This document shows, piece after piece, positions 1 to 64,000 of a stretch of 64,000 nt of DNA. Where the stretch lies: contig JBGGMV010000028.1 in assembly GCA_041287865.1 (NCBI GenBank), positions 100,964 to 164,963 of the forward strand, in the 5' to 3' direction. The stretch comes from Alphaproteobacteria bacterium (GTDB lineage: Bacteria > Pseudomonadota > Alphaproteobacteria > Micavibrionales > UBA2020). How positions within the stretch are numbered: position 1 is the first letter of the stretch; every line of letters begins with the position of its first letter. The notes below the pieces were generated by a model that saw only the letters and a list, made by a program, of their open reading frames with translations, made no database searches and had not been told where the DNA came from. Position numbers and translations under genes: made by a program.

Positions 1-8380: not shown

Positions 8381-9930
8381 CGATCAAGGCCGCAGCGGCG
8401 AAAAAATACGGCGCGCCGCGTATCACCCGTTTCGCGATTGCCTTCTGCCTGCTGCTGGCGCTGCCCTACCTCGATATTTATTACGGCATCAGGACGCCTG
8501 TGTCGGCTTTCCCGATGGCGCTGGCCTGGGTCGTGCACGTGCTGGGCGCGGCCGCGCACGAGCTGGGGCATACGCTGCTCCGCTGGCTGTTTGGCTATCC
8601 GGCCTTTCCGGCGCTCGACATGGAATATGGCGGCGGCATCACCTATGCCACGCCGCGCCTGATGGCGTTTCAGGCGGGCGTCTATGCGGTGCTGGCGGGC
8701 GGGATCCTGATGGCGCGGCGGCAGGGGCGTAAAAAGGTTTTTTACGCGCTCTGCGTTTTTGCGCTGCTGCACCCCTTGCTGGCGCTGACGCGCGGGCACG
8801 AGGTGGCGATATTATACGCGGGCCACGCGGCGGAGCTGGCGACGGCGCTGGGCTTTGCCTGGTATTGCCTGTTCATGGGCCAGCGGCCTGAGACGCCCTA
8901 TCTGGCCACCGGCGATTTCGCGCTGCGCGTGATGGGCGCGGGCGCGGGGTTTTACCTTGCGCTGAAAAACCTGCTGCTGGGGCTGGAGCTGATGGTCAGC
9001 AGCCCCTTGCGCTTCACCTACAGCCGGCAAAAGGATTTGCAGGCGCAGGGTGATTTCGACTGGGTGGCGCGCATCACGGGGCTCGACATAGCCGATGCGG
9101 CGGGGCTGTTGTTTTTCGCCGCGCTGCTGGCGCTGGGCTTCGTGGTTTATGCGGGGTTGAAGGATCGCAAGGGCATGATGCCGTCGCGGCTTGCCCTCTG
9201 CCTCGTCACGGCGGCGGCGAGTTTGCTGGCTTACGGCTTCGAGCAGTTCAACCTTTACCTGCCCTTCTCGCTGAAGCTGCTGTTACTGCCCGTCGCCGAA
9301 GCCGGGCATTATATGGCGATTATCTTCCACGAACCGGGGCATGCCGCATCGCACTGGGTCTTCGGCATTCCGGCGATCCCGCTGCTCGATTCCGCTTTGG
9401 GCGGTGGCATGACCTATTCGATCGGGCGGAGTTATGCGGTGGTGGTTGGCATTTACGCGCTGTTTGCGGGCGCGGCCGTACTGGCGCTGTACAAGAAGCG
9501 GCGCGATATCGCCCTGCTGGTCGTGGCCATCGCCTTCCTCCACGCCGCGCTGCTCTGGGGAGAATGGGAGCCCGCGATCAGCTGCTTCATGGGCCACGGC
9601 ACGGAGGCGATGGTGGCGGGATACCTGCTGCGCCGCGCGCTGCTGGGCTGGCACAGGGCGGATAAAAAGGCCGACAGTTTCGTCAGCCTTGCGCTTGCGC
9701 TCCATCTGGCGGGGCGTGTGCTGATGCTGGGCGTGGCGCTGGGTTTTTCAAACGCGCGGCGCATGAGTTATTTCGTGCAGAAGGGTTTTCGCGGCGAGGG
9801 CGACCTTGATAAACTAGCGGCTTATCTGGGCGTCAGCACGCAAAGCGTTGCGTTGTTTTTAGCGGCCTTCGTTATCGCCTGTCTTGCGGCAGGGTATTGT
9901 TCAACCCGCAAGGCTCAGGCAGCGGCCTGA
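8377..9930 (+). CDS. Membrane protein with two tandem M50-like peptidase domains
   Basis: GTGA overlap with previous stop; AHELGH..GGGIT..GDFDWVA and FHEPGH..GGGMT..GDLDKLA. Confidence 0.7.
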   Translation: MTIKAAAAKKYGAPRITRFAIAFCLLLALPYLDIYYGIRTPVSAFPMALAWVVHVLGAAAHELGHTLLRWLFGYPAFPALDMEYGGGITYATPRLMAFQAGVYAVLAGGILMARRQGRKKVFYALCVFALLHPLLALTRGHEVAILYAGHAAELATALGFAWYCLFMGQRPETPYLATGDFALRVMGAGAGFYLALKNLLLGLELMVSSPLRFTYSRQKDLQAQGDFDWVARITGLDIADAAGLLFFAALLALGFVVYAGLKDRKGMMPSRLALCLVTAAASLLAYGFEQFNLYLPFSLKLLLLPVAEAGHYMAIIFHEPGHAASHWVFGIPAIPLLDSALGGGMTYSIGRSYAVVVGIYALFAGAAVLALYKKRRDIALLVVAIAFLHAALLWGEWEPAISCFMGHGTEAMVAGYLLRRALLGWHRADKKADSFVSLALALHLAGRVLMLGVALGFSNARRMSYFVQKGFRGEGDLDKLAAYLGVSTQSVALFLAAFVIACLAAGYCSTRKAQAAA

Positions 9931-9938
9931 GGTTTTTT
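9914..9938 (+). terminator. Hairpin/terminator inside the convergent overlap of two genes
   Basis: CTCAGGC-AGCG-GCCTGAG followed by GTTTTTT. Confidence 0.45.
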
Positions 9939-10757
9939 CAGCTTCAGCGGGCCGTCGACCGTGATTTCGTTCTGCAGCACGGTGGAATCATTGGCTTCGC
10001 GTTTCGCGAGTTCGGTGAATTCAGCGCTTAAGCGGTCGCGCAGGCCCTTGACCAGCGCGGCTTTGTCACGATCGGCCATGCTGTCGAAGGCCTTCAGCAG
10101 CTTGTCATTCATGTGCCATGATTCATCCATGTGCTGCTGGTTCATCATCTTCACATAGGTCGCGCGTTGTTCCTTCGGCAGGTCGTTGAAGGCCGCGAGC
10201 GCGCGGGCGAGACTGCCGGTCAGTTCTTCATCCTGCGCCTGCGTGGGCGGGAGCGCAGCGGAAACCTGGGCCTGCGCCTTGCCGTGCTTGAAATGGTCGA
10301 TTACTTTGCTGCAGCCTTTGATAAAGCCCGGGACGCCGCCGATGACAGACCCGACGGTGGCCGCCCCTGTCACAAGAATCGCCGCCACCGCGAAAGGTCC
10401 CGCCGCCACGCCGATACCGACAGATGCCGCGCAAACGCCGACGATGGCGGGAATGCTGAAGCCTGCGCCCGCAGCCATGATGCCACCCGCAATCGCCGCG
10501 CCGACGCCGCCCACCAGCATGCCCAGCAACGTTGTGACCCCGGTGAATTCGCCGCTGTCGAGCAGCTCGCTGTACACGCGCAGCATTTTCGGGCGTTCCG
10601 CTTCTTCGCCGCTGTAATAGTTGTCGTCAAAGGCGCGGGCAATCGCCTCGCCAAAGTCCCTGACGGGAGCGAAGGCGATAGCGGCGATGCCTTTTACTGT
10701 TTCGGTGAGAGGGGCTGCGAAGGGGTGGTCGATAATGGCCTTAATCTTCTTGAGCAT
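9915..10757 (-). CDS. Hypothetical hydrophobic-hairpin protein, family B, candidate effector
   Basis: Start MLKKIKAIIDHPFAAP matches paralogue MLEKAKEIINHPYAAP; long Gly/Ala TM region; tail VLQNEITVDGPLKLKKP. Confidence 0.8.
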   Translation of the reverse strand: MLKKIKAIIDHPFAAPLTETVKGIAAIAFAPVRDFGEAIARAFDDNYYSGEEAERPKMLRVYSELLDSGEFTGVTTLLGMLVGGVGAAIAGGIMAAGAGFSIPAIVGVCAASVGIGVAAGPFAVAAILVTGAATVGSVIGGVPGFIKGCSKVIDHFKHGKAQAQVSAALPPTQAQDEELTGSLARALAAFNDLPKEQRATYVKMMNQQHMDESWHMNDKLLKAFDSMADRDKAALVKGLRDRLSAEFTELAKREANDSTVLQNEITVDGPLKLKKPQAAA

Positions 10758-10788
10758 CTTTTTCCCTGGACTGTTTCTAGTTTCCATA

Positions 10789-10817
10789 AGCGTATGGCAG
10801 GAGAGGCGAAGAGTCAA
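10789..10817 (-). promoter_or_regulatory. Sigma70-like promoter
   Basis: TTGACT-N17-TACGCT upstream of ATG 10757. Confidence 0.5.
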
Positions 10818-10880
10818 ATGAGAGGGGCACATTAGTACCCCAAATTAACGTATTAAGATATTGATATTATTTGATTTAGG

Positions 10881-11735
10881 CTAGCCGAAGAGGGGGCGTT
10901 TTTTGGGCTTCAGCTTGATGGGGCCGCCGGTGGTAATCTCGTTCTGCAGCACGGTGGAATTATTGGCCACGCGCTGGGCCATTTTTTCGAATTCATCTTT
11001 CAGATGCAGTTTCAGCCCGTCCAGCAGCGCGTCGCGTTCGTTATCGGGCAGGCTGTTCAGCGCCTGCAACAGCTTCTCGGACTGGCCCGTCACGGCGTCC
11101 TGATGCTGCTGGTTCATCATCTTCACGTAGGCGTCGCGCTGTTCGGGCTTGAGATCGTTGAAGGGCGCGAGCGCCTTGGCCAGCGCCGCGGTGAGATCTG
11201 CGTTCTGCGCCTGCGCGGCAGGAAGCTGTTGCGCCACCTGCTGGCCTGCCTTGGTCAGCTTGCGATGTTCGATCGCCATCTGGCAGCCCTTCACAAGGCC
11301 CGGCACGCCGGCCAGGAACAATCCGGTGCAGGCCGCGCCCAGCGCAATGACCCCCGCCAGCACGAAGGGGCCGGCGGCGATGCCGAAACTCATGCCCGCG
11401 GCGCCCCATAAAAAGGCACCGAGCAGCCCCGAGCTGCCATAGGCCGCGATGCCTGCCGTCGCAGCGCCCGCAATCGCCCCGATCGCGTATCCGAACATGG
11501 TGATGAAACCCGCGCTGTCCTCATACTTGTTCAGCCGCTCGTACATGCGGCGCAGCTTGGGGCGGTTCTTGATCTCGTCGCCATCGTATTTATAGGTGTC
11601 GTCGTCGAAGGCTTCGCGAATGCGCTCGGTGAATTTTTTCAGCGGCTGCATGGCGAAGACGCCGATCGCCTTCAGCGTTTCGGTGACGGGCGCGGCGTAG
11701 GGGTGGTTGATAATTTCTTTTGCTTTCTCAAGCAT
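10881..11735 (-). CDS. Hypothetical hydrophobic-hairpin protein, family B, candidate effector
   Basis: Clear paralogue of both neighbours; AAGGGAG RBS; tail VLQNEITTGGPIKLKPKK. Confidence 0.8.
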   Translation of the reverse strand: MLEKAKEIINHPYAAPVTETLKAIGVFAMQPLKKFTERIREAFDDDTYKYDGDEIKNRPKLRRMYERLNKYEDSAGFITMFGYAIGAIAGAATAGIAAYGSSGLLGAFLWGAAGMSFGIAAGPFVLAGVIALGAACTGLFLAGVPGLVKGCQMAIEHRKLTKAGQQVAQQLPAAQAQNADLTAALAKALAPFNDLKPEQRDAYVKMMNQQHQDAVTGQSEKLLQALNSLPDNERDALLDGLKLHLKDEFEKMAQRVANNSTVLQNEITTGGPIKLKPKKRPLFG

Positions 11736-12597
11736 CGGGGGTTGCTCCCTTCAGCTTGATCTTGGCGGCGGTGACAGGGGCCTGTAAAACCACGCTGTCA
11801 TCGGCGTCTTTCTGCGCTACTTCGCTGAAATCTTCCTTCAGGCGATCACGTAAACTGCGCAGCAGCGCATCGCGGTCTTGTTCGGGCATGGCGTCGATCT
11901 GGGCCAATATCTTGTCGGCGGGCGCGGTTGCTGCCTGTGCATGCTTGTCGTTCATCATGCGCACGAAGGGGCCTTTATGTTCTTTCGGCAGGTTGTTGAA
12001 ATGCTGCATGACCGCGGCGAGGTTCTTGGTCAACTCCGCATCCTGCGCCTGCGACTTCGGGAGTGCGGCGGCGACGGCGCCCTGGGTTTTCAAATCTTTA
12101 TGGTGTTGAAGAATATTTTTGCAGCCCTTGATGAAACCGGGAACCATGCCGAGGCCAAGCCCCACCATCCCGCCAGCCGTCGCCGCAATCCCCGCCGCGA
12201 TATAAGGCCCCGTGGCGTAGCCGACGCCGCAGAGCGCCAGGCCCAGCACCGTCGCCATGACAGTCTTGCCCACCACGCCGCCCATCAGCACAATACCCGC
12301 CGCGACGCCTGCGCCGCCGAAGGCCAGCGCGCCCACAACCGCGCCGCCGATGACGATGAAGCCCATGCCGCTTTCGTATTTTTCGGCGAGGTCCATCAGG
12401 CGCGCCATCTTGCTCTTGGCTTTGCCTTCGGTGTCGTATTTGTAGTTGTTGTCGTCGGAGGCATGTGCGCAGCCCTTAATGAATTTGTTGATCGGCATGC
12501 GCGCATAATGGATAACGCCCTTCACCGCTTCTGTGAGCGGCGCGGCGTAGGGGTTGACCCAGAAATCTTTCAGCCCTGTTTTCAGCTTCTGAAACAT
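11728..12597 (-). CDS. Hypothetical hydrophobic-hairpin protein, family B, candidate effector
   Basis: Paralogue (NPYAAPLTEAVKG); tail VLQAPVTAAKIKLK; ATG 12597 preferred over 12603 because the promoter -10 occupies 12604-12609. Confidence 0.8.
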   Translation of the reverse strand: MFQKLKTGLKDFWVNPYAAPLTEAVKGVIHYARMPINKFIKGCAHASDDNNYKYDTEGKAKSKMARLMDLAEKYESGMGFIVIGGAVVGALAFGGAGVAAGIVLMGGVVGKTVMATVLGLALCGVGYATGPYIAAGIAATAGGMVGLGLGMVPGFIKGCKNILQHHKDLKTQGAVAAALPKSQAQDAELTKNLAAVMQHFNNLPKEHKGPFVRMMNDKHAQAATAPADKILAQIDAMPEQDRDALLRSLRDRLKEDFSEVAQKDADDSVVLQAPVTAAKIKLKGATPDA

Positions 12598-12603
12598 GCC
12601 CAT

Positions 12604-12632
12604 AGACTATATTATGGATAATCAAGAGTCAA
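12604..12632 (-). promoter_or_regulatory. Sigma70-like promoter, probably leaderless transcript
   Basis: TTGACT-N17-TAGTCT with ATG 7 nt downstream of the -10. Confidence 0.45.
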
Positions 12633-12694
12633 GCGAAAGCAAAAGGGGCCGCCCATCCGGACACCCCCTTAAGTAACTGTTATAACTTATCTAT

Positions 12695-14668
12695 TCAGGC
12701 CGCTTTTTTAAAAAGCTGCTTGTGGTTGGCGATGATGGTATCGACGACCGACGGATCGGCCAGGGTCGAGGTATCGCCCAGCTGGTCAAAGGCGTTCTCG
12801 GCCACCTTGCGCAAAATGCGGCGCATGATCTTGCCAGAGCGGGTTTTCGGCAGGCCCGGCGCGAAGAGCAGCACATCGGGCGTGGCGATCGGGCCGATCA
12901 CCTTGCGCACATGCGCGACGATATCCTTGCGCAGTTCATCGGTCGAATTCTCGCCGCCTTTCAAAATGACATAGGCATAGATGCCCTGCCCCTTGATGTC
13001 GTGCGGATAGCCGACAACCGCGCTCTCGGCGATTTTGGGGTGCGAGTTCAGCGCATCCTCGATCTCCGCCGTGCCGAGACGGTGGCCGGAGACGTTGATC
13101 ACATCGTCGACGCGGCCGGTGATGCGGTAGTAACCCTTTGCATCGCGTTTCGCGCCATCGCCGGTGAAATACATGCCTTTGTAGGTGCTGAAATAGGTCT
13201 GCACGAAACGGTCGTGGTCTTTGTAGACCGTGCGCATCTGTCCCGGCCAGCTGTCGAGCAGCACGAGGTTGCCTTCGTTCTCGCCCTCCAGAATCTTCCC
13301 GTTCGCATCGACCAGCGCCGGCTGCACGCCGAAGAAAGGCTTGGACGCAAAAGCCGGTTTCAGTTCATGCGCGCCCGGAAGCGCGGTGATCAGGATGCCG
13401 CCGGTTTCCGTCTGCCACCAGGTGTCAACAACGGGGCAGCGTTTTTCGCCGACCGTTTCCCAGTACCAGAGCCATGCCTCTTCGTTGATCGGTTCGCCCA
13501 CCGAACCAAGGATGCGGAGCGATTTGCGGCTGTGTTTCTTCACCCACTGGTCGCCCTCTTTGATGAGCGAGCGGATGGCGGTGGGCGCGGTGTAGAAGAT
13601 ATTCACCTTGTGCTTGTCGACCGTCTGCCAGAAGCGGCCCCAGTCGGGATAGTTCGGCACGCCTTCGAACATCACCGATGTCGCGCCATTCGCAAGAGGT
13701 CCGTACACAATATAGGTATGCCCCGTCACCCAGCCCACATCCGCCGTGCACCAGTAAACTTCGCCTTCGTTATAATCGAAGACATATTCATGCGTCATCG
13801 AGGCGAAAACAAGGTAACCGCCGGTGGTGTGCAGCACGCCCTTGGGCTTACCCGTCGAACCCGAAGTGTAGAGGATAAACAGCGGATCTTCCGCATTCAT
13901 CGGCTCGCAAGGGCAGTCGGTCGACTGCTTGGACGTGATTTCGTGATACCAGACGTCGCGTTTTTCATTCCACGCGACATTCCCGCCCGTGCGGCGATAG
14001 ACGATAACGGTATTGACGTTCGGGCAGTCCTTCAGTGCTTCTTCGACGTTCGCCTTCAGCGGCACTTTTTTCGAGCCGCGCAGGCCTTCGTCCGCCGTGA
14101 TGATGACGGTTGAATCACAATCTAGAATGCGGTCTTTCAGAGAGGTAGGCGAGAAACCGCCGAAGACGACCGAATGCACCGCGCCAATACGCGCGCAGGC
14201 CAGCATGGCATAGGCGGCTTCGGGGATCATGGGCATGTAGATGGTAACGCGGTCGCCCTTTTTCACGCCGCGTGCTTTCAGCGCGTTGGCGAGTTTGCAG
14301 ACTTCGTCTTTCAATTGTTGATAGGTGACGTTCGAACTGTCGTTCGCCTCGTCGCCTTCGCGGATCAGCGCGACCTGGCTGGCGCGTTTGGGCAGATGGC
14401 GGTCGATGCAGTTATAGGCGACGTTCAGCGTGCCATCGAAATACCAGCGGATGCGCGCGTTGTCGGCGTAATCGACGTCCTTCACCTGCGTATAGGGTTT
14501 GATCCAGTCAAGGCGCTTGCCCTGCTCGTCCCAGAATTTCACCGGGTCCTTCACCGACTGTTCGTACATCGCCGCGTATTTATCGGGCGTGATCTTGGCC
14601 GATTTTTTCAGGCTCTCGGGAATGGGCAGATACTCGGGATGCGGCGGATGCTGGGTACGTTCGGTCAT
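12695..14668 (-). CDS. acs: Acetyl-CoA synthetase
   Basis: [36 protein letters not shown] and [11 protein letters not shown] motifs; 657 aa. Confidence 0.98.
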
Positions 14669-14800
14669 AACGGGTTCCTTTTAAAAAGGGATTCGGTTGA
14701 ATTTCGGAGTCCAAGAATACCAGCGTTTTTACAGGCGTCTATTCCATTTAGCCCGTAAAAACGGCATTGCTGCGATGCAGTATGCCATAAAATGCGGCTT

Positions 14801-15352
14801 TTAAAGGGGTTCGCCCAGTTTTTGCAGGATGAAATCCACCCGCGCCGCAATCGGCATCACCGGCACGGCGACGGGTTCGTATCCCAGCGCGCGGTAGTCG
14901 GCCAGAATTTCCGCGCCGATTTTTTCGGCCTGCGTTTCGCTTTCACTGCGCACGCCGTCTTTTACCAGCGGCAGGCGGTCGAGCATAAAAACCGCGCGGT
15001 AACGGTATATTTTCGAGGCCTCGATGGCGGCCCCGACATCCAGGCCGGCAAGGCGGAAATAGACGATACTGTCGGGCGTGCCGCGATCGGTGAAGACCAG
15101 CGTATTTTTATCGAGCGCCCTTTCGCGCCCGACTTTGAATCTCAGGATTTTTTCCTGCAGTTCCTTCACATGATCTGTGCTGCGCACTTCGGCAAGAGTC
15201 ATGCCGTGCCGCAGGGCTTCCTCGATCAACTCCCGCGCGATCTCTGTCTGGATAGGATAGCCGCGTTTCGCCAGTTCGTCGATCACCGATGTTTTTCCCG
15301 ACGACGGTGCGCCGGTGATAACGACCCAATTCGTTTCGTATTTAAACGTCAT
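14801..15352 (-). CDS. P-loop ATPase/kinase, AAA_28 (NadR-like) family
   Basis: ITGAPSSGKTSVIDELAKRGY Walker A; FTDRGTPD. Confidence 0.8.
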   Translation of the reverse strand: MTFKYETNWVVITGAPSSGKTSVIDELAKRGYPIQTEIARELIEEALRHGMTLAEVRSTDHVKELQEKILRFKVGRERALDKNTLVFTDRGTPDSIVYFRLAGLDVGAAIEASKIYRYRAVFMLDRLPLVKDGVRSESETQAEKIGAEILADYRALGYEPVAVPVMPIAARVDFILQKLGEPL

Positions 15353-15908
15353 CCGTCGCCTCGCCGGAACAGGGGCCCCATTTATGCAGGTCGTGGCGTT
15401 TCACCTTGCAATTCATATGGCTGCGCCAGAACGAGGGGCAGCCGGCCTTGGGCGCGCGGCCTTCGCCCAGAAAATCGTCTTCGGCGGGCAGGCGGAAATC
15501 GGCGGGCAGGTTTTCGGGCAATACCTTGTATAGCGCGCGGTCATCGTCGATTGTCAGTACGTTGCAGGCGGCATCGCGGTGCTGGCGCACGGCGGCGTTG
15601 ATGCGCGTGAGCTCGGCTTCGAGCGCGGCATCATCCATGTCTTCAAGATCTTTGTCCCACTGCTGGCGGTCCGCGACGGCATTTGCGGGTATGGGATCGA
15701 GAGCATCAGCGCGGCGGCGTTTGTAAAACCCGCGGCACATATCCATCGCTTCTTCCATCGGCGGCGGTTGCAGCGGCACGGGGAAGGAGCCCGGAATGAG
15801 GGCCCAGATTTTATAATCGTCCACCCAGCAACGGTCATCGCCTTTGGCATCCCTGTGTTCGCGGATGGCGTGGCGGGCCTCGATAATGCTTTGCAGGGGA
15901 TCTTTCAA
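15342..15908 (-). CDS. Hypothetical protein with internal tandem duplication
   Basis: TTG start overlapping the EVE stop (alternative ATG 15938); two copies of A[IV]R[EQ]HRDA..DD..[IL][WY]..[IL]P..C..F[YW]; stop overlaps the ATPase start. Confidence 0.65.
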   Translation of the reverse strand: MKDPLQSIIEARHAIREHRDAKGDDRCWVDDYKIWALIPGSFPVPLQPPPMEEAMDMCRGFYKRRRADALDPIPANAVADRQQWDKDLEDMDDAALEAELTRINAAVRQHRDAACNVLTIDDDRALYKVLPENLPADFRLPAEDDFLGEGRAPKAGCPSFWRSHMNCKVKRHDLHKWGPCSGEATDDV

Positions 15909-16312
15909 ACGCCACCCAGCTTGCAAATGGTAGCCCATTCATCAGCGGTGACGGGCGAGACGGAGAGGCGCGACTGTTTCACGAAGGCCATGTTTTTCAG
16001 TTTCGTGTGCACCTTGATTTCCGCCAGCGTGACAGGTTTTTTCATCGCCGTGCCCGCCGTCACCTCGACCATGCCGAACTTGCCTTCTTTATCGGACGGG
16101 TCGGGGTGATAGATTTTGCTCACCTTCACGGTGCCGACAATCTCTTTCCCCTCGTTCGAGTGGTAGAAGAAACATTCGTCGCCGACCTTCATCGCCTTCA
16201 TGTTGGCGGCGGCCTGATAGTTGCGCACGCCGCTCCAGCCGGTTTTCTTGTCCTTGACCATCTGCGCCCATGAAAAGGCATCGGGTTCGGATTTCATCAG
16301 CCAGTAGGCCAT
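15905..16312 (-). CDS. EVE domain protein
   Basis: MAYWLMKSEP, WSGVRNYQA, GDECFFYHS and SRLSVSPV are EVE signatures. Confidence 0.95.
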   Translation of the reverse strand: MAYWLMKSEPDAFSWAQMVKDKKTGWSGVRNYQAAANMKAMKVGDECFFYHSNEGKEIVGTVKVSKIYHPDPSDKEGKFGMVEVTAGTAMKKPVTLAEIKVHTKLKNMAFVKQSRLSVSPVTADEWATICKLGGV

Positions 16313-16435
16313 CTCGGATTCTCCTCTTGCTCTGGAATTTTTAGCATAGGGTGTTGTTATATATAACCTTTATTGCATTTGCATAATGCTTGAGCCCTTG
16401 GTATAAAGGGGCGGTCACAACAGCGGAAAAGCCTT

Positions 16436-17041
16436 ATGGCGCAGATCATCATTTGCCGCGCGAGCGAGCTATTGAAAAAAGTGGCGGAGAATCCCGTCGC
16501 CGCCGTGCTGTCGATCGAGCATCCGGGCGCCGCGCTCGACAAGGGCGGATCGGCCCCGCGCCTTGCAGAAAACGGGCACGACAAAACGCCGCAGAAAATT
16601 CTCGTCTTCTGGGATTCGGAACAGCCCGTGCCGGGCGGGCCCGATATCGCGCAGGTGAAGGCCGGCCTTGAATTCGTGATGGATCATATCGGCGAAGGCC
16701 CCGTCATTATCCACTGCCATGCAGGCAAGGCACGGTCGGCCGCGATTGCGCTCGGCGTTCTTGCGCTGGTCTATCCCGACAAGCCCGAGACAGAATTGCT
16801 GGATATGCTGCTGGCCATCCGCCCGCAGGCGGCGCCGAATATTCTGGTCGTCGAAATGGTCGACCAGCTGACAGGGCGCGGCGGCAAGCTGCTGCAGGCG
16901 ACGCTCGACCATCCTGTTATCTCCGCGCAGCGCGCGCAGGCGGAGCAGAACCGCAAGGACATGATGGAGGAACGCCCCGAGTTCTATAAACGCATGTTCC
17001 CCGAAAAATTCCCCGATACGCCTAAAGGCCCACAACCGTGA
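16436..17041 (+). CDS. Cys-based protein tyrosine/dual-specificity phosphatase-like protein
   Basis: IIHCHAGKARSAA CX5R active site; IRPQAAPN. Confidence 0.85.
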   Translation: MAQIIICRASELLKKVAENPVAAVLSIEHPGAALDKGGSAPRLAENGHDKTPQKILVFWDSEQPVPGGPDIAQVKAGLEFVMDHIGEGPVIIHCHAGKARSAAIALGVLALVYPDKPETELLDMLLAIRPQAAPNILVVEMVDQLTGRGGKLLQATLDHPVISAQRAQAEQNRKDMMEERPEFYKRMFPEKFPDTPKGPQP

Positions 17042-17124
17042 TGGTGCTGGGAGTGATTGCGATCGTGCTGGCCGTGATTCTAGGCGCAGTGATATTTTGT
17101 GGCGGCGGGAACGGGGAAAACTAG
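17041..17124 (+). CDS. Possible 27-aa single-TM small protein
   Basis: MVLGVIAIVLAVILGAVIFCGGGNGEN, start overlaps the phosphatase stop; very short, so may be chance. Confidence 0.35.
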   Translation: MVLGVIAIVLAVILGAVIFCGGGNGEN

Positions 17125-17130
17125 TAACCT

Positions 17131-17517
17131 ATGAACGCATCAGATTTAAGAGCCTTCTTATTGGGCGACTTAGCCGCAAAAGAATTTCAATCGTTACTCA
17201 ATAAAGAGACAGAAGCTTGGGCCAAACGTCTCTCCGAACGCGGGCGTTCCGCACCGATTTCGCTGCTCGGTATGTATGAGCCAATAGATATAACACCGAA
17301 ACGCGCCCTTGTGCTCTTGGATGCGTATATTACAGGCGACTTTTCTGCAGCATCGTATGCATATGTTCTTGATGCCCTTCTGCTTAGCGAGCATGCCATA
17401 TGGACTGACTTGTCGGTTCGAGATGCAATGGAATACGTTCTTGGCGAATATTATCCAACGAAAATGGACAGGGAGCGGGCTTTGCAGGCACGCGAAGAGA
17501 TACTAATGGAGAAATAG
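17131..17517 (+). CDS. Hypothetical protein, lower GC (128 aa)
   Basis: ATG-started ORF filling the gap before gpsA; composition atypical for the window. Confidence 0.6.
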   Translation: MNASDLRAFLLGDLAAKEFQSLLNKETEAWAKRLSERGRSAPISLLGMYEPIDITPKRALVLLDAYITGDFSAASYAYVLDALLLSEHAIWTDLSVRDAMEYVLGEYYPTKMDRERALQAREEILMEK

Positions 17518-17541
17518 TGGGTTTATCTCGACGAAGATTCG

Positions 17542-18543
17542 TTAAATATTTTCAGCCTTGATATCGCGCGACAGCAGGCCGGTGACGACTTCGTCAACCT
17601 TCGCCTCGCCCTTTAAAATCATCTTCACGCCCATGCAAATCGGCATATCGACGCTGTTCTTCAGCGCGTAATCGGCAACCGCATGGGCGGTGGCAACGCC
17701 TTCGGCAACCGTGCGGCGTTCTGCCATGATTTCCTCCAGCTTCCTGCCCTGCCCCAGTTCAAACCCGAGGGAGAAGTTGCGAGATGTCATCGATGAACAG
17801 GTAAGCACCAGATCGCCCACGCCCGAAAGGCCGAGGAAGGTTTCCGCCTGCGCACCGCGTTTCAATCCCAGCCGCTTGATTTCCGCAAGGCCGCGCGTCA
17901 TGACGGCGGCTTTGGCGTTCTGGCCGAATTTCTTGCCTTCGACGATGCCGCAAGCGATGGCGATGACGTTTTTCAAGGCGCCCGCGATTTCGACGCCGAC
18001 GGGATCGGACGACAGATAGGGGCGGAATGTGGCGCCGCGCAGCGCTTCGGCCCAGTGATGCGCGTCGTTCGACGTGCTGGCCAGTGTCGCCGCCGTGGGC
18101 AACCCGCGCACGGTGTCGATGGCGAAGGTGGGGCCTGACAGAACTGCGTAGGGGTGCCCCTTCGCCACTTCCGCCGCCATTTCGGACAGTAAAAATCCGG
18201 TCGTGACCTCGATGCCCTTGGCGGTATTGACCAGCGGCACGCCCTTGGGCAGGTGCTGCGCGAATTTGCCCAGCGTTTCGCGCAGGTGCTGCGCCGGCGT
18301 GGTCAGCAGCACAAGTTCCGCGCCCTTGACGGCCGCTGCGATATCGGCCGTCGCCCTGATGGATTTATCGAGCGGCGCGCCAGCAAGGTATGTCTTGTTT
18401 TCATGCGTCGTGTTGATGATATCGGCTAATCCTGCGTCGCGCGCATACAGCGTCACCTTGCGCCCCGCCTGCGCCAGCACCTGCGCGAGTGCCGTGCCCC
18501 AGGCGCCGCCGCCGATGATGGATATATTCGCGATTGCTGACAT
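17542..18543 (-). CDS. gpsA: NAD(P)H-dependent glycerol-3-phosphate dehydrogenase
   Basis: GGGAWGTALA, LSGPTFA, GALKNVIAIACG, GLSGVGDLVLTC..SRN. Confidence 0.97.
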   Translation of the reverse strand: MSAIANISIIGGGAWGTALAQVLAQAGRKVTLYARDAGLADIINTTHENKTYLAGAPLDKSIRATADIAAAVKGAELVLLTTPAQHLRETLGKFAQHLPKGVPLVNTAKGIEVTTGFLLSEMAAEVAKGHPYAVLSGPTFAIDTVRGLPTAATLASTSNDAHHWAEALRGATFRPYLSSDPVGVEIAGALKNVIAIACGIVEGKKFGQNAKAAVMTRGLAEIKRLGLKRGAQAETFLGLSGVGDLVLTCSSMTSRNFSLGFELGQGRKLEEIMAERRTVAEGVATAHAVADYALKNSVDMPICMGVKMILKGEAKVDEVVTGLLSRDIKAENI

Positions 18544-18544
18544 C

Positions 18545-19612
18545 TTAAGCCCTTTTCGTTTTCATGCCGGCGGGCGGCGCAGAGGGGTCGAGCGGCCAGC
18601 GGGCATAGACGGGGAAATCCGCCTGATCGACCAGCCCCAGTTTCAGCCGTTCCACGCCCGCCCAGGCGATCATGGCTGCGTTATCGGTGCAAAGCTTCAG
18701 CGGCGGCGCGACGAAGCGCAGGCCCCGCGTGGCTGCCGTTTTTTCTAAAATTCCGCGCAGCGCCTTGTTCGCCGCAACACCGCCTGCGACGACCAGCGTC
18801 GGCTGCGCGGGATTGATGGTGAGGTAGCTGTCGATGGCATGTTTCACGCGGTCGGCAATAATGTCGCCCACGGCATCCTGAAACGAAAAACAGATGTCGA
18901 CGATATCTTCCTGCCCGATTTCTTCGGGCAGCGCATCGGAGGCGCGGCGCACCGCGGTTTTCAAACCCGAGAAGGAAAAATCGCAGCCCTCGCGGCCCAG
19001 CAGCGGGCGTGGGAAGGGAAATTTCTTGCGCGCGCGGTCGTGGTTGCCGCAGGATGCCGCCATTCTTTCAACCGGCGGCCCGCCCGGATAGCCAAGGCCC
19101 AGCAGCTTCGACGTTTTGTCGAAGGCCTCGCCCGCCGCATCGTCGATGGTGGAACCAAGGCGTTTATATTTCCCGACGCCTTCCACGATCAGCAACTGAC
19201 AATGCCCGCCGGAGGCGAGAAGAAGCAAGTACGGGAATTCCACGGTATCGGTCAGGCGCACGGTCAGCGCATGGCCTTCCAGATGGTTGACGGCCAGCAG
19301 CTTTGTTCCGTTCACGGCGGCGATGGCCTTGGCCGTCATCACGCCCACCAGCACCCCGCCGATCAGGCCCGGGCCGGCGGTGACGGCGATACCGTCAAGT
19401 TCTTTCAAAGCGATGCCCGCCTCCGTCACGGCTTCCTCTACCATCTGATCAAGATGGCCGAGGTGCGCGCGGGCGGCAATTTCGGGCACGACGCCGCCAT
19501 AGGTGTCGTGATCGCGCTGGCTGAAAATCCTGTTGGACAGGATTTCCTTGTCGCCCGTGACGATCGCGACGGCCGTTTCATCGCAGCTGGTTTCGATGCC
19601 CAATACCTTCAT
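18545..19612 (-). CDS. tsaD: tRNA N6-threonylcarbamoyltransferase catalytic subunit
   Basis: [48 protein letters not shown]. Confidence 0.98.
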
Positions 19613-19722
19613 GCACCCTTTATAACAAGAATATTTCTTGATTAACACTGTATTTTCAATGCCTTATAGTATTTTACATAATGTATTATTCTGTGTTATA
19701 CTATTGGCCATCAAGGGAGTAG

Positions 19723-20295
19723 ATGGTGGGGCTTTCTAATATATTCAAGATCGTGGGACAGGCCTGTACAAACTTCGTGCGCGAAGAGAAGGCAGCCATC
19801 GTGCGCGAGAAACAGACGAAAAGCCTGCTCGAGGCCATTATGGCCAGCGATAGTGACAAGGTCGAGGCCTTGCTGAAAGCGGGCGTCGATGCCGATGCGC
19901 CCAGCACCATGGGGAACACGCCCCTCACCTGCGCCATCAGCCTGAGGGCGACGCAAAGGACGCCTGAAAGCCTGAAGGTTCTCGAACTTGTTCTCGCGCG
20001 GGTGACTGATATTGACGGCATTACCAAGGATTCATCCTACCTGCTGATGGCGGCGCAAATCGGCGTGGCCGAAGCGGCGGCGGAACTGCTGCGGCGCGGC
20101 TGCGATATGACCGTGAAAGGCTGGGGAGGCCGCGACGCGCTCTGCTTTGCGACGGAAAACGGGCACAAGAGTGTCGCCGACCTGATCGTCGCCGCCGCGC
20201 AACAACGCAACGAGGCTTGCGCGGCGAACATGCATGCCGGCCTCGACAAGCCGATTGTCGCCCGCAAAAGGCTGCGCCTCAAAACCTTTTCTTAG
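19723..20295 (+). CDS. Ankyrin repeat protein, candidate effector
   Basis: GNTPLTCAI and GRDALCFATENGHKSVADL; AAGGGAG RBS; tail GLDKPIVARKRLRLK. Confidence 0.85.
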   Translation: MVGLSNIFKIVGQACTNFVREEKAAIVREKQTKSLLEAIMASDSDKVEALLKAGVDADAPSTMGNTPLTCAISLRATQRTPESLKVLELVLARVTDIDGITKDSSYLLMAAQIGVAEAAAELLRRGCDMTVKGWGGRDALCFATENGHKSVADLIVAAAQQRNEACAANMHAGLDKPIVARKRLRLKTFS

Positions 20296-20386
20296 AAAGA
20301 AGAGCGGCCCCCTGCGTCAAACAAGAGGCCGCCCTTGCTTATGCCGGATGCCTAAACACCCGTCAAAATAGTTACCTTACGGCTAC

Positions 20387-21262
20387 TTAAGGCTTCGGGG
20401 CCTTGATCGCGGGCGTGGCCGTTGCGTCGTCGTTGGCCGGGCGCGAAGGCTTGCCGAGCGAGCCTTTCAGCGTCTGGATCTGCGACAGCATTTCGTTCGA
20501 GTTGGTGGTCGAGAGGATCAGGTTCCCCTTGTCCGCCGCGTCGCGCGTGGTGTCGTGGGCCATGGCGAGCAAAATAACCTCATGCGCCATTTCGGGGGTC
20601 ATGCCCTTCTTGGCGAGGTTGTTGAACTGCTCGGCATAGTTTTCGAAGATCGCGGCGCGCTGGGCGGCGATGCCTTCGCCGTTCAGGCGCAGCGCTTCCT
20701 TGTGCGCTTCGGCTTCGGCGATGATGCGCATCTTCGCGGCCGTTGAGTCGTTCTGGGCTGCGACAAGGTTACGTTCCGACTGCTTCACGCGGCTGAACGA
20801 GGCCTGGCTGTCCTGGCTGGCATGCGGCTCGTCAACGATAACGTCGACCAGTTTCATGCCGTAGAGGTCTTCGATCTCCTTGCCGACCTTTTCGCGCGCC
20901 ATTTCGGAGATTTTTTCGCGCGTCTGGTAGAGCTCGGTGAAATCCATGCCGGAGACCAGCTGCTTCACCGTCGCGGCCACGCGGGCCTTGACCTGTTCAG
21001 TCGGCTTGTCGCTGTCGTAATGGAATTTACGGGCGTCCGTCACCTGCACGTGCATCTTGATCGGGATGGAAACGAAGATATCGTCCTTCGTTTTCGTGTT
21101 CAGGGTTTCTTCCTGCTGGTGCAGGTCGGTCGGGATGCGCGCGGCGATGTTCTGCCAGGGCATCACCACGGTGATGCCGGGGCTGGTGATGGTGTTCACG
21201 TATTTGCCGAAGCTCTGCATAATCACGGCTTCTTTTTCTTTGACGGTAAAAATAAAGGCCAT
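20387..21262 (-). CDS. SPFH/band 7 protein (HIR-like), no N-terminal TM
   Basis: TKTKDDIFV..IKMHVQV and AEAEAHKEALRLNGEGIAAQRAAI; AGGAG RBS. Confidence 0.9.
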   Translation of the reverse strand: MAFIFTVKEKEAVIMQSFGKYVNTITSPGITVVMPWQNIAARIPTDLHQQEETLNTKTKDDIFVSIPIKMHVQVTDARKFHYDSDKPTEQVKARVAATVKQLVSGMDFTELYQTREKISEMAREKVGKEIEDLYGMKLVDVIVDEPHASQDSQASFSRVKQSERNLVAAQNDSTAAKMRIIAEAEAHKEALRLNGEGIAAQRAAIFENYAEQFNNLAKKGMTPEMAHEVILLAMAHDTTRDAADKGNLILSTTNSNEMLSQIQTLKGSLGKPSRPANDDATATPAIKAPKP

Positions 21263-21295
21263 AGTCAAGTTTCTCCTGTTGTGGGCTGGAAAGTA

Positions 21296-21324
21296 CAGCC
21301 TGCGGGAGAAATTCCCGCAGGCTG
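21296..21324. terminator. 12-bp stem-loop between SPFH paralogues
   Basis: CAGCCTGCGGGA-GAAAT-TCCCGCAGGCTG; no clear U tract, so may be a stability hairpin instead. Confidence 0.5.
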
Positions 21325-21350
21325 CGTATCGGTTTTAAAAGTTGAGTGGA

Positions 21351-22295
21351 TCAGGGCGCCGCCGGCTTGATGGCTGCGGGGGCCGCCTTGGGATGGTCGT
21401 CGTTCGCGCCGCCATGCGGTTTCGTCAGCGTTTTGCTGAGCGTCTGCATCTGCGTCAGGATGTCGTTGGCGTTTGCGTTCGTCACGATCACGTTGCCGTT
21501 TTTCGCGGCGTCGCGGATCGTGTCGTTCTGCATGGCCAGCGTAATGACCTGGTGCGCCATATCCTGCGACATGCCTTCCTTGGCGAGGTTGTTGAACTGC
21601 TGCGCGTAGTTGGCGAAGATCGCGGAACGCTGGGCGGCAATACCTTCACCGTCAAGGCGTTGCGCTTCCTTGTGCGCTTCGGCTTCGGCGATGATCTGGA
21701 TCTTCTTCGCCTCGGCGTTGTTCTTGGTCGCCAGCATGTTACGCTCGGACGCCTTCACGTTGTTGTAGGACGTTTGAATTTCGGAGGGCGCATGGGGTTC
21801 ATCCACGATCACGTCGACCAGCGCGACTCCGTAAAGTTTTTGAATTTCCGCACCGACGTTTTCGCGCACCTTGTCCGAAATGGTCTGGCGGGCCTGGTAC
21901 AGTTCCGCGAAGTCCATGTTGGAGGTCAGCTGCTTCACGGTGGCGGCGACGCGGCTTTTCACCTGCGTCATCGGGTCATTCGATTCGTAGTGGAATTTCT
22001 TCACGTCCTCGACCTGCAGGTGCATCTTGATCGGCAGGGTCACGAAGATGTCGTCCTTGGTCTTGGTCTGCAGGTTTTCCTGCATTTCGTAAAGGGCGGT
22101 CGACACGCGCTTGGCGATATTGGCGAAGGGCCAGGGTGCCTTCATCTTCAGGCCGGGGCTTTTCTGGGTCGAGGTATATTTGCCGAAGCTTTCCAGGACG
22201 ACTTCCTGCTTTTCCTTCACGTTGTAAATCATGCTTGAAAGGGTGGTAATGCCGGCAACGATCGCGCTGCCGATAATAATGGATTCAACAATCAT
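21351..22295 (-). CDS. SPFH/band 7 protein (HIR-like) with N-terminal TM
   Basis: Close paralogue of 20387-21262; hydrophobic N-terminus; AGGAG RBS. Confidence 0.9.
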   Translation of the reverse strand: MIVESIIIGSAIVAGITTLSSMIYNVKEKQEVVLESFGKYTSTQKSPGLKMKAPWPFANIAKRVSTALYEMQENLQTKTKDDIFVTLPIKMHLQVEDVKKFHYESNDPMTQVKSRVAATVKQLTSNMDFAELYQARQTISDKVRENVGAEIQKLYGVALVDVIVDEPHAPSEIQTSYNNVKASERNMLATKNNAEAKKIQIIAEAEAHKEAQRLDGEGIAAQRSAIFANYAQQFNNLAKEGMSQDMAHQVITLAMQNDTIRDAAKNGNVIVTNANANDILTQMQTLSKTLTKPHGGANDDHPKAAPAAIKPAAP

Positions 22296-22675
22296 CTATC
22301 TGTGCTCCTGTTTCGTGTTTTTTTATGGGGTTGTGTTTTGGCATAAGCAAATATGTGCCCCAGCCATGCTGGCTGCGTTCAGACAATTGACGTAAGAATC
22401 TGGGGTACATGAGTCCTGATTAGCAGGCGAAGGCAAAAACCGTCAAGGGCCTATGAATACATAACGCGATTCATTTGCCGTAATAAAAATCCACTTCTCG
22501 CTGCATCGGTTTGTATTTCATCAATATTGATATTTACAGATATAAAATTGCTTTTCATTTATTAGTTTCACATAACACGGAAAAACGGCAGCGGGAATCG
22601 CTTCCGATTTGAACTGAATGTTTACAGGTTCTTTGCTATAATTACGGCTTCACGCAAAATCATCGCGCGTATAAA

Positions 22676-23272
22676 TCAGCTGACCGGCCTTTTCAGCCGA
22701 AGCGGTTTCCTGACGCTGACATCGCTGCGCAGCCCCTGCTGCACGGCGCTCGAGGCGATTTTGCCGTCGCGGTCTTTTTCCTCGGCGCAGCGCAGGTTGA
22801 TGCCGTGCCGCTCGAGCTGCTTGCGCGATTCTTCGGACATATCGAGCCCCTGCTGCCTGAGCGAGATAAGCTCGATGCCATAGGTGTCGCGCAACATGCC
22901 CTCTTTTTCGGCGACGATGCGGTCAAGCGCCTGCCGGCAATCGGCGACTTGATCAATCGTCATGCCGGCGGTTTCCTGCTTGACGGACATGGAGAGCAGC
23001 ACGCCCAGCTGCGAAGCGCCGTCCAGCGCGCCGTAGTGGTATTTTTTTGCGTCGCATATCCGCCACGCCACGTTCGCCTGTATGCCGAGGAAAATCCCGT
23101 CGCTCGTCAGCGTCTTGACGTTGATCGACTGATGCATCTGCTGCGTGGAAACGCGCACGGCCACGCGGTCGAAAAGCCCCTTGAGACCAGGCCCGGGTTT
23201 CGTGACAGTCTTGTGATACCTGCCGAAACGCTCGATGATCAATTCTTCGCCGGGCTTGCATGAATAAAACAT
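22676..23272 (-). CDS. Short SPFH domain protein, candidate effector
   Basis: IIERFGRYHKTVTKPG, VKTLTSDGI, TYGIEL; lacks the coiled-coil tail; ends GLRSDVSVRKPLRLKRP; TAATG coupling to the upstream ankyrin gene. Confidence 0.8.
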   Translation of the reverse strand: MFYSCKPGEELIIERFGRYHKTVTKPGPGLKGLFDRVAVRVSTQQMHQSINVKTLTSDGIFLGIQANVAWRICDAKKYHYGALDGASQLGVLLSMSVKQETAGMTIDQVADCRQALDRIVAEKEGMLRDTYGIELISLRQQGLDMSEESRKQLERHGINLRCAEEKDRDGKIASSAVQQGLRSDVSVRKPLRLKRPVS

Positions 23273-23979
23273 TACGCGCCCCCCGGCTTCTTGAACTTCA
23301 GCGGCTTACCGACGCTGATCTTGTTCAGAGGGCGCAGCTTTTGCGCCATGGCGTAGGTTTTTTCGCGATCGTTCGCCTGGATGTGCGGGTAAAGCACGAC
23401 GAGCGCCGCACCCGCCTGTGCGTCTTTCGCAAGGCCGAAGGCGGTGCGGTCTTTATTATCCTTCATGCAGATATCGGCGAAGCTCTTGATCAGCGCCTCG
23501 ACGGCGCCCGGCTGGTTGGCTTTCGCGGCCTTCATCAGCGCGGTTTCGCCGCCCTTATCCTGCGCATCTGTATCGGCGTTCGCCGCCAGCAGATGGGCGG
23601 CGGCGGCCAGCGCCTTGTCGTGCGATGCCGCCATCAGGGGCGTTTCGCCGGTTTTTTCGTTCGGCAGGTCGATATTGAATCCGCGCTGGATGAAAAGCTG
23701 CACAAGGCCGTCTTGCCCGTGGCGGGCGGCCAGATGCATCGGCGTATCGCCGGCATTGTCGAAAATTTCACGCGTCGCGCCCCTGTTCAGCAGCAGGTTC
23801 GCCATATCCCGCTGCCCGTTCAGCGCCGCCATGTGCAGCGGCGTGCGGCCGTCGTGCTCGCCCTGACAGTCGACCTCCGCGCCCTGTTCGATCAGGTCGC
23901 AGGCCTTGCCGGTCTCGCCCGATGCGGCGGCCTGCAGCAGGCTGACATCAATCGCGGGATAGGCGGGAGAAATCGTCAT
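23272..23979 (-). CDS. Ankyrin repeat protein, candidate effector
   Basis: GRTPLHMAA, GDTPMHLAA, GETPLMAA, GETALMKAA; tail LNKISVGKPLKFKKP. Confidence 0.92.
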   Translation of the reverse strand: MTISPAYPAIDVSLLQAAASGETGKACDLIEQGAEVDCQGEHDGRTPLHMAALNGQRDMANLLLNRGATREIFDNAGDTPMHLAARHGQDGLVQLFIQRGFNIDLPNEKTGETPLMAASHDKALAAAAHLLAANADTDAQDKGGETALMKAAKANQPGAVEALIKSFADICMKDNKDRTAFGLAKDAQAGAALVVLYPHIQANDREKTYAMAQKLRPLNKISVGKPLKFKKPGGA

Positions 23980-23984
23980 GGCAG

Positions 23985-24749
23985 TTACGGCCCCTTGAGC
24001 TTCAGCGGGCGCAAGATCCCGATGCTTTGCTGCAGTCCGTCGTTCATGCCCTGCATTGTGGCCTCGGTCAGCGCGACTTGCGCAACCGCAGCTTCATGCG
24101 CCGCGATGGCGGCTTTTTGCGTGGTGACTTCGGCAGCGTAAGCGGGGAAAAAGCTTTCGAGACGGGCCAGCACGTTCACCGCACCCGCAGCCTTGGCGAA
24201 ATCGAGCGTCGTCTTGCCAAGTGTGGTTGGCTTGACGGGATCCGCGCCGGCGGCGACGAGCGCGTCAAAGGCCTCGGCCGCGTCTTTTTCGGCCGCGAAC
24301 ATCAGGGCGGTTTTGCCGCGCTGGTCGGCCCAGTCGGGCTTCGCGCCGCCCTTGACGATCAGGTCGACGCATTCGGGCGCATTGCTGGCGGCGCTTTCCG
24401 ACAGCGCGCATTCTTCGGCCCAGGGGCCTTCCGGTTCGACTGTCACGTTGCAGTCGAGATAGGCCTGCACCACGTCCTTGTGGTTGTTGGCGGCGGCCAG
24501 CATCAGGGGCGTCTTGAAATCCTCGTCCAGCAGGCGGGCGTCGACGCGGTCTTCCAGCAGGTATTTCACCACAGCGGCATGGCCGTTCATGGCGGCAAGG
24601 TGCAGCGCCGTGCGGCGGTCGTTGTCGCGCGCGTCTTCGGGATCCGCGCCGCGGTTGCGGCAGGCCTCGACCTCGGCAAGGTCGCCCTTCGCCGCGGCGG
24701 CGAGGAATTTGGCGTAGAGTTCTGATTTGGTTTCGGAATGATAGGTCAT
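23985..24749 (-). CDS. Ankyrin repeat protein, candidate effector
   Basis: RRTALHLAAMNGH, KTPLMLAA, GKTALMFAA; tail GLQQSIGILRPLKLKGP. Confidence 0.92.
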   Translation of the reverse strand: MTYHSETKSELYAKFLAAAAKGDLAEVEACRNRGADPEDARDNDRRTALHLAAMNGHAAVVKYLLEDRVDARLLDEDFKTPLMLAAANNHKDVVQAYLDCNVTVEPEGPWAEECALSESAASNAPECVDLIVKGGAKPDWADQRGKTALMFAAEKDAAEAFDALVAAGADPVKPTTLGKTTLDFAKAAGAVNVLARLESFFPAYAAEVTTQKAAIAAHEAAVAQVALTEATMQGMNDGLQQSIGILRPLKLKGP

Positions 24750-26107
24750 GGCGCGTCACCACCGGGCGTGCGCATCTTCACCTTGATAACCTTGAGCGGC
24801 TTGATGGCGCGAAGGCTGCCGTGGTCCTGTACGCGCGCGTCAAGCTCGGGCAGGTAAGTCTCGAGGAACTGCGTTGACGGGCTGTACCTTTTTTGCATGC
24901 GGTCGCGCAACGTGCAGCCGGCGCTGTCTTTCAGCGCCGGATTGGCGCCGAGATCGAGCAGCTTTTTCATCAGGCTGCTCTGGTTCGGCGGCAGGTGCAT
25001 CAGCGCAGTGCGGCCTATGGTATCCTGATCGTCCAGCGCGTTATTTGCCTGCAGCACAAGATCGATCAGGCGCTCGTCGCCCGTGGCGCAGGCCAGCATC
25101 AGCGGTGTCTGCAGGCCGGCGGTGACGGTTTGCGCGGCATCGGCGCCATGATCCAGCAGCAGTTTAACGGCCCGGTAATTCTTTGCCTGCAGGGCGTTGC
25201 CGAGCGCGGTGTTGCGCGGCCCGTCATAGGCGTTAATGTCCGGTTTTTGTTCGAGCAGGAATTCGAGAACATCGGCTTTAACACGCGACGCCGCGAGCTG
25301 CAGCGCCCGGCGCCCTTTGCCGTCGGGCTCGTTCAAATCCGCGCCCGCCTCCAGCGCCTGCCGTATTGCCTCCAGCTGCCCGTCCTCGCAGGCATTGGTG
25401 AGTGCGGTCTGGACGTTCTCTGCGCTGTCGAGCGCGCGCAGGACTTTGCGCGCCTTGCCGCGTTTTGCGAAATCTTCCATCTTGCTGCCGGTTTTCGACT
25501 TCAGCTCGAGATTGGCACCGGCTTTCAGCAGCAGCTCGAGGCATTCGATATGCTCGCCGCCGGCGGCGCGCATCACTGCCGTCACGCCGTTGCAATCCTG
25601 TGCGTCAAGGTTGACGCGGCGCGTGATCAGGCGCTGCACCAGTTTTTCGCAGCCCATGTGCGCTGCGGTGATAAGCGGCGTTTCATTGATGCGCGGTATA
25701 AGATGCTCGGGGTTCGCGCCGGAAGAGAGCAACATGCCGCCAATCACTTCGTGGCGCCGCTCCGCCGCGATGTTAAGCGGCGCATAGCCGCGGCGGTCTT
25801 CGGCATTTACATCGGCCTGGCTCAGTATCAGGTGGCGGACGACCTGTACCTCGCCCGAGCGCACGGCAAGGTGCAGGGCTGAATCGCCGTTTGGCGCGGC
25901 TGAATTCACGGGCGCGCCGCCTTCCAGCGCGCGTTTCACCTTGGCAAGATCGCCTTCCCGGGCGCCCTTCAGCAGAAGTTCGGCAGGCTGAAGCTCGTCC
26001 GCCTCGGCGCGCAGTTCCTTCAGCGCATCGTCGAGGCGGGCGAGATTATCCTCGTCCTCGTCGCCAAAAGTGATATTGATGCCGGCAACACCGGTCACTG
26101 TCGTCAT
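24746..26107 (-). CDS. Ankyrin repeat protein (about 10 repeats), candidate effector
   Basis: Multiple GxTxLxxA repeats; tail SLRAIKPLKVIKVK. Confidence 0.92.
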   Translation of the reverse strand: MTTVTGVAGINITFGDEDEDNLARLDDALKELRAEADELQPAELLLKGAREGDLAKVKRALEGGAPVNSAAPNGDSALHLAVRSGEVQVVRHLILSQADVNAEDRRGYAPLNIAAERRHEVIGGMLLSSGANPEHLIPRINETPLITAAHMGCEKLVQRLITRRVNLDAQDCNGVTAVMRAAGGEHIECLELLLKAGANLELKSKTGSKMEDFAKRGKARKVLRALDSAENVQTALTNACEDGQLEAIRQALEAGADLNEPDGKGRRALQLAASRVKADVLEFLLEQKPDINAYDGPRNTALGNALQAKNYRAVKLLLDHGADAAQTVTAGLQTPLMLACATGDERLIDLVLQANNALDDQDTIGRTALMHLPPNQSSLMKKLLDLGANPALKDSAGCTLRDRMQKRYSPSTQFLETYLPELDARVQDHGSLRAIKPLKVIKVKMRTPGGDAP

Positions 26108-26143
26108 TTACACACCCTGTTTCAGGAATCAAAAAGTCCAACC

Positions 26144-26175
26144 ATTATATTGCCTTAGCTCTATTGAGTCAATAG
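26144..26175 (-). promoter_or_regulatory. Near-consensus sigma70 promoter with an inverted repeat overlapping the -35
   Basis: TTGACT-N17-TATAAT (26172 to 26144); palindrome CTATTGA-G-TCAATAG at 26161-26175. Confidence 0.7.
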
Positions 26176-26241
26176 TTATGTCAAATATTTGCCCGATTAA
26201 ACCCTTGTTTTTCATGAGGTTAACAGGCTATACCCCTAGCC

Positions 26242-27150
26242 ATGGCAGCAACCCTTAAAATCGGCACACGCGGCAGCCCGCTGGCGCTGGCCCAGACAAA
26301 GCTCTTCATCGCGGCACTGCAGGCGAAACATGCGGGCCTGCAGGCGGAGATTGTGACCATCACAACCTCGGGCGACCGCATACAGGATCGCCCGTTATCC
26401 GAAGCCGGCGGCAAGGGACTGTTCACCAAGGAAATCGAGGACGCGCTGCTGGCGGGCGAGATCGACTGCGCCGTGCATTCGATGAAGGATATGCCGACCA
26501 GGCTGCCGGACGGATTGATCATCCCCTGCCTGCTGCCGCGCGAGGATGTGCGCGATGCATTCTTCTCCCTCAAAGCAAAAACGCTGGATGACCTGCCGAA
26601 TGGCTCAGTCGTCGGCACCTCGTCGCTGCGGCGTCAGGCGATCATTCTGGCGAAGCGGCCGGATTTGAAAGTCGTCACCTTCCGCGGCAACGTCGGCACT
26701 CGTCTGAAGAAACTGGAAGAAGGTGTCGTCGATGCGACGCTGCTGGCCGTCGCCGGATTAAACCGCCTTGGCCAATCGCATCTTATCCAGAGCATTTTAG
26801 AGCCTGAAGTCATGCTGCCCGCCGTGGCGCAGGGCGCGATCGGCATCGAGGTGCGCGAGAACGACCGCGCCACGCAAAAACTGCTGGAGGCCGTGCACTG
26901 CTACACGACCGAGCTGCGCGTGACGGCGGAGCGCAGTTTCCTTGCCGTCATGGACGGTTCCTGCCGCACGCCGCTGGCGGCATTGATGGGCGTGCCCGAT
27001 CCGCACCACCGCGCGCGGTTCGACGCGCTGAAGGCGGAACCCGACGGCAGCCGTGTGCGCGAAGTATCCTATATGATGAATGTCACTAATCCGTTTGAGG
27101 CGAAGGCGCTGGGCGAAACCGCCGCGCGCGATTTGCTGAAACAGAATTAA
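26242..27150 (+). CDS. hemC: Hydroxymethylbilane synthase (porphobilinogen deaminase)
   Basis: IGTRGSPLALAQ, GKGLFTKEIE, VHSMKDMP, GTSSLRR, FRGNVGTRL. Confidence 0.98.
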   Translation: MAATLKIGTRGSPLALAQTKLFIAALQAKHAGLQAEIVTITTSGDRIQDRPLSEAGGKGLFTKEIEDALLAGEIDCAVHSMKDMPTRLPDGLIIPCLLPREDVRDAFFSLKAKTLDDLPNGSVVGTSSLRRQAIILAKRPDLKVVTFRGNVGTRLKKLEEGVVDATLLAVAGLNRLGQSHLIQSILEPEVMLPAVAQGAIGIEVRENDRATQKLLEAVHCYTTELRVTAERSFLAVMDGSCRTPLAALMGVPDPHHRARFDALKAEPDGSRVREVSYMMNVTNPFEAKALGETAARDLLKQN

Positions 27151-27857
27151 TAGTAATCGGGGCCCCAGGTGCGGCGGCGCAGTTCTTCCTGCGCGTCGTA
27201 ACGGCGTTTCAGCTCGATCTGGTTTTCAATCTCGCGCATGGTTTCCATCGTCGGCACCCAGAAGAGCGGCACGGTTTTTTCGATCTGGGCGTTCAGCGCC
27301 TGCCATGCCGGATCCTTGCGCACGACGGTGCCGGTATTGCCGTCCAGCCATGACTGGATATCGCGCGTATTGAAATCGCTGGCCACGCCCAGCAGCAGGT
27401 CATAGAGCCCGAAACTGTCGCCCGGCCTAATCGCCAGCTTTTTAAGCTCGGGGTTATGGGCTTCGAGCAGCGCGCGCACCTTGCCCATTTTTTCCAGCAT
27501 CGTTTCCTCGGTGATGTCGCCGCGCATCTCGGCGTGCCAGAGCACCTGCGTATAGGCCTGCAGGCTATGGGGGGTGAGACGCCTTGGCATCTTGTAATGG
27601 CCGCCGATGCCGGTAATGCCCAGTTTCTTTTCCACCTTCTTGGGCGGCTGGCTGAAATGGCGGAGCGGCAGGTAAAGCGGGATGGTGGAAATGCCGCTTT
27701 TGGTCTGCAGCACGTAATAGGTTTTGCCGTCGCCGCCGACCTTGCGCTCCTCCGCCAGCTTTTTGTACTGGCGGATCGTTGCGTACATTTCCCTAACAAC
27801 CGGGGAAACAGGCGATTCGGGCCCTTTCGGGCTATGGGGGCGGCTATCTGGGGACAT
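27147..27857 (-). CDS. Hypothetical protein inserted between hemC and hemD
   Basis: 236-aa ORF with host-like codon usage; TTGCCA-N17-TAAAGT promoter at 27863-27891 places the start site at the ATG. Confidence 0.7.
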   Translation of the reverse strand: MSPDSRPHSPKGPESPVSPVVREMYATIRQYKKLAEERKVGGDGKTYYVLQTKSGISTIPLYLPLRHFSQPPKKVEKKLGITGIGGHYKMPRRLTPHSLQAYTQVLWHAEMRGDITEETMLEKMGKVRALLEAHNPELKKLAIRPGDSFGLYDLLLGVASDFNTRDIQSWLDGNTGTVVRKDPAWQALNAQIEKTVPLFWVPTMETMREIENQIELKRRYDAQEELRRRTWGPDYY

Positions 27858-28004
27858 GGCCGACTTTACGAAACAAAATTGCTTATGGCAAGCCCTTTTA
27901 GGTCCCTGTACGTCTTAAAAGGCTCTGGAAAAGAAGGGTTAAATGAATGTTGACCCATATTTGCTATGCTCGTCATGATAGGCCTATAGAAGGGTGTACG
28001 CCTC

Positions 28005-30413
28005 ATGCGCTCCGTACTGGTCACGCGCCCGCAACCCGCGGGCGACGAGCTTGCCGACAAGCTCCGCCGCGAAGGGTTCAGCGTCTGGCTGGCCCCGATG
28101 ACGGAGTATGTCGAAATTCCGGCCGATGTGCCCGACTTCAACCGCTATCAGGCGATCATCTTCACCTCGGCGCAAGGCGTTACCCTCTTCGCGCAGAAAT
28201 TCCATGAGCGTCTCCCCATCATCTTCGCCGTCGGCGACGCCACCGCCCAAGCCGCCAGCAAGGCCGGTTTCAGCCGCGTCTATTCGGCGGCAGGCGACGG
28301 CAAGGATGTGGTGGATCTTATAAAGTCGAAGAAAGCCGATTTGCGGCTGGAAAGGTTGCTGCATATCTGCGGCGAGGATACGGCGCAGGATATGGGCGAG
28401 CAGCTCGCGGGCAGTGGCCTTGTTGTGACACGCGTGCCTATTTATAAAGCCAGGCTGATGGAAAAACTGCCCGCCGACGTGGGGCAGGCCTTGGCCGAAG
28501 GCGATATCACGACAGTGACTTTGTTCTCCGCCCGCACCGCCGCCAATTTTGCGCGGCTGATGCAAAACGACGAATTGCGGGGCGTGAGCCGCGATCTTGA
28601 AGCCGTCTGCCTGTCCGACCGCGTGGCGGCGGAGATCACGGGGCTCAGCTGGAAATCCGTCGTCGTCGCCAATACGCCGCAGATGGAGTCGGTGATCGAC
28701 CTGCTGCGCAAGAAAGACGACGGGCGCGCCGCCAATGCGCCGCTGCCGGCCGATCCGGTGATCGAGGCCTTCGGCGGGCTGCGCCCGCTGGCCAACCGGC
28801 TCGACATCACGGCCTCGACCGTGCAAGGGTGGAAGAAGCGCGGCGTCATTCCCGATACAAGGGTGGCGGCGGTCATCGCGGCCGCCCGCGAAGCCAATAT
28901 CGACCTCGACCATTTATGGGCAAAAGGAAACAACGACATGTCCGATGATGACAAGACCGACGACGGCAAATCATCGCAAGGCGGCGCGACGCCGCCCGCC
29001 GGCAGCAAGCCCAAAGACGCGCAATACCGCGAGCGCCGCCGCCTCGACGACCGCCGCCAGAAACGCGCTGTCATCGACCGTACCGGCACCGTGCGCGGCG
29101 AGGGCTATACCGGCCCCGACCGCCGCACCGGGCTCGACCGCCGTTCCTACGAGGAACGCCAGCAGGCCCGCATCCGGGGAGAGCAATGGCGGTTCTTCAA
29201 CCGCTCCCTCCTGATGGGCGCGGTGTTCACCGGCGCGATCCTTTATGCCGGCGCCTTCCTGATGGCCCCCGAATTCTTCCAGGCCAACAAGGAAGCCGAA
29301 AAGCTGCAGAAGATGGAAGCGCAGATGACCGATCTGCAGAAAAAATACCTCGAGATGCAGAAGAAGCAGGAAGAGGCGCAGAGCAGCTCGCTCGGCAATA
29401 TCCTGAGCCACCAGATCGGGGGGCTCGAGGATAAAGCCGCCGCCGTCAGCTCGACCGTCACCGTCATCAAGGACGTCGCCGCGGCCGCCGCGCAGAAAAC
29501 CGAAACGGGGCGCGCCGTCTCCGAGATTTTCAAGGTGCTGGGCAATATCAACCAGCTGAACAAGACGCCCGAGGGCCGCAAGACGGTGCAGAGTGCGATG
29601 AGCGTGCTGAAGATGATTTTGGGCGGCGCCTATAGCGGCGACACCGCCAGCCTGATCGAGGCCGCGCGCAAGCAGGACCCGGCGCTGGCGAAAGTGCTGG
29701 GCGATATCGACGCGAAGGACGTGGGCGCGGCCGCGATGCTGCTGGCGCTGAACGAATTCCGCAGCAACGTGCAGACGCACCAGACCTTTGACCAGGATCT
29801 TGCCGTGCTGCAAAAACTGGCCGGCAACGACAAGCAGCTGCAGATGGCGCTGCAACAGCTGGCCCCTTACGCGAAACAGGGCGTGCTGTCGCGCGAGGAA
29901 TTGCAGACACAGTTCCGCGACCTTGCCTCCGACATCGTGATGGCCAAGTTGAAAGGTCAGGACCTGTCGGTGAAGGAAGAAATGCTCCGCCGCCTGTCGA
30001 AACTTATCAAGGCCCGCCGCGTCGACGATATTCAGGGCAATACGGTCGATGCCGTCGTGGCACGCGCGCAGCTGATGCTGAACAAGGGCGACGTGCATGG
30101 CGCGATGCGCGAGCTGAACACGCTGGAAGGCCAGCCCGCCGCCGTGGCGGAGCCCTGGATGCAGCAGGCCGCCGGCAACGTGATCGTGGATGATACGATG
30201 ATCCGCATCACGCAGGCGATTTTGCAGCAGGTGCAGGAAAGCACCGGTTTCTCGCTCGACAGCCTGATACAGGGCCTGTCCCCTACCATGAAGGGCGGCG
30301 GGTATAACCCCGTGCCCGTGCTCTCGCCCGGATTGCAGGGCGGTGGCGGCGGGCCGCTGTTCGGCGGCGGCGCTGGCGGTGGTGGCGGCGGCGACATGGG
30401 CGGCGGGGAATAA
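28005..30413 (+). CDS. hemD: Uroporphyrinogen-III synthase fused to a small HTH-like domain and a mitofilin/Mic60 (COG4223-type) domain
   Basis: VLVTRPQ..FTSAQGV..AVGDATA..TLFSARTA (HemD); FGGLRPLANRLDITASTVQGWKKRG (Cro-like HTH); TM + coiled coil + DAVVARAQLMLNKGDVHGAMREL..W (mitofilin signature); hemC/hemY synteny. Confidence 0.85.
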   Translation: MRSVLVTRPQPAGDELADKLRREGFSVWLAPMTEYVEIPADVPDFNRYQAIIFTSAQGVTLFAQKFHERLPIIFAVGDATAQAASKAGFSRVYSAAGDGKDVVDLIKSKKADLRLERLLHICGEDTAQDMGEQLAGSGLVVTRVPIYKARLMEKLPADVGQALAEGDITTVTLFSARTAANFARLMQNDELRGVSRDLEAVCLSDRVAAEITGLSWKSVVVANTPQMESVIDLLRKKDDGRAANAPLPADPVIEAFGGLRPLANRLDITASTVQGWKKRGVIPDTRVAAVIAAAREANIDLDHLWAKGNNDMSDDDKTDDGKSSQGGATPPAGSKPKDAQYRERRRLDDRRQKRAVIDRTGTVRGEGYTGPDRRTGLDRRSYEERQQARIRGEQWRFFNRSLLMGAVFTGAILYAGAFLMAPEFFQANKEAEKLQKMEAQMTDLQKKYLEMQKKQEEAQSSSLGNILSHQIGGLEDKAAAVSSTVTVIKDVAAAAAQKTETGRAVSEIFKVLGNINQLNKTPEGRKTVQSAMSVLKMILGGAYSGDTASLIEAARKQDPALAKVLGDIDAKDVGAAAMLLALNEFRSNVQTHQTFDQDLAVLQKLAGNDKQLQMALQQLAPYAKQGVLSREELQTQFRDLASDIVMAKLKGQDLSVKEEMLRRLSKLIKARRVDDIQGNTVDAVVARAQLMLNKGDVHGAMRELNTLEGQPAAVAEPWMQQAAGNVIVDDTMIRITQAILQQVQESTGFSLDSLIQGLSPTMKGGGYNPVPVLSPGLQGGGGGPLFGGGAGGGGGGDMGGGE

Positions 30414-30418
30414 CGCCC

Positions 30419-31837
30419 ATGTTGAGAGCACTATGGTTTTTGCTGAAAGTATCGCTGCTGGCGGGCGCCCTGATCTGGCTCGCGCACCAGCCGGAAAACT
30501 GGGTGACGATCACCGCCGGCACGCCCGTGACCGAAAATCCGCCCAAATGGGGTTTCCCGCAGACGGGCGTTTACGAGATACAGGTGCAAAGCTCGTTCCT
30601 GATCTTCCTGCTGGTCTTCACGCTGTTTATCGCCACCCGGCTTGACCGCATCTGGCGCGCCTTTGTTTCCGTGCCGAAAGTCCTGCGCCGTTACCGCGCG
30701 CTGCAGCGCCGCGAAAAGGGATACCTTGCCGTCACGCAAGGACTGGTGGCAATCGCAGCGGGCGACCCGCAGGGCGCTGACCGCTGCGCAAGACGCGCCG
30801 AAGGCCTTGTGCCCGGCACGCCGCTGACACGGCTGCTGACCGCGCAAAACGCGCTTTTGAACGGGAATGCCCCGAAAGCGAGACGCGAATTCGCGGCGCT
30901 GCTGGAGGACGACAGCGCGGCCTTCTTCGGCGTGCGCGGGTTGTTGTCGGAGGCCGTTGCCGCCGGCGATTACCCCGCCGCACTGGATTTGATCCGCCGC
31001 GCCGACAGGCTGCAGCCGCAGCGCGTCTGGGTCGTGCGCAATTTGTTCGAGCTTGAGGCGCGCAACCGCGAATACCTCAAGGCCGAAAAAACCCTGAAGC
31101 GCGCCGAAAAACTGGGCATCTATCCGAAAGAAAAAGCTGCTTCGCTGCGTCAGGCGCTCTGGACCGCGATGGCGATCGATGCGAAAGCCGCCGCCAATAC
31201 ACCCGCTGAAATGACCGCCGCGCTGCGCATGGCAGAGAACGCCTTCAAGATCGACAATGCCTTCACGCCCGCCGCCGTGACGCTGGCGAAGCTGCAGGGC
31301 GAGGTCGGCAAGCGCGGCGCGGCGCTGAAAACGATATTGAAGGCATGGAACGCCAATCCGCATCCGGAGCTTGCAACGCTCTGGGCATCACATGCGCCCG
31401 CGCCGAAAAAAGGCACCTCGGTCTATGATATCGGCCGCAATAATTACCAGTGGATGCTTCACCTGCAGCAAAACAGGCCCGAGCACCGCGACGGGCTGCG
31501 CGCGCTGGGCCATGCCGCGCTTGAGGCGAAACTGTGGAAAGAAGCCCGCGACCCGCTGCTGCAGGCGCAGGATTACCGCGCGCTGGCGCGCCTCGAGCGC
31601 GAAGAAAAAGGCGACGACGGCAAAGCGCGCAGCTGGCTGGAGCTGGCGGCCGACGCGCCCGCCGAGCCCAAATGGGTTTGCGCCCCTTGCGGCCATGCCG
31701 GCAGCCAGTGGGCGGCGATATGCCCCCATTGCGGGCAGTTCGGCGCATCGGGCTGGATGATCCCGCAAGTGGAAATGCACGAGCCGCTGAAACGCGCGGT
31801 CGGCTATGACGCGGGAATCTTGAGCCCGCCTGCTTAA
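30419..31837 (+). CDS. hemY: HemY N-terminal domain/TPR membrane protein
   Basis: Two N-terminal TMs; LTQGLVAIAAGD..A; TPR-like repeats; C-terminal CxxC..CxxC; position after mic60. Confidence 0.85.
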   Translation: MLRALWFLLKVSLLAGALIWLAHQPENWVTITAGTPVTENPPKWGFPQTGVYEIQVQSSFLIFLLVFTLFIATRLDRIWRAFVSVPKVLRRYRALQRREKGYLAVTQGLVAIAAGDPQGADRCARRAEGLVPGTPLTRLLTAQNALLNGNAPKARREFAALLEDDSAAFFGVRGLLSEAVAAGDYPAALDLIRRADRLQPQRVWVVRNLFELEARNREYLKAEKTLKRAEKLGIYPKEKAASLRQALWTAMAIDAKAAANTPAEMTAALRMAENAFKIDNAFTPAAVTLAKLQGEVGKRGAALKTILKAWNANPHPELATLWASHAPAPKKGTSVYDIGRNNYQWMLHLQQNRPEHRDGLRALGHAALEAKLWKEARDPLLQAQDYRALARLEREEKGDDGKARSWLELAADAPAEPKWVCAPCGHAGSQWAAICPHCGQFGASGWMIPQVEMHEPLKRAVGYDAGILSPPA

Positions 31838-32382
31838 ATTTTCGGCTGTGTTGATTTTCGCTTCAGCGCTTCCTGCTGGTAAGCGGGCTTCGTAACCTTG
31901 GCGTTGAAATCGGCCAGCGCGTCATTGAGCGTGCGCGGCAGGTGCCGTGCGATATCGCCGCTGTACTTCCAGTAAAGCTGGTCGCGCTTGCGGTAACCCA
32001 GATAATCGCCGAAGCTTTTGTCGAGCGTGACGCCTTCGGGCGATTTGCGGTTGAAGGCGAATGAGTTGAATGCCGCGACTTTTTCAAGATCGGCCTCAAG
32101 CCCCTTCTGGCAGTAATGGCGATAGATGTAATTGCCGGGAAGATTGTTCGGGCGCGGCACAGTCACGTCGATGGCACTAAGGCGCCCTTCGGCCACGGCC
32201 TCATCAAGGCGCTGCTCCAGCGCGCGCGCTTTTACAAACGGCGGATGATTTGCATCGGCCCAGGGCGGCACGATATCGATCCAGCCGAGACGCTTGGTGC
32301 CGTTCAGCAGCAATTCCGCCTCGATGCCGGCATGCGGCCCGATCACAGGAAGTTGCGCCCATATTTTTGTAAGAAAACCCAT
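31834..32382 (-). CDS. Hypothetical protein (182 aa)
   Basis: Clean ORF; TTGCCA-N17-TAAGCT promoter at 32389-32417 (leaderless geometry); basic tail LKRKSTQPKI. Confidence 0.7.
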   Translation of the reverse strand: MGFLTKIWAQLPVIGPHAGIEAELLLNGTKRLGWIDIVPPWADANHPPFVKARALEQRLDEAVAEGRLSAIDVTVPRPNNLPGNYIYRHYCQKGLEADLEKVAAFNSFAFNRKSPEGVTLDKSFGDYLGYRKRDQLYWKYSGDIARHLPRTLNDALADFNAKVTKPAYQQEALKRKSTQPKI

Positions 32383-32438
32383 GCATTTAGCTTACCACAC
32401 GGCTTGATTTATGGCAAATGAACGGGTGTTTTCCGCGC

Positions 32439-32618
32439 TTATCCGGCGGTTTGCGCCTTGGCCTTCGGAATCGTGATGCGCGTAAAACCGCGTTCGGTCG
32501 TGACACGATAATATTCGTGATAGTGCGGCTCGCACATATCGCGCATCTGTTCTTGAATCTGTTCCAGTCTTTGCAATGCGGTCGAATTGGCCGCGAACGG
32601 CTTGTAAACTTCTCTCAT
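32439..32618 (-). CDS. Small hypothetical protein (59 aa)
   Basis: AGGGG RBS 6 nt before ATG; fills the intergenic gap. Confidence 0.45.
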   Translation of the reverse strand: MREVYKPFAANSTALQRLEQIQEQMRDMCEPHYHEYYRVTTERGFTRITIPKAKAQTAG

Positions 32619-32792
32619 AAACATCCCCTATTGATAGTCTTTTTTAAAACCCGAGGCGCAATGTAGAGGGATGCAGAGTCCGGCTCAAGAGTCTTTGCGG
32701 GTTTTTTTATTGCGAAGTTGCGCAGCTTTAGAATCACGCCACAAGAGTTTGTGCGGATGCAGCGCAGCAAGGCACTAGTTGATTCGTAAAAC

Positions 32793-33575
32793 TTATATTT
32801 TGAGTTTCATGATCGGCTTGTAGAGCAGCAAGCCCGCGATAAAACCGCCGATATGCGTCGTCCAGGCGATCTCGCCTTCCGCGCCGCTCATGCCGAAGAC
32901 GCCGAAGAACACCGCCATGCCGATCCAGATGGCGATAAAGGGCCAGGGGGAAATGCGCATGCCCTGCAACTGGCTGCTTTTATCCGTCATCATCAGGATG
33001 CAGACGCCGATCACGCCGCTGATGCCGCCCGACGCGCCGATCAGCGGCGTGGCGGCTGTCGCATAAATGGCGAAATGCGCCAGCGCGCCAGCAATGCCCG
33101 TCACCAGCAGCACGATCATCAATTTCTTCCCGCCGAAGTCGCGTTCAAATCCTGAACCGAAAGCCGCCAGCATCGCCACGTTCATGCCAAGGTGCAGCCA
33201 GCCGCCATGCAGCAGCATATGCGTGACAGGCGATATGATCGCCTGCCAGCCGAATTCCATCCCGCCGGTATAGCGCGCGGGGATAAAAGCGCCGCTCAGG
33301 AAAATAAGGTCGCGCATCTCGGGCATGAAATGATCGAGCGCCGTCATCACCAGCTGGATCAGGATCAGCACAAGGCAGGTGATTTTGCTGACCGGCGGCA
33401 GGTTGAAAACCGGCTCATGCTTCGTCTTGCGCGCGCGTTCGGCGGCGTCATTGGCGGCGCGGATCTTCTCCATCTCGCGGCGCTCGGCCTCGGTGGGGAA
33501 GCGGGTGACGTTGGAAGGTTCTTCTTCCTTGTCGTGGCCGTTACCAGACCCGTTAAGCCCGTTGCTATTTCCCAT
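32793..33575 (-). CDS. Rhomboid family intramembrane serine protease
   Basis: HMLLHGGWLHLGMN, GASGG (catalytic Ser), HIGGF (catalytic His). Confidence 0.93.
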   Translation of the reverse strand: MGNSNGLNGSGNGHDKEEEPSNVTRFPTEAERREMEKIRAANDAAERARKTKHEPVFNLPPVSKITCLVLILIQLVMTALDHFMPEMRDLIFLSGAFIPARYTGGMEFGWQAIISPVTHMLLHGGWLHLGMNVAMLAAFGSGFERDFGGKKLMIVLLVTGIAGALAHFAIYATAATPLIGASGGISGVIGVCILMMTDKSSQLQGMRISPWPFIAIWIGMAVFFGVFGMSGAEGEIAWTTHIGGFIAGLLLYKPIMKLKI

Positions 33576-33697
33576 ATTATAAATATTCCGGTTTGCTGCA
33601 CCGCAACCCCATGGGGTTGCCATTTTAAGGCTCAGGCGAGTATGCTCTGGCCACAATTCGAATGCAAACGAGTCGACATTTCCAAGGATATGAAAAA

Positions 33698-35059
33698 ATG
33701 ACCAAAGCCCTGAAAACCGCCTCAGCCGCCGGCGCCAAGCCCAACGATCTGGACGCGCACTTTATGCCCTATACGCCGCAGCGCCTGTTCAAGCAGAAGC
33801 CGCGCATGCTGACCGGCGCCAAGGGCATGTATTTCTTCTCCGACGACGGCCGCAAGCTGATCGACGCTTCGGCGGGTTTGTGGTGCGTGAACGCGGGCCA
33901 CGGGCATCCGAAAATCGTGGAAGCCATCCAGAAGCAGGCGGCGGAACTTGATTACGCGCCCAGCTTCGCCTTCGGCCATCCGCTGGTGTTCCAGGCGGCA
34001 TCGCGCCTTGTGGCGGAAATGCCGGGCGATATCGAGCATTGCTTCTTCAGCAACTCGGGTTCTGAATCTGTCGACACCGCCGTGAAGCTGGCGATCGCCT
34101 ACTGGCGCATGCGCGGCAAGGCGGCGAAAACGAAAATCATTGCCCGCGAACGCGCTTATCACGGCGTGAACATCTGCGGCACGACGCTGGGCGGCATTCC
34201 CGGCAACCGGAAAATTTTCGGCTCGACCATGATGCACAACGTCGACTGGATCAAGCACACGCATAACCTCGAGAAGAACGCGTTTTCGAAAGGCCAGCCG
34301 GCCTGGGGCGCGGAACTGGCCAACGACCTCGAAAGCGTGGTCGAGCTGCATGGCGCGGAAAACGTCGCGGCCGTGATCGTGGAGCCCGTTGCGGGCTCGA
34401 CCGGCGTGCTGGTTCCTCCCAAAGGATATCTGGAGAAACTGCGCGCGATCTGCGACAAGCACGATATTTTGCTGATCTTCGACGAAGTCATCACCGGCTG
34501 GGGCCGCCTCGGCAAGGCGACTGCCGCGGAATTCTTCAACGTGCTGCCCGACATCCTGACCTCGGCCAAGGGCATCAACTCCGGCACCGTGCCGATGGGC
34601 GCGACCTTCTGCCGCAAGGGCATCTATGACGCCTTTATGCAGGGCGGCGAATACGGCCCCGAATTCGTGCACGGTTATACCTATTCCGGCCATCCTCTGG
34701 CTTGCGCCGCTGCGCTTGCGACTCAAGAGGTCTACAAGGAAGAAGGCCTGTTCGAAAACGCCACCAAGATGTCGAAGAAATGGGAAGACGCGCTGCACAG
34801 CCTTAAAGGCGCGCCGCACGTTATCGACATCCGCAACATCGGCCTGATGGGCGGCATTGAACTCGACCCCGGCACGCGCAACTTCCCCACCGAACCCAGC
34901 CGCGCGTTTGAAACCTTTGACAAGATGTATTGGGAACATGATGTCGTCTGCCGCTTCACCGGCAACACCATCGCCATGAGCCCGCCGCTGATCGTGACCG
35001 AAAGCCATATCGACGAAATCGTCACGAAACTGCGCAAGACGCTGGAAAGCGTGAAATGA
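33698..35059 (+). CDS. Class III aminotransferase (omega-amino acid:pyruvate type)
   Basis: GLWCVNAGHG, NSGSESVDTAVK, LIFDEVITGWGR, SAKG PLP lysine, HGYTYSGHP. Confidence 0.93.
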   Translation: MTKALKTASAAGAKPNDLDAHFMPYTPQRLFKQKPRMLTGAKGMYFFSDDGRKLIDASAGLWCVNAGHGHPKIVEAIQKQAAELDYAPSFAFGHPLVFQAASRLVAEMPGDIEHCFFSNSGSESVDTAVKLAIAYWRMRGKAAKTKIIARERAYHGVNICGTTLGGIPGNRKIFGSTMMHNVDWIKHTHNLEKNAFSKGQPAWGAELANDLESVVELHGAENVAAVIVEPVAGSTGVLVPPKGYLEKLRAICDKHDILLIFDEVITGWGRLGKATAAEFFNVLPDILTSAKGINSGTVPMGATFCRKGIYDAFMQGGEYGPEFVHGYTYSGHPLACAAALATQEVYKEEGLFENATKMSKKWEDALHSLKGAPHVIDIRNIGLMGGIELDPGTRNFPTEPSRAFETFDKMYWEHDVVCRFTGNTIAMSPPLIVTESHIDEIVTKLRKTLESVK

Positions 35060-35062
35060 GAC

Positions 35063-35093
35063 AAAGAGGGGTAGGAAACTACCCCTCTTTTTT
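35063..35093. terminator. Bidirectional rho-independent terminator
   Basis: AAAGAGGGGTAG-GAAA-CTACCCCTCTTT plus T tract, between convergent genes. Confidence 0.85.
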
Positions 35094-36485
35094 TGCCTCA
35101 AGCCACGGCGTGAAGCCGATCGCCTCTTCCACCGCCGCGCCCGCGCGCAAGAGGAAGGGATCGCGTAAGTATCCAGCCATCAGTTGCAGGCCTGCGGGTA
35201 AACCATCCTTGGTCATGCCCATGGGAATGGACAGCGCAGGCAGGCGCGCCAGATTTGCGGGCAGCGTAAAGGGCGTCCAATTGTCCCAGGGCTGGCCCTT
35301 GGCATCGTTCGGCATATTGATGCCGGCATCAAACGCCACCATGGCCGTGGTGGGCGTCACCAGAATGTCGTAGCTGGAGAGCATTTCTTTAAAGTAAGCG
35401 CCGATATCCATGCGCGCGCGTTCGGCCCAGAGATAATCTTTCATCAGCAGGCCCTGACCGCGCTTGCCCCAGTGGACGAAGCGCGGGTCCATCAGCTTGC
35501 GCGATTTTTCGGGGTATTCGCTGAGCGTATGCGCGGCAATGGCCATCCAGTGCGTGTTGAATACTTCGACGCCGCCGTGCGGAAGGTCGAGCTTCACTTC
35601 CTCCGCCGTGCCGAGTTTTTTCAGGATGGGCACGATGCTTTTGAAAATCTCTTTTACTTCGCTTGACGCCGAAATGCCGTCGATCGAGGTCGCATAGGCG
35701 ATGCGCAGCTTCGGCAGCGGTTTCGCTAGCGCGGCAACAAAGCCCTGCGGCGGCAGCGGCAGGGAGAACCAGTCGCGCGGGTCACTGCCCGACACCACAT
35801 CCATCATCAGCGCGGCATCGGCCACGCTGCGCACCACCGGCCCCGCCGACCAGAGCGTCGAGAATAATCCCGGCGGCAGCGCGGGGATCAGGCCGGGTGA
35901 AGGTTTAAAACCCACCACGCCCGAAAAACTGGCGGGGATGCGCACAGATCCGCCCGCATCGGAGCCAAGGTTCAGCCAGGCCATGCCCGTCGCCGCGGCA
36001 ACGGCAGCGCCGCCCGACGATCCGCCCGGCGTTTTTTTTACGTTCCACGGATTGCGCGTGATGCCCAGCAGCGGGCTGTCCGTCACGCCCTTGACGCCGA
36101 ATTCGGGCATCGTCGTCTTGCCCAAAATGATCGCGCCCTGATCGCGCAAGTAAGTTACCGCCGGCGCGTCGTCACGCTGCGGCAGCGCGGCCATGGTTTT
36201 CGAGCCCTGCCGCGTCGGCCAGCCCTTAACATTGAAACTGTCTTTTACGGTGACAGGAACGCCGTCCAGCAACCCCTTCTGCGCGCCCTTTTGCCAGCGG
36301 CGTTCGGACATTTTCGCCTGATGCAGCGCCGCCTGCCCGTCGAGGTAGGAAAAGGCGTTCAGCACGGGGTTGTATTTCAGGATTTGCTTGAGGCAGGACT
36401 CAACCGCCTCGACCGGTGAAAGCTTTTTCTTTTCATAGAGTTTCAGCAATTCCGGCGCTGACAGGGGGAGCGGGGAGGAAGGCAT
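35079..36485 (-). CDS. Amidase signature family protein
   Basis: VKD Lys, PGGSSGG, GSDAGGSVRIPAS. Confidence 0.93.
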   Translation of the reverse strand: MPSSPLPLSAPELLKLYEKKKLSPVEAVESCLKQILKYNPVLNAFSYLDGQAALHQAKMSERRWQKGAQKGLLDGVPVTVKDSFNVKGWPTRQGSKTMAALPQRDDAPAVTYLRDQGAIILGKTTMPEFGVKGVTDSPLLGITRNPWNVKKTPGGSSGGAAVAAATGMAWLNLGSDAGGSVRIPASFSGVVGFKPSPGLIPALPPGLFSTLWSAGPVVRSVADAALMMDVVSGSDPRDWFSLPLPPQGFVAALAKPLPKLRIAYATSIDGISASSEVKEIFKSIVPILKKLGTAEEVKLDLPHGGVEVFNTHWMAIAAHTLSEYPEKSRKLMDPRFVHWGKRGQGLLMKDYLWAERARMDIGAYFKEMLSSYDILVTPTTAMVAFDAGINMPNDAKGQPWDNWTPFTLPANLARLPALSIPMGMTKDGLPAGLQLMAGYLRDPFLLRAGAAVEEAIGFTPWLEAKKEG

Positions 36486-36611
36486 TATCTCTAATTCTTT
36501 CAATTGGTTATGTTTATACAGGCGTGCTTGCCGCAGGTTTTTACGGCGTTATATGATATAATAGCAAGAGGGAGCTTAGCTGGATACCGCTGTTTAATGG
36601 GAGCTGATGCC

Positions 36612-37457
36612 GTGAAGAATTTCCGTTTTGCCATGACCGTTGTCGCCGGGCTTGCACTCTGTGGGCCCGCTATTTTCGTACCGGGCGCTGACGCGCTGGC
36701 ACAGGGCTATAAACTGGCCGAGCCGCAGAGCGACGGCTATGGCACCATCATGCCGCCGTCGAAAAAGAAAAACAGCGCTGACGAGCCGCAGGGCTATCGC
36801 GGCGTGATCCCCGGCAAGATCGGCGACGAGCCGCAGACGGGCGACCCTGCAACCGACCCCGTGAGCGACGAGCCCGACGAAGAGGTCGAGGATGCCGTGA
36901 AAAAACCCGTGGGCAAGCAGCCCGCCGCCACGCAGCAGCAGCAAAAACCGCGCGTCAGCACGCCGCGCGCGCGCGAACGCATCACCTACCAGCCCGGCAA
37001 GGGCCCGCGCACGCCGATGCTGTCGGCCGACCAGATGGCGCTGATCGCCAAGCTGACCGGCATGAAATTCGACCTGAAACAGCTGCCCGAAAACATGCGG
37101 GAAAGCATCAAGATCAACCCGAAGGTCTATAGCCTTGTGTCGTCGCCCGCGACCCGCATCGACGGGATGCTGCCCACCGAATACGGCGCGAAGCGCATGA
37201 TCGACGTCAACCGCTACATGATCGAGCAGTCCAATTTCACGCCCGAGCGCAAAAAAGAGGCGCTGATCGACCTGATGATCCGCCTGCGCCAGCATGCCGA
37301 CGCGCTGCGCCTGCGCCAGAACGTGCCGATCGAGCTTTACGCCCAGATGGGCGTGCCTGCGATCTATGTGCAGGAAGAAAAGGAAGGCGTGAACAAGGGC
37401 ATCCAGCGCCTTGATGCCGCCATCAAGCAGATTTACGAAGAGCAGAAACAGCTCTGA
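36612..37457 (+). CDS. Secreted hypothetical protein
   Basis: GGAG RBS before GTG; signal peptide ending ADALA; Pro/acidic linker then helical C-terminal domain. Confidence 0.7.
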   Translation: MKNFRFAMTVVAGLALCGPAIFVPGADALAQGYKLAEPQSDGYGTIMPPSKKKNSADEPQGYRGVIPGKIGDEPQTGDPATDPVSDEPDEEVEDAVKKPVGKQPAATQQQQKPRVSTPRARERITYQPGKGPRTPMLSADQMALIAKLTGMKFDLKQLPENMRESIKINPKVYSLVSSPATRIDGMLPTEYGAKRMIDVNRYMIEQSNFTPERKKEALIDLMIRLRQHADALRLRQNVPIELYAQMGVPAIYVQEEKEGVNKGIQRLDAAIKQIYEEQKQL

Positions 37458-37477
37458 CACCCCCGGGAGGGCCGTCG

Positions 37478-38296
37478 ATGAATTACAGGTTATACCTTGC
37501 CGCGCTGCTGCTCGCAGGCTTTACCTTCACCGCGACACCGGCGGCGGCGCAGGGTTACGCAGGTGTGCTGCCCGCTGAAAATGTCGATTCGTCCGATGAC
37601 GGCGCGCTGCCCTTCACGGCCACCCAGATGGGCGCGCCGGCCGGCGGCAGCCAGGCGAATGTGACCGACGGCGGCGGCGCTGCGGCGGGCGGCGGCGAGA
37701 GCGGCAGTGAGGAACAGGCCTCGGCAGAGGGCGCGGACGTCACGGAGGGCGAAGCGCCCGATCCGAGCGACATCTTCGGCCTGAACGGCGATACCACGCT
37801 GTCGACCGACGAGCAAAACCAGCCCACGGGCAAGACCGGCTTTATGGCGATGATCGGCGGGGATGAAAAATCCAAGGATCCGAAAGGAATCGACACCTAT
37901 GTCGATGAGACGCCTACCGACCTCTACCGCGCGATGGAGGGCTCGGGTTCGGCGCAAAGCGAAGGCGAAAAGGCGCGCCTGCGCCTCAACCGCCAGCTGG
38001 AAGCCGCCCGGATCGAGCATGACAAGGAAATCGACGCGATGAACGCGGCGCGCATGCGCGATAACCAGATCAAGGCGCAGGAAGAAATGGACCGCATCAC
38101 GGCCATCCAGCAAGAAGCCCTGACGAGAGTTCGCGAAGCGAATGGCACGGCCACAGACGAGGACTACGAGGCGCTGAATAGCGCCGGGACGCAGGAAAGC
38201 GATACCGGCACCGGCGAGGCCGTTGAAGGCGTGGCAGAAAGCGCCGAAGGCACGGAAGACCTTACCAGCGACGATAACGGCAAAGCCGCGGAATAA
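37478..38296 (+). CDS. Secreted acidic low-complexity protein
   Basis: GGGAGG RBS; signal peptide ending AAA; Gly/Glu/Asp-rich with a central coiled coil. Confidence 0.7.
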   Translation: MNYRLYLAALLLAGFTFTATPAAAQGYAGVLPAENVDSSDDGALPFTATQMGAPAGGSQANVTDGGGAAAGGGESGSEEQASAEGADVTEGEAPDPSDIFGLNGDTTLSTDEQNQPTGKTGFMAMIGGDEKSKDPKGIDTYVDETPTDLYRAMEGSGSAQSEGEKARLRLNRQLEAARIEHDKEIDAMNAARMRDNQIKAQEEMDRITAIQQEALTRVREANGTATDEDYEALNSAGTQESDTGTGEAVEGVAESAEGTEDLTSDDNGKAAE

Positions 38297-38298
38297 GC

Positions 38299-38865
38299 TT
38301 GAACATCCCCGCCGGACCCGAGAAAAAGCGCATCAGCCCGCACCTGCAGGGCGTCATCCTGATTTTGCTGGCGGTAGGGCTGCTCTGGGCGGGGCAGCAT
38401 TTCGACATGACGGCGCAGCAGGCGCATCACCGCCTGCTGGTTTCCACAGCCAAGGCGCGCGGCGATGTGTTCGAGAAATCGGTGGTCTTCGTCATGCATC
38501 ACCTTAAATCGGGCGCGACTGGAATCGTGCTCAACAAAAGCAGTGGCGGGCCTGTCGGGGCGGACAAGTTTTTCACGCTGCATACGCCTGAAGCGGCGAC
38601 GCCGGAAACGGTGGAGCTGAAAGATCTTGGCGTCGCCCTGACCGAGGGCCGCGTGACCGGCAAAAAACTGCTGGCGCAGGTCCCGCCGCCCGCATGGCAT
38701 GTCACGGTGCAGGGCTACGCGGGCTGGAGCGGCCGGCAGCTGGATCTGGAGATCGATCAGGGCGAATGGCGCATCATTCCCTTCGACAAGGATATTGTCC
38801 GGCTGAAGGGGCAAGCGATGTGGGACGCCGCCGACAAGCTGGCTGACGCGAAAGACAAAAAATAA
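38299..38865 (+). CDS. YqgE/AlgH (DUF179) family protein with N-terminal TM
   Basis: FEKSVVFV.HH..GATGIVLNK, GGPV, GYAGWS..QL..EI..GEW. Confidence 0.8.
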   Translation: MNIPAGPEKKRISPHLQGVILILLAVGLLWAGQHFDMTAQQAHHRLLVSTAKARGDVFEKSVVFVMHHLKSGATGIVLNKSSGGPVGADKFFTLHTPEAATPETVELKDLGVALTEGRVTGKKLLAQVPPPAWHVTVQGYAGWSGRQLDLEIDQGEWRIIPFDKDIVRLKGQAMWDAADKLADAKDKK

Positions 38866-38874
38866 TTTTCGTGA

Positions 38875-38952
38875 TTACTTTTTCTTCTCGAAGTTGCAAG
38901 GCGTGCAACGCAACTATTTTTTTGCAAAATTGCAGGGCGTGCAACGCACGAC
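38875..38952 (-). repeat. Tandem in-frame duplication of the 3' end of the 38914-39219 gene
   Basis: VRCTPCNFAKK-TAG immediately followed by LRCTPCNFEKKK-TAA. Confidence 0.85.
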
Positions 38953-39219
38953 TTCGTCGTCCTTCATTTCATAGAACATGATGACGCCGCGCTCGATCGC
39001 TTCTTCCAGATAATCCTTGCGCAGGTCTTTCAGCACGGCGGATTTGTTGGCGGCCGTGATCAGCACGTCGCGCGGATTGTCGGGGCTGACCTTGAACTGC
39101 GCGGGCGCATCGACGCCGCCGTCGAAAGTGCCGATTTTGTTGATAAGGATGGTGACGCCGGTACGGGCGGCGAACATCACATCGTATTTGCTGATAACTT
39201 CAGGGCTTGAACCAGCCAT
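38914..39219 (-). CDS. Hypothetical protein with C-terminal CTPC (101 aa)
   Basis: GGAGAGG RBS; GC3-rich codon usage. Confidence 0.75.
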   Translation of the reverse strand: MAGSSPEVISKYDVMFAARTGVTILINKIGTFDGGVDAPAQFKVSPDNPRDVLITAANKSAVLKDLRKDYLEEAIERGVIMFYEMKDDEVVRCTPCNFAKK

Positions 39220-39289
39220 GCAGACACCTCTCCATGCATATTAGCCGAGTCTGTCTTAACAAATGGTTTTCAGCTATAATCAAAGGCGC

Positions 39290-39928
39290 ATGGAAAGTTT
39301 AGGTAAAATATTGCTGCGCGGACTGCCAAAAGGGCTGGAAATCGCGCTTTTACAACAGCTTGACGCCGAGGTAAGCGCCCGGCCTGCCGTCGGCTCAGAC
39401 GGCCATGGGACAACTTCTGCCGCCGGCTCAGGCGGCCATATCTACGATCTCGTCATACAGCCCGGGGATGGCGGTTTCGACCACCCTTTGGGCACGCCGG
39501 TGCTGTCGATCGACCTCACCCGCCGCCAGCGCCTTGGCCTGCTGCTGCGCACCGCGCGGCAAATGATCGAGGAGCCGTCATTGCACCTTGAGGATTTCAG
39601 AATCGGCCCCTGGCTGTTCCGCCCGCAGGAAAAAACGCTGGAGCAGCAGGACCAGCCGCCGGTAACGCTGACCGACAAGGAAGTGGATATTCTCTCCTAT
39701 CTCGCCAAGTGCTCGGCTGGCGGCGTGACGGTCGGGCGCGAGGAACTGCTGCGGCGCGTCTGGGGCTATAGCGAAGGGGTCGATACGCATACGCTCGAAA
39801 CCCACATCTACCGCCTGCGCCAGAAGATCGAGGAAAAAAACGGCGACGCCGCGCCGGCTGCCGCAGGTTCGCCGCAATCCCAGAATTTGCTGGTTACGCT
39901 GGAGGACGGCTACCGGCTGAATCTTTAG
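39290..39928 (+). CDS. OmpR/PhoB-type winged-helix regulator with degenerate receiver domain
   Basis: LTDKEVDILSYL..REELLRRVWGY..THTLETHIYRLRQKIE..GYRL; N-terminal part lacks a recognisable DD/D/K receiver triad. Confidence 0.85.
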   Translation: MESLGKILLRGLPKGLEIALLQQLDAEVSARPAVGSDGHGTTSAAGSGGHIYDLVIQPGDGGFDHPLGTPVLSIDLTRRQRLGLLLRTARQMIEEPSLHLEDFRIGPWLFRPQEKTLEQQDQPPVTLTDKEVDILSYLAKCSAGGVTVGREELLRRVWGYSEGVDTHTLETHIYRLRQKIEEKNGDAAPAAAGSPQSQNLLVTLEDGYRLNL

Positions 39929-40502
39929 CCTCGGCCGCCTTCAGAAGCTTCGTCACCTCCTCCAGCACGCGGGCGCCTTTGCGGATATCATGCACCACCT
40001 GGTGCCTGTCCTTGCCCTTCACGCTGAGGCGTTTATCGGAGGCGATCGTCAGCACAAGATCCGACAGGCCGAAGAACACCTGCACCGGCCCGCGCCTGAT
40101 GCGCGCCGACGAAATGTTGCGGTAGGGCTGGCTGATGCGGTCGCGCAGCATGAAGTTTTCGGTGAATTCCAGATGGTCCTTGTAAAAATCGTAGCGCACC
40201 GCGCGGCAGTCGAGCCAGCCGAAGAACCACTGCGGCAGGAAGATCAGCGCGATGACCGTGCCGATCACCCATTGCTCGGCTTCCTCGCCCTGCAGATTGA
40301 AAAAGTATTTCGCGCCCTTCATCAGCTCGGGCATCAGGAAGACCAGCACCATCAGCGATAACGCAAGGCGCACGGGATGGCGCAGCAATACGAGAAGCGG
40401 ATTAAAGCGCGAACGCACGGAAAACACGGGTTTTTCGCGCGGCGCGTTGCTTTTCTGCCCTGCGACGGGTATCGCGGGTTTTGGCTGGCTGCCTTGCGGC
40501 AT
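39894..40502 (-). CDS. Membrane protein with bacterial PH-like (YdbS/T-type) domain
   Basis: Two TMs then YDFYKDHLEF..PYRNISS..GPVQVFFGLSDL. Confidence 0.6.
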   Translation of the reverse strand: MPQGSQPKPAIPVAGQKSNAPREKPVFSVRSRFNPLLVLLRHPVRLALSLMVLVFLMPELMKGAKYFFNLQGEEAEQWVIGTVIALIFLPQWFFGWLDCRAVRYDFYKDHLEFTENFMLRDRISQPYRNISSARIRRGPVQVFFGLSDLVLTIASDKRLSVKGKDRHQVVHDIRKGARVLEEVTKLLKAAEAKDSAGSRPPA

Positions 40503-41104
40503 CAGGTACCCTGCGGTTGTTGCTGTGGCGCGGGCGCCGCATCCTGCGGCTTGGCGGCGGGAGCGCTTCTGGCGGCCTGCTGGCGGGCGCGGCCTTCGAC
40601 GATATCGGTGATTTTAGTGAGATAGTTTTTCGCCTGCGGCAGGTCGTAAAGCTCCAGGCCCGCGAAACCGCCGCGACGATAACCCATGGTCGGCACGGAA
40701 ATATAAATGGTGGTGAGCCGCTGGTGATCCTGCAGGGCGGAGGCGTGCTGGTCGATGCCGGTGATCTCGCTATAGCGCACGCGGCCGCGGCGGCGGTTCA
40801 GGTAGAGCTTGAAATACTGGAATTCGAGGTAATCCTCGTGGAAGTTGAAGAGCGTGCGCTGGTAGGCTTTTTTCTTCAGCTCGAAGAAAAAGATCGGCAC
40901 GCCGAAGCCGCTGACGATCAGGAAGAACCAGTAAGCCGCGCCGGCGGCACGCGGGTTGATGAACGAAAGAATGATGTAGAAAAAAGTTCCCAGCAAAATC
41001 GTCAAAACGAAAATGCCCAGCACCGACACGCCGAGCGACTGCAGTAATGTGAGACTGCTGTCGAAAGTGGGACGGACGGAGAGGAGTGGACGCTTCTTTT
41101 CCAT
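40502..41104 (-). CDS. Membrane protein with bacterial PH-like domain, paralogue of the downstream gene
   Basis: LSVRPTF, two TMs, FNFHEDYLEF..RYSEITG..LQ; TGATG coupling. Confidence 0.6.
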   Translation of the reverse strand: MEKKRPLLSVRPTFDSSLTLLQSLGVSVLGIFVLTILLGTFFYIILSFINPRAAGAAYWFFLIVSGFGVPIFFFELKKKAYQRTLFNFHEDYLEFQYFKLYLNRRRGRVRYSEITGIDQHASALQDHQRLTTIYISVPTMGYRRGGFAGLELYDLPQAKNYLTKITDIVEGRARQQAARSAPAAKPQDAAPAPQQQPQGT

Positions 41105-41243
41105 ACCCGCAAGTATCCTATGGCGCGGCATATTTCTCAATAGCTTCTTGGACTTGCCGCCGCAGGCGCGCGCATTTCAAATGATGCGCAAGCGTTCACA
41201 TCCCCTATTCGGGAAAGCAGCGCGGCTTCTTTTCGATAAAGGG

Positions 41244-41984
41244 TTATTTCTTGAGCTGGAGCAGGCTGTCGTTCATCGGGTCGGGCGCGGCCTTTTGCAT
41301 GTTGCTCCACAGCTTCTCTTTGCTCTCGGCGTCAAAAAGATCGATGTGGTCGATGGAGCCTGTCATGACGGTGTATTCCTTGCCGTCTTCCAGCGGCGTC
41401 ATCCGGTCGGGCGGATCGGCGTAGGTGGGCGAGAAGAAGATGTAGAGCATATAGTCGTTATTCTTGCCGCGCCCCTTGTCGATGGCGAGCGCGGTCGCGT
41501 CGTCGGAGGCGTCGATCCACTGGTGCTCGCCCAGCTGCAGGGGAATGAAGGCGTAGTTCTTGCCGCTGTAGACATACTTGAAGTTCATCGCGTCATTGAG
41601 CTCGTTGATGATGAAGCCCTTGTTGCGCACGCTGAACGACGACACCGTGACGGGAACCTTCACCACCAGCTTGTCGCCCGCGGTGGTCATCTCGTAGTTA
41701 TTGCGGAGCGCCATGACCTTGGCGTCCACAACCTTTTCCTTGTCGAAGTCGTTGGCAGCCTTGTATTCGTCGGAGGCGCGCGCGATCCCCTTGAAATCGG
41801 GCCGGCGGGCGGACAGCACGTGGTGCAGCAGCATGACCTGTTCAGGCGTCGTGATGCTGGGCGCGGCGGGGGCGCCCATGGGCGTGGCGAAGCCGCCGTA
41901 CTGGCCCAGGACCTGCGCCTGAGACGTAGACAAGCCCAGCAGCAGCGCGAAACCGACAATGCCGAAAAAAGCCAGTTTTTTCAT
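41244..41984 (-). CDS. Secreted hypothetical protein (tentatively DUF4852-like)
   Basis: GGGGGAG RBS; signal peptide ending SQA; PDFKGIARASDEYKAANDFDK; family name is from recollection only. Confidence 0.6.
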   Translation of the reverse strand: MKKLAFFGIVGFALLLGLSTSQAQVLGQYGGFATPMGAPAAPSITTPEQVMLLHHVLSARRPDFKGIARASDEYKAANDFDKEKVVDAKVMALRNNYEMTTAGDKLVVKVPVTVSSFSVRNKGFIINELNDAMNFKYVYSGKNYAFIPLQLGEHQWIDASDDATALAIDKGRGKNNDYMLYIFFSPTYADPPDRMTPLEDGKEYTVMTGSIDHIDLFDAESKEKLWSNMQKAAPDPMNDSLLQLKK

Positions 41985-42060
41985 GGTGCTATACTCCCCC
42001 GAACAACATATATTGAATATAGCATGAAAGTTGTTAAAAGCGAGTAGCGGCCCTAAATAG

Positions 42061-42570
42061 ATGAAAAAAGGCAAAAAAGACGATACCGAGGACGCTCGCC
42101 TGTGGCGGCATGTAACAAAATCCGTCCGCCCGCTCAAGGAAAAGCCTGCCCCCGCCAAGCCGCCCGTCGTTACGTCAAAACCCAAGGCGGCGACAGAGAA
42201 GCCCCGCCTGCCCCCTGCCCCGCCGCCGAAATTCCAGCCCGCCGCAAAGCCCCCTGCTTTCGACAAAGGCGAGGAGCAAAAACTGCGTAAAGGGGCGCGG
42301 GAGGTCGAGGCCCGCATCGACCTGCACGGCATGGGACAGGCCGAAGCCTACGACGCGCTCACCCGTTTTATCGCCCGCAGCCGCGGGCGGGATATACGCA
42401 ACCTGCTGGTCATCACCGGCAAGGGCCGCGTGGGCGGCGGCGTATTGCGGCGGCTGTTGCCGCTCTGGCTGGAGGAAGCGGGGTTGCGCGCAAACATCCT
42501 CGCCTTCACGCCTGCGCGGCGCGAGGACGGCGGCGAGGGCGCTTTCTACATTCGCTTGCGGAAAAAATGA
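42061..42570 (+). CDS. Smr/MutS2 C-terminal domain protein
   Basis: EARIDLHGM..A, LLVITGKG, GGEGAFY. Confidence 0.93.
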   Translation: MKKGKKDDTEDARLWRHVTKSVRPLKEKPAPAKPPVVTSKPKAATEKPRLPPAPPPKFQPAAKPPAFDKGEEQKLRKGAREVEARIDLHGMGQAEAYDALTRFIARSRGRDIRNLLVITGKGRVGGGVLRRLLPLWLEEAGLRANILAFTPARREDGGEGAFYIRLRKK

Positions 42571-43407
42571 TTACGGTTTCGGCGGCGGGAGTTTCGCGCT
42601 GAATTTCTTGGCCATGCCGTCGCCGATCTCGCCCGGCATGCCGCCAAGCGCCGTCAGGCGTTCGGACGCCGCCTGCAGCGCCTCTTCGCCATAGTCGCGG
42701 AAGGCATAGCCGTTCATGGCGGCCTGCCTGCCGTCGCGGTCGAAAAAGATTTCCGTCACGCGCTTCATCTCGAAATTGAAAACGGTGCGCAGGCGTCCGT
42801 CTTCCATGTCCTTGGTGATGGCGAGCGTGCGGTTGTCGACCAGACGGCTGTCGGGATAAAGTGGTTTCGGCGGCTGCAGCAGCGCGACGCCGGTGCGCGC
42901 CGATGACGCGCGCAGCCCATGCTGTTCCAGTATCGCCACGGTGTCGAAGAAGCGGAGGTCAACCTTGTAGCCATGCGGCGTGCGGGAAAAATACTTGCTG
43001 GAACTGTCGGCGCGTTGCGTGAAGACGCGCGGGTAATGGCGGTCGAAGCCCATGCGCGACAGTTCCTTCACGGAGTCGTCTTTCAGCCGGAATTCCAGCG
43101 TGAAATGCGGCGGGCCCTGGCGCAACGAAACGTCGAATGAAACGCCCATCAGTTTCAGGTTGCGCGGCTTGCCGTCGTGGCCGACGCTCAGCTGGAACAA
43201 GGTCGTATTGGCGGTGGCGACACCGTCCTTGACGGAAAATTCGGTCTGGTCGTCCAGCGCGAAGACGGTTTCGCCTGCCTTGAAGGTGCCGCCGACGGGT
43301 TCAATGCCGGAGCCGGGCCTGCCGCCCTCGAAATCGACGATGAACTGGCGGCGCGATTGCGTATCCAGCAGGAAGCGGCGGCCGGTATATCCGGGATCGC
43401 CGCTCAT
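42571..43407 (-). CDS. Hypothetical protein, family C (shared C-terminal FNF..RR..DY..LGG domain)
   Basis: ATGA overlap at 43404-43407 defines the start; LRTVFNFEMKRVTEI..FRDYGEEALQAASERLTALGGMP. Confidence 0.75.
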   Translation of the reverse strand: MSGDPGYTGRRFLLDTQSRRQFIVDFEGGRPGSGIEPVGGTFKAGETVFALDDQTEFSVKDGVATANTTLFQLSVGHDGKPRNLKLMGVSFDVSLRQGPPHFTLEFRLKDDSVKELSRMGFDRHYPRVFTQRADSSSKYFSRTPHGYKVDLRFFDTVAILEQHGLRASSARTGVALLQPPKPLYPDSRLVDNRTLAITKDMEDGRLRTVFNFEMKRVTEIFFDRDGRQAAMNGYAFRDYGEEALQAASERLTALGGMPGEIGDGMAKKFSAKLPPPKP

Positions 43408-44396
43408 GGCACACCTTTGCCAAGGCCGGTGATATTGGCCTTGGGCGTCACGGGCTTGCCGCGGAGCGTGTAGCCGGTGACGGAAGGCTCGCCGCCCAGC
43501 TCGACCAGTTTCAGCCGCGCCTGCTCGATCGCCTCGGGCCCGTAGTCGTCGAAGGAGAAATCCTTCACCAGCGCCTGCCGCGGGTTGTTGTGTTCGTAAA
43601 TTTCCGACACGCGGCGCGCGGCGAAGTTGTAGACAATGCGCAGGTTGCCCGTATTGTCGGGCAGCGGCTTGGTTTCGACCAGCGTCTCGCGGTCGTTCGC
43701 CTTGAAGCGGCCGTAATCCCACCAGATATCGCGCAGGTCGTCGAAGAGCTTGATCTTGCGGTGCTGCTGCGCCCAATTCATCCAGCCGCCGACGTCGAGG
43801 AAAATATTGCCCTGCGCATGGCGCGCAAAGGCGCGGCCGATATCCGTGCGCCCCTCGGTCACCGCGTTCAGGAACAGCTGGCCGTTATCGAGCCCCGGAT
43901 CGGCGCCCATCTGCAGCAGCTGTTCGACGGTGTCGAGATTGCCGTCGAAGCGCAGGCCTTCGACCAGCAGGCCGGGTTTCGACGCGGCGCGCAGCGCCTG
44001 TGTCAGTTCAACTGCCTGCCCCTGCTCCAGCGCGGCGCGCTGGAGAAGCTTCAGTTCCTCGCCGGTGCCATGCACGGCCTTGGCGTTGAAAATTTCCTGC
44101 CATGGATAGATCTTGCGTTCCGCCAGCAGGATCAGCCCGTCGATATCGCAGCGGCCCAGCGTGTAGTGCAGGCGCTGCTGCATCCAGCTGTTGGACTGCA
44201 TCATCTGCACAATCCCCTTGAAGGGCTCCAGCGCCTTGGTGCGCTCGGCCTCGACCTCCGACATGCTGCGGCTGATGGAGGGCATGCGGCGCGCGGCCTG
44301 CATGTCGATGCGCAGCAGCTCGGCGTTCACCTCGTCGGCGCATTCGCGCCAGAGGGCGGGTTCCTTGCTGTTCTTGAAAAGATCGGCGAGAGCCAT
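43404..44396 (-). CDS. Family C protein with degenerate ankyrin repeats
   Basis: VEQLLQMGADP ankyrin-like; LRIVYNFAARRVSEI..FDDYGPEAIEQARLKLVELGGEP. Confidence 0.8.
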   Translation of the reverse strand: MALADLFKNSKEPALWRECADEVNAELLRIDMQAARRMPSISRSMSEVEAERTKALEPFKGIVQMMQSNSWMQQRLHYTLGRCDIDGLILLAERKIYPWQEIFNAKAVHGTGEELKLLQRAALEQGQAVELTQALRAASKPGLLVEGLRFDGNLDTVEQLLQMGADPGLDNGQLFLNAVTEGRTDIGRAFARHAQGNIFLDVGGWMNWAQQHRKIKLFDDLRDIWWDYGRFKANDRETLVETKPLPDNTGNLRIVYNFAARRVSEIYEHNNPRQALVKDFSFDDYGPEAIEQARLKLVELGGEPSVTGYTLRGKPVTPKANITGLGKGVP

Positions 44397-44731
44397 TACA
44401 GCGCCAGCCCGCCGCTTTTCGCGGGCGCATCCGGTTTATCGAGAATGCCTTCGGGCGCGCGCGGGTTGCGGCCTGCGGCCTTCAGCTGGTTGTAGTGCCA
44501 TTCGATGCTGCCGGCGTCGAATGCGGGGAAGGTGAAGATATGCGCGCCACTGCTGTCGTTCGACGGCAGGACGCTCACGATGCGGTTGAGGAAGTCGAAG
44601 GTCACGGTCTGCACCGTATTGCCGATGTTGTCGCGCTGCAAGCTGCGGATCATGTGGTCGCTGATGACATCGAGCTTGTATCGCTCGGGCAGTTTCAGGA
44701 AAGCGGCGTTGAAATTCTCGCTGGCAGGCAT
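44396..44731 (-). CDS. Stand-alone, divergent family C domain protein
   Basis: TVTFDFLNRIVS..FPAFDAGSIEWHYNQLKAAGRNP; TAATG coupling; promoter motif at 44793-44812 supports a start near 44731. Confidence 0.65.
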   Translation of the reverse strand: MPASENFNAAFLKLPERYKLDVISDHMIRSLQRDNIGNTVQTVTFDFLNRIVSVLPSNDSSGAHIFTFPAFDAGSIEWHYNQLKAAGRNPRAPEGILDKPDAPAKSGGLAL

Positions 44732-44792
44732 CGGCCTCGGACCCTTTGAACCATTGGTTTGCTGATAGGCTTTTTGTAGCCGCCGCAGAATC

Positions 44793-44812
44793 ATATGTCA
44801 ATGCGTTATGGG
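44793..44812 (-). promoter_or_regulatory. 20-bp promoter motif CCCATAACGCATTGACATAT, copy 1
   Basis: Identical to 45815-45834; contains TTGACA with TACAAA 17 nt downstream. Confidence 0.65.
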
Positions 44813-44839
44813 ATTCTAGGGCGTGGTTACGGAAAAGAA

Positions 44840-45755
44840 TTACCCGTTTTGGGGGCGCAAGCCGGGCTTCAGCGCCTTCTGCTTTTCCAGCACGCCGTCC
44901 AGTTCGCGGGGGGTTCCGCCGAGGCGAATCAGGCGCTCGCGCCGCGTCGGCCAGCGTCTCCACGTCATATTCGCCGAAGGGGATGCCCTGCATCGTCGCC
45001 TGCGCGCCCTGCCCGCTCTCGTAAATTTCATGCACGCGGCGCGAGCGGAAATTGAAGAGCGTCTTGAAGACGCTGGTGCCCTTGGCGTCGGGAATGTATT
45101 TAGCCTCCATCACCGTCTCGGCGTCGATCTTGATATGCGAGGTGCGCGCGAGCGCTTCCTGCACGCGGCCCAGCTGCGCGAAATTCTGTTCGCGCTGCAG
45201 CGCATCCATCACGCGCTGCACGGTCGACGACGATGCGCCGTGCTCTAACAAAGGTTTAATACAATCCGCTTCATGCTTGCGCAGCGCGTATTCAAGCCAT
45301 TTGCCCTCGGCGTAATTCGGGTCGCCGCCCCATTTCAGCAGCTGCCGGATCGCGTCGGGCGAGCGTTTGGTGGGCATGCCGGCGACTTCGGTCGGGTTCA
45401 GGACCCAGCTCAGCATCGGGCTGAAATCGACTTTCGCGCCCGGGCCCGGTTCTTTCGTATAGGCGGCCTGGAGTTTCTGCAGCTCGTCCACCTCGCCGCG
45501 CACGACGCGACCGGTCATCGGCATCCACCACGGCAGGTGGCCCGCGCGGCAGAGCAAAATGCATTTATCGGGATCAAGCTGGCCGAAGGTAAAGACGCGC
45601 CGGTCGTTCGTCCATTGCGCGGTGTCGTTCACGGCGGTTTTCAGCAATTGATCAAGTTCCGGCGACAGGCCGGTGTTGAGCGTATAGGTCGTGACGTCTT
45701 TCAGCAGCTGCGAAAGCCTGTCCGCCGTTTCCTGCCACTGGGGATTTCCCGGCAC
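44840..45755 (-). pseudogene. Family C ankyrin-like gene with a +1 frameshift near 44942 (pseudogene or sequence error)
   Basis: Removing one base gives EYDVETLADARERLIRLGGTP, colinear with paralogue DYGPEAIEQARLKLVELGGEP, with TAA at 44840. Confidence 0.75.
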
Positions 45756-45814
45756 GTTGCCCGCCTTGTTTCAAAAAAATGTGAACCGGCGGCAGTATCG
45801 CAGGGTGCATAACG

Positions 45815-45834
45815 ATATGTCAATGCGTTATGGG
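45815..45834 (-). promoter_or_regulatory. 20-bp promoter motif CCCATAACGCATTGACATAT, copy 2
   Basis: Identical to 44793-44812; intergenic, upstream of GTG 45755. Confidence 0.65.
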
Positions 45835-45853
45835 TATATCCGGATTCTGAAAA

Positions 45854-64000: not shown

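Follow-up and report, generated by a model that had tools for sequence, protein, structure and literature searches.

The family A and family B proteins encoded in the window (the whole 64,000-nucleotide stretch of DNA that was analysed) may be effectors that are translocated by a type IVB system and insert into membranes, a reading to which we assign a probability of about one half. Injected membrane proteins were considered the most likely explanation because a basic tail shared across the genome, a Dot/Icm machine and a membrane hairpin were found together. The proteins have a five-part layout: an N-terminal NPYAAPLTE motif with helices, a Gly/Ala-rich, glycine-zipper-like hairpin, one (family A) or two (family B) helix-Pro-helix units, an amphipathic helix and a basic tail. 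The family B genes are listed below, and B2 served as the reference for residue numbering.

9915..10757, minus strand: B1, family B paralogue, with its own orthologues P0009 and P0012 (tree support 100/100)
10881..11735, minus strand: B2 (P0002), family B paralogue, 284 aa, with orthologues P0004-P0008 in the tree
11728..12603, minus strand: B3, family B paralogue, 291 aa (tree support 100/100)

The three co-oriented tandem paralogues of the original prediction were real, as the open reading frames were present and 41-47% identical in pairs. When the genome that contains the window was searched, the paralogues were recovered with E values of 8e-75 and 7e-56. The B1 frame was open to 10832 (9915-10832, 305 aa), and the start at 10757 was favoured because the 25 extra N-terminal residues were unmatched in paralogues and orthologues. 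The start of B2, with GGGAG about 9 nt upstream of its ATG, shared 8 nt with the end of B3. For B3, the homologues suggested a second ATG at 12597 (289 aa), and its orthologue in locus L002 (7132-7998) showed 54% identity. The elements found around the two operons were as follows.

12606..12632, minus strand: promoter-like TTGACT, 15 nt, TATAGT, directly upstream of the B3 start, read by eye
12641..12670, minus strand: G+C hairpin followed by a T-run, 3' of the acs stop codon
5046..5054, minus strand: TTGACATAA box, lying 5' of the family A operon

The spacing of the candidate promoter was atypical, and a consensus promoter scan found none. The ATG lies within 2 nt of the candidate, so the B3 mRNA may be leaderless. 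The G+C hairpin and T-run are probably the acs terminator, which would part acs from the family B operon. The TTGACATAA box had three copies in the window, compared with 0.17 expected.

Family B was rare, with 60 matches in a set of 1.84 billion representative proteins and 9 in a set of 5.8 billion clustered proteins; Pfam and NCBIfam contained no family for it. Within the order, 18 of the 41 genomes of one family had it, compared with none of the 109 genomes of the other families. The genes adjoined acs in all six relatives examined, and one copy occupied a fixed chromosomal site beside acs, gpsA and tsaD in three genera. B1, B2 and B3 each had their own orthologues (tree support 100/100), and they are interpreted as old paralogues that are conserved and vertically inherited. 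One family B clade of the tree carried a different tail, with the gene kept. Single-copy, syntenic, vertical inheritance would also fit a resident membrane protein.

Each of the motifs listed in the original prediction was found in B1, B2 and B3. The parts of B2 were assigned as follows.

11676..11708, minus strand: N-terminal motif NHPYAAPVTET, residues 10-20, conserved among relatives
11280..11513, minus strand: Gly/Ala-rich hydrophobic region, residues 75-152, 47% Gly+Ala
11094..11201, minus strand: first helix-Pro-helix unit, residues 179-214, FNDL..EQR..YVKMMNQQH
10962..11093, minus strand: pre-tail helix, residues 215-258, common to family A, LP..ER..L...L...L..EF...A
10911..10961, minus strand: basic C-terminal tail STVLQNEITTGGPIKLK, residues 259-275, common genome-wide and disordered in the AF2 model

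All three proteins contained [HN]P[FY]AAP[LV]TE near residue 12, the F/S-DD-x2-Y motif, a hydrophobic stretch some 75 residues long that terminates in VPG[FL][IV]KGC, FN.L..E.[RK]..[YF]V[KR]MMN..H, [DE][RK].AL[LV]..L[RK].[RH]L..[ED]F...A and a ..[IL]KLK tail. The FN.L motif had been described as two short helical repeats; the motif itself was confirmed, and each protein had a single copy of it. The FN.L unit was weakly similar to the pre-tail helix (hhalign E 3.4e-4, reversed control 0.24), which indicates that the two repeats noted were two different helix-Pro-helix units. The best-conserved family B positions were in the N-terminal motif, the Gly and Pro residues of the hairpin and the pre-tail helix. 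In the N-terminal motif, P12 was invariant, A15 and P16 were at least 87% conserved and Y13 was 76% conserved among 26-31 full-length relatives. In the pre-tail helix, L241 and F249 were invariant and L245 and A253 at least 80% conserved; the helix was amphipathic, with these four residues on one face.

The B2 hydrophobic stretch had 21 small-xxx-small motifs, and G82, G103, G118, P123, G138, P145, G146 and G150 were conserved. Its 75 residues could have room for two or three segments. Both flanks carried net positive charge and the short linker was uncharged, which fits an N-in/C-in topology. The AF2 model of B2 was all-helical with a disordered tail and placed helices at 75-96 and 104-170 with low confidence; the overall pLDDT of 53 was poor, which leaves the topology unsettled. 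The family B hydrophobic segments were only moderately hydrophobic and sufficed, by sequence analysis, for membrane insertion. The same property is expected of resident inner-membrane proteins that are never exported, with the helix as an ordinary cytoplasmic domain and the tail serving acidic-lipid binding, polar localisation, or degradation and quality control as a tag. This alternative, also in line with the single copy at a fixed site, the conservation of old paralogues and the retention of the gene where the tail is missing (A3) or altered (one clade), seems unlikely in view of the distribution of the tail and the secretion genes described below.

The relationship between families A and B was studied with profile comparisons. 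The family A genes were the following.

1614..2450, minus strand: A1, family A paralogue
2447..3238, minus strand: A2, family A paralogue, for which the original prediction had placed the start at 3217
3416..4195, minus strand: A3, family A paralogue, helix module kept
4192..5004, minus strand: A4, family A paralogue, whose database homologue begins at ATG 4974

The profile-profile alignment of the last 70 residues of A and B gave an E value of 1e-8 and a probability of 95.7% (reversed control 0.78), and the claimed alignment of the helical module with the family A ER..L..FP.EF module held for the helix without the tail (E 4.9e-6). Full-length A and B aligned over 208 columns with an hhalign probability of 98% (E 2.4e-13). 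The N-terminal and hydrophobic parts alone gave E 2.4e-7, a value that composition may inflate (reversed control 0.046). The similarity thus reaches past the C-terminal module, and the relationship is stronger than first claimed. A helix-only HMM was run iteratively against the genome's 17,886 ORFs until it converged, and it found the pre-tail helix on 11 of them, namely B1-B3, A1-A4, a fourth B copy on contig C126, a divergent fifth on contig C106, and two short proteins with a hairpin, on C70 and C130. A single superfamily was upheld, with 11 members by this model in place of the seven first proposed.

The helix was also proposed to be a chaperone-binding site, a claim that was neither supported nor refuted and that we consider unlikely. 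In such a scheme, an adaptor or chaperone would dock on the helix and keep the hydrophobic cargo secretion-competent, and helix and tail would form a bipartite signal, modelled on the IcmSW-dependent Legionella effectors or on the BID-domain-plus-basic-tail signal of Bartonella Beps. The helix directly precedes the tail in all members, presents one invariant hydrophobic face (L241, L245, F249 and A253), is the best-conserved soluble segment common to A and B, is accompanied by a Gly/Ala-rich hydrophobic hairpin in 11 of 11 ORFs and is retained in A3, for which the KPLKLK-type tail was absent in every frame. Against this, some 20 further ORFs with the tail and a hydrophobic hairpin were without the helix, no IcmS homologue was found in the genome, and the conserved face could as well pack on the protein's own first helix-Pro-helix unit. 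The co-occurrence of helix and hairpin is explained by common descent, because all 11 carriers are either homologous from end to end or alike in hairpin architecture. None of the soluble tail-bearing proteins scored significantly for the helix. The helix is thus a trait of the superfamily and not a general requirement of membrane cargo; the simplest reading is a domain passed down by descent inside one superfamily.

The tail was widespread in the genome. P-h-[KR]-h-[KR] occurred in the last 22 residues of 91 ORFs, compared with 13 at an internal control position. The fuller pattern was h-x-V-x-x-P-[LI]-[KR]-[LF]-K, whose position-specific part reached only about 10-12 residues upstream of the Pro. 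The tail was strictly confined to roughly the last 20 residues, and the number of residues that followed it varied. It was present on about 80-90 other proteins, including unrelated ones and soluble ankyrin-repeat proteins, so a membrane-specific role, as residence in the inner membrane would imply, explains it poorly. The strict K-P-h-K-h-K hexapeptide had 19 and 20 copies in this genome and its nearest relative (control, 3) and at most 6 elsewhere, so that enrichment was limited to these two genomes. This narrow range contrasts with the order-wide presence of DotL, and it speaks against the injection reading, as do the absence of a detectable IcmS, the loss of the tail in A3, its difference in one family B clade and its basic character, unlike the Glu-rich or polar Legionella signal. 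The narrow range would also suit export by a route other than type IVB (for example, type I or vesicles) or a tail acting in a eukaryotic host as a basic nuclear- or membrane-targeting motif. Uncleaved C-terminal signals occur on type I substrates too, and Orientia ankyrin proteins were reported as such (PMC4315096). The Lys/Arg-rich tail resembles many eukaryotic targeting motifs; however, its strict near-C-terminal position on about 90 proteins with variable end spacing better fits an export tag. Hydrophobic hairpin proteins are atypical type I cargo, and type IVB was the only injection-type machine found in a search that covered FHIPEP, VirB4, VirD4 and Dot/Icm proteins. Both possibilities are therefore regarded as very unlikely.

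Judging from homology, a Dot/Icm-type IVB system is encoded by the genome, partly inside the window, and this argues against purely resident proteins. The components in the window were as follows.

54539..57619, minus strand: IcmB/DotO (TraU)-type ATPase, with plasmid homologues and a weak TraC match
57878..58627, minus strand: IcmJ/DotN homologue, NF038221, E 3e-26, 92 bits (narrowly below the 100-bit cut-off)
60446..62002, minus strand: possible IcmG/DotF-like protein, a weak match (E 2.6e-5) far below the cut-off
62105..63481, minus strand: DotG/IcmE (TraO, VirB10-like) homologue, matched in its C-terminal 200 residues (E 1.5e-38)
63478..64000, minus strand: DotH/IcmK, C-terminal part, the gene continuing beyond the window edge

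Two DotI/IcmL genes come after DotH/IcmK on the contig, and the order of IcmJ/DotN, IcmB/DotO, DotG, DotH and the two DotI genes is that of Legionella region II. The IcmB/DotO protein matched 3,784 plasmids, most of them conjugative and including one from Piscirickettsia; the matches covered 94% of its length at 38-44% identity. DotL (E 8.4e-142 against Legionella IcmO) and the adjoining DotM were on another contig. All but two (149 of 151) of the order's genomes encoded DotL, which points to a chromosomal and ancestral type IVB system. No VirB4 or VirD4 Pfam matches were found, and the single FHIPEP protein of the genome was the flagellar FlhA.

Legionella transmembrane effectors need IcmS/IcmW, whereas IcmS was not detected here. 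The Dot/Icm transmembrane effectors of Legionella and Coxiella, such as SidF (PMC11602083, PMC12981334), are likewise small helical proteins that contain a single hydrophobic hairpin with a short loop, have an unstructured C-terminal signal, cytoplasm-facing in those systems, and form many paralogous, lineage-specific, unannotated families; DotL, DotM, DotN, DotO, DotG, DotH and DotI are encoded here too. There was no sequence relationship to them, the SidF matches of two members being sub-threshold (best E 0.013), the tail here has a definite basic motif, P-[LI]-K-[LF]-K, and the host lineage is Micavibrio-like (labelled 'uncultured Micavibrio sp.'), not Legionellales. Chlamydial Inc proteins also have a bilobed hydrophobic domain, some 50-75 residues long, between cytosol-facing helical domains and are tandem paralogues that evolve fast and lack annotation in databases. 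They differ in being substrates of type III secretion whose signals are N-terminal, whereas the shared signal here is C-terminal and FlhA, the sole FHIPEP protein, is flagellar; sequence similarity was absent, and the family B hairpin is strongly conserved with invariant Gly and Pro. Bartonella Beps carry a BID domain and a positively charged tail, and Agrobacterium VirF, VirE2 and VirE3 have Arg-rich C-terminal signals. The likeness lies in a helical module right before a short, positive, unstructured tail, which a type IV coupling protein reads there and would read here. However, those systems are type IVA (VirB/VirD4), and BID spans about 100-140 residues on most Beps, while the helix here has about 35-45 residues and occurs on only 11 of the roughly 90 ORFs that bear the tail. 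A Gly/Ala-rich hydrophobic hairpin inside a long helical protein is also seen in alpha-pore-forming toxins of the ClyA/Hbl/Nhe type (Hbl L1, PDB 7NMQ) and in glycine-zipper membrane toxins, but no Sec signal or ClyA-type helical-bundle length was present here. A weak recurrent Hbl L1 match (NCBIfam HblD E 0.013; PDB profile search E 0.0046 over the hydrophobic head) was rejected as family membership, since 14.5 bits fell far below the cut-off of 650 and composition drove the score; the likeness is a design analogy only.

Transmembrane domains occur in about one-third of type IV effectors (PMC12981334). Legionella transmembrane effectors require a cytoplasm-facing C-terminal signal, have short periplasmic loops and pass a transient stage in the producer's inner membrane, so residence there is compatible with export (PMC11602083). 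Families A and B with the four further ORFs form, on present comparisons, a superfamily of small, helical membrane proteins that is restricted to this lineage. As injected effectors, they would expose the tail to the cytoplasm, where the DotL-DotM-DotN coupling complex would read it, and would leave by the type IVB channel, perhaps having first lodged briefly in the inner membrane of the producing bacterium. The hairpin would then enter the membrane of a target cell (prey bacterium or eukaryote), where the invariant glycines may allow tight hairpin packing or oligomerisation, and the inserted hairpin may either anchor the helical domains or form a leak or channel.

The genome carrying the window is a MAG of 3.6 Mb in 136 contigs with an estimated completeness of 96.6%, in which the window is G000:C28:100964-164963; its nearest public relative carries the label 'uncultured Micavibrio sp.'. 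The original prediction had described three tandem family B genes with a set of motifs, and every listed motif was found in B1, B2 and B3. The ORFs are arranged head to tail:

9915-10832, minus strand, B1
10881-11735, minus strand, B2
11728-12603, minus strand, B3

The pairwise identity of the three copies was 41-47%, and a six-frame search of the genome gave mutual matches with E values of 8e-75 and 7e-56, and also matched two more copies, the fourth on contig C126 (35% identity) and the fifth, weakly, on C106. The start at 10757 was preferred for B1, because the 25 additional N-terminal residues of its ORF were matched in neither paralogues nor orthologues. B3 and B2 overlapped by 8 nt, and GGGAG was located about 9 nt upstream of the B2 ATG. 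Read by eye, a hairpin and a T-run followed the stop codon of the adjoining acetyl-CoA synthetase gene (acs), and a promoter-like element, TTGACT-15-TATAGT, abutted the B3 start, so that B1-B3 look like a single operon separate from acs. A consensus promoter scan of 9700-12900 found none.

Two other neighbours were observed on the plus strand. The gene at 8344-9930 encodes a 528-aa protein of no known family with a hydrophobic C-terminus and is convergent with B1, with an end overlap of 16 nt; this adjacency was kept in all relatives examined, as was the entire neighbourhood. The gene at 6333-7589, between families A and B, encodes a pentapeptide-repeat protein (Pfam E 5e-29) and was missing from L002, a contig of a relative that is otherwise syntenic over this stretch.

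The family was rare and unannotated. No Pfam or NCBIfam model scored above its cut-off when B1-B3 and 54 members of families A and B were scanned. The commonest weak curated matches among the 54 were MgtE_N (8/54, best E 0.027), DUF3106 (4) and HAAS (2); these and Enkurin, all below threshold, were rejected as families for the conserved helix that directly precedes the basic C-terminal tail, and were attributed to helical-repeat noise. Only 9 family B matches were obtained among 5.8 billion proteins of a clustered database, to which a profile search added just one further protein, and 60 matches, about 30 of them full length, were obtained when 1.84 billion representatives were searched with a profile. 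The order was sampled with 151 genomes from eight families; those with family B were 18 of the 41 genomes of the bacterium's own family, in three genera, and none of the 109 from the seven other families. In six relatives it occupied the same location, adjoining acs and near gpsA and tsaD, mostly as one copy, with two copies in two relatives and three in the present genome. In the maximum-likelihood tree, B1, B2, B3 and the C126 copy each fell together with its specific orthologues of other genomes, with support of 100/100 or 100/99, which argues against recent amplification and indicates that the copies are old, retained paralogues.

Family A comprises four genes, A1 (1614-2450), A2 (2447-3238), A3 (3416-4195) and A4 (4192-5004), all on the minus strand, with a mutual identity of 18-25%. 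Relatives, including the one represented by L002, also had genes of both families on shared contigs. The two families were compared as follows.

Profile-profile comparison of family B (11 sequences) with family A (8 sequences)
Full length: 208 columns, E 2.4e-13, probability 98%, run without a reversed control
Last 70 residues: E 1e-8, probability 95.7%, reversed control 0.78
Helix without tail: E 4.9e-6, probability 86.2%, reversed control 0.49
Tail alone: E 2.8e-4, probability 41.2%, reversed control 0.28
N-terminal and hydrophobic part: E 2.4e-7, probability 93.5%, reversed control 0.046 (composition may contribute part of this score)

A common C-terminal module had been proposed to unite families A and B in one superfamily. 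Since the similarity was significant in the last 70 residues (E 1e-8, reversed 0.78), and for the helix without the tail (E 4.9e-6), this proposal stands. Moreover, the full-length E value of 2.4e-13 indicates that the homology extends past the C-terminal module. In family B, the pre-tail unit was weakly similar to the FN.L..EQR..YVKMMN unit (E 3.4e-4, reversed 0.24), which suggests that a helix-Pro-helix unit was duplicated internally; family A possesses a single one.

The hydrophobic region of B2, which serves as the reference for residue numbers, spans residues 75-152 and contains 47% Gly+Ala and 21 small-xxx-small motifs. A region of about 75 residues has room for two or three segments. 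The best 19-residue windows of the B copies had insertion energies of -0.9 to +1.2 kcal/mol and the second segment +1.3 to +2.7 kcal/mol; these rough values were calculated with the Hessa scale, without position weighting; they are indicative only and correspond to moderate hydrophobicity. Both flanks of the region were net positive, and the linker of about 6-8 residues was uncharged as read from the sequence. A topology with the N- and C-terminal sides both in the cytoplasm may be favoured by these charges and the short linker. Among 31 full-length family B members, the best-conserved positions were P12, Y13, A15 and P16 in the N-terminal motif, the glycines and prolines G82, G103, G118, P123, G138, P145, G146 and G150 in the hydrophobic region, and one face of the pre-tail helix formed by L241, L245, F249 and A253.

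The AF2 model of B2, built from an 11-sequence alignment, was all-helical with an unstructured tail, and its confidence was low (mean pLDDT 52.9, pTM 0.24), too poor to serve as a basis for a fold search. A PDB profile search gave weak matches to Hbl L1 and uteroglobin (each E ~0.004) and to influenza HA2 fusion-peptide chains (E 0.05-1). None was accepted as a relative: the Hbl L1 and HA2 matches were driven by composition and that of uteroglobin was at the level of a motif. The Hbl L1 match (7nmq_A, E 0.0046) was limited to the Gly/Ala region, and membership of the ClyA/Hbl/Nhe group was rejected, with an NCBIfam HblD score of 14.5 bits versus a cut-off of 650.

The pre-tail helix had been suggested as a chaperone-binding site, and it could either serve membrane cargo in general as an adaptor site or be a trait of one superfamily. 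Iteration of a helix-only HMM over the 17,886 genomic ORFs with 60 or more residues ended in a stable set of 11: B1-B3, the C126 and C106 copies, A1-A4, and two short proteins (C70:782-1354 and C130:5316-5840) with the hairpin at the extreme N-terminus. A Gly/Ala-rich hydrophobic hairpin was present in 11/11. About 20 other tail-bearing ORFs with hydrophobic segments were without the helix, and none of the soluble tail-bearing proteins of the genome was significant with this model. Thus the helix is a trait of the single superfamily and not an adaptor site of membrane cargo at large; it may still be a class-specific docking site. Two tandem ankyrin-like tail-bearing paralogues at G000:C8:63646-65236 (minus strand) have a pre-tail stretch, PPEKRDKVLGKLCDEF (LP.E.RDKVL.KL...F), that resembles the A/B helix by eye. 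They scored only when the model included the tail (E 3.6e-5), not with the helix alone, and were not counted as helix carriers.

The tail was much more widespread than the helix. It reads h-x-V-x-x-P-[LI]-[KR]-[LF]-K followed by K/P-rich residues, and is basic, not acidic. Among all ORFs of at least 100 residues in the genome, 91 had P-[LIVMF]-[KR]-[LIVMF]-[KR] in the last 22 residues versus 13 at an internal control position. When the tails were aligned on the proline, conservation reached about 10-12 residues upstream and no further, with G/V at -10, L/T at -9, I/V at -5, T at -4, V at -3 and K at -1. The general tag has a length of about 15 residues, and the sequence before it is family-specific. 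Ankyrin-repeat proteins in the window also bear the tail:

19723-20295, plus strand, ends RLRLK
24746-26107, minus strand, ends PLKVIKVK
49893-50786, plus strand, ends RPLVLK
53346-54308, plus strand, ends KFRLK

The strict form K-P-[ILMF]-K-[LF]-K was searched as a coding DNA pattern in the 151 genomes of the order. Two genomes alone showed enrichment, the present one (19 versus 3 in the control) and G093, the relative nearest to it (20 versus 3); other genomes of the same genus had 0-6 and all others 6 or fewer. Therefore, either the exact form of the tag shifts quickly or variants serve elsewhere. Family B orthologues from another genus had related yet different tails, e.g. KPI..LKRR. One family B clade from Logan contigs (the database homologues P0010, P0011 and P0014-P0016) ends in I[IV]APRTA[SR]FS[RH]R, not in P-[IL]-K-L-K. 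This clade was well supported and nested beside B1+B2 in the tree, and we read it as a tail replacement inside one family. A3 (3416-4195, minus strand) kept the conserved helix, and no KPLKLK-type tail was found for it in any reading frame. Its orthologue in a relative, L002 13168-13932, terminates in VIRVGDMKGLKI.

In addition, a TTGACATAA box occurred in three exact copies in the window versus 0.17 expected, each a short way before a gene or operon that carries the tail:

5046-5054, minus strand, before the family A operon
26176-26184, minus strand, before the ankyrin gene 24746-26107
51111-51119, plus strand, before the gene 51185-53338

No such box was found before family B in the window.

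The genome encodes a type IVB machine with its coupling complex, as Dot/Icm substrates require:

G000:C66:117413-121790, DotM and DotL, with DotM directly upstream
G000:C66:119214-121790, DotL homologue, E 8.4e-142 to Legionella IcmO (6sz9_A), residues 3-606
54539-57619, minus strand, IcmB/DotO-type ATPase
57878-58627, minus strand, IcmJ/DotN
within the window, minus strand, TraQ-like protein, weak IcmG/DotF match, DotG/IcmE and part of DotH/IcmK
directly past the window end on contig C28, two DotI/IcmL genes

The C-terminal region of the DotL homologue, residues about 607-858, has no alignment with Legionella DotL. DotM matched the PDB DotM with E 9.4e-19 and NF033890 with E 1.8e-48. The cluster, which covers 54539-64000 on the minus strand and continues for 3 kb along C28, has the order IcmL (two genes), IcmK, IcmE, IcmG-like, TraQ-like, a 127-aa ORF, IcmJ and IcmB, as in Legionella icm region II. 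The models of VirD4 (PF02534) and VirB4 (PF03135) had no matches in the genome, and the type IVB homologues required their own models. IcmS, the one adaptor searched for, had no match to Pfam PF12608 at E <= 0.1 in this 96.6% complete genome. Three arginines of the basic patch of DotM, which binds acidic Legionella signals, were compared in case the patch is inverted here; they align with Asp once and Arg/Lys twice. A DotL homologue was present in 149 of the 151 genomes and in all eight families (E below 1e-70, most below 1e-200), which indicates that the type IVB system is ancestral and chromosomal in the order. A type III system was rejected, since the sole FHIPEP protein was the flagellar FlhA (892 bits versus a cut-off of 772). 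[quoted passage not shown]

The closest functional analogues, by likeness of design, would be Dot/Icm transmembrane effectors, chlamydial Inc proteins, type IVA signals with a helix and a basic tail, and the Hbl/ClyA head; judged by sequence, the A/B proteins belong to none of these families. Transmembrane domains occur in about one-third of type IV effectors (PMC12981334). The transmembrane effectors of Legionella insert first into the inner membrane of the producer and are then extracted and secreted; they need a short loop in the periplasm and a C-terminal signal that faces the cytoplasm (PMC11602083). Such Dot/Icm effectors also depend on the adaptors IcmS/IcmW (PMC11602083), whereas no IcmS was detected here. 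Furthermore, the Legionella C-terminal signal has a Glu-rich E-block and small polar residues, whereas the A/B tail is without these and basic. Chlamydial Inc proteins have a bilobed hydrophobic domain and use type III secretion; the A/B proteins have a hydrophobic hairpin, but the only FHIPEP protein of the genome is the flagellar FlhA. The hydrophobic head of Hbl/ClyA-type toxins resembles the A/B hairpin by analogy of design only.

Taken together, families A and B are new and unannotated, and their members are candidate type IVB cargo of the transmembrane kind, bearing a basic signal that is unusual and motif-like. With a candidate machine now at hand, it is plausible that they are type IVB substrates. 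Beyond the existence of the genes, the tail and the machine, we infer the following. By analogy with Legionella transmembrane effectors, the A/B proteins would be type IVB cargo whose glycine-zipper hairpin would insert into the membrane of a target cell, either a prey bacterium or a eukaryote, where the proteins might act either as anchors or as leak-forming oligomers. In the joint reading, to which we assign a probability of only about 15%, an order-wide, ancestral Dot/Icm-type machine would read a short, motif-defined basic tag, the A/B proteins would be a class of glycine-zipper cargo dedicated to breaching membranes, and the pre-tail helix would be a second docking element, specific to this class, in a bipartite signal.

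The type IVB secretion signal is notoriously diffuse. Here, a short, easily recognised C-terminal tag was found, and a large share of the cargo candidates are small membrane hairpins. With about 280 residues and a separable N-terminal motif, hairpin, helix and tail, the A/B proteins are a compact test object, which could address how hydrophobic proteins are handed over to the type IV coupling complex, whether a tail-adjacent helix plays a part in recognition, and how a target membrane is affected by injected glycine-zipper hairpins. If they are not exported, they would still represent a conserved family of membrane proteins, so far without annotation, in a predatory lineage about which little is known. 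The interest lies mostly in the system as a whole. Epibiotic predation on other bacteria is a known habit of the Micavibrio-like lineage. The reviews consulted present type IVB effector systems as characteristic of Legionellales and a few related Gammaproteobacteria (PMC11338181). If the joint reading is true and prey bacteria are the target, the machine would be a type IVB system that kills bacteria by injected membrane toxins.
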